A stretch of DNA of 60,083 nt, from contig CAYMJM010000004.1 in assembly GCA_964391325.1 (NCBI GenBank), forward strand, positions 1-60,083, written 5' to 3'. Position numbers and translations under genes: made by a program. This document shows, in pieces, positions 1 through 60,083 of this stretch (its first letter is position 1; each line of letters begins with the position of its first letter). The DNA comes from an uncultured Candidatus Saccharibacteria bacterium (GTDB lineage Bacteria; Patescibacteriota; Dojkabacteria; B142; JAFGMG01). Below the pieces are notes generated by a model that saw only the letters and a list, made by a program, of their open reading frames with translations, ran no database searches and was not told the origin of the DNA.

Positions 1-1978
1 CATCTAGCAGTGAGGGATTATTGAGGTACCAGACTTCAGTATGATAATCCTGAGAATACAAATCGCAAACTTCAGTTAAAGCAGCTCCTTCAAAATTAAT
101 GGAAGCAATACTGTTAGTAGATCGTGATGACACGCCTACCGCCAAAAGTCTATTATCTCCTGTAACATTAATTGGTACTGAGATATTGTCTACATCGTCG
201 CTCTGTCCTACGTGATTAGTACTACCCACTGTAATCTCTCCAGGGGAACCACCTGGAGGAACATCTGTTGGCGCGGCGTTTATAGAAACTCCTGCACTAG
301 AATATTCAGTTCGAGAGGTAGAAAAATTCCAGCCTAATGTGGTGGTATCCTCTGTAGCTATTATGTACTCTGCATTACCTCGAACTGCGTTGTCACCTAC
401 TAAATCCCAAAGATTAATTTGACCCTCGTAGCCAGTTGCAGTGCCTGTATTAATTGTAGCCAAATTTCCAAACACAAAGTCACCTGGATTACTATCCAAC
501 GCCATCTCGTACTCATCTGCCCATCCACCACCCTCCTCACAAAATAGATCATGCAAAGGCACAGAGTTATTTACTCCATTAAGCACAACAGCACCAGAGA
601 CTGTCGCATCAAAGCCATACCCGTTATTATCATGGTCTACACCCAAGTCAACATTCCCTTCGCCAACCGGAGGATTATTCAAAACCCAAAGTTGCGTTCC
701 TTTTCCTGGAAAAGGATACTCATAGAGATCACAAATTTTATATAATTCTTCACCTTCAAAAGTTACTTCTCTACGTATCCTACCAGATGCCGTAGAGGAC
801 ACACTAACTATTAAAAAGCTACTCTCTTCTGTTACTTCTATAGGTATCTCTCCAACATCTACTACTGCATTATGATTAACTAATGCGACTTCTCCTGTGC
901 CTTCTGGGACCGGTAACGCAGTCCCTCCGTACCTTAATGTTACTTCTTGGTCAGGATCTGAGTAGCAATTCCAACAGATTATTTTAAAATAATGCTTTAA
1001 GTTAAGATTAGCATCAAATTCCATCTGATAAACACCACCTTCTTCCCTTTCAACTAAATCTATTTCTGGCCAATAAGTATCTAATACACCATAATACACT
1101 ATACTATAATCATCATCCATATCAACTTCTAGGTAATACTCGCCTGCCGCCGGAATATCAATATATAAATACATGTCACCATCTTCATTCGCATTCGTCT
1201 CAAAATTATATGTAGCAGGGGTTGTGAGTACCTGGATAGGGTTCGATTCTGTTGTCCCGGGATTTACGCCTTCAAATTCAAATGGATTTGAAAGATACTC
1301 AGTACCCCATGTGTCTATAGCCTTTATTACTAATTCATGTGTCCCTCCTGATGCTATGCTATAAGGTAGGAACACTGTTCCCTGAACATACGCTCCAGCT
1401 CCAAACAAATATTCTTCCGCGGGTTCACGATAGTCCCAGTCTGTGATCTCTATCCACTCTCCTTCACCATCTACTTGATAATACGCTGTTGTAAGCGCTA
1501 AGGAACCATCATTAGAGTCTAACCACATTTGCGAATTAATCTCTATTCCCACATCGCCATAGCCCTCATCCCATATATCAAAAATCAAAGAATCAGGATT
1601 CTCTATTGCATGGTCATCTGAGAGTACCCATTCACCAAAATCCGAGTCAGTCACCCGTACCTCTAATGTATAAGTATCTCCAGAAGGTATATACGCATAA
1701 TGTAGAAAAGCTGTTGCCTCACACCCATCATAACTAACATTATCTAACTCAATCCATTCACCCTCATCTAACCTATACTCTAATTTTTCTATCAACACAT
1801 CTCCACATGGATCTGCTTCCACAGATATCTCCAGCTCAATGTCATACTCAGTAAAGTTAACACTGTAACCATCAGCCGCTACCTTATGCGCATGATTAAG
1901 TAAAAAGATAGTGAAGGAACAAAATACTGCGAAGGCAAAAAGCACTAAAACTGCTTTTCTTCTAATTTGTTGGTACAT
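1..1978 (-). CDS. Secreted acidic surface protein with tandem ~219-aa repeat domains (partial; runs off left edge, >=659 aa)
   Basis: Translated by hand from ATG at 1978: MYQQIRRKAVLVLFAFAVFCSFTIFLLNHAHKVAA (signal peptide), open with no stop to base 2. Repeat: FLIVSVSS..EVTFEGEELYKICDLY..QLWVLNNPP versus LLAVGVSS..SINFEGAALTEVCDLY..EVWYLNNPS, 657 nt apart. Absent from the ORF track because it is truncated. Confidence 0.9.
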   Translation of the reverse strand, partial: MYQQIRRKAVLVLFAFAVFCSFTIFLLNHAHKVAADGYSVNFTEYDIELEISVEADPCGDVLIEKLEYRLDEGEWIELDNVSYDGCEATAFLHYAYIPSGDTYTLEVRVTDSDFGEWVLSDDHAIENPDSLIFDIWDEGYGDVGIEINSQMWLDSNDGSLALTTAYYQVDGEGEWIEITDWDYREPAEEYLFGAGAYVQGTVFLPYSIASGGTHELVIKAIDTWGTEYLSNPFEFEGVNPGTTESNPIQVLTTPATYNFETNANEDGDMYLYIDIPAAGEYYLEVDMDDDYSIVYYGVLDTYWPEIDLVEREEGGVYQMEFDANLNLKHYFKIICWNCYSDPDQEVTLRYGGTALPVPEGTGEVALVNHNAVVDVGEIPIEVTEESSFLIVSVSSTASGRIRREVTFEGEELYKICDLYEYPFPGKGTQLWVLNNPPVGEGNVDLGVDHDNNGYGFDATVSGAVVLNGVNNSVPLHDLFCEEGGGWADEYEMALDSNPGDFVFGNLATINTGTATGYEGQINLWDLVGDNAVRGNAEYIIATEDTTTLGWNFSTSRTEYSSAGVSINAAPTDVPPGGSPGEITVGSTNHVGQSDDVDNISVPINVTGDNRLLAVGVSSRSTNSIASINFEGAALTEVCDLYSQDYHTEVWYLNNPSLLD

Positions 1979-2172
1979 TAGACAGACAGTTGAAGATATT
2001 AAATAATCGGCGGGTTTTAAACCACTCGTCAAAATATATTAGACAATATCAAACATGAAAGCAATAATTTAGTAGCAAAAAAAATCGGTTGAAGTTGACA
2101 AATCGTATCGAAGAAGTAACAATACAAATCTTAAACTGCGTAAACTTACAGTATGGTAATTCGAATACCAAG

Positions 2173-2937
2173 CTAATCAGCATTGATCCAAACTGCGTCC
2201 ACATCATCATGATTTTCCATATTCTCCACAACTTTTTCTAAATTTCTTCTATCCTCTACTAAAACAGGCACAGAATCTTTTGCAATTTTGACTAATTCTG
2301 ATGTTTCTATTTTGTATCCGAACTGGCTAATTTGATCGCTAACATTCTTAAGTTCAGTCTTATCTGTTATAACTTCAATATACCCAACCTCTGTTTTGAT
2401 ATCCTGGATCCCCTCGATATCCATTAAACTCAATGTCATATCATCCATCTCCACTGGTACATACTCATCTTCTTTGCCAAATTTTTCTGTTTTCTTTAAT
2501 TTTTCCGGGGCAATCACTATCAGCCCCTTTTCCTCAAACTGCCAGGCCACACTACCTACATCAGCGATCTTTCCTCCAGAGCTCTCAACTAAATTTGTAA
2601 TCTCTGAAATAGTTCTATTAGTGTTATCAGTTGTACAGTCAATAATCATTGCTATGCCTGTGGCGGAATAAGCTTCGTAACTTACCTTGCGCAGCACTTC
2701 ACCCTGTATCTCCCCCGTGCCTTTCTTGATTGACCTCTCAATATTATCTTTAGGCATATTAGCCTGTTTCGCCTTGTCTATGGCTAACCTCAGACTGAAA
2801 TTCATATCAGGATCCCCACCCCCCTCAGAAGCAGCTACAGTAATATTTCGGGCCAGCTTGGTAAATAAAGCTCCTCTTTTAGCGTCTTTTAAGCCTTTTT
2901 TGTGTTTTATAGTAGCCCATTTTGAATGTCCAGACAT
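2173..2937 (-). CDS. yebC: YebC/PmpR family DNA-binding regulator (TACO1 family)
   Basis: MSGHSKWATIKHKKG..DAKRG..FTKL, GGGDPDMNFSLRLAIDKAK, MPKDNIERSI, ENHDDVDAVW. Confidence 0.97.
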   Translation of the reverse strand: MSGHSKWATIKHKKGLKDAKRGALFTKLARNITVAASEGGGDPDMNFSLRLAIDKAKQANMPKDNIERSIKKGTGEIQGEVLRKVSYEAYSATGIAMIIDCTTDNTNRTISEITNLVESSGGKIADVGSVAWQFEEKGLIVIAPEKLKKTEKFGKEDEYVPVEMDDMTLSLMDIEGIQDIKTEVGYIEVITDKTELKNVSDQISQFGYKIETSELVKIAKDSVPVLVEDRRNLEKVVENMENHDDVDAVWINAD

Positions 2938-2946
2938 ACGTATCTT

Positions 2947-4230
2947 CTAAAAATCTATAAAATCTGTTCCTATAACTAACACCATGTCCCCTACGTGCTT
3001 GTATTTATACTCCTCTTCTACCACACTGATATTACCATCAAAAACTGCAACTATATCTGTAATTGTATAAGGATATCGGGCTTCATCAGGAACATACAAA
3101 GTAGTATTGTGGGTTGGTCTTATGGCGTTGCCTGATCTTACAACTCTTATCCCTGTATTGTCAAAAAAACGAGCGTACCTTGCAGCTATACCAGGCTGAT
3201 TTGTTCCGTTTAAGACCTCAAGTCTGGACTGCTCTTTTAGCACATTAGTATCTAAAAAAATGCTCTGAACATCTTTGTCTATCCTATCCAATAGTGGTTG
3301 TTTGCCCTCTTGGCCCATATCCTGCAGAGAAGACTGCTTTGTATGTCCTGACCTTAGATCCGCTGAATTTATTTTGGACAAAAACCTATACAGCCTGAAT
3401 AATTCTGTTTTGGAGAAATCAGTCTCTATATTATTTAATAAGTCCAGATGAAAAAGAATCTGCCTCAGTCCTTTATAGGAATTTAACTTGTTAATGTATG
3501 ATCCAATAACATTGTTATGCAGCTCCAGACGGGAGCTGGCACCTCTTTCATCTGAACTGATAAGACCTAGCAGTTCTTCACCCTTCAAACTATGCCTTCC
3601 TTTTTTGAGAAGCAAGGCTTCGCCGTCAATTGTATATTGTTCCTCGACCAGATCTTCTTGCAGGTTGACTTCCACACTACCCAGCAAATCCTGCATCTCA
3701 AGATAGCTTGACTCCGTTATTATTACATATTTATCTATATCTAAAGCAAGGCTCTGCTCTACCCCATATTTGATATTATTAATCGAGTTGCTGTCATTAA
3801 GAATTAAATTATATGACTTTCTCAAATTTATAGATTGATTATCAGGAGCGGTGAAAATAATATCCGGATCCACAGAGAATATTCCTACCTTCTGCTGTGA
3901 AGGATTAACTGACACAACTATAATTAGATCAGCAAAATTATAGTCGTTCTGTTTTTGATCCATCCCAACTAATAAGATATTTAATTTTGTTTGCCCGTCC
4001 CATACTGTTGGGTTATCCAAGTGCCAATTAACATAAGCCCTTACTAGAATGACAATCACATAGAATAAAATACCCAAAACAAGAAAGAAAATTCCATATA
4101 ATATATATTTTACCTGACTCCTGCCAATGAAAGAGCTTTGCTCAAGAACCCTGCTCCCTATTCCTCGGGATTTTTTAGGCTTGGGTCTTCGCCTCCTGCT
4201 AGGTTGTCTGCTGAATATATTTCTGAACAT
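2947..4230 (-). CDS. LCP (LytR-CpsA-Psr) family protein with C-terminal LytR_C domain; catalytic Arg motifs degenerate
   Basis: N-terminal TM helix, LNILLVGMD..ADLIIVVSVNP, LDIDKYV, and C-terminal LEVLNGTNQPGIAAR..VVRSGNA..MVLVIGTDF. Confidence 0.85.
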   Translation of the reverse strand: MFRNIFSRQPSRRRRPKPKKSRGIGSRVLEQSSFIGRSQVKYILYGIFFLVLGILFYVIVILVRAYVNWHLDNPTVWDGQTKLNILLVGMDQKQNDYNFADLIIVVSVNPSQQKVGIFSVDPDIIFTAPDNQSINLRKSYNLILNDSNSINNIKYGVEQSLALDIDKYVIITESSYLEMQDLLGSVEVNLQEDLVEEQYTIDGEALLLKKGRHSLKGEELLGLISSDERGASSRLELHNNVIGSYINKLNSYKGLRQILFHLDLLNNIETDFSKTELFRLYRFLSKINSADLRSGHTKQSSLQDMGQEGKQPLLDRIDKDVQSIFLDTNVLKEQSRLEVLNGTNQPGIAARYARFFDNTGIRVVRSGNAIRPTHNTTLYVPDEARYPYTITDIVAVFDGNISVVEEEYKYKHVGDMVLVIGTDFIDF

Positions 4231-5158
4231 CTTTATTCTTGAAATTATTTTTTAGAAACTTTGCAAACATTCCCTCGATCGGTGCTTCTATTTTGAGGGT
4301 TGTACCGTCCATAAGGCTTAATCTGGCACCATAAGAATGTAAGAAAAGTCTATCAGCCTTTCTGCCCGAATAAACCAAGTCGCCAAGTATCGGAAATCCC
4401 AGATAGCTCAGATGGACCCTAATCTGGTGTGTCCTGCCTGTTTCCGGGGTTATTCTGACCAATGAATACTTACCATCTCTACTATACGAGAGCAACCTGA
4501 ATTTAGATACTGCCATACGACCCACACCATCACGGACAACGGCAAATTTTTTCCTTTTTACAGGATTTCTGTCTATGTAAGTTTTTAATTTCATATACTG
4601 TCTACCTTGCAGGACTTTATTAAAATCTCCCTCTACAATAGCCAAGTATTCTTTATAAACTTGTCTATCTGCAAACTGCCGAGAATAAAACCACAGAGCT
4701 TTATTTGTTTTTCCGACAAAGACCAGACCTGAGGTGTCTTTGTCTATACGGTTGATCAGACCTGCCCGAATTCTTTCCCCTACGCCTTTCAAATCTCCAT
4801 ATTTGTGTAACAAAGCATTGACGAGCGTCCCCCTGTAATTCCCTGTAGCTGGATGCACTACCATTCCTTCCGGCTTATTCACTACGAGTAAACTTTTATC
4901 TTCATACACGACTGTTAGGTCAATGTTTTCGGGCTTTACTTCCTCCTGCCTCTTGATTTCATCAAGAGTAATTTCAATCACATCTCCCTTTCTTACCTTA
5001 TAATTCGCCTTAAATTCAACTATGCCATTAACTATAACCTTATTGCTTGCAATCTGTTTTTTCAGATAAGATCTTGTATAACCTTCCAGATTTAAAGTTA
5101 AATATAGATCAAGTCGCATACTTTGCTCACCTTCATTTACTTTTAAAACTTTTTTCAT
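4199..5158 (-). CDS. rluD: RluA/RluD family 23S rRNA pseudouridine synthase (S4 + catalytic domain)
   Basis: S4 motif RLDLYL..TRSYLKKQI, VVNKPEGMVVHP, catalytic RIDKDTSG, ETGRTHQIRVHL, PILGDLVY. Start moved to ATG 5158. Confidence 0.93.
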   Translation of the reverse strand: MKKVLKVNEGEQSMRLDLYLTLNLEGYTRSYLKKQIASNKVIVNGIVEFKANYKVRKGDVIEITLDEIKRQEEVKPENIDLTVVYEDKSLLVVNKPEGMVVHPATGNYRGTLVNALLHKYGDLKGVGERIRAGLINRIDKDTSGLVFVGKTNKALWFYSRQFADRQVYKEYLAIVEGDFNKVLQGRQYMKLKTYIDRNPVKRKKFAVVRDGVGRMAVSKFRLLSYSRDGKYSLVRITPETGRTHQIRVHLSYLGFPILGDLVYSGRKADRLFLHSYGARLSLMDGTTLKIEAPIEGMFAKFLKNNFKNKDVQKYIQQTT

Positions 5159-5534
5159 TTTGGCTATATTTAACAATCAACAGTATGATACCACAGACTA
5201 TTAAAAAGTCTGCCAGATTGAACCTAGGAAAATGTAAAATAGTAATAAAGTCGATAATCCCGCCGTAGTTGAGCCTATCTATCAGATTTGATAAACTCCC
5301 TGCCAATATTATTGAAAAAGCTAAGCTCAGGACACCAGTTGTTTTTAAACTGAAATAGCACAACACTATACTGACCGCAAAAATCAGGGAAAAAAGGACT
5401 ACACCGTCTAACCTGATCATACCCCAAATAAGGCCGTAATTTAATACATAAGCACCGGAGCGAACAGCACATGCCTTGATGATCTGATCTAGGAGTATGA
5501 TTCCTAAAATAACTGCGACTTTTTTTATTGTCAT
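5133..5534 (-). CDS. lspA: Signal peptidase II (lipoprotein signal peptidase)
   Basis: DQIIK, NYG, GSLSNLIDRLNYGGIIDFI, FPRFNLAD (both catalytic Asp present); ATGA overlap with the upstream lgt-like gene. Confidence 0.93.
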   Translation of the reverse strand: MTIKKVAVILGIILLDQIIKACAVRSGAYVLNYGLIWGMIRLDGVVLFSLIFAVSIVLCYFSLKTTGVLSLAFSIILAGSLSNLIDRLNYGGIIDFITILHFPRFNLADFLIVCGIILLIVKYSQNEKSFKSK

Positions 5535-6493
5535 TTTACTTCTCTGATTATCCTGTTTTTAGCTTGTCTCAATCTTTCACGAGGAGAAAAAACAGGCTGG
5601 CTATTATTTCTGAGGTTGGCAAAAGAAACGCTGTAATCTGTATCTTCAATTTGAGGATTTACACGTGCTGGCGATTTGACGATTTTTCGTTTACGAGGGA
5701 TATAACGGAGATTTACAGTCGTGAATATCAAAAAGACTATAAGTGCTACCCCCCAAATTAACTGAATAATATCAAAATACACGAAATCTCTACTATACTG
5801 CTCTGTTTTAAACCATAAAATGATTTCAACTAATAGCCATAGAACAGGAAAATAATAGACCTGATATTTTATTTTTTTACCTAAAGAACCGGTATCCAAG
5901 TACAACATCCAAAGCAGTAAAAGAGCTATAATCTCTAAAATCTGTATACCGAGCCTAGTTGCCTCGTCTCCTTCATAGCGGATACTCAGTATACTGCCCG
6001 ATGCAATTCCCTGATAAGTACCATCCAGAAGATAACCTACTGTCATGACGATCAATGCAGGAATAAAGCTCTTCCATGTTTTTACGAGTATATTTTTCGC
6101 TTTGCCTGTCTGTCGCGTAATTTTAATGACCACCAAAGCAGATAAAATCACAGCTACGCCAACGAAGTTATAGTTTATACCTCCATCCCACAAAACCAGA
6201 GTCTTCCAGGGCATAGTATCTAGAAAAACAACTCCATCAACAGAATCTCTGACTGGCAGCATGTTCCAGCCATTAGCAATATAGATTTGCCAATTTTGCA
6301 CTATATAAATTATTCTACCAATCAATGGTGAAAGTACTAAAGAGCACAAAATGATATCAAAAGATGTATATCTGCCAGCCTCTCTCTGTAAATTTCTCCA
6401 CAAGAGAACAGTAAAAAGCATGAACCCCAAAACGATGAAGATTGTTAAGGCCTGAAAGTTAACATAACCTGTACTGTAAAGAATTGGCTTCAT
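5531..6493 (-). CDS. Divergent prolipoprotein diacylglyceryl transferase (Lgt)-like membrane protein
   Basis: Multi-TM; LIGRIIYIV (GARLGYV), LVLWDGG (IWEGG), GYLLDGTYQG (GNFINGELWG), RLGIQILE (RHPSQLYE); adjacent to lspA; key catalytic residues appear substituted. Confidence 0.7.
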   Translation of the reverse strand: MKPILYSTGYVNFQALTIFIVLGFMLFTVLLWRNLQREAGRYTSFDIILCSLVLSPLIGRIIYIVQNWQIYIANGWNMLPVRDSVDGVVFLDTMPWKTLVLWDGGINYNFVGVAVILSALVVIKITRQTGKAKNILVKTWKSFIPALIVMTVGYLLDGTYQGIASGSILSIRYEGDEATRLGIQILEIIALLLLWMLYLDTGSLGKKIKYQVYYFPVLWLLVEIILWFKTEQYSRDFVYFDIIQLIWGVALIVFLIFTTVNLRYIPRKRKIVKSPARVNPQIEDTDYSVSFANLRNNSQPVFSPRERLRQAKNRIIREVK

Positions 6494-6500
6494 AGCAAAA

Positions 6501-7862
6501 CTATACTAAATTTTTATACCTTGATAATACTATAGCGTATGTTCCGATTATTATACTACTCCAGACTAACGTAGTGGGAACTCCCAGCAGAAAATCTGCT
6601 GTATACCCGATAATAACTGCAGGAACCGATGCCAAAGCTTGGCTTAGTGCCAACCATACTCCATATACACGACCCAGGAATCCCTGTTCCGTTTTTTCCT
6701 GGATTACAGTCTGACTCGGAATGAGCAAAAACGGGAAACCCAAACCTATTGTGATAACTGATACTCCTGTAAGTATGACAACAACAGTATGTACGCTGTA
6801 TCCTAGCAGACCTATACTATGCCACTTTAATAAAGAAGCAATACTCAGGGTTACACTTGCGATAAATATAGCTAGCACACCAAACAAACTTAATTTAACT
6901 CTCTTGCTATATTTAAACCTTGTATTCAAAATTAGAACTCCTATTATAATCCCCACTCCCATTGGCATTACTGACGCGAAACCAACGTTACTGGGAGTCA
7001 GTCCTATTAAAAATTCCCCTAACTTAAAAACTAATGCTATAAATATGTACAAAAATGACTGCGCGACCAAATTATGAACCATCATCACCTTCTGAACTTT
7101 ATCGCGAAAAATATATTGCAGCCCACTTATAAACGATTCAATGAAATCCTGCACTAGTTTTACAAATCGAAAAAGAGATACGTCTCTCTTTTCCACAGGT
7201 TTGGGTACCCGTATAAAAAGTGTTGCAATAGTGGCTAAAATAAATAACAGAATTAAAAAAAGAATCAACTTATCCGGCCCCATTAAATCTAATAAAGGTC
7301 CAGCTAGAATAAATCCTAAAACGTAAGTAACATAGGTAGTTAAATTAAATATTGAGTTAGCAGGCATAATATTCTTGCGTGCTACTATATCTGGGATAAT
7401 AGAGGCCTCTGCAGGCAGGAAAAACTGTTTAGCTGCGGATATGAAGAAAATAATACCAAAAGCAAAAAAAGTAAATTCCCACCCATGAAAAACAAGAAAA
7501 ATTACTAACAAAAGCATGCGGAGTACATTTGAGATTATCATAATTTTTTTTCTATCAAACCAGTCAGCCATTACACCCGCAATAAATGCCACAAAGAATG
7601 AAGGGAAATTATTTAACAAGATTACAATTCCCATTGCAGAGCTTGAGCTACTGATACCATGTCCCTTAGGCAACCCGCCTGTATCAGCCAGAAATGCTAC
7701 AACAAGCGCAAAGATACCGCCGCCTATAAGCGTTGTTATTTGAGAAAACCATAAAAGAAGAAAGTCTCGATCTAAAAATATAGATTGAGGATCCCAGCTT
7801 CGTACATTCGGAATATCCCGGGGGAGCTTATACTTTAAGCGTTTTGTAAATTTAATATTCAC
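6501..7862 (-). CDS. MFS transporter (H+ antiporter / MefA-like)
   Basis: About 12 TM helices; DFLLLWFSQITT, AGVMADWFDRKKIMI (motif A), IPDIV, QEKTEQGFLGRVYG. Confidence 0.92.
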   Translation of the reverse strand: MNIKFTKRLKYKLPRDIPNVRSWDPQSIFLDRDFLLLWFSQITTLIGGGIFALVVAFLADTGGLPKGHGISSSSSAMGIVILLNNFPSFFVAFIAGVMADWFDRKKIMIISNVLRMLLLVIFLVFHGWEFTFFAFGIIFFISAAKQFFLPAEASIIPDIVARKNIMPANSIFNLTTYVTYVLGFILAGPLLDLMGPDKLILFLILLFILATIATLFIRVPKPVEKRDVSLFRFVKLVQDFIESFISGLQYIFRDKVQKVMMVHNLVAQSFLYIFIALVFKLGEFLIGLTPSNVGFASVMPMGVGIIIGVLILNTRFKYSKRVKLSLFGVLAIFIASVTLSIASLLKWHSIGLLGYSVHTVVVILTGVSVITIGLGFPFLLIPSQTVIQEKTEQGFLGRVYGVWLALSQALASVPAVIIGYTADFLLGVPTTLVWSSIIIGTYAIVLSRYKNLV

Positions 7863-7875
7863 AGATTAGTTTTAT

Positions 7876-9138
7876 TTAAATATTGAGTTCCACTTTTAAT
7901 CTTTTATGTGGACTCACCGAAGCTAATAGTAAATTATCTGGGCGAACTAGTCCAGACCAAACTCCTGTAATTTCATCTTTTTTAACTGATTCTATTCTCT
8001 GTTGAACTTCTTCTACGGTAAGAATCTTATTCTCTAAAAGATACTGGAGGCCATGCCATAACCCGATTTCATCGCTGGATTCCAGCCCTGTTGTCAGGCT
8101 ACCTATTAAATAATTTTTTGCCCGATTCAACTCTTCTTCAGAGAAATCGCCGTTAGCAATATTTTTTAATTCTTGAATAGCTGCATCTACGGCACTTTGA
8201 ATTTTAGAATTTTCTACACCTAATCCAATATTAAAAGAGCCAATCTCATCAAATTCATGTATTTCTGAGTAAACATAGTAGGCTAATCCCAATTTATCCC
8301 TTATGATTTGGAAAAGTCTGGATCCAAAACCTTTCGCCAGTATGGCATTACCCACTTTTAAAATATACTTATCCTCACTTCCTCTTGGGATCGAATAGCC
8401 TCCAAACATTAGATGAGATTGAGATATTGGCCTGGTAATATTAATAATTTCTTGATTCAGGTTTAGTTTGGAAAACTTTTCAGATTGTGCGTACTTTTTT
8501 TCAGAGACTTTGCCTAAGTATTTTTCTATAGCCTCTACTGCCTCGACTGAGTCTATTCCTCCCGATATGACCGCCAAGATATTCTGACCACCATAAAACT
8601 CGCTGATAAAATCCAAAAAGTCATTTCTCTTTATATTCTTAATACTTTTTTTAGTTCCGACTATTTCTCTCCCTAAAGGATGACCTTTAAATAAGTGGGA
8701 AGCAAAGACTTCTCCAACCTTTTCCATAGGCTGATCGTCATACATGTTTTTTTCTTCAAGTATCACTCCTCTTTCCTTTTCTATTTCTTCCTGTTTGAAG
8801 GTGGAGTTTAGAAACATATCAGCTAATACTTCAAAAGCTCCAGCAAATTTTTCTTTAGGAACTTTTATGTAGTACCCTGTATAATCGTAAGAAGTAAAAG
8901 CATTCATAGTCGCCCCCAGCTGTTCGACTTCCATCGCGATCTGCTTTGTTTTAGGACGTTTTTTAGTACCCTTAAAAATGGTATGCTCAACAAAATGAGC
9001 TATCCCTGATGTTTCTTCATTTTCGAAACGGGAACCAACACGTACAAGTAGAAGAATTGACACACTCAAACTATCTATATCATGAATTACCAGACTTCTT
9101 AACTTATTAGAAAAGGTTTTACTGTAAAATTCCATCAT
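7876..9138 (-). CDS. M16 family (pitrilysin/MPP-like) zinc peptidase
   Basis: GSRFE..GIAHFVEHTIFKGT (HXXEH), NAFTS, KERGVILEE, SRLFQIIRDKLGLAY; probable start ATG 9138. Confidence 0.95.
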   Translation of the reverse strand: MMEFYSKTFSNKLRSLVIHDIDSLSVSILLLVRVGSRFENEETSGIAHFVEHTIFKGTKKRPKTKQIAMEVEQLGATMNAFTSYDYTGYYIKVPKEKFAGAFEVLADMFLNSTFKQEEIEKERGVILEEKNMYDDQPMEKVGEVFASHLFKGHPLGREIVGTKKSIKNIKRNDFLDFISEFYGGQNILAVISGGIDSVEAVEAIEKYLGKVSEKKYAQSEKFSKLNLNQEIINITRPISQSHLMFGGYSIPRGSEDKYILKVGNAILAKGFGSRLFQIIRDKLGLAYYVYSEIHEFDEIGSFNIGLGVENSKIQSAVDAAIQELKNIANGDFSEEELNRAKNYLIGSLTTGLESSDEIGLWHGLQYLLENKILTVEEVQQRIESVKKDEITGVWSGLVRPDNLLLASVSPHKRLKVELNI

Positions 9139-9304
9139 TTTATGCCCTAAATTGTTATGATTATAACTCATTCTGGAATATATGAGATTATTTAAAGTAG
9201 ATTTTAACATTTTACCTTATAGTACTTTATTTCCCAGCGCCTTTCTGTTAAAGTTCCTCAAGTATCCTGAAGAAGCTGAGAATATAGATCTTATAATCTA
9301 TCAT

Positions 9305-9736
9305 ATGGGTATGCAACGAACATTAGCATACTGCCTCACAGTCTCAAGTCTCTGTCTTTCCTCTGGATGTGCCTCTGCCCCTAAGTCTCAAGAAGTAGCT
9401 ATAATAGAACCCCAACCGACATATGATGAAATTCAAAGAGTGGGAGGAATTACATTACTAGGCCAAGCACATTTGCATGCGACCGGACTATGGGTACCTA
9501 TTTCTTTTAAAACCCTTACTTTGCGCAGTGGCAACAACACCGCTAATATGCAGGACACTATGGGATTTGTTACTATCACCTGCTCAGAAGAGACTCCGCT
9601 GGAAGTAGGAATACATATCCCGGACAAACAACAAACTTTTCCGCTTACAAGGGAAGCTGCGGATCAAATAATAGAAATTCCATACATAGAAAGTGGGATC
9701 AATATCATAACAATGTGTAACCATCAGGAACCTTGA
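9305..9736 (+). CDS. Hypothetical putative lipoprotein
   Basis: MQRTLAYCLTVSSLCLSSGC: short signal ending in a lipobox-like SSGC, followed by a beta-rich domain. The ORF-track start (9182) overlaps the divergent M16 gene, so the start was moved. Confidence 0.55.
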   Translation: MGMQRTLAYCLTVSSLCLSSGCASAPKSQEVAIIEPQPTYDEIQRVGGITLLGQAHLHATGLWVPISFKTLTLRSGNNTANMQDTMGFVTITCSEETPLEVGIHIPDKQQTFPLTREAADQIIEIPYIESGINIITMCNHQEP

Positions 9737-10491
9737 GCTCTACTGCGTCTTTTCTTTTTTGCAGCAACCAGTTTGTTACCTTCCTTTAACCTGTCCTTTA
9801 GACTTTTTGAAGCCTTACGTATTTTTTTATTAACTTGAGTTTTACCCTTTGTGATCCCTTCCTTTTTGGAAGAAGACGTTTTATTCTGCTTCGTTCTGGC
9901 CTTTGCGTTGGCATAACTGCGTACAGACGTTTCTTTAATAGCCTCAATCTGTTTTGCCATAAATCCTTCGATTACAAAAAAAGTTGTCGAAATTTGCTGT
10001 TTCATTCTTCCTGTTAATCTGTGATGCTTTGTCTGTTCAACCTTGGATTTCGCAATACCGACAGGTGGAACAAGTTTCATCTCTTTATTTACAGAGTCCC
10101 AGCTTACATCAATTTTCATATCACTATCCTGCTGAGAAGTTATTTTGGAAGGATGAATTTTTAATTCCAGAGACATTTCTACGCCCTTTTTCCCTACAAA
10201 ATTTACCATAGGAACATTTACCCCGCCAACATCCCAGTCCTCGTAAGACTCCATCTTATCCTCCGGTCGGATAATAAAATAGAATATAACCATAGGGAAA
10301 CTGAGGAAGAAAGTCAAAACGAAAAACACAAACGCTAATTTTTTGCTACCATATCTTTTCCATGAGTCTACCCCCACCCATAGCGAAATCACTAGCCACA
10401 ATACAATGAGGTAAGAACAAAACATTGTCAAAAATGTCGAATAATCTATATCTTCATTAAAATCTATCAGTTCGACAAATAATTCTGACAT
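9724..10491 (-). CDS. Membrane protein with PLDc_N-like N-terminal TM domain and Lys-rich C-terminal tail
   Basis: LWVGVDSWKR..FPMVIFYFIIRPE resembles the phospholipase-D-nuclease N-terminal motif; basic low-complexity C-terminus. Start set at ATG 10491 because the longer ORF overlaps the tRNA. Confidence 0.6.
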   Translation of the reverse strand: MSELFVELIDFNEDIDYSTFLTMFCSYLIVLWLVISLWVGVDSWKRYGSKKLAFVFFVLTFFLSFPMVIFYFIIRPEDKMESYEDWDVGGVNVPMVNFVGKKGVEMSLELKIHPSKITSQQDSDMKIDVSWDSVNKEMKLVPPVGIAKSKVEQTKHHRLTGRMKQQISTTFFVIEGFMAKQIEAIKETSVRSYANAKARTKQNKTSSSKKEGITKGKTQVNKKIRKASKSLKDRLKEGNKLVAAKKKRRSRAQGS

Positions 10492-10532
10492 ATAACCGTA
10501 ATTAATAAGAATAAAATTTGCTAGCAGTAAAG

Positions 10533-10618
10533 TGCCGATGGTGGGAGTTGAACCCACACGCGGTTTAACCCGCACCGGATTTTGAGTCCGGCATGTCTAC
10601 CAGTTCCATCACATCGGC
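10533..10618 (-). tRNA. tRNA-Leu(CAA), long variable arm, no encoded CCA
   Basis: GCCGATG acceptor stem pairing with CATCGGC-A; anticodon arm CCGGA-CTCAAAA-TCCGG; variable arm GCGG-GTTAAA-CCGC; T arm GTGGG-TTCAACT-CCCAC. Confidence 0.97.
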
Positions 10619-10629
10619 AGTTATTGTGT

Positions 10630-11115
10630 TTATCCTCTGTTCCCGGATTTTAATTCATCTTGCACTGCACCTTGTTGCTGAGCTCTGCGCTGCATCAACA
10701 TGTTGAACTGCGCTAAAGCCGCTTCTACTGCACTTCGAATTGCTCTCCCTTTTTCTCGCTCCAGCCTTGTTCGTATATTTTCCTTTTCTCTTGCTGCATT
10801 CGCCTTGACAGTGGCAATCGCAAGTTTAACTTGTGCTTTTATCTGCTTTTTCTGTTCTTTTAGTAATCCTATGTTTCTGGCTAAATCTTTCCTTCTAGGA
10901 TCATTTGGATCCATGCTAGACAAAACCGCCTCCAGTTCAGTGATTTTACTATCTACCCCTGCTAACTGAGCCTTTTCATTACCATGGATCTCTCTAATTT
11001 GCTCTTCCACCTTCTTCGCTATGCTTCCCATAATTTCAGCTTTTTTGTTATCAAACTGGGCTCCAACAGCCTCTGTTTGTTTTCTTATTAATCCAGAAGG
11101 ATTGGGCATTACCAT
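10630..11115 (-). CDS. Hypothetical all-alpha coiled-coil protein
   Basis: 161-aa ORF, A/K/E/Q/R-rich heptad pattern, no recognisable motif; ends 11 bp before tRNA-Leu. Confidence 0.75.
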   Translation of the reverse strand: MVMPNPSGLIRKQTEAVGAQFDNKKAEIMGSIAKKVEEQIREIHGNEKAQLAGVDSKITELEAVLSSMDPNDPRRKDLARNIGLLKEQKKQIKAQVKLAIATVKANAAREKENIRTRLEREKGRAIRSAVEAALAQFNMLMQRRAQQQGAVQDELKSGNRG

Positions 11116-11135
11116 GTGACGAGTCCTCGACTAAA

Positions 11136-11462
11136 CTATTCTTCTGTCTCGCTTAGATAATTATCTCGAAACTTCATCAAAGTGTCTAAAATTCTTTGTT
11201 CGAGGTTATCTATAGAATCAGTTAAGAAAGCCAAGATCGTCTCCTGATCTACTTCCTGCGAAACCAAAGTATCAAATTGGACCTTTTGCTCAACAGTTAA
11301 TAAAGGTTCAAACGAGTCTACTAGTAGATCTCCAAATTCTATATATAGCCTCTCTGCTTCTGTATTCAACAATTCTACACTCGCATCATCTCCATGTTTC
11401 TCTTGCACAATTTGCATCATAAAACTATAAACATTCGCATCTTTAGGTTCATTTGGATCCAT
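11136..11462 (-). CDS. Small acidic helical protein, DUF5663-like (CPR family)
   Basis: LTVEQKVQFDTLV..DQETILAFL..IDNLEQRILDTLMKF pattern resembles DUF5663; probable start ATG 11462. Confidence 0.55.
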   Translation of the reverse strand: MDPNEPKDANVYSFMMQIVQEKHGDDASVELLNTEAERLYIEFGDLLVDSFEPLLTVEQKVQFDTLVSQEVDQETILAFLTDSIDNLEQRILDTLMKFRDNYLSETEE

Positions 11463-11542
11463 TACGTAAGACTTCAAATATACTATGATTTTACAATGAA
11501 CCAAATTAATTCACAACCTATTTGTTATACAAATTCAATTTA

Positions 11543-11571
11543 TTGACGGCATAGATAAGTTTGGCTATTCT
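11543..11571 (+). promoter_or_regulatory. sigma70-type promoter TTGACG-N17-TATTCT; predicted +1 coincides with the ATG at 11578 (leaderless)
   Basis: Hexamers at 11543-11548 and 11566-11571, 17-bp spacer; ATG begins 7 nt after the -10 box. Confidence 0.5.
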
Positions 11572-11577
11572 TAAAAT

Positions 11578-12162
11578 ATGAAATATTTGCCCAAAAACAA
11601 AGTGTTTCTTATTATTTCCATATTGATGCTTTCTAATACGCCTCTTTCTCATTCTCAAAACATAGATATATCAGCAGAAGTTCCTATCAGACAAATACAG
11701 TTCAAAGTCTTCCCTGAGAAAAGATTACCTTCTATCAATAACTGGTCGACAATTGTCGATGTAGAATTAAGAAGTTGCTCAACAAATCAAACAGTACATA
11801 GGTTTCAACAGATTACCACTAATAATGCTGGAATTGGAACTATTAATGTTTCTAATTTAAGCGTACGTGGTGACAACTATACCGCTGTTATTAGAGGAGC
11901 CTCTCACTTAAATAAAAAATTCAGCTGTTATCATTTTAATAATCAAAATGTGTTTATGGATCTCACGACTGGCAACTCTACTCTTCTTGCCGGCGAAATA
12001 AGTAATAAATACGATAACTATATTAACGCCCTTGATATTTCAGTTTTGATAAAGAATTTCTACTCTTCCGATTACTACAGTGATCTGAATCAGGACGGAA
12101 AAGTTAATTCTCTGGATAGCTCTATTCAACTGATTAACTTATACAAAAATGGCGATAACTAA
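11578..12162 (+). CDS. Secreted protein with C-terminal dockerin-type domain
   Basis: Signal peptide; paired Ca-binding loops AGEISNKYDNYINALDISVL and SDLNQDGKVNSLDSSI. Confidence 0.8.
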   Translation: MKYLPKNKVFLIISILMLSNTPLSHSQNIDISAEVPIRQIQFKVFPEKRLPSINNWSTIVDVELRSCSTNQTVHRFQQITTNNAGIGTINVSNLSVRGDNYTAVIRGASHLNKKFSCYHFNNQNVFMDLTTGNSTLLAGEISNKYDNYINALDISVLIKNFYSSDYYSDLNQDGKVNSLDSSIQLINLYKNGDN

Positions 12163-14176
12163 TCATATCTTCCGTAAAATTATCATTATTACTCTTATAG
12201 TCATATATTTTATACTTGCAAAACAGTCTCAAGCAGCAACTTTTAGTATCATACCCAATTCAACTACCTTATCCAACGCATGTGAATCCGAAGTGCAAAT
12301 AGCCATTGATACCCAGGGCAAAGATTCAAATGCAGCAGATTTGGAAATACGCTTTGATCCCTCTAAATTGACAATACTAGACTCAAATCCTGACCTTCCT
12401 GGCATCCAGATAAAAAATCATACCGCCTACGAAGCCTACTTTGGGAACCAAGTAAATACTTCGGAAGGAGTTATTAGATTAGCTGCAGCTTCTTTTACTT
12501 CAGTACTGAATGGTAATACAACTTTCGCAAGTATCAGATTCAAGCCAAAGCAAGGTATCACCAACGCCACTTTCGAAATCTATTATCAACCAGGAAGTTC
12601 TACAGACAGCAATATTGCGGAAAGTCCTTCAAGCAACGATATACTCACTGGGGTTACTAATTCTCAAATCACCTTTACAAATACCCGCTGTAGCGGCAAT
12701 CAATCTCCTACTGAAATTCGATTTATTAATCCTTACAGTTCTAGTCAAAAATTAGGAGAAAATGAAACAATTACTGTACAAATAAACGATGAACTCGACG
12801 GGGTAGACCTTAATACAATCAAAATTAAACTAAATAATGAATACTACTACCCCAGTGACTCAGATGTGAAATACAGCGGGACGCAAGCTTCGTATACTAT
12901 CACTTTTACTCCGCGTGCTCCCTTCCCAGACATGAAATACACCATCTTGTATATAGAAGCACAGGATATGAGAGGAAATAAAGTAAGCTCAAGTCTAATA
13001 TTTAATATTCCAACTGAGAGCGACTCTGAAAGCTGCCCACTTTGTCCTCCAGGGGATACAACTGACACAGAAATAAAAAGTGATGAGTGCACATTAAGCA
13101 GACAAATTTCCAATACACTAAGTAACATTCCTATAGTAAAATCCATTTCAAACAGCCCTATCATAAGAACAATCAACAACAATATTCCAACATCGATTAA
13201 AACCGTAAGCCAAGAGCTCACATTAGCAGGACTTTTAGCAAGTCTTATATCAACAGGTTTGATCGCTAATATACTCTCGCTTTTATTACTACTTAGATCT
13301 CCTCAGGTTATACTATCCATTCTGGGATTACTTAGGAAAAACAAACCCTGGGGAATCGTATATGATGGAGATACGCATCGTGCCATCCCATTTGCAGTCT
13401 TGAGGCTATACCTTAAAAACAGTAAAGCTATGGTATCTCAGACTGTTACCGATGCAGAAGGCAAGTATGGCTTCATTGCAGATCCTGGGAAATACAGATT
13501 AGAAGTAGGACATCCCGACTACCGTAAAACTGAGATTATGTTAACAGTCGAACAAGATAGCAGCATCATACAAGATATCAGCTTATCAACAGATGAGAAA
13601 TTAAAAACGGTAGATAAATACAAGGTATGGATGCATGGCATAAATAACTTTTTCTCGAAGATTTCTCCAACAATAACATTTATCGGACTTATCTTATCAA
13701 GTATAGCGGTAGTTCTAAGACCGAATGCTGTTAATTTAACTTTCTTCTGCCTTTACCTGACACTAACTGCTCTCTACGCTATCAAAAAACTAAAGGCTCC
13801 AAAATTTTGGGGTACTGTTTATGACGCAAAATCCAATCTTCTTGTTCCAAACGTATTAGTCAAAATATTCCATAAACACGACTGGCAGATGGCAAACACT
13901 CATATAACTGATAACAGAGGAAGATTTCCTATACAAGAATCCCCTGGGGAATATGCAGTGTTACTAAGTGCCAGGGACTATAATTATCCATCAACCCGAC
14001 AAAAAGACCTTAAGAAAATTGAGGAGAAATTAGGTGGGTTATTAGGATTTTCAATAAAAGAGGGGAAAAGTCCTGAGCTTGAATTATACTTGGATCCTAA
14101 AATCCGAACTACAGGATTCGTCGAAAAACACGAAAACAGCAAAAAGTTACCAGAAAATTTTCCTTCCCCTTTTTAA
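12149..14176 (+). CDS. Membrane-anchored cohesin-domain protein with Ig-like and two carboxypeptidase-regulatory-like domains
   Basis: Signal peptide; cohesin-like VQIAIDT..NAADLEIRFDPSKL..GVIRL..FASIRFK..DSNI..DIL; TM segments; PWGIVYD..VTDAEGKYGF..PGKYRL and FWGTVYD..ITDNRGRF..PGEY repeats; 14-bp overlap with the dockerin gene. Confidence 0.8.
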   Translation: MAITNHIFRKIIIITLIVIYFILAKQSQAATFSIIPNSTTLSNACESEVQIAIDTQGKDSNAADLEIRFDPSKLTILDSNPDLPGIQIKNHTAYEAYFGNQVNTSEGVIRLAAASFTSVLNGNTTFASIRFKPKQGITNATFEIYYQPGSSTDSNIAESPSSNDILTGVTNSQITFTNTRCSGNQSPTEIRFINPYSSSQKLGENETITVQINDELDGVDLNTIKIKLNNEYYYPSDSDVKYSGTQASYTITFTPRAPFPDMKYTILYIEAQDMRGNKVSSSLIFNIPTESDSESCPLCPPGDTTDTEIKSDECTLSRQISNTLSNIPIVKSISNSPIIRTINNNIPTSIKTVSQELTLAGLLASLISTGLIANILSLLLLLRSPQVILSILGLLRKNKPWGIVYDGDTHRAIPFAVLRLYLKNSKAMVSQTVTDAEGKYGFIADPGKYRLEVGHPDYRKTEIMLTVEQDSSIIQDISLSTDEKLKTVDKYKVWMHGINNFFSKISPTITFIGLILSSIAVVLRPNAVNLTFFCLYLTLTALYAIKKLKAPKFWGTVYDAKSNLLVPNVLVKIFHKHDWQMANTHITDNRGRFPIQESPGEYAVLLSARDYNYPSTRQKDLKKIEEKLGGLLGFSIKEGKSPELELYLDPKIRTTGFVEKHENSKKLPENFPSPF

Positions 14177-15504
14177 TCTCCTTGACGATGGCGCTCTACA
14201 TCTCTGTACCTTGCCTGTTCCTTCACGAAATACAACTCAACTTTCCCAATCGGTCCATTCCTATGCTTGGCAATAACAATGTCAGCAATACCTGGCCTAT
14301 CAGTTTCCGGATTGTATAACTCCTCCCTATGGATGAATACTACCACATCAGCATCCTGCTCAATAGATCCGGATTCACGAAGATCAGATAACTGAGGGAT
14401 CTTATCATTACGCTGCTCTACAGCTCTACTTAACTGTGATAAAGCTATGACAGGTACATCGAGCTCCCTAGCTAAGAGTTTCAGGAATCGTGAAATTTCT
14501 GAGACTTCCTGGACACGACTTTCCTTATTTTTCCCTTCCATGAGCTGCAAATAGTCAACAATCACTACATCTAAACCTTTTTCCATTTTTAATTTCCGGG
14601 CTTTAGTCCTCATTTCCAGGATCGATAGTCCAGGTGTATCATCAATATAAATGCCAGATTCAGCTAAGATACCCATTGCATCAGCCAAACGAGAAAACGC
14701 CTCGTCGTTTAATTTTCCCATTCTCAAATCCCAAAGCCCGACTCCTACTTGCATAGACAATAATCTATCCATAAGCTGCAAGTTTGACATTTCTAGAGAA
14801 AAAATTCCTACTTTTTTGCTATCTTCTACTCCCATATGTCGTGCAAAATCGAGTGCAAGAGCGGTTTTCCCTACAGATGGCCTAGCTGCCAATATGATTA
14901 AATCGGAAGATTGAAATCCTCCTAAGATATTATCCAAAGATTTATAACCGGAAGAAATCCCCCTGAGACTATTTGGATCAGAGTTAAGTTCTTCTGCTTT
15001 CTCGTAAGTCGACTCAAGCAGTGAAGAAACATGGACAAAATCGCGTTTAATATTTGCCTCTGTAATATCATAAAACTTTGACTCCGCTTTATCTAATAGA
15101 ATTTCTACATCCTCCTCCTCTCTATATGCCATTTCGTTTAACAAGCCAGAAAAACCAATTAACTTACGTCTCACTGCCGCTTGTCTAATGAGATTAGAAT
15201 ACTCTCGAACATGTGCTGTTGTTGGAACTGAGGCAACTAACTCCGATAAGTAAGCGGCACCTCCTGCTTTTGTAAGAAGTTTCTTTTTCTTCAAACTAGA
15301 AGAGACTGTTAAAACATCTACTGCCTGTTGCCTGTCAAACAGTTGGAGCATAGTTTCAAAAATTATTGAATGCGCAGGCACATAAAAATCGTCAGGGTGT
15401 AGTAGCTCTAAAGCTACGATGAGAGCTTCTTCATCCACTAAAATGGAACCGATAACACTCTTCTCAGCTTCTATATTTTGAGGTGGTAATTTTAAATCAG
15501 CCAT
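14173..15504 (-). CDS. dnaB: Replicative DNA helicase
   Basis: PPQNIEAEKSVIGS, Walker A AARPSVGKT, FSLEM, IVDYLQLM, SQLSRAVE, LRESGSIEQDAD, IAKHRNGP; no intein. Confidence 0.99.
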   Translation of the reverse strand: MADLKLPPQNIEAEKSVIGSILVDEEALIVALELLHPDDFYVPAHSIIFETMLQLFDRQQAVDVLTVSSSLKKKKLLTKAGGAAYLSELVASVPTTAHVREYSNLIRQAAVRRKLIGFSGLLNEMAYREEEDVEILLDKAESKFYDITEANIKRDFVHVSSLLESTYEKAEELNSDPNSLRGISSGYKSLDNILGGFQSSDLIILAARPSVGKTALALDFARHMGVEDSKKVGIFSLEMSNLQLMDRLLSMQVGVGLWDLRMGKLNDEAFSRLADAMGILAESGIYIDDTPGLSILEMRTKARKLKMEKGLDVVIVDYLQLMEGKNKESRVQEVSEISRFLKLLARELDVPVIALSQLSRAVEQRNDKIPQLSDLRESGSIEQDADVVVFIHREELYNPETDRPGIADIVIAKHRNGPIGKVELYFVKEQARYRDVERHRQGD

Positions 15505-15516
15505 AAATATAAGACC

Positions 15517-17145
15517 TTATAAATTGGTAAATTCCATTACTCTATCCCATAAAAACTTATACACTTTATGGCTCTCTTTGATAGGTGTTGGCTGGTACCA
15601 CACACACCCTTTTGATTCATCTATTTTATCTACCTCTTCATACGTCATCGTACCCTCCTGAATGCCCCAGGCCAAATTACGTGATTTATTATAGGACTCT
15701 CCTCCAACCTGGTTGTAACCACACATAATATGTGGAATCATTTCAATACTTTTTAACTCACCTTGATAATAGTACGCCATCATTGTCATCCCCTGGCGGG
15801 TTTCTCCGTTGTGTCTTGACCAATGAACATTAAGCCCCTCGTCTGTCTGGTCAAAGATAAAGTTACCCAGACTATAAACTATTGGTTTACCTTTGTAAAC
15901 CTCTATTTCCTGAACCCAATGAGGATGCGACCCAACTATCATATCAGCACCAGCATCTACTATAGCATGAGCTAAAGCCTGTTGATGGGCATTAGAGTGG
16001 TTTGTATACTCACTCCCCCAGCTCATCATTACAATGACGATATCTGCTAATTCTCCAGCTTTTGCTATGTCTGAGCTTATCTTATCCTTATCAATCATTC
16101 CTACACCCCCCGTAGAAGCTTTTTTAGAATAGTAATTAGTACCATAACTGCCCTCAAACCAGTAATAAGCAGCAACATCTTCTGCGCTCAAAAGAGCTAC
16201 TTTATAATTTCCCATTTGCATAACATAAGGCCGAGAAGCTGCATCAAGTGTAGAATTGCTTGCACCTGCCAAACCAATATCCAAGTCTTCTAATAATTTC
16301 AGTGTGCTTTCAATACCAGACTGTCCTCCATCACCAAAATGATTCCCGACTCCAAAAGCATCAAATCCAACTTCTCGAAACCCTTGCGCATTTCTGGCAT
16401 CTCCTGTAAACATCATACATCCCCTACATGGCTCTGGATCACCACGTAAAGGGTTTTCAAGCATTGCAATAGCCAAATCACTATTCTCAATTCTGTCTCT
16501 TAGCCGGTCAAATAATAGTGTGTAATTATTAGAAAGATTTAACCAGGTTCTATCAACCGCTCTTGCAGGAATAATCTCTCCTCCGATAAAAATGCTATTT
16601 ATTTCTTCAGGGTCATAATTATAGTAGTAACCTTCAAATAAATAATAAGCTGCTAAAACATTCTCTTTTTCGCTGGATTGAACTTGAAATTTTTCTTCAA
16701 GACATAGGGGATATTGTTCCAAATTATCCTGTAACCAGAAATCCACATCGTCTACTTTTAGTGTCTTTAACCTATAGTCTGTTAATCCCAAAGGAACTAC
16801 GAAAAATGCCTGTTTATTGAGTCCTTGATAGTAAAGGTATACATCATTTAACTCCCCAACACCTTCTACATAGTGAAACCCTAAATTATTGAGTTGCTTC
16901 ACTTCCTGAGAACTTGTATAAACTTGTGTGTCTTTTAGTTCCTCAGAAGTGATACTCGTTCTATACGATTTAAACTCTGTCTGTACCAAGTAACAATTTT
17001 TAATATTAATTTCCTCCCATTTGGCCGTCTTGTCGCTATTACCATTCCCTACTCCAGTTCTACTAACGTTTAAGTAGTAAAAACCTAAAAAAACACCCAA
17101 AAAAGAAAATAATATTAAAATTGTAATTATTTTTTTACTTACCAT
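15517..17145 (-). CDS. CapA family (poly-gamma-glutamate synthesis / metallophosphoesterase-like) membrane-anchored protein
   Basis: N-terminal TM; LENP, GNHFGDGG, SWGSEY, GADMIVGSHPHWVQ, IVYSLGNFIFDQ. Confidence 0.9.
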   Translation of the reverse strand: MVSKKIITILILFSFLGVFLGFYYLNVSRTGVGNGNSDKTAKWEEINIKNCYLVQTEFKSYRTSITSEELKDTQVYTSSQEVKQLNNLGFHYVEGVGELNDVYLYYQGLNKQAFFVVPLGLTDYRLKTLKVDDVDFWLQDNLEQYPLCLEEKFQVQSSEKENVLAAYYLFEGYYYNYDPEEINSIFIGGEIIPARAVDRTWLNLSNNYTLLFDRLRDRIENSDLAIAMLENPLRGDPEPCRGCMMFTGDARNAQGFREVGFDAFGVGNHFGDGGQSGIESTLKLLEDLDIGLAGASNSTLDAASRPYVMQMGNYKVALLSAEDVAAYYWFEGSYGTNYYSKKASTGGVGMIDKDKISSDIAKAGELADIVIVMMSWGSEYTNHSNAHQQALAHAIVDAGADMIVGSHPHWVQEIEVYKGKPIVYSLGNFIFDQTDEGLNVHWSRHNGETRQGMTMMAYYYQGELKSIEMIPHIMCGYNQVGGESYNKSRNLAWGIQEGTMTYEEVDKIDESKGCVWYQPTPIKESHKVYKFLWDRVMEFTNL

Positions 17146-17671
17146 CTATTATTTGAACTAAGTGAAGATTATATTCTTCGTTATCAAAGTCGGTAGTAGA
17201 GACTTTATACTTTTTAGGCTCCTCTACATAATGTTCTCCAAAAGTTTTAACTAATTCCTCTTTCTTACCTGCCAGATTACCTCCAATTAGTAAAACCTGA
17301 GGATCTATCCTATTAACAAATTTAGCTGTATCAGAGCTGACTGCCACTCCATCATTAAAAATCAGAATATCAATTTCACCTATAGCATCTAAATCAGCCT
17401 CGTTCAAGTCAATTTCAGCATCAACTAAAAGCAAATTAATATCATCTACATTGATAATATAAACGCTGCCCTTCTCTTTTTTCATAACTATTACGAAGAC
17501 ATCTTTAATTTCGTATTCTCCGGGTTCAGTTAGACTGTAAGTATTTTTTAAATCTGCATTAATTACTAAATCCAGTTCATCGGTTACCTTTGGTTTATTT
17601 GAGTATACTAATCCAACCTTGGTCTCCTTTGTTTTCAGCAAAAAATAACCAGCTCTCTCTTTTATTTCCAT
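17135..17671 (-). CDS. Degenerate MBL-fold protein (CPR 'PGEYEIK' family)
   Basis: EPGEYEIKDV, IGEIDILI, RIDPQVLL as in CPR MBL-fold hydrolases; no HxHxDH motif; probable start ATG 17671 (MEIKE). Confidence 0.6.
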   Translation of the reverse strand: MEIKERAGYFLLKTKETKVGLVYSNKPKVTDELDLVINADLKNTYSLTEPGEYEIKDVFVIVMKKEKGSVYIINVDDINLLLVDAEIDLNEADLDAIGEIDILIFNDGVAVSSDTAKFVNRIDPQVLLIGGNLAGKKEELVKTFGEHYVEEPKKYKVSTTDFDNEEYNLHLVQIIDGK

Positions 17672-17708
17672 GATAACCTTCTTAATTAAAATATAAATAA
17701 TATAAATT

Positions 17709-17717
17709 ATCATAGCA
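17709..17717 (-). promoter_or_regulatory. Extended -10 promoter (TGCTATGAT) upstream of MBL-capA-dnaB
   Basis: TGn-TATGAT about 40 nt upstream of ATG 17671. Confidence 0.45.
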
Positions 17718-17877
17718 CCCCCAAAAGAAAAATCCAACTACCCACATTTCTATTTCTTTTGTAACAATTTGTATGATTCATAACTTTAAAGCAATGAATT
17801 TATTTGAAAACATAACATTATTGCTCTACCCTGAATAATAAATTAATTTACATTCAACTTTATAAAAAACATATTTA

Positions 17878-17886
17878 TGTTATAAT
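17878..17886 (+). promoter_or_regulatory. Extended -10 promoter (TGTTATAAT) of rpmE2
   Basis: Perfect TGnTATAAT 31 nt before the ATG. Confidence 0.65.
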
Positions 17887-17917
17887 ACTTCCTGTTTTAA
17901 ACTTAATTACTAAAGAC

Positions 17918-18274
17918 ATGAAAAAAGATATTCACCCGAAATACGGAGCTGTCGTGTTCAAGGATATATCCAGTGGACTTACAATTCTGACAAAATCTTC
18001 AGCCTCAACCGATGAAACAATAGAATGGGAAGATGGAAAGACTTATCCGTTAATCAGGGTAGAAATCTCGAGCAAATCCCACCCTTTCTATACTGGGAAA
18101 CAAAGAATAGTAGACACGGAAAATCGAGTAAAATCTTTTGAGGCTAAAATGAACAAAAAGGACACAACTTCAATTAAATCTAAAAAAGAAAAAATATCCC
18201 GAAGACGAACCAAAGTCCAGGCAATAAAAGGAAGCAAGGAACTAACTCTGAAAGATATGTTAAAACAGCTGTAA
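17918..18274 (+). CDS. rpmE2: 50S ribosomal protein bL31, type B (Zn-free), with basic C-terminal extension
   Basis: [51 protein letters not shown]; no Cys. Confidence 0.96.
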
Positions 18275-18281
18275 TAATATC

Positions 18282-18310
18282 TTGCATTCTGTCTCCACCT
18301 AAATTATACT
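18282..18310 (+). promoter_or_regulatory. sigma70-type promoter TTGCAT-N17-TATACT
   Basis: Hexamers at 18282-18287 and 18305-18310, upstream of the 18337 CDS. Confidence 0.55.
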
Positions 18311-18336
18311 AATGCTTATATCAAAAATACTTATTA

Positions 18337-27644: not shown

Positions 27645-30545
27645 TTAATTAAATCTTAGGGCCGCACCCAGATTGTATTCCCGTTTGATATCTTCCTCAG
27701 ATAAAGCATACTTAAAAATTTTTATTTCATCTAGGAGTCCAGAATATACTGATTGTCCCCATTGATTATTATGGAATTTTGCTATATACAAAGGCTGGGT
27801 ATTATTATTATCTAATGTCCAAGTCATAGTATTCTGGCTATCGAGTACTCCATCTACATACATCCTATGGTCACTAGATGATATATTCACAAATGTCACT
27901 AAATGCCATTTACCGTCATTAATTTGCTTATCACCATAAAAGTAATGATGTGTATTTGGACTCTCATGCCATCTTTCAAACGCTAACTTACCCGACATAA
28001 TACTAAAATAAAAAGGAAACGATACGATAGCTGTTGGCCGTGATTTACTGATAATAGGTAAAATTCCGCTCTCGGATGTCTTAATCCAGGCTGATAAGGT
28101 AAATTGATCAGATGGCAACCCCATGTTAAATACCTGAGCATGATTGACAGATACATAATCATTACTTCCATCAAAGTCTAGACATCCATTTAACTTACAA
28201 TTATCCCCACTTAACCAGTCTGTCTGCGTATCCATATTCATTAGTGTCCCGTGATGATTATTTCCTGAGTAATCGTGCGCTACCTCTCCTTGCTCCTCAT
28301 CCATCTTCCAGTATCCTATCGGTGCCCCTCCGTTGTATTCTATCGCTACTTCCCGCGCTGTCAATGCCCCTCCATATATCTTGACATTATCTATGCTGCT
28401 ATCTGTATACCTGTTACCTGTAGCATATCCTCCTATATAAGAAGTTGTACTGGGAGCTTGAGCACTCGTTCCTGAATATGTTCCTATTAGCCGTCCATCT
28501 AAATATACACTGGGAATTCCACTGTTATCTATACTCAGCACTATATGATGCCAACCTGTCCCTATCGCAGTATTTGTATCTATCCATCTCACGTTCTCAA
28601 AGAGAACTATTAAATCATTACCTAAATTGTCCATATCATCTGTACCTACTCCTATCCCATACCCATTACCTGACCCTACCTTCACAAACGCTCCTTTCTC
28701 ACTAGTTGAAACAAGATTAACCCATGCACTTATTGATACATTCGCGTTTCCTAAACCATATGTAGAATTTATCACTATATTCTCATCTACACCGTTGAAA
28801 TCTAACGCATTACCTATCTTACCCTTAACTATGTTCTCCTCTGCTGTCATGTTCTGCATGGTTCCGTTCTGGTCCCCCCCTATGCTATCGTATACTGTTG
28901 TACCACTCTTCTTCTCAAAATCATACTGTGCTAGTAAGTTTGAAGGCTTAAGCTCGTTATTTACCTTCAAATCTTCCTTATCGAATGCATACATATCAGC
29001 AATTTCCTGACTGGTCAGTGCCCTACTATATACCCTTAGATCATCCAACTTACCTTTGTAATATATTATATTATCAACATCACTTTGCGTATTTCGGGAA
29101 CGAGCCCCTACTATCATATAATTAGGATTTAGAAGACCATCATTTGTTGAATTAATAGCAGTATTCTCACCATAAAATTTTCCATCTATATATAACTTGA
29201 GAGATTGTGAATCTAGTATCATAACTACAAAATGCCAGACCCCATCTCTGTAAGTGCTGGAAGCATCAATATATCTATGGGTACCATTATAATCTGAAGC
29301 CGAGAAATTGCCATTAGTATTTCTCCATCCAAGCATAGTATGTCCACTACCACATTCATTAGCGTTACACTCTCCAAATTCCAGAATTGGACCGCTTGAC
29401 GTAGCTGTAGTATTAAACCACAGGCTAATTGTATAGTTTGTTCGTGATAGCTTCACAGGACCAGGGCGTATAGATCGGATCTGATCATCAACTCCATCAA
29501 AGCTTATAGCATTCCCCATCACTCCTCCTATCACACTTGGTGATCCCAAAGTAGTACCATGTCTGTTATGAGGACTTGAGTCCAAAACATTTCCAGCACT
29601 ATCATTGTAACTACTCTCGTCAAACATCCAATGTCCCTCCAAATTCTGTATACTTACATTATCACCTGATCCATTGCTAGGCTGGAAAGATCTAAATACT
29701 CGCCATATTTCCTCCGCTGTTGCTGAGTAATTGTAGAATACAACTTCATCTATTATCCCGTTAAACCAATAGCCTGTACTATCTCCTCCTATCACAAATT
29801 CTTCATCGCTGCTTAGATCGCTTATTGCACTTATATTATTATCAACCCCCTTTGCTCCCCCATTTACATATAACGCCAAACTACTATTTATGTCTTTTAC
29901 GCATACTATCCAATGCCATTCACCATTATCATATCTTTCAATACTTATTACATTATCTTCCGGAAACGCTTGACTGTCATCATCTATCCCACATACGACT
30001 TGCCCCGAACTATTCAAGTACAGCACATATCCAGCCGCTCCATTTATCCCGCCTTTTCCTGCTATAATTCTGGTTTCATCTACTTGTTCCTCTGCTTTAA
30101 ACCACACACTTAGCGAGAAACTCCCACCAGCTCCAATATTCAAGGCATCACTCTGCTCTATTCCTATGTAATCATCCGTCCCATCCAACCGTAACCCGTT
30201 TCCGATCTTCCCGTGAACCCAATCCCCTTTTTCTATCACTCCATTCACCACTCCGCTAAAATCATTCATTTCCTCTGCTACTTGGACTCCTTCTTTCTCG
30301 TTTAAATGCCATACTGCCGTCGGCTCAACTTCCCCTGTCTCCGACTTGAGTAAACTTATATTCTCCTTGCCTAGCTCTATCAGTGCGTTTACATCACCCT
30401 TCCTTGAGGTGTTTTCACGACTGTAAACCACTAAAAGCAAAACACTTGCTGCAACAAGCAATAGTATGACCAATCTGATTTTACTTCTAAAAATCCTAGT
30501 TACCTTAAAAATATAGGTCCTTACTTTTTTAAATAAAAATGACAT
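27645..30545 (-). CDS. Secreted/anchored protein with four tandem LamG-like (concanavalin A-like) domains
   Basis: N-terminal hydrophobic segment; four units starting WHLNE / HWMFDE / QYDFEK / YWKMDE, each with G..G.AL.FDG.DD, FT(I/L)S.W, DG.WH and G.(I/L)D(E/D)(V/L)..Y..AL. Confidence 0.92.
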   Translation of the reverse strand: MSFLFKKVRTYIFKVTRIFRSKIRLVILLLVAASVLLLVVYSRENTSRKGDVNALIELGKENISLLKSETGEVEPTAVWHLNEKEGVQVAEEMNDFSGVVNGVIEKGDWVHGKIGNGLRLDGTDDYIGIEQSDALNIGAGGSFSLSVWFKAEEQVDETRIIAGKGGINGAAGYVLYLNSSGQVVCGIDDDSQAFPEDNVISIERYDNGEWHWIVCVKDINSSLALYVNGGAKGVDNNISAISDLSSDEEFVIGGDSTGYWFNGIIDEVVFYNYSATAEEIWRVFRSFQPSNGSGDNVSIQNLEGHWMFDESSYNDSAGNVLDSSPHNRHGTTLGSPSVIGGVMGNAISFDGVDDQIRSIRPGPVKLSRTNYTISLWFNTTATSSGPILEFGECNANECGSGHTMLGWRNTNGNFSASDYNGTHRYIDASSTYRDGVWHFVVMILDSQSLKLYIDGKFYGENTAINSTNDGLLNPNYMIVGARSRNTQSDVDNIIYYKGKLDDLRVYSRALTSQEIADMYAFDKEDLKVNNELKPSNLLAQYDFEKKSGTTVYDSIGGDQNGTMQNMTAEENIVKGKIGNALDFNGVDENIVINSTYGLGNANVSISAWVNLVSTSEKGAFVKVGSGNGYGIGVGTDDMDNLGNDLIVLFENVRWIDTNTAIGTGWHHIVLSIDNSGIPSVYLDGRLIGTYSGTSAQAPSTTSYIGGYATGNRYTDSSIDNVKIYGGALTAREVAIEYNGGAPIGYWKMDEEQGEVAHDYSGNNHHGTLMNMDTQTDWLSGDNCKLNGCLDFDGSNDYVSVNHAQVFNMGLPSDQFTLSAWIKTSESGILPIISKSRPTAIVSFPFYFSIMSGKLAFERWHESPNTHHYFYGDKQINDGKWHLVTFVNISSSDHRMYVDGVLDSQNTMTWTLDNNNTQPLYIAKFHNNQWGQSVYSGLLDEIKIFKYALSEEDIKREYNLGAALRFN

Positions 30546-30708
30546 CTCTGTTATTCTATATAACTTAAAGTAGAAAGTCTAAATATATACAAAGCCTTCA
30601 ATCATATTTAAACACATAGAGAATTACAGTGCAAAAGAAGCTAAAATTACATCATCCCTTGTTACCTAATTGTTACGCCTCCCTTATCTACAACATCAAC
30701 ACTAAAAC

Positions 30709-30717
30709 TGTTATAAT
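30709..30717 (+). promoter_or_regulatory. Extended -10 promoter (TGTTATAAT) of prfA-prmC
   Basis: Perfect TGnTATAAT 31 nt before the ATG. Confidence 0.65.
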
Positions 30718-30748
30718 CCCGTAGCAGCTTTTATATAAGAGTCTAATT

Positions 30749-31819
30749 ATGAAAAATCTGGCAGAAACATCAAAAAATCTAATAAATGAATATGAAATCC
30801 TTGAGAAAAATTTGCAGGATCCCCAAGTCATTGCAAATCCTCAACTGCTGCAACAAATATCACAAAAACATGCAGAATTAATGCCCATGATTGAACAACT
30901 AAAATCGTATGAGAAATACAATAAAGAGTTACAGGAACTAAAATCTCTTATAAAAACTGAGCAAAATAAGGAAATGAGAGCGCTCTACCAGGATGAAGTT
31001 ACAACTCTTGAAACGGTGATGTTAAAGTTAGAAAAAGAGCTAAGAAGCCTTTTAAAAGAATCTGATCCTAACGCCAAAAGAAATGCCATACTCGAAATTC
31101 GGGCAGGAACAGGAGGAGAAGAAGCAGCCCTTTTTGCAGCGGATCTCTTTAGAATGTACATGCGCTTTGCCGAAGCTAATAAATGGCCTGTCCAAATATT
31201 GAACAGTAATCCCACAGGCAATGGTGGATACAAAGAAATTATATTAGGAATACAAGGGCATAATGTCTTCGGTACACTAAAATGGGAAAGTGGCGTACAC
31301 CGAGTACAAAGAATCCCAGCTACAGAAAGTTCTGGAAGGATTCATACCTCCGCAGCTTCAGTAGTGGTACTTCCAGAAGTAGACGATCTTGCCGATATTG
31401 AGATCAAAGAAAACAAGATAAAAGTAGATGTGTACCGAGCAGCTGGCCCTGGAGGACAAAGTGTCAATACAACTGACTCTGCAGTTAGGATTACACACCT
31501 ACCAACCGGGATTGTTGTAACATGTCAGGATGAGAAATCTCAGCATAAGAATAAAGCACGTGCTTTATCCGTTCTGAAAAGTAAGCTTTACCAGTTGGAG
31601 CAGGAGAAGATTACTGAAAGCACTGACAGTCAGAGAAAAGCCGCAATTAAAACCGGAGACAGATCCGCGAAAATTCGAACTTATAACTTTCCCCAAAATA
31701 GAGTTACCGATCACAGAGTAAAGGTAAGCTGGCATAACCTCTCAGAGATACTCTCTGGAAATCTTGAGGAAATAACTTCCGAGACTGCTTCCAAGTTAGA
31801 AGACGAAATTGATATTTAA
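30749..31819 (+). CDS. prfA: Peptide chain release factor 1
   Basis: EIRAGTGGEEAALF, GVHRVQRIPATE (PxT specificity motif), GPGGQSVN, RTYNFPQNRVTDHR. Confidence 0.99.
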   Translation: MKNLAETSKNLINEYEILEKNLQDPQVIANPQLLQQISQKHAELMPMIEQLKSYEKYNKELQELKSLIKTEQNKEMRALYQDEVTTLETVMLKLEKELRSLLKESDPNAKRNAILEIRAGTGGEEAALFAADLFRMYMRFAEANKWPVQILNSNPTGNGGYKEIILGIQGHNVFGTLKWESGVHRVQRIPATESSGRIHTSAASVVVLPEVDDLADIEIKENKIKVDVYRAAGPGGQSVNTTDSAVRITHLPTGIVVTCQDEKSQHKNKARALSVLKSKLYQLEQEKITESTDSQRKAAIKTGDRSAKIRTYNFPQNRVTDHRVKVSWHNLSEILSGNLEEITSETASKLEDEIDI

Positions 31820-31823
31820 TCCC

Positions 31824-32684
31824 ATGCGAATTTCCTCCCTGTTATTGAAAAGCAATCTCCCTCATACACAAGAGCTTCAGTTGCTGGAACATATTACAGG
31901 AAAAAGTAAAAGTTACCTGCTGGCCCACTCTGAGATCAACCTATTAAATAGCCAGCTAAGAGAGTTCAATAAATTACTGTCCCGACTGAAAAATGGAGAG
32001 CCTCTACCCTACGTAATTGGGACAAAGTATTTCTATGAGTCAAAGTTTATTGTTAATAATAAGAACCTCATACCTCGAAATGAAACAGAGCTTCTTGTAG
32101 ATTTAACTATTCAAGAAATCAAAAAGATTGCTAAGGACACAATAAAAATTCTGGAGATTGGTACTGGAACAGGCTGCATTGCAATATCGATTGCGAAATT
32201 TTGTAATGAAAATTTAAAAGATCAAAAAATTGAGATAAATGCGATAGATTCGAATACGGAGAGTACCAATTTAGCGAGAGTCAACGCAAACAATATCTTA
32301 ACAGGCAAGGCAAAAAAATATATCAAATTTCTAACTATAACCCCTCTAAAACTATCTAAAAATACAAAATATGATATTATAGTCTCTAACCCGCCATATA
32401 TCCCCACGAAAGATTACCTAAACTTAAACTCTTCCGTATTCAATTTTGAGCCAAGAGAGGCACTAGATGGAGGCGAAGATGGATTAAAAATCTACAGGGA
32501 AATTTTTCAATATATAGCCAAGCAAAACAATCCACATCCTATCTTATTATTGGAAATTTATGAAAAAAAGGAATTTATAACAAATCTTAGACATACCATC
32601 CAAAATACCTTTCCCAAATCTCAGATATCTATATTAAATGACCTTGCAGGTCGACAACGTTTTTGTAAAATCGTCTATTGTTAA
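31824..32684 (+). CDS. prmC: Release factor glutamine methyltransferase
   Basis: GEPLPYVIG, LIPRNETE, LEIGTGTGCIAI, SNPPYI, EPREALDGG; follows prfA. Confidence 0.96.
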   Translation: MRISSLLLKSNLPHTQELQLLEHITGKSKSYLLAHSEINLLNSQLREFNKLLSRLKNGEPLPYVIGTKYFYESKFIVNNKNLIPRNETELLVDLTIQEIKKIAKDTIKILEIGTGTGCIAISIAKFCNENLKDQKIEINAIDSNTESTNLARVNANNILTGKAKKYIKFLTITPLKLSKNTKYDIIVSNPPYIPTKDYLNLNSSVFNFEPREALDGGEDGLKIYREIFQYIAKQNNPHPILLLEIYEKKEFITNLRHTIQNTFPKSQISILNDLAGRQRFCKIVYC

Positions 32685-33904
32685 CTTTGCCCCCTCGTCC
32701 CTATTTCAACCTCAATTTCTATTCTTTCTTCATTTCGTAGTATATTGAGCTCTACCTCTTCTCCTATTTTAGTTTCTTGGATATATTGAGTTAAAGACTT
32801 ATCCGAGAAGTCAGAGCCATTGTAACCTATGATAAAATCTCCTGCTCTTACTCCCGCCGTAGCAGCAGGGCTTCCGGCCACTACATCAATAATCTGCGCT
32901 GCCACTATTGACTGCCTATCCATAAAAATCATTCTAGTTCTATACTCTACTCCTAAGTATGGCATTCTGAATTCTCCAAATTCTTTTAGCTCTGATAGTC
33001 TATCCTTGATCCTATTTATAGGCAAAGCAAAGGACAAATTATCAGCTCCCCCGACCGTGGCAAAGTTTACTCCTACTACCTGTCCATTAATATTAATAAG
33101 TGGACCACCCGAGTTGCCAGGGTTAATAGCGGCATCTGTCTGGATAACATCCTCAAATGTATCCACAGTGCTATTGAAAAAACCTCCGCTGCTTAATTGT
33201 ACAGTTCTATTAAGCCCGCTAATAATGCCTTTTGTGACTGTTCCTGACAATTCACCTAAAGGATTTCCTATAGCAATAACTGTTTCTCCAACCTGAAGAC
33301 TGGAACTATCACCTAAAGTCAAAGGTCTTATTCTAGAAGGATCTTCGACCTCTAGTATCGCTATATCATTGCCTGTATCTCTATAAATATTTATAACACT
33401 GATGATATCTTGCTCCTCATTGTTAACCTGTACGAAATAATCAACATTCAGACGCGAAACAACATGCTGATTGGTTACTATATAGCCATCATCTATAACG
33501 AAACCAGTACCTAAAATACCTCCTTCAGAAACCATACTGCTTTCAATCCCAATACCAACAACACTGGGTTGCGTTATTTGAACAATAGCAGTTATTCTAT
33601 CTTCAGGGTTATCAGATTCCAGCAGATTCTTGATTTCTTCACTCAGTTCGCCATTATTCTGTTCTATAAGAACGTCTTTTTGGCAATTTGCTTTATCCCA
33701 GATATAAGAGTCTTCGATCACGACATCGCATATCCATTGTTTTGTATACCCAGTCATACTTAAAACACCCAATGCTATCAATAAAGCTAACAATATAACA
33801 AGTATAAAGCTACAACACGCCAAAAAGCCTCTCAGTTTAGATCTACGACGTGGTTGGATATTAGTCTCTGAAGTATTTTGTTCTTCTTCTGTCATAGCAA
33901 GCAT
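32681..33904 (-). CDS. htrA: HtrA/DegP-family serine protease (TM + trypsin + PDZ)
   Basis: GTGF, TNQHV, DIAIL, IQTDAAINPGNSGGPL, C-terminal PDZ. Confidence 0.96.
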   Translation of the reverse strand: MLAMTEEEQNTSETNIQPRRRSKLRGFLACCSFILVILLALLIALGVLSMTGYTKQWICDVVIEDSYIWDKANCQKDVLIEQNNGELSEEIKNLLESDNPEDRITAIVQITQPSVVGIGIESSMVSEGGILGTGFVIDDGYIVTNQHVVSRLNVDYFVQVNNEEQDIISVINIYRDTGNDIAILEVEDPSRIRPLTLGDSSSLQVGETVIAIGNPLGELSGTVTKGIISGLNRTVQLSSGGFFNSTVDTFEDVIQTDAAINPGNSGGPLININGQVVGVNFATVGGADNLSFALPINRIKDRLSELKEFGEFRMPYLGVEYRTRMIFMDRQSIVAAQIIDVVAGSPAATAGVRAGDFIIGYNGSDFSDKSLTQYIQETKIGEEVELNILRNEERIEIEVEIGTRGQS

Positions 33905-33924
33905 TTAAAAAGTAGTTGATTCAT

Positions 33925-33933
33925 ATCGTAGCA
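33925..33933 (-). promoter_or_regulatory. Extended -10 promoter (TGCTACGAT) of htrA
   Basis: TGn-TACGAT about 20 nt before the start. Confidence 0.4.
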
Positions 33934-33966
33934 TAAACGTCAATATCCCCTCAACAGCACGCTATT

Positions 33967-35199
33967 TCAGTCTAACTCTTTCTTAGCTCTATTAAGCTGC
34001 GGATCTTCCCTTGCATTGTAATCCTCAGTAGTTAGCTCAACTTCGATATCGGGATGTATAGGATCTTCTCTGGAAATATTCCGACCACTAGGCAGAACCC
34101 ACTGTTGAAATACTACATGTAAGGTCCCACCATTGGATAGCTGAACAATTCGCTGCTCTACACCTTTTCCAACTGTAGGCATACCAATGACTTCTCCTCT
34201 ATTGTTATCCTGTATAGCTCCGGCAAATATTTCAGAAGCGGAAGCACTGCCCTCATTTATAAGCACCACAAGTTTGTGCTCTTGAAACTCTCCATCTCGG
34301 TTCGTTTTTCTTTCTGTGATATTACCGGTCTTATCCCGCTCAGACATCACTAGTGTACCTTTAGGCAAAAACTCACCTAAGACATATATTACTCCATCAA
34401 CATATCCTCCCGGATTATTCCTAACATCTACAATAACTTTTTCAGGATCTGCAACCTTAACCTGTTGTACTATTCTATCCCATTGGTCATAAAAGGCCTG
34501 TAAGCTATCTTCTGTGAATTGACTGATTTTGATCCTAACAGTTCCATCTCCTATATTTTCATAAGTTATACTATCTAAATCTATTTTCTGCCTTGAAATA
34601 GTAAAATCCAGAAAGCCATTTGCCCCATCCCTTGCTATTTTCAAATTTACTTCGGTGCCTGCTGGTCCTTTTATTACATCAGCCACCTCATAAGCTGTTT
34701 GGCCTTTCATATCTTCTCCATTTACCTCCACAATGACATCTCCCGGTCTTAAACCTGCCGCTTGAGCTGGATATCCTTCAATCGGAGTTTCTATTTCTGT
34801 ATACTCTCCAGTATATCTAAGAGTTGTTCCAATGCCTTCAAACTCACCAGCATTCGCCTGTAAATAATCTTCAGTTTCTGTCTTGGTCAAATATGAGGTA
34901 TACGGATCATCCAGAGACTCTACCAACCCTCTTACCGCTCCATCTATCAGGCTTTGACCGTCAAGACCGTTTTTAATGTAAGTTGATTCTAATTTATTCC
35001 AGACCTCCCAAAGAATATTTACATCAACGTTTTGATAAGTTCCTTTAATATCGCCAGTCAACTTGTAGTCTGCTTGCTGCTGTCTTTGATTTTCCAAATC
35101 AATTTTCCCTAATCTGAAACCAACCAGAAATACCAATACACCCACAATAATTAGAAGAATGTATGAGGCAAAATTTTTTCTGTTATTTGAATTATTCAT
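33967..35199 (-). CDS. ctpA: S41 carboxy-terminal processing protease (PDZ + S41)
   Basis: LDDPYTSYL, GIG, DVRNNPGG, LINEGSASASEIFAGA, TVGKG, DPQL. Confidence 0.96.
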   Translation of the reverse strand: MNNSNNRKNFASYILLIIVGVLVFLVGFRLGKIDLENQRQQQADYKLTGDIKGTYQNVDVNILWEVWNKLESTYIKNGLDGQSLIDGAVRGLVESLDDPYTSYLTKTETEDYLQANAGEFEGIGTTLRYTGEYTEIETPIEGYPAQAAGLRPGDVIVEVNGEDMKGQTAYEVADVIKGPAGTEVNLKIARDGANGFLDFTISRQKIDLDSITYENIGDGTVRIKISQFTEDSLQAFYDQWDRIVQQVKVADPEKVIVDVRNNPGGYVDGVIYVLGEFLPKGTLVMSERDKTGNITERKTNRDGEFQEHKLVVLINEGSASASEIFAGAIQDNNRGEVIGMPTVGKGVEQRIVQLSNGGTLHVVFQQWVLPSGRNISREDPIHPDIEVELTTEDYNAREDPQLNRAKKELD

Positions 35200-35202
35200 T
35201 AT

Positions 35203-36939
35203 CTACAATAAATTTATCAGTTTAACTTTATTAAAATTTGGGGACCTGATTTTCATATCCCCTCCGTCAATGGAAATTATTCTAACATACTCACCCCATC
35301 TTTGATTATCTATAACCCGGATTTTGTTTCCTACTTTATATTTAGAGTCACTAATCGACACAAAATTTTCGAAAAATGTATGAGTATTACTCTTTATTCC
35401 AAGAGTAACTATCTGTTTGTCTCCATCTATAAATAGCGGTTCATTATCCAGAAAATCAAAAACAAATCTACTATTATCGATTTCTATATCTATCCCATCC
35501 AAAATAACTATGCTACAGAACTTATGCCTTCCCTGTCGAATTACCTGCCAAAATAAATTGGTGTCTATGCTTCTGCAAATGATTGTTTCCGCGCCCATTT
35601 GTATAAATTTGCTATATGTCTCTAGATTTAAGTCTGATACGTACTTTATATTTTTATTTAAGTATCCAGCAAAGCTTCTTCCTAGAATCAACCTTGGACG
35701 AAACACCACAGCAGACTTAACTTTAACGCTTTTATAAGTTCTTTCCCTGGAAGGATAAATAAAAATATATCCATCTTTGATATATTTAAATGAAACATAC
35801 CCTTCTTTATGGGCATGATATTCATGAGTATTCAACCCTAGAGTACTTGAAGACTGAGCAAGCACCTGTCCTACTTCAACAAACTCTCCCTCTATGGTCT
35901 GCGGATCTATATTGTCAATATCTTTCTTTCGCAGCTCAATACCATATTTCGCATCCTCTTGAATAGTAAAACTTCCAGGTATATTTACATAGCTCATCAT
36001 AAAATCCTCTCTTGGTAGATAATCAATTTCGTCTATGCTAAGAGGATCCTTGATATCTCCCTTGCCCACCAGAAGATTTCTTATCCTTGCGCCGGTATAG
36101 GAACCTAAATAAGTCTGGCTTTCTTTCAAAGGTACAACGTTAACTTTATTTTCGTCTAGATATACTGTACCTTTCTGACCAACTTGTATTTTAGAGCTAG
36201 AATTCTTTCCTGTATATAAGAAATGAGGCGTAAAAAATGATTTATGTATCATTTTTAGTGTTGAATCTATCGGAGGGTCTGCTAATAAAGCTTCCAAGAT
36301 GGCTGTTTTATCAATGAAGATGGGTTGATTGATATAGCCACGTCTAATTAAAATCTCCAGTAAGGAATTACTGCTATTTGTCCAAACATATTCTCCCTGC
36401 AAAATTATAAGGTCCGTTTGCACTCCTTTTAGCTTGTCCAAAAGCTTGTTGAAAAGGGACTTGACATATAAATCTATATAATCTGGGTTACTCTCTACTA
36501 AAGGGTCAAAAAAATAGTTATTTAAATTGCCATTAAATTTTTCATCAATTTGCAAAAATGTAGACTCGGAACGGATATAGTTTTCCTGTATAACATTGCA
36601 GACCACTCTATCAAAGCTGATATTGATACTCAGTATACACTTTACACCAAACACCTCTGCTAAGATTTCCGCACTAACTCTATTTATCCCAAAATCTCTA
36701 GTTATATGCTCTCTGTGTGTTTTTGGGCTATAGTCTAAGTCTGAAGAAAACAGCAGATAATCCTCAAGTGTGGATTCCAAATAACTACTAAAGTCGGTGG
36801 CATTGAACCTTGAAGTTCTCACAACAGAACAGGAGCCCAATTGTAAAGCTCCTGTTTCGTTCTGCACTAAGTCTGTAAAATTTGAGAAAAACTTTCCTTT
36901 TGCAACAAAAGTCATTGTTTTCTCATTAGGCAGTTTCAC
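35203..36939 (-). CDS. Hypothetical 578-aa protein; possible GlmL-like remnant fused to barrel-sandwich-hybrid and KOW-like domains
   Basis: ORF packed 3 bp after rpsR and 3 bp before ctpA; GEFVEVGQVLA..EGYV (hybrid-motif-like) and VGNKIRVI..WGEYVRI (KOW-like). Confidence 0.6.
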   Translation of the reverse strand: MKLPNEKTMTFVAKGKFFSNFTDLVQNETGALQLGSCSVVRTSRFNATDFSSYLESTLEDYLLFSSDLDYSPKTHREHITRDFGINRVSAEILAEVFGVKCILSINISFDRVVCNVIQENYIRSESTFLQIDEKFNGNLNNYFFDPLVESNPDYIDLYVKSLFNKLLDKLKGVQTDLIILQGEYVWTNSSNSLLEILIRRGYINQPIFIDKTAILEALLADPPIDSTLKMIHKSFFTPHFLYTGKNSSSKIQVGQKGTVYLDENKVNVVPLKESQTYLGSYTGARIRNLLVGKGDIKDPLSIDEIDYLPREDFMMSYVNIPGSFTIQEDAKYGIELRKKDIDNIDPQTIEGEFVEVGQVLAQSSSTLGLNTHEYHAHKEGYVSFKYIKDGYIFIYPSRERTYKSVKVKSAVVFRPRLILGRSFAGYLNKNIKYVSDLNLETYSKFIQMGAETIICRSIDTNLFWQVIRQGRHKFCSIVILDGIDIEIDNSRFVFDFLDNEPLFIDGDKQIVTLGIKSNTHTFFENFVSISDSKYKVGNKIRVIDNQRWGEYVRIISIDGGDMKIRSPNFNKVKLINLL

Positions 36940-36942
36940 TCT

Positions 36943-37194
36943 TTATACATATTCACTAAAAGGTAGTAGAGCCATATACCTAGCTCTCTTAATTTCCCTT
37001 GCCAATTTTCTTTGGCACTTGGGGGATACACCAGTTTTTTCAGGACTTAGTATCCTCCCGCGTGTTGTAATAAACTTTTTCAGCTTATACACATCTTTGT
37101 AAGAAATTTTGCTAGGGTCCTTATCAAAAGGGCAAGATAGGTTCTGTGGCTTACCTTTGTACCTATTATTCTTTTTTTTCTTCTTTCCAGCCAT
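36943..37194 (-). CDS. rpsR: 30S ribosomal protein bS18
   Basis: [46 protein letters not shown]. Confidence 0.98.
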
Positions 37195-37224
37195 AATTAA
37201 GTCAGCAAATTTACAATAAATTAA

Positions 37225-37707
37225 TTAAAACAGTTCATCGTCATCATCGTCTTGCTCGTCTTTATCTTCTCCGCTGTCCTCTGAATTTTCTTTTTGATCC
37301 TCTACGTTTTCGTTTTCAGTGTTACTTTCTTCTGCTCTAGCAGCCTCGATTCCGACTCCTTGTTTATCTTTATTATCAAGAAGCTTCATATCATCTATTT
37401 TTACTTCTGTTCTGTAATGCCTTGTTCCATTATCATCGTCCCATACTCTTGTTCTCAGTTCCCCTTCTACATACACCAACATTCCAGTCGCTAAAATTTG
37501 AGCACAGATTTCAGCTAATTTGTTCCAAGCAACAATATTATGAAATTCTGTTCTTTCTTGTAAGTTATTTTCTGAATCCTTCCAAGTGGTGTTGGTTGCA
37601 ATACCAAAGGTACATACAGTAGATCCAGATGATGTTGACTTTAATACAGGATCTCTTGTCAAGTTCCCGATCAACATTACTTTATTTAAAGATCTTGATG
37701 TTGACAT
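37225..37707 (-). CDS. ssb: Single-stranded DNA-binding protein
   Basis: SLNKVMLIGNLTRDP, TEFHNIVAW, VYVEGELRTR; acidic tail ending DDDDDELF. Confidence 0.98.
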   Translation of the reverse strand: MSTSRSLNKVMLIGNLTRDPVLKSTSSGSTVCTFGIATNTTWKDSENNLQERTEFHNIVAWNKLAEICAQILATGMLVYVEGELRTRVWDDDNGTRHYRTEVKIDDMKLLDNKDKQGVGIEAARAEESNTENENVEDQKENSEDSGEDKDEQDDDDDELF

Positions 37708-37740
37708 AACCTTTTATTAATAAATAAACCTAAAAATATT

Positions 37741-38028
37741 TTATATATTATCCCGTTTGATTAAAAGATACCTTAAAACATCACTTTCCAACTTCAGGTC
37801 GTGTTCGAACTCTTTCACTTTATCCGTATCAAGGTTTAGATCTAAAACTACATAATAGCCTTCTTCGTGAGATTTAATTTTGTAAGCTAAATGCCTTTTA
37901 CCCCAAACATCGGTTTCATTGATCTTACCTCCAGCTTGCTTTACTAGTTTCTCAATTTTTTTGAGAACTTTGGATTTAATATCTTCCGGTAAAAGTGGCT
38001 TTATGATAACCATCAATTCATAATTCAT
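37741..38028 (-). CDS. rpsF: 30S ribosomal protein bS6
   Basis: MNYELMVII, WGKRHLAYKI, EGYYV, VLRYL; canonical rpsF-ssb-rpsR order. Confidence 0.97.
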   Translation of the reverse strand: MNYELMVIIKPLLPEDIKSKVLKKIEKLVKQAGGKINETDVWGKRHLAYKIKSHEEGYYVVLDLNLDTDKVKEFEHDLKLESDVLRYLLIKRDNI

Positions 38029-38061
38029 ATCTACCATACAATAAATTAAATAGACTGAGTG

Positions 38062-38090
38062 ATAATAACATAATCAAAAGGTAGCCGCAA
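38062..38090 (-). promoter_or_regulatory. Promoter of rpsF-ssb-rpsR: TTGCGG-N17-TATTAT with TG extension
   Basis: -35 at 38085-38090, TGTTATTAT at 38062-38070. Confidence 0.5.
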
Positions 38091-38098
38091 CTATTGAA

Positions 38099-39166
38099 TT
38101 AACTGCCATGTTTGAAAATTATTATATCTCCATTCTGAACTATGTATTCTCGCCCCTCTAATCTTACTTTCCCTGCTTCCCTGGTTCCTTCCCATCCTTT
38201 GTAATACATAAAATCCTCGTAATTGACAACATCAGCTGCAATAAACTTCTCTTCAAAGTCCGAATGAATCACTCCCGCAGCTTCAGATGCATCATCTCCT
38301 TTGTAAATAGTCCAAGCACGAACTTCTTTTTCTCCCGCTGTAAAAAAAGAAGTCAGGCCTAAATACTCATAGGCTATTTGAATCAACCTTTCTAAATCTA
38401 TTGAATTAACACCTAATTCAAGAATATACTCCTTTCTCTCTTCTTCACTCAAACTCAGCAACTCTTCCTCCAATTTCAAGTCAATTGAAAGATATTCCCG
38501 TCCTTTTAAGTAATTGCTCAACTCTGGACTTACAGCTCTATTAGTATTTATCAAATAAATAATCTTTTTATCAGTCAATAAGGAAAGTGCTTTACGACGA
38601 GCAGGAAAGTCTTTATTCCAATCAAAGCGCATCGCAAGCTTCTGTGCTTCAAGATGCGTTTTTAATTCAATTAGTATATCCAGCCATTTTTTCTCTTTTT
38701 CGTCTGTCCGGGAGGCCTTGTTTTGCTTATTTATCGCACCTATCACTGTATCAATGTCTTTGAAGATCAGCTCCATTTCAATAGTCTCAATATCTGAGAC
38801 AGGGTCGACCTTATTGCTTACATGGGTTATGTTTGGATTATCAAAATCTCTTACAACCTCCACTATTAAGGAGACTTCCCTAATATTAGCTAAAAACTGA
38901 TTACCTAAACCTTCGCCTTTATGAGCTCCTGCTACAAGTCCGGCAATATCTACAAACTCTACTACAGCAGGTATTATTTGCTTAGGTTTTACTATTGCAG
39001 CTATCCTATCCAACCTCTCATCTTTTACCCTTACTATACCTACATTTGGGTCAATAGTACAAAAAGGGTAATTTTGTGCAGCCACTTGTGATTTTGTTAG
39101 TAAATTGAACAAAGTCGACTTTCCCACATTCGGTAAGCCAACTATTCCTACTTGCAGATTCGCCAT
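38099..39166 (-). CDS. ychF: Redox-regulated ATPase YchF (Obg family)
   Basis: GIVGLPNVGKSTLFN, NYPFCTIDPN, DIAGLV..GEGLGNQFL, FFTAGEKEVRAW, AGVIHSDF, EGREYIVQNGD. Confidence 0.98.
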   Translation of the reverse strand: MANLQVGIVGLPNVGKSTLFNLLTKSQVAAQNYPFCTIDPNVGIVRVKDERLDRIAAIVKPKQIIPAVVEFVDIAGLVAGAHKGEGLGNQFLANIREVSLIVEVVRDFDNPNITHVSNKVDPVSDIETIEMELIFKDIDTVIGAINKQNKASRTDEKEKKWLDILIELKTHLEAQKLAMRFDWNKDFPARRKALSLLTDKKIIYLINTNRAVSPELSNYLKGREYLSIDLKLEEELLSLSEEERKEYILELGVNSIDLERLIQIAYEYLGLTSFFTAGEKEVRAWTIYKGDDASEAAGVIHSDFEEKFIAADVVNYEDFMYYKGWEGTREAGKVRLEGREYIVQNGDIIIFKHGS

Positions 39167-39192
39167 AACTAATCAAATTGATCCAATTAAGA

Positions 39193-39201
39193 ATTATAAC
39201 A
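39193..39201 (-). promoter_or_regulatory. Extended -10 promoter (TGTTATAAT) of ychF
   Basis: Perfect TGnTATAAT about 26 nt before the ATG. Confidence 0.6.
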
Positions 39202-39249
39202 TATAGATATAGCTCAAAAATCTTGAAATTAATTATACGTTTTTGTTAT

Positions 39250-40755
39250 CTATTCAGCCCAGCCAAAAATTTCTTCCTGATCTATGACTTTTCTTCCTAA
39301 TGCAAGCCTTACATCAGATGTAGCATATAAGGTAACTAGAGTCTCTCCAGCCTGCACTTGCTGTCCCTGCTTTACATGGAAATAGAGACCGGCTTCTTTA
39401 ATACGAGGGTTGCCTAAGGCTTTAGCAACTTCAAAAATTTTTTGATTATTCACGCTATCTAGTATGCCAGATTTTTTAGATTTAAACTCATATGTGATTC
39501 CACCAAGCTCAAGGCTACTGGATCCGACCTCAGGATCTCCACCCTGTGCTTTAATAATTTGCCTCAACTTGATCTCAGCCTTCCCTGATAATAGCGTCTC
39601 TTGAGCTAACTTGAACCCCTGTCCCTCAGCAGCCTTCCCTAGAAGTTCTAATAAATCTCCAGCCATAGCAACAGCATCATGCTCTAACTGCAAGGATCTA
39701 TCTTCTACCTGTTCATAAACTTTTAAGAATTCCTTACACTCAAGGCTTGGACCGACAGCATTTCCATCAAGCCACTTAATATCTCTTCTGTGTACTCTTA
39801 CATTAATCCCAAATTTTGCACCAATGCTTTCAAACATAGTCTTTACCTCATCAAAATGCTCAACATCTATCTTAGCTCCCTTTCCTACAGGCACATCAAA
39901 AATTACATGATTAACTCCTTGGGCTATTTTTTTAGCTAAGATACTGGACACAAACTTGTCTATAGACTCGATTCCAAGGAATTTCTGAATTTTTATGATA
40001 GCATCATCGGCAGGTGCTAAATCAAGTCCCCCCCCCCAGACCATAAAAGCGCCAATCTCATCTATCATCTGCTCGAGTTGTCTTCTTTCGAAAGTCATAG
40101 GCATTATAACCTCTAACATGTCTGTGGTAGCACTCGCACTTGTAACGGCTCGTGTTGATGTATTAGGCACTATAGTGTCATTTGCCGCGATTATAGGTAC
40201 AATTAAAGGAGTAATCCCTTTTCCAGCAACTCCGCCTATTGAGTGCTTATCTGCCACTTGTCCCTTAAACTTCAACACATCTCCGGTCATAGCCAGAGCT
40301 TTAGTCATAAGCAAAATCTCCTCTCTGTTGAATCCAGGTGAATAACCACTAGCAATAAAAAATGATGTCAAGATATCACTTAGCCTACCGTTTGCAATAT
40401 CCCTCATTATAGAATAGAAATCCTGGTAGTTTAATTCCTCTCCCAATAACTTCTTCCTAATTGAAACCAGAGCCTCTGATTTATCCATCAAAGTAATGGT
40501 AACCACATCCTTCTCTTTCAAATCATACTTCTGCCATATATCCTGATATACTCCTATTTCTCCTTCTCCAATTAATGTCTGACTTGTATCAATAGTAACA
40601 ATCAGGGGATTTTCTAACCCATTCCAGGTGATTTCCACCCTATCCCCTGCATTGACACCAATACCATATTGTTGCGCATCAAACTCATTGATTAAGCAGA
40701 TCAATTCATCTCCAGAATTAATATCCAGTTTCTTTGCTGATAAATAGAATTTCAT
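39250..40755 (-). CDS. deoA: AMP phosphorylase (archaeal-type DeoA / thymidine phosphorylase family)
   Basis: ~500 aa with extra N-terminal beta-barrel domain; DKHSIGGV, TSTRAVTSAS..DMLEV, LAPADD, ILAKKIAQG, DVPVGKGAK. Confidence 0.92.
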   Translation of the reverse strand: MKFYLSAKKLDINSGDELICLINEFDAQQYGIGVNAGDRVEITWNGLENPLIVTIDTSQTLIGEGEIGVYQDIWQKYDLKEKDVVTITLMDKSEALVSIRKKLLGEELNYQDFYSIMRDIANGRLSDILTSFFIASGYSPGFNREEILLMTKALAMTGDVLKFKGQVADKHSIGGVAGKGITPLIVPIIAANDTIVPNTSTRAVTSASATTDMLEVIMPMTFERRQLEQMIDEIGAFMVWGGGLDLAPADDAIIKIQKFLGIESIDKFVSSILAKKIAQGVNHVIFDVPVGKGAKIDVEHFDEVKTMFESIGAKFGINVRVHRRDIKWLDGNAVGPSLECKEFLKVYEQVEDRSLQLEHDAVAMAGDLLELLGKAAEGQGFKLAQETLLSGKAEIKLRQIIKAQGGDPEVGSSSLELGGITYEFKSKKSGILDSVNNQKIFEVAKALGNPRIKEAGLYFHVKQGQQVQAGETLVTLYATSDVRLALGRKVIDQEEIFGWAE

Positions 40756-40773
40756 AAATTCACTTCTAATAAA

Positions 40774-41679
40774 TTATATCCAAGGGTATATTTCCTTGGC
40801 TTTGCTCGTCAGCTCAGAAGCTTGTAATAATCCTGCCTCAGTGATATAGCCACTTACGAAATTAGAGGGAATTAGCTCAAATGAAGGATTTATAATCTTC
40901 AAACTATCAGGAGCTTCTGGCCATACTTCTTCTGCTGGCCTCATCTCTATAACTGGATCTTCAATCTGTCTGTGAAAATCCATCTTTAATAAGCTAGCTA
41001 ATACAAAAAACTTGTCCCTGTCTTCTTTAGCTGCTAATGCCAATTGATAGCTGCCCACTTTATTAATACACCTTCCGTCAGCGAGAACCTCATCAGCCCC
41101 AATTATAACAACCTCTATCGGGAGATACTTGTCTTCCACTATAAAGTAGGCACCCAGAGAGTCAACTATTTGTGTTACGTCTACTCCTACCTCTAACAGC
41201 TTTGCTGCCGTTTTTCTACCCTGAAATAGTGGTCTTGTCTCTGTGGCTATAACTTTTAAGCGCGGATTTACATTAAAAACTTCAATAATCGCGCTGTTTG
41301 CCGTTGAAGAGTGACAATGAGTAAATATAGTATTATATTGCATCAATACCTCAACTGCGTGTCGTTTTATACTTTGCTTGGATTGCTCGATAATATGCTT
41401 AAATTCTGCTATTCCAGCTCTTGCTTGCTCTATAGCGTTGTTATCTGATGCGTTTTTTAGTTTTTCTAATACATATCTAACAGCATTACGAGCTAAAGGC
41501 TCATTTTTCCTAGCAGTACTAAGCCTGACTCCAACTAATTCTATTTTCTCCAATACTCCAGGACCTCCCTGATCTACAGTCAATTGCATCCCCTCCAAAG
41601 TTGCAAGAGCTACATTAGTTGCTCCTTGTACATTTACAGCCTTAATGTCCGCATAAAGCTTATCTATTTGGTCTTGCAT
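40774..41679 (-). CDS. Ribose-1,5-bisphosphate isomerase (eIF-2B/MtnA superfamily)
   Basis: VQGA, THCHS (catalytic Cys), ETRPLFQG, IIGAD (catalytic Asp), NKVGS, NPSFE; adjacent to AMP phosphorylase. Confidence 0.88.
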   Translation of the reverse strand: MQDQIDKLYADIKAVNVQGATNVALATLEGMQLTVDQGGPGVLEKIELVGVRLSTARKNEPLARNAVRYVLEKLKNASDNNAIEQARAGIAEFKHIIEQSKQSIKRHAVEVLMQYNTIFTHCHSSTANSAIIEVFNVNPRLKVIATETRPLFQGRKTAAKLLEVGVDVTQIVDSLGAYFIVEDKYLPIEVVIIGADEVLADGRCINKVGSYQLALAAKEDRDKFFVLASLLKMDFHRQIEDPVIEMRPAEEVWPEAPDSLKIINPSFELIPSNFVSGYITEAGLLQASELTSKAKEIYPWI

Positions 41680-41744
41680 TTTAATAAACTTAATACTTAA
41701 ATAGAGTGTAAATTAGTTTAAAGGTATTTGCTTAAAAACTCAAA

Positions 41745-43085
41745 CTACTCAAGAAGAACTTCTTCTTTCCACTCCGGAGCATAAAAATCAATTTTTTTCT
41801 GTTCATGAGAAATCAAGTTTTCTATCCTCTCCGGCTCTGCATGAACTAGAAATACCTTTTTCAGTTTAGTCTCATCAAATCTATGCAGCCACACATCCAA
41901 ATCTGCCTGATCTCCATGTGCAGACAATCCATAGTACTCATTTATTTGAGCTCTTACTGGAACGTTTTTGTTATCTATAACAACTTTTGTTGGGCCTTGA
42001 ATCAATGTTCTCCCGAGTGTTTTTTCTGCCTGAAAACCTACGATAAATACTGAATTTCGGCTATCGGGTAGACCTCGTCTTAAATGATTTACTACTCTTC
42101 CTCCATCCGCCATACCACTACCAGCAATAATGATAGCTGATGCACTCGTTCCCAAAACGCGCCGAGAGTTCCTTACAAAACGAAGCTCATCGAATTCAAA
42201 AAGCTCTTTTCCTACTATATTATACTTAAAAATTGAATGTGAATATTCTGAAGTAATTTCTGAAGCAAGTGGACTATCTAAAAAAACCTTAACTCTCCTG
42301 TTAATAAGGTTATCTTTATAAGCATTTTTTAAAATGTTCAAAATTTCTTGAGTCCTTTGCAATGCAAAAGCAGGAATAATAACATTTCCGTTTCTATTCA
42401 GTGTAATATTTATGTCTTGTATCATCTTTTTTATCATTTGTTCGCGATCTTCATGATATTTTCCTCCATAAAGAGATTCCATTACGATATAATCTACTTC
42501 TTTGGGTTGATTCTCAAACCCTTCCAGGAATGGGTGATCTAACCTTCCAATGTCTCCAGAAAAGAAAACTGTCGTTCCTTCAACAATTACACTTACGCTA
42601 GCAGCCCCTAATACATGCCCAACTTTTTCGAAATGCATCCTGACACCATTACTTTTAAACTCCTGCAAATAATCATAAGTTTCAAATAAGTTGAAGGCTT
42701 CCATAGCATCACTTGTATCATAAAGTGGCTGTAGTAGTTGTTTGAAGAGCTTTTTATTCCGTTTTAATTGCAATTCCTGGATTTTAGCTGCATCCAATAA
42801 CAAATGATAAGCTATCTTGGCTGTTGCAGGAGTCATATATATAGGACCCTGAAATCCCTTTGCAATCAACTTAGGAACCAAACCTATGTGGTCAATGTGT
42901 GCATGAGTTAAAATCACAAAATCAAGTGTTGTAGGGTCAAATTCAAAGTCTAGATAATTACGATCTTCAACATCTGCTCCCTGAAACATACCACAATCAA
43001 CAAGAAACCTTGTATTGTCTGCCATAACTAGATAAGAAGAGCCAGTAACTGTTTTAGCAGCTCCTAGGAACTTAATTCGCACCAT
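41745..43085 (-). CDS. MBL-fold beta-CASP ribonuclease
   Basis: GAAKTVTGS, VDCGMFQG, THAHIDHIG, GHVLG, FSGDIG, MESLYG, AGSGMADGGR, VGFQAEKTLGR, LSAHGD. Confidence 0.95.
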   Translation of the reverse strand: MVRIKFLGAAKTVTGSSYLVMADNTRFLVDCGMFQGADVEDRNYLDFEFDPTTLDFVILTHAHIDHIGLVPKLIAKGFQGPIYMTPATAKIAYHLLLDAAKIQELQLKRNKKLFKQLLQPLYDTSDAMEAFNLFETYDYLQEFKSNGVRMHFEKVGHVLGAASVSVIVEGTTVFFSGDIGRLDHPFLEGFENQPKEVDYIVMESLYGGKYHEDREQMIKKMIQDINITLNRNGNVIIPAFALQRTQEILNILKNAYKDNLINRRVKVFLDSPLASEITSEYSHSIFKYNIVGKELFEFDELRFVRNSRRVLGTSASAIIIAGSGMADGGRVVNHLRRGLPDSRNSVFIVGFQAEKTLGRTLIQGPTKVVIDNKNVPVRAQINEYYGLSAHGDQADLDVWLHRFDETKLKKVFLVHAEPERIENLISHEQKKIDFYAPEWKEEVLLE

Positions 43086-43103
43086 TTATGAGGAATGTAA
43101 TAA

Positions 43104-44606
43104 TTATAAGTATTTTGTTGCTCTTTGCAGCAACGTCCCTTTAGTATTTAAACTTGGATCCTCTATCACATCATCAAGTAATTTCGTCAAAATCTCCCCG
43201 ATCTTAGGTCCTTTCTCTACTCCTATCTCCATTAGATCATGTCCCGTGATATTTAAGTCTTGAATTTTCAAAGCAGCATCTTCTTCAAAAATCTTGGATA
43301 TTCTACGTTGTAATGCCTCAATCTCTACAGGGGTAAAAGTAGATTTAGGATTTGCAGTTGCGTCGGCAATACGTAACTTTATCAGATCATTAATATTGTC
43401 AACTCCACCTACTTTTGATATAAACCTACGGATTGCAGCATCAGACCAGCCTCCAATTGTTCTGTTTTGTTCGTCATTTTCTAATTTTTCCAAGTCTTTC
43501 TCCGTAAACACATACTGATGTATATTATCTACCTGTGCTTTGCGCCAGTCCGCAGAAGGATAATAAAACATGTGATACCTTACTAAAGTCACTGTATGCT
43601 CGATATCTTTATTTGAATATCTTAGCCTTCTTAATATTTCCTCTGTCATCTCAGCACTGACGATATCATGCTGAAAAAAATGACTGCCTGCTTCATCCTT
43701 GCTTAAAGTACGTGGTTTACCGATATCATGAAACAAAGCTGCAAGTTTAATTTCATCCTGTGCCAAGTCTAAGGTTTTGAGCAAATGAGTATAAACATCA
43801 TCAGTATGAAATTCTGGCTGTGTTACTCCTATACATTCGATCAGCTCTGGAATAAACAGCTTTAAAATTCCAGAGTCTTTTAACAAATTTATTCCATAAG
43901 AAGGCTTAGCAGATCCATATATTAGTTTGCTAAATTCATCACGAAACCTTTCTATAGAGATGTTTTGAACTACCGATAACATGCTAGAAATCGAGGCGAA
44001 GGTGTCAGACTCTATCTTAAAGCCAAGCTGGCTCGCAAGCCTACATGCCCGTACCGGTCTCAAACCATCCTCTTGAAAACGCTCTTTGGCATCTCCCACC
44101 GCCCGAATTAGCTTCGACTCCAGATCTTCTACCCCATTAAACAAGTCCACCAGAACTTCGTCTAAAATCGCATCGGTCTTGTTTAGCAAATCAAGATTAA
44201 CTGCAAGGGCATTTATAGTAAAATCACGCCTCTTCAAGTCATCTTCTATACGTTTAGCAAATTCAACTTTTGCTGGCCATCTACCGCCATAATAATCACT
44301 TTCAGAACGATAGGTGGTAACTTCTACGTTATACCTCTCCCCATGATCATCATCCATAATTACCACAATGGTGCCAAATTTGGCACCAGTAGCTATAGTC
44401 CTTTGAAACAACTCCTGTATTTCTTCAGGATAGGCGTTTGTAGCTATATCAAAATCTTTAGGAGTATTTACTAAAAGCAGGTCACGCACTGAACCCCCTA
44501 CGAGATATGCCTCATAACCATTAGATATTAAAATATCACCGACTCTCTTTACATAAAGGGGGATATGGTCTCTTAAGTATGATAAATTCTTATTTTTAGC
44601 ACTCAT
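43104..44606 (-). CDS. cca: CCA tRNA nucleotidyltransferase with HD domain
   Basis: AYLVGGSVRD, DFDIAT, EVTTYRSE, DLKRRDFTINA, RFQEDGLR, LFHDIGKP, HDIVSA. Confidence 0.95.
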   Translation of the reverse strand: MSAKNKNLSYLRDHIPLYVKRVGDILISNGYEAYLVGGSVRDLLLVNTPKDFDIATNAYPEEIQELFQRTIATGAKFGTIVVIMDDDHGERYNVEVTTYRSESDYYGGRWPAKVEFAKRIEDDLKRRDFTINALAVNLDLLNKTDAILDEVLVDLFNGVEDLESKLIRAVGDAKERFQEDGLRPVRACRLASQLGFKIESDTFASISSMLSVVQNISIERFRDEFSKLIYGSAKPSYGINLLKDSGILKLFIPELIECIGVTQPEFHTDDVYTHLLKTLDLAQDEIKLAALFHDIGKPRTLSKDEAGSHFFQHDIVSAEMTEEILRRLRYSNKDIEHTVTLVRYHMFYYPSADWRKAQVDNIHQYVFTEKDLEKLENDEQNRTIGGWSDAAIRRFISKVGGVDNINDLIKLRIADATANPKSTFTPVEIEALQRRISKIFEEDAALKIQDLNITGHDLMEIGVEKGPKIGEILTKLLDDVIEDPSLNTKGTLLQRATKYL

Positions 44607-44624
44607 TATTTATATATGCTAAAA

Positions 44625-45230
44625 TTACAATTTTTTCCTGCCCTCCAAGGCTTTTTGAATTGTTGTATCATCTGTATAATCAATATCTGCTCCCATAGCT
44701 AAACCTTGCGCTAATCTGGTAATATCAAGATCTATATCTATCTTTTTGACTTCATTCTGTATATATAAAGCCGTAGCCTCACCTTCCATATTAGGGTTGG
44801 TCGCTACAATCAACTCGCTTATAGTCTGGCTAGTTATCCTGTCTAGTAACTCTTTGATACGAATTTCCTCAGGCCCTATGCCGTTTATTGGAGATATAAT
44901 ACCTCCTAACACATGATATAGCCCTTGATAGAAACCAGTATTCTCTATAGCAACAAGATCTAGCGCATCCTCTACTACTAGAATCTTAGATCTATCTCTC
45001 TCTTCATTCTGGCAGATGTAACATTCTTTCTCATCAGATAAATTATAGCATTGGCTACACGTCTTGATTCCTCTTTTAGCACCAACAAGTGTATCAGCTA
45101 AAGCTAAGCTTAATTCTTCAGGAGCTTTTTGTAAATAGAATACAATTCTGGCAGCTGACTTTGGTCCAATACCAGGCAGCAGTGAGAACGATTCAATTAA
45201 ATCCTCTATCTTTTGAGGCAGAATATTCAT
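44625..45230 (-). CDS. recR: Recombination mediator RecR
   Basis: LPGIGPKSA (HhH), C4 Zn finger CSQC..CYIC, YHVLGG, NPNMEGEATA. Confidence 0.98.
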   Translation of the reverse strand: MNILPQKIEDLIESFSLLPGIGPKSAARIVFYLQKAPEELSLALADTLVGAKRGIKTCSQCYNLSDEKECYICQNEERDRSKILVVEDALDLVAIENTGFYQGLYHVLGGIISPINGIGPEEIRIKELLDRITSQTISELIVATNPNMEGEATALYIQNEVKKIDIDLDITRLAQGLAMGADIDYTDDTTIQKALEGRKKL

Positions 45231-45234
45231 TAAC

Positions 45235-45534
45235 TTAGATTCCTAACATAGATTTCATCTGATCTAAATCCATATCCTGGGCCATTTGCTTTTGCACCTT
45301 TTTAGACGCCTCCTTATACGCTTCTTTCAAACCTTTTACGAGATCAACCTTTCTGGCAGGATTTAAGAGCTCTTCTGCGATTACAATATCCTCTATCTCC
45401 TGAATACCATTGATTATAACTTTAATGTCTTCATTTTTAGAAATGCCTTCTACGCTCATTTTTTTCATTTGCTTTTGCATTTTACGAGCTTCTTTTTGTA
45501 GTTTGTAAAGCTCTTTCATCTGATTAAATGCCAT
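45235..45534 (-). CDS. ybaB: YbaB/EbfC nucleoid-associated protein
   Basis: QKEARKMQKQM..VEG..KVIING; located between dnaX and recR. Confidence 0.92.
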   Translation of the reverse strand: MAFNQMKELYKLQKEARKMQKQMKKMSVEGISKNEDIKVIINGIQEIEDIVIAEELLNPARKVDLVKGLKEAYKEASKKVQKQMAQDMDLDQMKSMLGI

Positions 45535-45662
45535 AATTTAATATTTAATAACTAAATTGAGTAATTAATACGAGTCACAAATTAATTAGTTTAAATTCGG
45601 AGCTCGAACTGACACTAGTACTAAAATATCTAACGGAACACTTAATTCGTAATTCACATTAA

Positions 45663-47174
45663 TTATATATCACTAAAGATTTCTTCTACCAGATCTTCGT
45701 TCGACACCTCAGAAAGACCATTGTTTTGCCCTCTACTTTTAATCAAAGCAGGATTTACCTCACATTCGATCTTGAGGTCAGCACCGAATTCCTTTATAAA
45801 AATTTCTTTAAGAACTTTCTTGCTTTTTGATGACTCTATCTTTTGCTTGTGGAACTTATAAGCAACTTCTAGAGCAATCACATTGCTTTTAACTTCCTTT
45901 ATCCTTGAAGCTGCAATAAATGCATATAAATTATGATTGAATGATTTTACCCCTACTACCACTTCCGGCCATTTAGAATTTAACTCTTCTATAGTAACCT
46001 GCTTTTCTCCAGTGGTATCAAGCAGATGCATATCCTTTGAAGCTAGAGTTGTAATATCAATTTCATCCTTAATCACTTTATTATTCTCTTCACTTTTGGG
46101 TACTTGCTTCTCCTTAGCTTTTATTGGTGTATTGTGTACAGTACCTGTATCTAAATTATAGACAGCTATTTCTATAGGAAGAGACGGAATTGTTGCGTCT
46201 TTTAATTTATTAGAGGCTTCTGATAGCTGCGAAATAACTAAAACCAGTCTTCGGAGATTATAATTTCCTTTTTTATTATAATACATCTTTACTCTGTCTC
46301 TCAGCTCATACAAAGATTGATTTATAAGTTGATCTATAGCATAGCCCTGCTGTGCGATATCTTCAATTAATTCAATTGATTTTCTGGAATCACCGACAAT
46401 TAGGCAATCCACAAACTCCTTTACAAAATCGGAAGATACCAGACCAAGAGCTTCATCTACATCTTCCAGACTTATTGTTTTGTCTTTTTTAATTTCTGTA
46501 TTTAGTAGCTTTGCGAACAGACTTTCACTATCGCGAAAGCTACCTCCACTCAACTGGAACAGTTTATCAATTGCTTCATCAGTAATGGTGACCCCTTCAT
46601 TCTGCGAAATCGATTTTAATTTTTGGGTCAGCTCGGTTTTATTTGCTAACTTAAGATCAAAGCGTTGCACCCTTGATAGGATCGTTGCAGGAATCTTGTG
46701 TGGCTCCGTAGTTGCCATAATAAAGACAACATACTCAGGAGGCTCCTCCAATGTCTTCAAAAGAGCGTTAAAAGCTTCTTTTGTTAACATGTGAACTTCA
46801 TCGATTATGTAAACTTTCTTATTACCCTCTGCGGGGGCAAAATTTACTTTCTCTTTAAGCATACGAATCTCATCTATCCCTCTATTGGAAGCGGCATCTA
46901 TTTCGATGAGATCTATATAGCGTGATTTCTGGATTGCTAAACAAACTTCACATGTACCACAAGCATCCCCTTCTTTAGGATTTAAGCAATTCACTGCTTT
47001 AGCGATAAGTCGGGCAATACTTGTCTTCCCGGTACCTCTGGGGCCTGTAAGAAGATAAGCATGCCCAAGACTGTTACGCTTTAAAGTACTAAGCAACACC
47101 CTCTTAACTAAATCCTGTCCAACTACCTCGTGGAAAGTATTCGGCCTATATTTTTGGTAAATAGCAGTACTCAT
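45663..47174 (-). CDS. dnaX: DNA polymerase III subunit gamma/tau
   Basis: KYRPNTF, GPRGTGKTS, CGTCEVC, EIDAASNRG, IIDEVHML, LLKTLEEPP, TILSR. Confidence 0.98.
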   Translation of the reverse strand: MSTAIYQKYRPNTFHEVVGQDLVKRVLLSTLKRNSLGHAYLLTGPRGTGKTSIARLIAKAVNCLNPKEGDACGTCEVCLAIQKSRYIDLIEIDAASNRGIDEIRMLKEKVNFAPAEGNKKVYIIDEVHMLTKEAFNALLKTLEEPPEYVVFIMATTEPHKIPATILSRVQRFDLKLANKTELTQKLKSISQNEGVTITDEAIDKLFQLSGGSFRDSESLFAKLLNTEIKKDKTISLEDVDEALGLVSSDFVKEFVDCLIVGDSRKSIELIEDIAQQGYAIDQLINQSLYELRDRVKMYYNKKGNYNLRRLVLVISQLSEASNKLKDATIPSLPIEIAVYNLDTGTVHNTPIKAKEKQVPKSEENNKVIKDEIDITTLASKDMHLLDTTGEKQVTIEELNSKWPEVVVGVKSFNHNLYAFIAASRIKEVKSNVIALEVAYKFHKQKIESSKSKKVLKEIFIKEFGADLKIECEVNPALIKSRGQNNGLSEVSNEDLVEEIFSDI

Positions 47175-47201
47175 GTGCAAAAAATAGCTACTAAAACGAG
47201 T

Positions 47202-47420
47202 TTAAATTCCCTTTCCCTTTAGTCTCCTTTGTCTAGCAGCGCTACTTCTCCTTTTTTTCTGCTTAGCATATTCCTTCTTCACCTCATGTCGCTTTTCAGA
47301 AGGTTTGATTCTATATCGGTTCTTCTCATATTCTTCCGGTATATTCTCTCTGATAGCTTCACGCCATAACATCCTTAAAGCCTGATCTATCGGCATATCA
47401 TCATGTACTATTACTGACAT
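47202..47420 (-). CDS. rpsU: 30S ribosomal protein bS21
   Basis: IDQALRML..YRIKPSEKR, basic C-terminal helix, 72 aa. Confidence 0.9.
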   Translation of the reverse strand: MSVIVHDDMPIDQALRMLWREAIRENIPEEYEKNRYRIKPSEKRHEVKKEYAKQKKRRSSAARQRRLKGKGI

Positions 47421-47426
47421 TACTAA

Positions 47427-47435
47427 ATCACCTCC
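47427..47435 (-). promoter_or_regulatory. Strong Shine-Dalgarno sequence GGAGGTGAT of rpsU
   Basis: 9-nt perfect complement of the canonical 16S 3' end, 6 nt before ATG 47420. Confidence 0.85.
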
Positions 47436-47464
47436 CCTAAATATTTTGTAAGTAAATTCAAAGG

Positions 47465-47473
47465 ATTATAACA
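47465..47473 (-). promoter_or_regulatory. Extended -10 promoter (TGTTATAAT) of rpsU
   Basis: Perfect TGnTATAAT 44 nt before the ATG. Confidence 0.65.
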
Positions 47474-47483
47474 GAAACTTAAG

Positions 47484-49097
47484 TTATAGGATATCTCTGA
47501 CGAAATCGCCGACAAATCCCAACCATATATCTTTAAGAATAATTAACACACTGAATACAATGATCGTAGTAAAGGAAATTTTTGCTATTCTTTCCTGAGT
47601 CTTGAGAGAGATGGGACTACCCTTAATTTTCTCAATAAACAAAAATAGGACTTGCCCTCCATCTAATAAAGGAATAGGCAAAATATTCATAAAAGCTAGC
47701 GCCACACTAATCAATCCGACTAAATTAATTATATTTTGATAATCCCGATTTACAACTAGGACATTCAACTGCTCTCCTACACCCCACACACTGCTTACAG
47801 ACTGCGAAGCTAATTCTACATCTCTTGTTTCAAACGAGATGGCAATAATTTCTGCCAAAGCTGCAGGGTTATATCCAAAAATGTTTATTGTATGAAATAC
47901 CCCGGCCATCAATTTATTATCTGAGTAATCCAAGTAGTACAGAGGAATTTCTATAGGAGCATTAATTTGAAATTGAGCACCCAGTATCGGTTCATCTCCT
48001 TGCTTTGGTTGCAAGTGCACATATAGGTCTTCTATGCCACCCTGGCTGTTTAAAACTGTAAATTTTAATTCCTGTCCCGCCTGTTGCTCTAGATAATCTA
48101 CAAACTCCTCTGCGTCCTGATAAAAAACCTCAGCATCATTAATAGATAATAAGATATCTCTAGGCTTAATACCGGCTCTGCTAGCTGGTAGGCCTTCTAA
48201 GGTATTTGAAAAAACTACTTTATTCTGCAAGCCTGGATCTATGTTCAAGTCAAACCCAGTTGAATTCAGAACTAGGCTATCAGTCCGAACTTTCCCCTCA
48301 TTCAAATAAATATACTCTACCAACACATTTTCTTCCTCTATGCTATTCCAGATATCGTGGAAATCTGCTGTATCTTTAATAACACGGTCGTTTACCTTCA
48401 AAAGTATAATTCCTTGATTTTCCTGACTGGTATAGAAATTACTATTTTTTAGAATATCGCTATACACTTGGGCAACTACGGGCTTATCATATACTTCTCC
48501 CTCTGTCCCTATGAACGGATAACTTGTTATATAGGTAATATTTGTTTTAAAGTCACTGAAAGATAAATATAGAGTAAAAATGAATACTGCTATGAACATA
48601 TTCATTAATACTCCAGCTACAAACACGAATAGCTTTTGGAAGAAGTTTTTTTTATCGAAACTATTTGGATCTTGTGTGAGTAAGTACTTGTAAATATATT
48701 GAAGTAGCGCTGCCTTTTCTTCTTCCTGAAGGTCATATTCCCTTACTTTTCGAATTTTGCTTAACAAGCTTCCTTTACCAGCACCTATATGTTTCAATTG
48801 CTCTTCATATTTAGCAATCTCTTCTTGAGAATATTTATGTGCAGACACTCTTTGGAAGCTCGAGGGATCTTCATCCCCCAAAATTTTTACATATCCCCCT
48901 AATGGCAATAAATTGATTCTGTACACTGTCTCTTTATACTTTTTTGTCCATAAAGCTTTTCCGAATCCAAAAGCAAACTCTTCAACTTCAACTCCTATTA
49001 ATTTTGCTGCAATAAAATGGCCAAATTCGTGGACAAAAACAAGAAGGCCAAGTATAAAAAGTAATAACAAAAGAGTAATTATTATATCGATAAGCAT
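47484..49097 (-). CDS. rseP: RseP-like M50 intramembrane metalloprotease with PDZ domains
   Basis: HEFGH, LLPLGGYVKI, AGVLMN, PDZ (LPASRAGIKPRD), NILPIPLLDGG. Confidence 0.96.
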   Translation of the reverse strand: MLIDIIITLLLLLFILGLLVFVHEFGHFIAAKLIGVEVEEFAFGFGKALWTKKYKETVYRINLLPLGGYVKILGDEDPSSFQRVSAHKYSQEEIAKYEEQLKHIGAGKGSLLSKIRKVREYDLQEEEKAALLQYIYKYLLTQDPNSFDKKNFFQKLFVFVAGVLMNMFIAVFIFTLYLSFSDFKTNITYITSYPFIGTEGEVYDKPVVAQVYSDILKNSNFYTSQENQGIILLKVNDRVIKDTADFHDIWNSIEEENVLVEYIYLNEGKVRTDSLVLNSTGFDLNIDPGLQNKVVFSNTLEGLPASRAGIKPRDILLSINDAEVFYQDAEEFVDYLEQQAGQELKFTVLNSQGGIEDLYVHLQPKQGDEPILGAQFQINAPIEIPLYYLDYSDNKLMAGVFHTINIFGYNPAALAEIIAISFETRDVELASQSVSSVWGVGEQLNVLVVNRDYQNIINLVGLISVALAFMNILPIPLLDGGQVLFLFIEKIKGSPISLKTQERIAKISFTTIIVFSVLIILKDIWLGFVGDFVRDIL

Positions 49098-49107
49098 AAG
49101 ACAAGGA

Positions 49108-49132
49108 ATTTTAACAACTTTCTATTGTAGCA
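49108..49132 (-). promoter_or_regulatory. Two candidate extended -10 elements upstream of rseP (TGCTACAAT, TGTTAAAAT)
   Basis: 49124-49132 and 49108-49116; the proximal one would give a nearly leaderless mRNA. Confidence 0.4.
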
Positions 49133-49143
49133 CAGAAATATAA

Positions 49144-49701
49144 CTAAACCTGCATTAAATCCTTTTCTTTCTCAGCTGAAATCAGATCGACCTGCTCATT
49201 AGCACCGTCAACTTTCGATTGAAGGACTTTTTCTTGACGTTTAAGTTCGTCTTCAGACAAAACACCCTCAGCTTGTGATTGCTCTAACCCATCAAGGACC
49301 TCTTTTCTGACCTGGCGGATTGAGATTTTAGCTTCCTCTGCTTTTTGTCTAAGTACTTTAACGTATTCTTGGCGTCTTTCTGCAGTAAGAGGAGGTAGAG
49401 GCAATCTAATAATTTCCCCATCAACTACCGGTGATATCCCTAGATCAGCGTTAATCAGAGCTTTTCGAATTTCATCAATAATAGTCTTATCCCAAGGCTG
49501 AATAATAAGTAGAGTAGCATCAGCGACGTTTATATTTGCTACCTGGGTTAGTGGCATCGATTGACCATAGGCTGCAACCTTTACGTCCGCAACTAGATCT
49601 GGATTAGCCCGCCCGCTTCTTAGTTTCGATATCTCACCCTTAAAATAATCTAAAACTTTGCTGAACTCTTGATCAGACTGATTTAGTGTTACTCGGGCCA
49701 T
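49144..49701 (-). CDS. frr: Ribosome recycling factor
   Basis: LRSGRANP, AYG..L.QVANI, IQPWD, LPPLTAERR, AKISIRQVR. Confidence 0.98.
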   Translation of the reverse strand: MARVTLNQSDQEFSKVLDYFKGEISKLRSGRANPDLVADVKVAAYGQSMPLTQVANINVADATLLIIQPWDKTIIDEIRKALINADLGISPVVDGEIIRLPLPPLTAERRQEYVKVLRQKAEEAKISIRQVRKEVLDGLEQSQAEGVLSEDELKRQEKVLQSKVDGANEQVDLISAEKEKDLMQV

Positions 49702-49743
49702 TAAGCTAAGGATAATAAATAAATTAATGAAAACTTATTTTGC

Positions 49744-50355
49744 TTAATTAAGTCCAGAACAACTACTTGGTCCCGCAATCTCAAACCTCACAAATCTACC
49801 AATTTCAATCTTCTCTCCTATGGCGGCGATAGCTTCATTCAGCACGTCTTTTACTTTTTTACTGTCATCTTTTACAAAAGGTTGCTCAAGAAGAACTACC
49901 TCTTCATAGAATTTAGTTAATTTGCCCTCTAAGATCTTTTCCTGAACCTGCTCTGGCTTCCCTGCCAAGTCTTTTTTGTACACTTTCTTTTCTTCTTCGA
50001 GTTTTTCTGCCGAAATATTCTCTATAGATATATGCTCTGGACTGGCTGCAGCTACATGTAACGCAAGATCATGTGCTAACTCTCTAAATCTTGCATTTCG
50101 GGCTGCAAAATCAGTTTCACTATTTAATTCAAGAAGAACTCCAACGTGCCCGTCACCATGGATGTAATGAGCTATAAACCCATTATCTGCAGAACGACCA
50201 GCTCTTCTAGCTGCTTTAGCAATTCCTTTTTCCCTCAAATATAGTATTGCTTTTTCTGTATCTCCCTTTGAGCTTTCCAGGGCTTCTTTTACTTGCTGTA
50301 TTCCAACACCAGTTCTCTTTCTTAACTCTTTTATTTGTTCTAGCGTAACTGTCAT
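49744..50355 (-). CDS. tsf: Elongation factor Ts (short form)
   Basis: IKELRKRTGVG, LREKG, LELNSETDFAAR, LALHVAA, EGKLTKFYEEVVLLEQPFVKD. Confidence 0.98.
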   Translation of the reverse strand: MTVTLEQIKELRKRTGVGIQQVKEALESSKGDTEKAILYLREKGIAKAARRAGRSADNGFIAHYIHGDGHVGVLLELNSETDFAARNARFRELAHDLALHVAAASPEHISIENISAEKLEEEKKVYKKDLAGKPEQVQEKILEGKLTKFYEEVVLLEQPFVKDDSKKVKDVLNEAIAAIGEKIEIGRFVRFEIAGPSSCSGLN

Positions 50356-50380
50356 AATAAAGTTTTAATATCTATATAGT

Positions 50381-51496
50381 TTAACTATTCTTAATTTCCT
50401 CCACCCCTTTGGGACCTATTCCTTTGATCTCAAGTAGATCCTCTTTTCTCATTTTCTTGGCCTCTGACAATTTTATTTTAGCATCTTTTAATGCACTTTT
50501 TACCCTATCACTTACTTCTTTTTTCTTTGGTTTCTTGGCTATTTGCTCATTTTGCCTGCCCTGCTCTTCTTTAGCTTTCTGAACACGCTCTAAAATACCC
50601 TCACCTGTGGGCTTTTTCGCTTGTACTGACTCAACTTTGGTGATGATAGCTTCCTGTTCTTCTGTCATTTCGTCTGGGTACTTTGTCAATTCGTCTTTGT
50701 CAGACTTCCGGATCTCTACTTCATACTTTGAGTAGTCAGTAAATACATGTTTAACACCTTTAGTATTGTTTCCTTGCTTCACTGCTTTTGCAAATAAACT
50801 GAAGAGTAGCTGAATAGATGATATTGCATCATCATTGCCAGGGACAGGGTAGTTAACAATATCAGGATCACAGTTAGTGTCGACAATTGCAACCACAGGT
50901 ACACCTACTAGTCTTGCTTCGCGTACTGCATTTTTTTCATATTTGGCGTCAAGGACTACCACTGCCGTTGGCTTAGATTCCATAGACTTAACTCCTTCGT
51001 AAAGCCTGTTCAATCTTTCCCATTCTTTCTTCATTCTTGAAATTTCAAATTTCGTTCTACCTTCTATACCAGCTTCAAATGCCTCTTCTAAAGTAATAAG
51101 CTTTTTCAAACTTCGTCGTGTGTAGTTGAAGTTAGTTAGAAGTCCTCCAACCCATCTATGTATGATAAAGTATGCTCCAGCGTCCACTGCCATATCCTTG
51201 ATAATATCTCTTGCCTGTCTTTTCGTTCCCACAAAAAGAACTGTGCCTCTAGAAGATGCTTCAACAAGAAATTTTAGAGCTTTTACCAACTCTTCGAAAG
51301 TTTGACCGACATCAATAATATGCAACCCTGCCCTGTCAGCGTAAATATATTTACTCATCTTAGGATTCCATCTTTTGGTCTGATGCCCAAATTGCACACC
51401 TGCTTCAAGAAAGTTAACTGCTTCAGGCATGTCAAAATTAAAATTCATTGATTTGCTGATAGGCTTCACAGCTTCGGGAGATTTATTTTCTGCCAT
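50381..51496 (-). CDS. rpsB: 30S ribosomal protein uS2 with long C-terminal extension ending in an alphaCTD/HhH-like domain
   Basis: FLEAGVQFGHQTKRWNPKM, LFVGTKRQA, RWVGGLLTN, VDTNCDP, PGNDDA; tail VSDRVKSAL..EDLLEIKGIGPKGVEEI. Confidence 0.97.
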   Translation of the reverse strand: MAENKSPEAVKPISKSMNFNFDMPEAVNFLEAGVQFGHQTKRWNPKMSKYIYADRAGLHIIDVGQTFEELVKALKFLVEASSRGTVLFVGTKRQARDIIKDMAVDAGAYFIIHRWVGGLLTNFNYTRRSLKKLITLEEAFEAGIEGRTKFEISRMKKEWERLNRLYEGVKSMESKPTAVVVLDAKYEKNAVREARLVGVPVVAIVDTNCDPDIVNYPVPGNDDAISSIQLLFSLFAKAVKQGNNTKGVKHVFTDYSKYEVEIRKSDKDELTKYPDEMTEEQEAIITKVESVQAKKPTGEGILERVQKAKEEQGRQNEQIAKKPKKKEVSDRVKSALKDAKIKLSEAKKMRKEDLLEIKGIGPKGVEEIKNS

Positions 51497-51528
51497 TCTT
51501 TGAATACCTTATTTTAATAAATTAAAAA

Positions 51529-51580
51529 CCCTCCCCATCTTAATAAGTGTTAGTTACAGGTATAACAAGACGGGTGTTAA
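51529..51580 (-). ncRNA. Putative S2/t44-like rpsB 5' leader RNA
   Basis: AACAC-CCGUCUU..AAGAUGG-GGAGG; CCCGUCUU (51574-51567) pairs with AAGAUGGG (51541-51534); inner GUUAU/GUAAC hairpin. Confidence 0.55.
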
Positions 51581-51589
51581 TGTATTTAA

Positions 51590-51598
51590 ATTATATCA
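51590..51598 (-). promoter_or_regulatory. Extended -10 promoter (TGATATAAT) of rpsB-tsf-frr
   Basis: Perfect TGnTATAAT just upstream of the leader. Confidence 0.65.
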
Positions 51599-51604
51599 TT
51601 TATT

Positions 51605-51982
51605 CTATCTTCGATACAAATATCTATAGCTCAACATCGCATCTAAAGCATCTTTGAATTCTTCTGCTTCATAGTTTTCCAAATTTTTAACTTCAAAAAG
51701 AACCTCTTTACCATCCAGTCTATGTGCACCTACAGAAGCCCTTTTTCTTCCTTTCTTGATATAGATAGCTCCTACATCCATAGCACTATATGTCTCCCTA
51801 TTTTCCCCTGACCCGATAAAAGGTCGATATTCCAAAGAAATCCGATTTGAATAAACTTTTATGGTAAGCTTAGTGAAAAATATAGATCGGTTCGTCTCTA
51901 GCTCAAAAATAACACGAGCTGGATCTTCTGCTATGTTAGAAATATTGTTTGAAGTTACAACTTCATCTATGATTTCCATCAT
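51605..51982 (-). CDS. Hypothetical protein, possibly PH-like beta domain
   Basis: 125-aa ORF; beta-strand pattern LTIKVYSNRISLEY..IYIKKG..VLFEV followed by a C-terminal helix. Confidence 0.65.
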   Translation of the reverse strand: MMEIIDEVVTSNNISNIAEDPARVIFELETNRSIFFTKLTIKVYSNRISLEYRPFIGSGENRETYSAMDVGAIYIKKGRKRASVGAHRLDGKEVLFEVKNLENYEAEEFKDALDAMLSYRYLYRR

Positions 51983-52077
51983 ATAACAAATGCCTGATAG
52001 GGTTATTATTTAATATAACGAAGAATATATAACAGAATCACTTATATATAGAGGAGCTATCGTACATTTATAGCAAA

Positions 52078-54315
52078 TTAATTAATTCCCAGCTCTTGTT
52101 TCTTTCTATTAACTTCTTTCTTATTAATTCGCTTTATTTCTTTTTTATTAGGGTAGTCAGGATGAGCCCAAAACTCACCAAATCTCCCTCGTTTCAGGGT
52201 CATATATTCTCCGTCCTGGGTTTTTGGAGGTTTACCATAAAGACTAACAAAAACCTTATCCTGATATTCTAATGGCCTTGCATCCTTTACTTTAGGATAA
52301 TCAGGGTGAGCCCAAAACTCACCATACCTTCCCTGTTTTAATAAATAGTCTCTGCCATCCTCAGTCTTAGGTGCAGGCTTGTACTTTTCAAGAAATTCCT
52401 TGCTTTGAGCCTTAGTTTTATAATCCTCATCAGTCCCTCCTATACTCATCATACCCTTACACTCAGGCCACTTTGAACAACTGTAAAATCTGCCATACTT
52501 CCCTAATTTTATATTCATACTAGATTTACAGTCTGGGCATTTAACTTCCTTAGGAGCTGCCTCCAGAACCGTATAGTTTCCTCTATCTATGCTCTTCTCC
52601 TTCTTACTCAAAGTTCTCTCAAATGGTTTGTAAAATGCGCCTACAATCTTTGTCCAATTCTTTTTGCCTGAGGCAATCTCATCCAAATCGTCTTCCATGT
52701 TAGCCGTAAATTTAACATCAACCACCGCTGGAAAATTATCTTCTAAAAACCTAGTCACTACAAATCCCATATCTGTAGGAACAAAATACTTTCCCTCTTT
52801 TTCTACATAGCGTCTCTGAAGAATTGTAGAGATGATAGATGAGTATGTTGAAGGCCTTCCGATTCCTTCTTTTTCCAGTGTCTTAATTAATGTAGCTTCT
52901 GAGTATCTGGCAGGAGGTTGCGTGAATTTCTGTATAAGCATTAATTCATTTAACCCTACGATATCTCCCTTCTTGAAATCCTTAATAATCACTTCTTTAG
53001 AATAGTCTTTATATAGTTTCATAAAACCATCAAATTTGATTTTCTGCCCTTTTGCCTCGAATCTATACTGTCCAATATCTATTGTGACTGTTGTAATATC
53101 AATCTCAGCATCACTCATTTGAGAAGCTAGAGCGCGCTGCCTAATCAGCTTATATAATTTTCTTTCGTCAATGTTTTTAATTATTTTTTCATCAAATTCA
53201 AAGCTGGTAGGCCTTATTGCCTCATGTGCTTCCTGTGCGACCTTTGACGTCGTTTTATAAAACCTCGGTTTTTCAGGAAGGTATTTATCTCCATATTTTA
53301 TTTGAATATAGCTTCTTGCTTTCTCAATTGCTTCTCTTGATAAAGAAATAGAATCCGTACGCATATAGGTAATTTGTCCCTGTTCATATAGCTTCTGTGC
53401 GAGTTGCATAGTCTTTTTAGAAGAATACCCTAAAGCACCTGCAGCAGCCTGCTGTAACGTGCTTGTTTTGAATGGTACTGGAGGCCTCCTGATAGAAGCT
53501 GAATTCTCGACTTTTGAAACAATCCAGGTTTCACTAACTACAAAATCAGCTATCTCCTGCGCCTTATCTTGACTCTTGATATTCGGATTTTTCCCTGCAA
53601 CTTTCACTAAACTAAATTTAGTTCCTACTTCGTCATCTAGATTAGATTGACTCTTATCTTCACTTTTAATAATGCTGACCTTTGGAACTTTATTAGTAGG
53701 ATCTACGACAAAAGCCTCAACATTCCAGAATTCCTCAGACTTAAACTCCTGCCTCTCTCTCTCTTTATCTACAATTAGCTTCACTGCTACCGATTGAACC
53801 CTACCTGCAGAAAGCCCAAAACTAATCTTCTTCCAAAGCAGCGGTGATAATTTATAGCCTACTAGACGATCCAGCACACGTCTAGCCTGCTGAGCATCAA
53901 CCAAATTCATATCAATACCTCGAGGGCTCTCAATTGCCTTTCGAATTGCACTTGCTGTGATTTCTCCAAAGACTATTCTTTCCAGTTGCTTGCCTGGCTT
54001 AACTTTACCTCCTTTATCAACTACTCCCAATTTCTGTGCTATATGCCAACCAATCGCTTCTCCTTCGCGATCTGGGTCAACGGCAAGCACAAGTGAATCC
54101 TTGCCTCCAAAGGCTTTTTTTAAATCTTTAATAACCGCCTGTTTAGTAACTACGTATTTTGGATGATAACTTTGCTCTACATCCACACCCAACTCCTTCT
54201 TAGGCAAATCTACAACATGACCTTTTGAAGCTTTTACCTCATAACCTTGGCCTAAATATTTTGTAATTGATTTTACTTTAGAAGGTGACTCAACTATCAC
54301 CAGTCTTTTACTCAT
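52078..54315 (-). CDS. topA: DNA topoisomerase I
   Basis: LVIVESPSK, ASKGHV, DPDREGE, AQQARRVLDRLVGY, SAGRVQS, ITYMRTD, QEAHEAIRP, GIGRPSTY; one C4 Zn ribbon plus two Cys-less ribbons. Confidence 0.99.
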   Translation of the reverse strand: MSKRLVIVESPSKVKSITKYLGQGYEVKASKGHVVDLPKKELGVDVEQSYHPKYVVTKQAVIKDLKKAFGGKDSLVLAVDPDREGEAIGWHIAQKLGVVDKGGKVKPGKQLERIVFGEITASAIRKAIESPRGIDMNLVDAQQARRVLDRLVGYKLSPLLWKKISFGLSAGRVQSVAVKLIVDKERERQEFKSEEFWNVEAFVVDPTNKVPKVSIIKSEDKSQSNLDDEVGTKFSLVKVAGKNPNIKSQDKAQEIADFVVSETWIVSKVENSASIRRPPVPFKTSTLQQAAAGALGYSSKKTMQLAQKLYEQGQITYMRTDSISLSREAIEKARSYIQIKYGDKYLPEKPRFYKTTSKVAQEAHEAIRPTSFEFDEKIIKNIDERKLYKLIRQRALASQMSDAEIDITTVTIDIGQYRFEAKGQKIKFDGFMKLYKDYSKEVIIKDFKKGDIVGLNELMLIQKFTQPPARYSEATLIKTLEKEGIGRPSTYSSIISTILQRRYVEKEGKYFVPTDMGFVVTRFLEDNFPAVVDVKFTANMEDDLDEIASGKKNWTKIVGAFYKPFERTLSKKEKSIDRGNYTVLEAAPKEVKCPDCKSSMNIKLGKYGRFYSCSKWPECKGMMSIGGTDEDYKTKAQSKEFLEKYKPAPKTEDGRDYLLKQGRYGEFWAHPDYPKVKDARPLEYQDKVFVSLYGKPPKTQDGEYMTLKRGRFGEFWAHPDYPNKKEIKRINKKEVNRKKQELGIN
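52163..52324. repeat. Direct repeat within the topA C-terminus (18-bp identical core, 144-bp period)
   Basis: TGAGCCCAAAACTCACCA at 52163-52180 and 52307-52324, encoding G(R)xGEFWAHPDYP twice. Confidence 0.9.
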
Positions 54316-54351
54316 AATTTTTCAATTTTTAATTTTTAACTCTAGCATTAA

Positions 54352-55437
54352 TTACTGACCAATACAAAATTTCCCTAATTCGTTTCTATAAATTAACCCC
54401 TTTGTTTCCATAATAGACAAAGAGGCTAACAAATCTGCAGCTGGGATGTCAAACTTAACCAAAATTTGGTCTTCGCCCAAAGAGTCGGCAGTTAGTATGT
54501 CATATATTCTTTTTTCAATTTCTGTCATAGAGTTGACATCTACCTGCTTTTGCTTTGATTTAAACAGTCCCAATGACTGAAGGACATCATTGGGACTTGA
54601 GGCCAGACAGGCTTTATTCAATTTAATCAGTAAATTTGTCCCCCTAGAACCTTCCCTCCTAATATCTCCAGGCACAGCGAAAACATCTCTATTTTCTTCA
54701 AAAGCAAACTGAGCCGTAATTAGTGCCCCACTTCTTTCGCCTGCTTCAATTACTACCACCGCTTTGGATAGTCCAGCTATTATCCTATTTCTATATACGA
54801 AATTAGCAGGGAAGATTTTTTGAGTTACATGGTATTCTGTTAGTACCAGACCTTGCTCTGATATCTTTTTAAATAGATTGTAATTTAAATAAGGAACAGG
54901 ATTCGATAGAGGAGATCCTAATACAGCAATAGTATCAAAATTACCAACTAATGTTTTTTCATGCACTACCGCATCAATACCTAAAGCCATGCCACTTACT
55001 ATTACAACACCAGCATTTCCTAACCCCCGGACAAAATCCGCAACAATCACTGCTCCATAACTAGTTATTTTTCTGGTGCCCACAACTGCAACACTTAGTT
55101 TCCCCAACAAAGATTTGTCCCCTACATAATAAAGCACAGATGGAGGAGAATGAACTTGAGATAACAAAAAAGGATAGTCCTCCTCACCGTAAACAATGTA
55201 ATTAATTCCATAACGTTTTAAGTCTCGGAGAATCTTCGCTATATCAATTTCGTAACATTCATTTTTAAACTTTAATAATAATTCGTTACTCATTCTGTTG
55301 TAACTTGATAATTCAGCAGTACTTTTCAAAAAATTCTGGACACTGCCAAATTTCTTTAAAATCTGGATAAAATACCTTGACCCCATTCCCCTAACAAGAG
55401 AAAGCCGTAATCTGAATAAACGTTCCTGTGGATCCAT
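54352..55437 (-). CDS. dprA: DNA-processing protein DprA
   Basis: YPFLLSQV, VAVVGTR, IVSGMALGID, FVYRNRIIAGL, EAGERSGALITA, RDVFAVPG; C-terminal winged helix. Confidence 0.97.
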   Translation of the reverse strand: MDPQERLFRLRLSLVRGMGSRYFIQILKKFGSVQNFLKSTAELSSYNRMSNELLLKFKNECYEIDIAKILRDLKRYGINYIVYGEEDYPFLLSQVHSPPSVLYYVGDKSLLGKLSVAVVGTRKITSYGAVIVADFVRGLGNAGVVIVSGMALGIDAVVHEKTLVGNFDTIAVLGSPLSNPVPYLNYNLFKKISEQGLVLTEYHVTQKIFPANFVYRNRIIAGLSKAVVVIEAGERSGALITAQFAFEENRDVFAVPGDIRREGSRGTNLLIKLNKACLASSPNDVLQSLGLFKSKQKQVDVNSMTEIEKRIYDILTADSLGEDQILVKFDIPAADLLASLSIMETKGLIYRNELGKFCIGQ

Positions 55438-55493
55438 CAGAGACAACTAAAATATCTCTTTATACACACAAGAGCTTAAAAAATCATGAAAAA

Positions 55494-57323
55494 TCAATAA
55501 AGCCAGCTAAGGAAGTCGTGGATAATCGGAATAGATTGGTAACCCCTGCCCCCTTCCTGAAGGTGAACAACAAAACTGTAATTAACTCCTTGATATTCAA
55601 AGCCTCCTATTGCCCAAGAATGTGCACCCTCAACCTTTTTGCCATCTCTGTATTCAATGGCGTCAGCCGAACCTGTTTTGGCAATAGGATTTCCTGACAT
55701 ACCTTTTAGCAACCAAGCACTCCCCATCTCTCCATTTACTGCATACTTCATACCTTCTCTTATAGTAGCAAAATGACTAGGATCAACTTCAACATTCCGT
55801 ACAACTTTTCGTTGAATTTTTTCTACCACCTCACCTGACTGATTCTCCACTCTGTCAACCAAAGCAGGTTGATAAATTTTTCCATTATTTGATATAGCAC
55901 TAGCAACAGTAACCATCTGAATTGGAGTAGATGTTACCAAGCCTTGTCCAATTACGGTATTACAAATATCTGCCAAATACCAAGGTTCACCTAATCTCGA
56001 TTGTTTTAGCTCTGGAGATGCCATTGTGCCAGCCTGTTCTCCTGGCAAATCAATACCTGTCTTAAACCCAATACCAAACTGATCTGTATACTTTTTTAAC
56101 GTCCTAATTCCCTCAGCTTTTTCTGTCATTGCTAAACCTGTTCTACAGAAAAACACATTACTTGACTTCCCTATCCCCTCAATTACAGTCATTTTGCCTA
56201 AATAACGATTATCTGCTTCACATAACTTGTACAAAGGCAGCTCTACACATCCAGAATCAAAGACCGTATTTGACGTAATTACTGCTTCTTGTAAGGCAGC
56301 AGCAGCAACCATAGGTTTGAAGGTAGAGCCAGTTGGTAACTGCAATGCGATAGCCCTGTTCACCAAAGGCGTCGATAAGTCAGTATTTAACTTTGAAAAG
56401 TCAGTTGAGCTTATTCCTTTGGCAAATAGATTATTATCATAGCTAGGGTAACTTACCATGGCTTTAATACTACCCGTATCACTTTCCATAATAATAGCTG
56501 CCCCGCCAAAAGCCTCCGCTTCCTCAGTTCTTGCTTTGAGTAGCGCATGCAGCTTCATCTGCCAATCTACGTCTAAAGTCAGTACTAAGTTATTACCCTT
56601 TACTGGGGTCTCAGATAGGTATTCTTCTTTCTCCCTTTTTAAAATATTTAGAGTCTGCAATTTGTGACCATCCCTGCCACGGAGTTGGGTATCATAAATC
56701 TTCTCGAGACCTTCTTTTCCGATATTGGCATTTGGATCTAAGCCAGTTTCATTGACTTCTGCCTCATTGATATCAGAAACATAGCCCAAAATGTGAGCAA
56801 AATTTTCAGTGTATGGATAACTGCGTCGGGTATCAACTTGCGCATACACTCCTTGCAACATCTCCTGATTAACTAGGATATCGAGATATTGGGCATCAGT
56901 AATATCATTGGAAATAGTAATTTTACCTCCCTCATATTCTCCTTCTTCTAATTTACTCCTATACGTTTTTTCAAGTTCCATAGTATCAACTCCCAGTATC
57001 TTTGAGAGCTTTGAGAGACTTACCTCCCAACCGCTGGTATCAAATTCTTCGGGCTTAATATAAACAGTATAAGTTGGAATATTTTTTGCTAATATATTTT
57101 TATTTGCATCATAAATTATCCCTCTTGAAGCCCGGACAATTTCTACAGACTGACTAATATTCTTCGCCTTAATCAGATTTTCTTCCCCATTTACAATTTG
57201 CAAATCAAATAGATTTATTAAAAGAAATACGAAGACCAATACGACAAAAAATGCCATAAAAATAGAGCGCCATTTCATATTCACTTCTTTCCTTAATTGT
57301 TCGGTTTGAATGACGAAGTTCAC
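55494..57323 (-). CDS. mrdA: Penicillin-binding protein 2 (class B transpeptidase)
   Basis: TM, ASRGIIYD, RSYPY, GKEGLEK, GSTFK (SxxK), KSSN (SxN), KTG; alternative start ATG 57278. Confidence 0.96.
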   Translation of the reverse strand: MNFVIQTEQLRKEVNMKWRSIFMAFFVVLVFVFLLINLFDLQIVNGEENLIKAKNISQSVEIVRASRGIIYDANKNILAKNIPTYTVYIKPEEFDTSGWEVSLSKLSKILGVDTMELEKTYRSKLEEGEYEGGKITISNDITDAQYLDILVNQEMLQGVYAQVDTRRSYPYTENFAHILGYVSDINEAEVNETGLDPNANIGKEGLEKIYDTQLRGRDGHKLQTLNILKREKEEYLSETPVKGNNLVLTLDVDWQMKLHALLKARTEEAEAFGGAAIIMESDTGSIKAMVSYPSYDNNLFAKGISSTDFSKLNTDLSTPLVNRAIALQLPTGSTFKPMVAAAALQEAVITSNTVFDSGCVELPLYKLCEADNRYLGKMTVIEGIGKSSNVFFCRTGLAMTEKAEGIRTLKKYTDQFGIGFKTGIDLPGEQAGTMASPELKQSRLGEPWYLADICNTVIGQGLVTSTPIQMVTVASAISNNGKIYQPALVDRVENQSGEVVEKIQRKVVRNVEVDPSHFATIREGMKYAVNGEMGSAWLLKGMSGNPIAKTGSADAIEYRDGKKVEGAHSWAIGGFEYQGVNYSFVVHLQEGGRGYQSIPIIHDFLSWLY

Positions 57324-57329
57324 TATTTG

Positions 57330-57800
57330 CTAAATAACTATAACTTCTTTTTTTATAAATTTTTTTGAAAAAGCAAGAAACGGAATACCAATGATTAAGC
57401 TATATAAAGTTGAAACCAGTAATAGTTTTATCTCTCCCTCTCTCCCGGTAATAATCGAGAGACTATATATTATAGATTGAGTCAAAACAAGATATAAACC
57501 CATACTAATATAGTTTCGTGGGGTATTCAAAACTTCAAAAAATTTATTAATTAAAGTCAAACATGCTACTCCTGCAACATTTGCGAACAAATATGTTCCC
57601 AACCATTGAACCAAAATTAAATCAGAAATAATACTGAAAACTAACAGCCAGATAAAATAAAATTTCAAGCTGTCCGACAATATAAAGACCACCCCCGCTA
57701 CAATGGCAAATAGATTGATCGCATACAGGTCAGTATGTCCTAAAATAGATTGCAGAAGTAGCAAGATAATTGTATAAACGATAACTAAATTAGTCTTCAC
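57330..57800 (-). CDS. mreD: MreD-like membrane protein
   Basis: 156 aa, about 5 TM helices, syntenic between mreC and mrdA. Confidence 0.7.
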   Translation of the reverse strand: MKTNLVIVYTIILLLLQSILGHTDLYAINLFAIVAGVVFILSDSLKFYFIWLLVFSIISDLILVQWLGTYLFANVAGVACLTLINKFFEVLNTPRNYISMGLYLVLTQSIIYSLSIITGREGEIKLLLVSTLYSLIIGIPFLAFSKKFIKKEVIVI

Positions 57801-58593
57801 GATGTATTACATAAACTTGAGAAAGTTTGTTAATAACTAACTCATTTTTTAATATTAAACTCTTTGTAGGGTCAGCAGCACTCGAATCTATCTCTATAAC
57901 TTCTCCCACAAATAACCCTGAGGGAAAGTTGCTGTTTAAGCCTAGAGTATAGTACATATCGCCGACATTTACCTCTGCGTCATTAAGCACCCTATCAACC
58001 TCCAGCTCATTGCCGTTGCGCGACACCAAAATACCTCTAGCATCTGTTAAGTTGGATACAGCCACTTTACTTTCAGAAGAATATATTGTCCTTGCCCTGC
58101 TACTATATGGATATACCTCCACAACCTCAGCAACGGCATAGTTTTTATAAACAATAACGTCCCCTATCGCTATTCCTTCCTCGCCGCCTTTATTTATATA
58201 TAGAATACCAGACGCATAAAAGTCAAACCTAATGATTTTTGCAGGAATATAACGATATTCTGGATCAAAATTAGTGCTAATTTGTTCTTGACCCATTTTA
58301 TAATTCTGTAAGTCTTTTTGCTGCTGTATAAGCTGCTCTCGTAAAGTTACAATCTCTTCCCGATACATATCTCTTTGGTCCCTAAGACTCGTTAACTCAT
58401 CTATGATGTCAAACTGATGGGAAACTTTCTGGAAAAAATCGTTTATTTTCAATCGATAGCTGGACTGAAGGTGCTCGCTAACTGATAAAGCTAGATCAAA
58501 AACTCCAATACTTGAAGCTAACAGCAGTCCGATAGAAATCGCTAGCAAAATCAATAGCTGTGGGAAATTCACTCTTTTATATTGATCGGGCAT
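57790..58593 (-). CDS. mreC: Rod shape-determining protein MreC
   Basis: TM, coiled coil, AKII, INKGGEEGIAIGD, SRARTI, YTLG..FPSGLFVG. Confidence 0.93.
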   Translation of the reverse strand: MPDQYKRVNFPQLLILLAISIGLLLASSIGVFDLALSVSEHLQSSYRLKINDFFQKVSHQFDIIDELTSLRDQRDMYREEIVTLREQLIQQQKDLQNYKMGQEQISTNFDPEYRYIPAKIIRFDFYASGILYINKGGEEGIAIGDVIVYKNYAVAEVVEVYPYSSRARTIYSSESKVAVSNLTDARGILVSRNGNELEVDRVLNDAEVNVGDMYYTLGLNSNFPSGLFVGEVIEIDSSAADPTKSLILKNELVINKLSQVYVIHRED

Positions 58594-58603
58594 GTGACGT
58601 AAC

Positions 58604-59662
58604 TTAAATGTTATCTTCTCCAGTTATTTGAATTTTTTCAAGTAAATCTATCTCCGAAAGTAATATATTTGTCCCCCTGGCAACAGCACTCATAGGATCT
58701 TCTCCAATTATGACTGGAGTTTTTAATTTATCTTCAAAATATTTATCAATACCTTCTAACATTGCCCCGCCTCCAACCAATATTATCCCTCTTTCTAATA
58801 AGTCAGATAAAATTTCAGGAGGGCTTTGTTCCAGTGCCTCTCGAGTTGCTTCTGCTATTTTATCTAGAACTTTAACAATAGCTTCCCTTATTTCTATGCT
58901 TGAAATGGTAATAACCTTAGGAAGCCCTGAAATCAAGTCCCGTCCTTTCATCTGCGCCTCCAGCTCCTTTTTCATAGGAGAAGCTGAACCTATGGCTATT
59001 TTTATATCCTCCGCCATTTTATCCCCTACAACAATATTGTATTTATGCCGTGCGTAATTTACGATTTCCTGATCGATTTCATCTCCTGCTATTCTTACAG
59101 TATTATCTACAACAATTCCTCCAAGAGAAATAATTGCTATATCCGTTGTACCTCCACCAATATCAATGATCATGGAACCTGCTGCATCTTCTATCGGGAT
59201 CCTAGATCCGATAGCAGCAGCCATAGGTTCTTCGATAATATATGCCTTCCTTGCGCCTGCTGAAAGTGCTGCATCCATAACTGCTCTCCCTTCTACCTCG
59301 GTAATTTTGGAAGGGACGCCTATCACCACACGAGGTCTATGAACCGAGATCACTTTTGGGAAATCTTTATACACCTTTTTAATAAAATACCTTATCATTG
59401 CTTCCGTACTATCGAAATCTGAAATCACTCCATCCCTTAGAGGTCTGACTGCAACAATATTAGCAGGAGTTCTACCAATCATACGTCTGGCCTCAGAGCC
59501 CACTGCCATAACTTGTTTTGTGTTTTTGTTCACAGCAACCACAGAGGGCTCGGAGATTACTATCCCGTGATCTTGAATGGCAACCATTGTGTTAGCTGTA
59601 CCTAAATCTATACCAATATCATGAGTTAGAAGGTTCCAGAGATTATCTGTAACGCTGACCAT
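58604..59662 (-). CDS. mreB: Rod shape-determining protein MreB
   Basis: IGIDLGTANT, EPSVVA, RPLRDGVI, EEPMAAAIG, IDIGGGTT, GGGAML. Confidence 0.99.
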   Translation of the reverse strand: MVSVTDNLWNLLTHDIGIDLGTANTMVAIQDHGIVISEPSVVAVNKNTKQVMAVGSEARRMIGRTPANIVAVRPLRDGVISDFDSTEAMIRYFIKKVYKDFPKVISVHRPRVVIGVPSKITEVEGRAVMDAALSAGARKAYIIEEPMAAAIGSRIPIEDAAGSMIIDIGGGTTDIAIISLGGIVVDNTVRIAGDEIDQEIVNYARHKYNIVVGDKMAEDIKIAIGSASPMKKELEAQMKGRDLISGLPKVITISSIEIREAIVKVLDKIAEATREALEQSPPEILSDLLERGIILVGGGAMLEGIDKYFEDKLKTPVIIGEDPMSAVARGTNILLSEIDLLEKIQITGEDNI

Positions 59663-59713
59663 AACTGTGAAGCTAAAGCTTAAAAATTTTAATTAGGGAA
59701 CAAATCTAGGCTA

Positions 59714-59722
59714 ATTGTATCA
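59714..59722 (-). promoter_or_regulatory. Extended -10 promoter (TGATACAAT) of mreBCD
   Basis: TGn-TACAAT immediately after the rpmB stop. Confidence 0.45.
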
Positions 59723-60001
59723 CTAATTATTTATAACATGGAAGTTAGCGAGAGTATATATTTCATTCAATCTCCCATCCTGCTGTCTAGCTTTTTTATA
59801 CGCTTTCATTGAAACTCGGATGGTTTGTGAACGCCCTTGGTTATCTACCACCTTAACTTTTCGTAAATTTACCTCTTGTTTTTTACTTTTCGCTGTTGCC
59901 TTTTTTGACCACGCGCCAGATACACCTCCAGCACTACCTCTGCGGTGCCTTCTTGTCTTTCCAAAATTTGCACTTTTGTTTGTAATATCACACTTTCTCA
60001 T
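59723..60001 (-). CDS. rpmB: 50S ribosomal protein bL28
   Basis: MRKCDITNK..FG..R..HRRG..KQEVNLRKV..IRVSMKAYK. Confidence 0.9.
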   Translation of the reverse strand: MRKCDITNKSANFGKTRRHRRGSAGGVSGAWSKKATAKSKKQEVNLRKVKVVDNQGRSQTIRVSMKAYKKARQQDGRLNEIYTLANFHVINN

Positions 60002-60066
60002 TTCAATAAGGATAATACTATATTTTTAAATAACAATCAATAATTTAAACCCTATACGCCCTAAAA

Positions 60067-60083
60067 AGCTGAAGATGGGAGTC
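60067..60083 (-). tRNA. 3' end of a tRNA truncated by the window edge (probably tRNA-Thr)
   Basis: Minus strand reads GACT-CCCAT-CTTCAGC-T, matching T-loop end, T-stem, 7-nt acceptor 3' strand and U73. The implied G1-C72/C2-G71/U3-A70 stem is Thr-like; the anticodon is outside the window. Confidence 0.5.

Follow-up and report, generated by a model that had tools for sequence, protein, structure and literature searches.

A conserved extended Shine-Dalgarno sequence before rpsU in a clade of SD-poor Dojkabacteria: possible bS21 feedback analogous to the Flavobacterium circuit

The analysed stretch of DNA (hereafter the window, 60,083 nucleotides) carries rpsU, the gene for ribosomal protein bS21, on its minus strand. 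From 47473 down to 47202 the order is TGTTATAAT, 27 nt, GGGGAGGTGAT, TTAGTA, ATG and a 72-codon open reading frame. The following features were assigned:

47465..47473, minus strand: extended -10 promoter element TGTTATAAT, 44 nt 5' of the ATG; a good -35 element is absent
47421..47458, minus strand: predicted short unstructured 5' UTR of about 38 nt, with the transcription start placed from the -10 box
47427..47437, minus strand: extended Shine-Dalgarno (SD) sequence GGGGAGGTGAT, with its GGAGG core at -15 to -11 from the A of the ATG and possible pairing over 47425-47438
47421..47426, minus strand: spacer TTAGTA between the SD extension and the ATG, taken from the sequence
47202..47420, minus strand: rpsU coding sequence (bS21, 72 aa, MSVIVHDDMPIDQALRMLWRE...), assigned from the ORF list, Pfam Ribosomal_S21, homologues and an AF2 model

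The rpsU product was identified as bS21 by Pfam (PF01165, E 2.8e-9, 37 bits against a cut-off of 27), and a PDB profile search with the window protein returned S21 chains. The AF2 model (pLDDT 86) consists of helices 11-24, 27-35 and 40-67. Its best PDB folds were ordinary bS21 proteins from Psychrobacter, E. coli and Pseudomonas, with TM up to 0.74. All 55 bS21 homologues came from close relatives, the named ones being Candidatus Dojkabacteria, and the window lineage is Candidatus Dojkabacteria (WS6). This bS21 family is isolated, with only 31 cluster representatives at E <= 0.001 among 1.84 billion proteins. Phage-borne copies of the Dojkabacteria-type protein were not found in IMG/VR.

A promoter of its own had been proposed for rpsU from the window sequence. 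The generic -35/-10 scan did not call the box, because the -35 element is poor. However, 27 of 29 leaders have an extended -10 box of the TGnTAnAAT type at 22-77 nt 5' of rpsU, and the gene therefore has its own promoter, as proposed. No terminator was found between rpsU and dnaX. The leader and first codons folded with -4.8 kcal/mol (z = +1.7 against shuffles), which is less structured than chance, and the SD is therefore unmasked by any hairpin. The Rfam search of the window gave no family match for the rpsU leader. A hairpin or riboswitch masking the SD was rejected on both counts. Thus, rpsU has a monocistronic start under an extended -10 promoter of its own, and its leader is short and unstructured.

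All duplex energies were calculated with the canonical 16S tail GAUCACCUCCUUUCU, from which the tail of this lineage may differ. Against it, the rpsU leader reached -18.9 kcal/mol, and the 52 other ORF starts of the window (longest-ORF start calls) reached -8.1 or weaker, which makes rpsU the extreme outlier. The sequence GGAGGTGAT occurs a single time in 120 kb (both strands of the window). It pairs with AUCACCUCC through 9 Watson-Crick pairs, with 2 G-U pairs added upstream, exactly as counted in the sequence-only reading that preceded this analysis. If the tail were GGAUCACCUCCUUU, up to 14 contiguous pairs would be possible (10 Watson-Crick and 4 G-U). A 12-mer scan of the window gave 62 sites at -12 or stronger, 58 of them within genes, and among the intergenic sites that of rpsU alone had the right position relative to a start codon. 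The rpsU match is non-random: -17.9 was reached at just 3 positions of the window, and the motif recurs in 22 related species. Internal in-frame starts with SD-like sequence (YebC at 2805, an IF-2B family gene at 41553/41583, and the CCA enzyme at 44489) were rejected because Pfam domains begin upstream of them. The two weak matches noted earlier, TAAGG before rpsB and GAGG before the gene at 11115, were confirmed as such, with -6.1 and -5.9, respectively. As a control, E. coli rpsU gave an unremarkable -8.5, by which a universally strong SD on rpsU was ruled out.

For comparison among relatives, a genome-collection scan yielded 28 species-level loci (L001-L028), labelled Dojkabacteria, WS6 or generically Saccharibacteria or 'bacterium', which have the gene order rpsB-tsf-frr-rseP-rpsU-dnaX in common. 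A GGAGGT(G) box with -11.6 to -18.5 kcal/mol lies just 5' of the rpsU ATG in 23 of the 28. Carriers of the rpsU SD include CP129475.1 and JYNZ01000003.1, which are complete or near-complete Dojkabacteria genomes. A tree was built from DnaX and bS21, in which L009 was placed by its bS21 sequence. Here, 22 loci and the window form a main clade, and GGAGGT precedes rpsU in 23/23 (-11.6 to -18.9 kcal/mol), so that conservation of the rpsU SD in related genomes, on which the earlier proposal depended, held throughout this clade. In the sister clade (L013, L015, L024, L025, L027 and L028) the box is absent except in L025. Among 21 non-redundant main-clade leaders GGAGGT is invariant and followed by G in 17, the spacer from SD to ATG measures 8-10 nt in 18, and 7-14 contiguous nucleotides (median 9) are complementary to the canonical tail. 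The extensions of the SD differ between species on both sides, and all fit the canonical tail ...CACCUCCUUU. The remainder of these leaders is A/T-rich and unconserved. In one subclade (L012, L017, L020 and L023) the rpsU SD consists of just AGGAGGT, which with 7 bp is an ordinary strong SD.

The SD-poor background was sampled in the same syntenic neighbourhood, with 20-60 kb per genome; starts outside the homology-anchored set are approximate. Homology-anchored starts from up to 28 genomes gave median energies of -0.7 kcal/mol for tsf, -0.6 for frr, -0.85 for rseP, -1.65 for dnaX, -1.95 for rpsF, -0.3 for ssb and -1.8 for rpsR. Only 3 of the 145 starts of these genes reached -8, and rpsR was without an SD in 12 of 13 Dojkabacteria loci. 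For 457 pooled Dojkabacteria starts the median was -1.8 kcal/mol with 9% at -6 or stronger, compared to -2.7 kcal/mol and 16% for random Dojkabacteria 19-mers and -6.8 kcal/mol and 66% for 70 annotated E. coli starts run through the same pipeline. Dojkabacteria start regions thus pair with the anti-SD more weakly than random sequence. Positions -15 to -5 contain 8-18% G without G enrichment, and the leaders are 75-85% A+T. In the sampled Dojkabacteria regions, essentially every gene but rpsU starts behind an A/U-rich, G-poor, SD-less leader, which bears out the SD-poor background first described for the window.

Internal SD-like motifs were counted against synonymous-codon shuffles of the coding regions. 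Inside Dojkabacteria genes the observed/expected ratio was 0.89 for GGAGG (z -3.4) and 0.44 for GGAGGTG (z -3.1), with about 1.0 for five control pentamers; the E. coli control gave 0.48 for GGAGG. This mild, specific depletion suggests that the anti-SD is still able to engage long matches in vivo. It fits a masked tail and a free tail alike.

By Rfam, neither the window nor 7 loci contained an rRNA, and no 16S 3' end was detected in the window or L001-L028 by a motif search tolerating 2 mismatches at most. In a survey of ribosomes of the candidate phyla radiation (CPR), loss of the anti-SD was reported just in a subgroup of Parcubacteria (PMC9297842). If the SD pairing reading is true, a 16S tail ...GAUCACCUCCUU is expected in genomes with an rpsU SD.

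To define the reach of the trait, distant bS21 relatives were picked from a representative library and their contigs compared. All of these loci are otherwise SD-poor. The rpsU gene was without an SD in the lineages of P0058, P0063, P0064, P0066, P0067 and P0068, and it carries one in the P0059 lineage (ACGGAGGTAA, -10.9). The sequence-only reading had attributed the trait to a CPR lineage; this stands for the main Dojkabacteria clade and fails for the sister clade and the six distant lineages. A CPR-wide trait is ruled out by the SD-less rpsU of the outgroup loci, and the rpsU SD belongs to one Dojkabacteria clade and at least one related lineage. SD-independent initiation does not need the rpsU SD as a companion, since the sister and outgroup lineages combine an equally SD-poor background with an SD-less rpsU.

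The other gene found repeatedly with a strong SD is rpsB, which serves as a comparator here:

50381..51496, minus strand: rpsB (uS2), assigned by Pfam S2, with only TAAGGT (-6.1) in the window and a real SD in many relatives
51497..51598, minus strand: rpsB leader, with -10 box TGATATAAT at 51598..51590 and boxes CACCCGTC at 51576..51569 and GATGGGGAGGG at 51539..51529

Strong rpsB SDs were found in the outgroup loci L030 (-10.3), L032 (-12.9) and L036 (-16.3, AAAGGAGGTG), in all three of which rpsU is SD-less. Within Dojkabacteria, a subclade has AAGGAG before rpsB (-8.8 to -13.4). The earlier statement that rpsU carries the only strong SD therefore holds within the window but not for other Dojkabacteria and relatives, where rpsB bears one as well. 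The rpsB leader is structured: leader alignment and RNAalifold gave a helix with covariation, and a long-range helix and an inner hairpin covary. An apparent 'tandem SD' 5' of rpsB was rejected, as its distal GGGTGGAGG box is the 3' strand of the conserved leader helix. Rfam t44 (RF00127) had no match at the gathering threshold in 7 loci or the window; a sub-threshold hit was obtained in L016:5892-5974 (23.9 bits against a gathering score of 44, E 0.003). The rpsB leader thus seems to resemble distantly t44, the known S2 leader.

In F. johnsoniae, the 16S 3' tail is held in a pocket of bS21, bS18 and bS6. The pocket is formed by Tyr54 and the weakly basic C-terminal domain of bS21, by Y32, K37, F50, N56 and Q58 of bS18, and by a Bacteroidia-specific C-terminal helix of bS6 with W100, R103 and K107 (PMC7797042). 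For comparison, the bS21 and bS18 (chain w) sequences of 7JIL were used as references, and bS6 was compared by alignment ranges. The genes of the two partner proteins lie in the window as follows:

36943..37194, minus strand: rpsR (bS18), assigned by Pfam S18, SD absent, upstream energy -0.7
37741..38037, minus strand: rpsF (bS6, 98 aa), assigned by Pfam S6, SD absent, upstream energy -1.1

The window bS18 has S/K/T/R at the positions of Y32/F50/N56/Q58. Across Dojkabacteria, K stands at the position of F50 in 11 of 13 sequences and T, T and R at those of N56, E57 and Q58 in all 13; position 37, K or R in the Bacteroidia signature, is mostly G and position 32 variable. Residues 3-94 of F. johnsoniae bS6 (113 aa) are covered by the alignment with the window bS6. 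Dojkabacteria bS6 ends 2-4 residues past the core in 16/16 loci and therefore has no C-terminal helix with W100, R103 and K107. The C-terminal part of Dojkabacteria bS21 has a pI of 11.5-12.0 and a net charge of +10 to +15, compared to a pI of 9.5 in F. johnsoniae and 11.9 in E. coli. Dojkabacteria bS21 is further marked by an acidic N-terminal half, invariant W19 and H45, and a conserved aromatic at position 52. This aromatic (W/Y/F) is common rather than strictly conserved, is offset by two residues from Tyr54, and also occurs in some relatives with an SD-less rpsU. Occlusion of the anti-SD by bS21, bS18 and bS6, which the sequence-only reading had carried over from Bacteroidia, is not supported by these comparisons, as the pocket signatures of that class are absent from all three Dojkabacteria proteins. 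Because the three defining features of the pocket are lacking, the locus is not a member of the Bacteroidia system. By analogy, it may work like that system without belonging to it.

Genetic, biochemical and structural data back the F. johnsoniae circuit, and in the papers describing it the mechanism is confined to the class Bacteroidia (PMC7797042, PMC9976891, PMC13000453, PMC13000457). [quoted passage not shown] Ribosomes lacking bS21 translate rpsU faster (PMC9976891), and ablation of the anti-SD was rescued by a rewired rpsU initiation region (PMC13000453, PMC13000457). A 13-bp SD-anti-SD helix sterically excludes the bS21 C-terminal helix from the 30S subunit (PMC13000457).

In the present lineage, which otherwise does not use SDs, rpsU bears a selected, exposed complement of the anti-SD. 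We give an even chance to the reading that this element, as an SD specific to rpsU, mediates feedback by bS21 in a manner analogous to the Flavobacterium circuit, without the locus being part of it. Normal Dojkabacteria initiation would then proceed without SD-anti-SD pairing, with the rpsU mRNA as the one message recruited by pairing. bS21 would adjoin the anti-SD, and a long SD-anti-SD helix and the bS21 C-terminal helix would be mutually exclusive on the 30S subunit, as in F. johnsoniae (PMC13000457). Subunits without bS21, either newly assembled or after its dissociation, would engage the rpsU SD better than complete ones. The predicted result is negative feedback by which bS21 is kept stoichiometric with ribosomes. 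Ribosomes free of bS21 are viable in CPR; the protein is often absent in several CPR groups according to the survey cited above, which is silent on SD use (PMC9297842).

As the Bacteroidia platform pocket is absent, the means by which bS21 limits access to the anti-SD must differ. One candidate is steric competition with the long basic bS21 C-terminal helix; another is a lineage-specific contact made by the unusual bS21, with its acidic N-terminal half, W19, H45 and the aromatic at 52. The steric result from F. johnsoniae offers, by analogy, a route that needs no pocket, for which the predicted 11-14 bp helix of the window is long enough. In L012, L017, L020 and L023 the SD comprises 7 bp, and steric exclusion of bS21 is therefore less plausible there. 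Of the feedback logic proposed at the outset as shared with Flavobacterium, the SD-poor background and the conserved rpsU SD have stood, the structural basis is absent, and the scope is narrower than CPR; the logic itself is plausible by analogy.

The same SD could act as a constitutive enhancer only. The anti-SD would then be free on all ribosomes, other genes would have drifted to A/U-rich, bS1-dependent initiation, and the rpsU SD would secure high or robust translation without any feedback. The absence of the Bacteroidia pocket residues is consistent with this, as are the mild avoidance of internal SD-like motifs (expected with an accessible anti-SD), the ordinary 7-bp length of the SD in part of the clade, and the relatives that manage without an rpsU SD. 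However, a free anti-SD should help highly expressed genes, and rpsF, rpsR, tsf, frr, ssb and rpmE are SD-less across up to 28 genomes. Start regions that pair below the level of random sequence argue in the same direction. Moreover, the gene singled out encodes a protein located on the anti-SD, the same coincidence as in Flavobacteriales, and E. coli rpsU has no such excess. We therefore consider pure enhancement rather unlikely. It is very improbable that the motif is no ribosome-binding site at all and instead arose by chance, belongs to the promoter or the 5' end of the transcript, or is bound by a protein or small RNA. Nothing specific speaks for it, except that the 16S pairing partner was assumed to be canonical. 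In contrast, the motif keeps a spacing of 8-10 nt to the ATG although the distance of the -10 box varies over 22-77 nt, its species-varying extensions on both sides always follow the canonical tail, and it is invariant across 23 genomes within otherwise unconserved A/T-rich leaders that have neither an Rfam match nor structure.

Feedback might also arise without any masking of the anti-SD. Subunits without late platform proteins (bS21, and uS2 with the dependent bS1) would be poor at SD-less initiation and still use a strong SD, so that regulation would come from lost competing activity and not from unmasking. The mRNAs of just these proteins would retain an SD, through which incomplete subunits could supply their own missing parts. 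In favour of this, F. johnsoniae ribosomes without bS21 are impaired on mRNAs that have no SD, and bS1 is disordered in them (PMC9976891, PMC13000457). It also fits rpsB as the other recurrent SD gene, both in the Dojkabacteria subclade and in the outgroups with an SD-less rpsU, at the energies given above. Against it, the rpsB SD lies inside a structured t44-like leader, probably with uS2-binding regulation of its own, and rpsB may therefore be an unrelated case. This reading appears improbable to us.

Returning to bS21 feedback through the rpsU SD, a wider formulation is offered tentatively, as possible rather than probable. It may represent a second, independent origin of specialised-ribosome self-regulation in a CPR lineage remote from Bacteroidota, in which bS21-free 30S subunits would read rpsU selectively through the only SD of the genome, under a structurally different control of the anti-SD that uses neither a bS6 helix nor the pocket residues of bS18 and bS21. 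More broadly, residual SDs could be self-completion signals for late-assembling, anti-SD-proximal proteins, namely bS21 in the main clade, uS2 in its relatives and bS18 in Bacteroidales. If true, lineages that make no other use of the anti-SD would have a reason to conserve it.

Nowhere in bacteria is it clearer than in the rpsU circuit of Flavobacterium that the protein composition of the ribosome chooses its message. This circuit has so far been treated as a speciality of the class Bacteroidia, tied to pocket residues found in no other class. That a CPR clade without those residues shows the same genomic signature suggests that the principle, a long helix against bS21, may be more general, or may have evolved twice. 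It bears on the old question why bacteria not using SDs keep the anti-SD, and it provides a handle on translation control in CPR, whose reduced ribosomes often have no bS21. Full-text literature searches (Shine-Dalgarno or bS21 with Patescibacteria, candidate phyla radiation, Dojkabacteria or phyla) found no rpsU-specific SD described in CPR, in agreement with the initial impression that the case had not been reported.

Compared to known systems, the Dojkabacteria locus is closest to rpsU autoregulation in Flavobacteriales (Jha 2021, McNutt 2023, Naeem 2026, Arpin 2026). Both have an SD-poor genome and a short leader, and in both rpsU alone has a strong extended complement of the tail (in Flavobacteriales GGAGGUGA...). 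The distance from SD to AUG is similar, with a register ambiguous by 1 nt, and in both the trait is conserved across a clade and not a whole phylum. Unlike Flavobacteriales, Dojkabacteria are an unrelated phylum (Patescibacteria/CPR), known here from sequence alone. Their bS6 has no C-terminal helix, their bS18 has no F50, N56 or Q58, and the C-terminal part of their bS21 is strongly basic without an equivalent of Tyr54. The SD measures 7-14 bp in Dojkabacteria and up to 13 bp in Flavobacteriales.

In otherwise SD-less Bacteroidia, SDs are also found on rpsR (Bacteroidales) and on rpsB, rpsG and rpsS (Sphingobacteriia) (PMC7797042, Table 1). As among these orders, the small-subunit platform-protein gene that keeps an SD shifts by lineage, being rpsU in the main Dojkabacteria clade and rpsB in the subclade and the outgroups. 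Unlike in Bacteroidales, rpsR is SD-less in those 12 of 13 Dojkabacteria loci, and unlike in Sphingobacteriia, the rpsB SD of Dojkabacteria and relatives is embedded in a structured leader. That leader seems to be of the kind of the classical S2/t44 leader (rpsB-tsf, RF00127), with which the proposed rpsU circuit would share feedback on a ribosomal protein at translation initiation. However, the rpsU leader has no conserved structure or rRNA mimic, and the SD is its sole conserved element. In Francisella tularensis, the bS21 content of the ribosome likewise changes which messages get translated (PMC9578407, PMC13374519); there, several bS21 paralogues and leader features of virulence genes are involved, whereas Dojkabacteria have a single rpsU-specific SD in an SD-less genome.

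Strong SDs were found before the rpsB start in three contigs of more distant lineages whose rpsU is SD-less (L030:151, L032:2420 and L036:2505). A Dojkabacteria subclade also carried a strong rpsB SD (related loci L008, L016, L017, L019 and L026). The strongest, AAAGGAGGTG, reached -16.3 kcal/mol with the canonical 16S tail assumed, and the genes neighbouring SD-bearing rpsB had no SD. The platform-protein gene bearing the SD changes from lineage to lineage. The sister clade (L013, L015, L024, L027 and L028) was equally SD-poor, and SDs were mostly absent from its rpsU, rpsR, rpsF and rpsB. L027 was slightly richer in SDs (frr -11.1 and rpsR -10.0 kcal/mol, again assuming the canonical tail).

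In the window, rpsB is preceded by a conserved leader:

51497-51598, minus strand: structured rpsB leader, headed by its own TGnTATAAT box

The structured leader was also present upstream of rpsB in L005, L007, L008, L012, L014, L016, L017, L019, L022, L023, L025 and L026. Its elements follow in the order TGnTATAAT box, 5' box CACACACCC, (T)CCTTG segment, hairpin, GGGTGGAGG and SD. The (T)CCTTG segment resembles an anti-SD, and the stem letters of the hairpin vary by species with pairing kept in every case. GGGTGGAGG is complementary to the 5' box, and the long-range helix was recovered by RNAalifold with compensatory changes. Comparison with Rfam matched t44 (RF00127), the S2 leader of enterobacteria, but below threshold. 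The element is probably a uS2 autoregulatory leader, which for CPR is not yet in Rfam. The uS2 proteins themselves were long (357-371 aa; window 50381-51496, minus strand; L030:151-1227; L032:2420-3526). In the window and both outgroup contigs, the C-terminal extension gave weak matches to PF03118, the RNA polymerase alpha C-terminal (helix-hairpin-helix) domain.

The public gene call P0001 (86 aa), made for an identical bS21, starts at an in-frame codon further upstream, so that the rpsU SD would fall within coding sequence. The ORFs of 88 codons in related loci L003 and L006 may be over-extended in this way too, and the rpsU SD may thus be concealed by automatic annotation.

Almost all genes of the window (1-60083) lie on the minus strand, and G+C content was 35-40%. 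GC skew was about -0.2 throughout without a switch, which places the entire window on one replichore. Further features were:

10532-10618, minus strand: tRNA-Leu(CAA), the sole RNA gene
19505-27499 and 27645-30545, minus strand: two very large ORFs, side by side
39250-40755, minus strand: glycosyl-transferase-family-3/pyrimidine-nucleoside-phosphorylase-like gene
40774-41679, minus strand: adjoining IF-2B-family gene

The longest-ORF call at 9724-10575 (minus strand, GTG start) overlaps the tRNA by about 44 nt, and its real start must therefore be further downstream. The two large ORFs (one 2664 aa, the other 966 aa, the latter with four concanavalin/laminin-G-like domains) probably encode surface proteins of a type frequent among CPR genomes. 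The phosphorylase-like and IF-2B-family genes resemble the AMP phosphorylase and ribose-1,5-bisphosphate isomerase nucleotide-salvage pair, reported from CPR and archaea; no RuBisCO was found within the 60,083-nt window.

Dojkabacteria bS21 (window 47202-47420 and alignment) was atypical: the N-terminal half, with a pI of about 5-8, ranges from acidic to neutral and carries ALRMLWRE where a basic ALRRFKR is usual. W19, Y36 and H45 are invariant in the alignment. bS21 of the sister clade (L013, L015, L024, L027 and L028) was REGVIEK-type. One subclade (L016, L019, L022 and L026) carries an extra C-terminal tail, ...KNKTFLQ(V/I/Q)YY(N)R, which recalls the RLY motif of gammaproteobacterial bS21.
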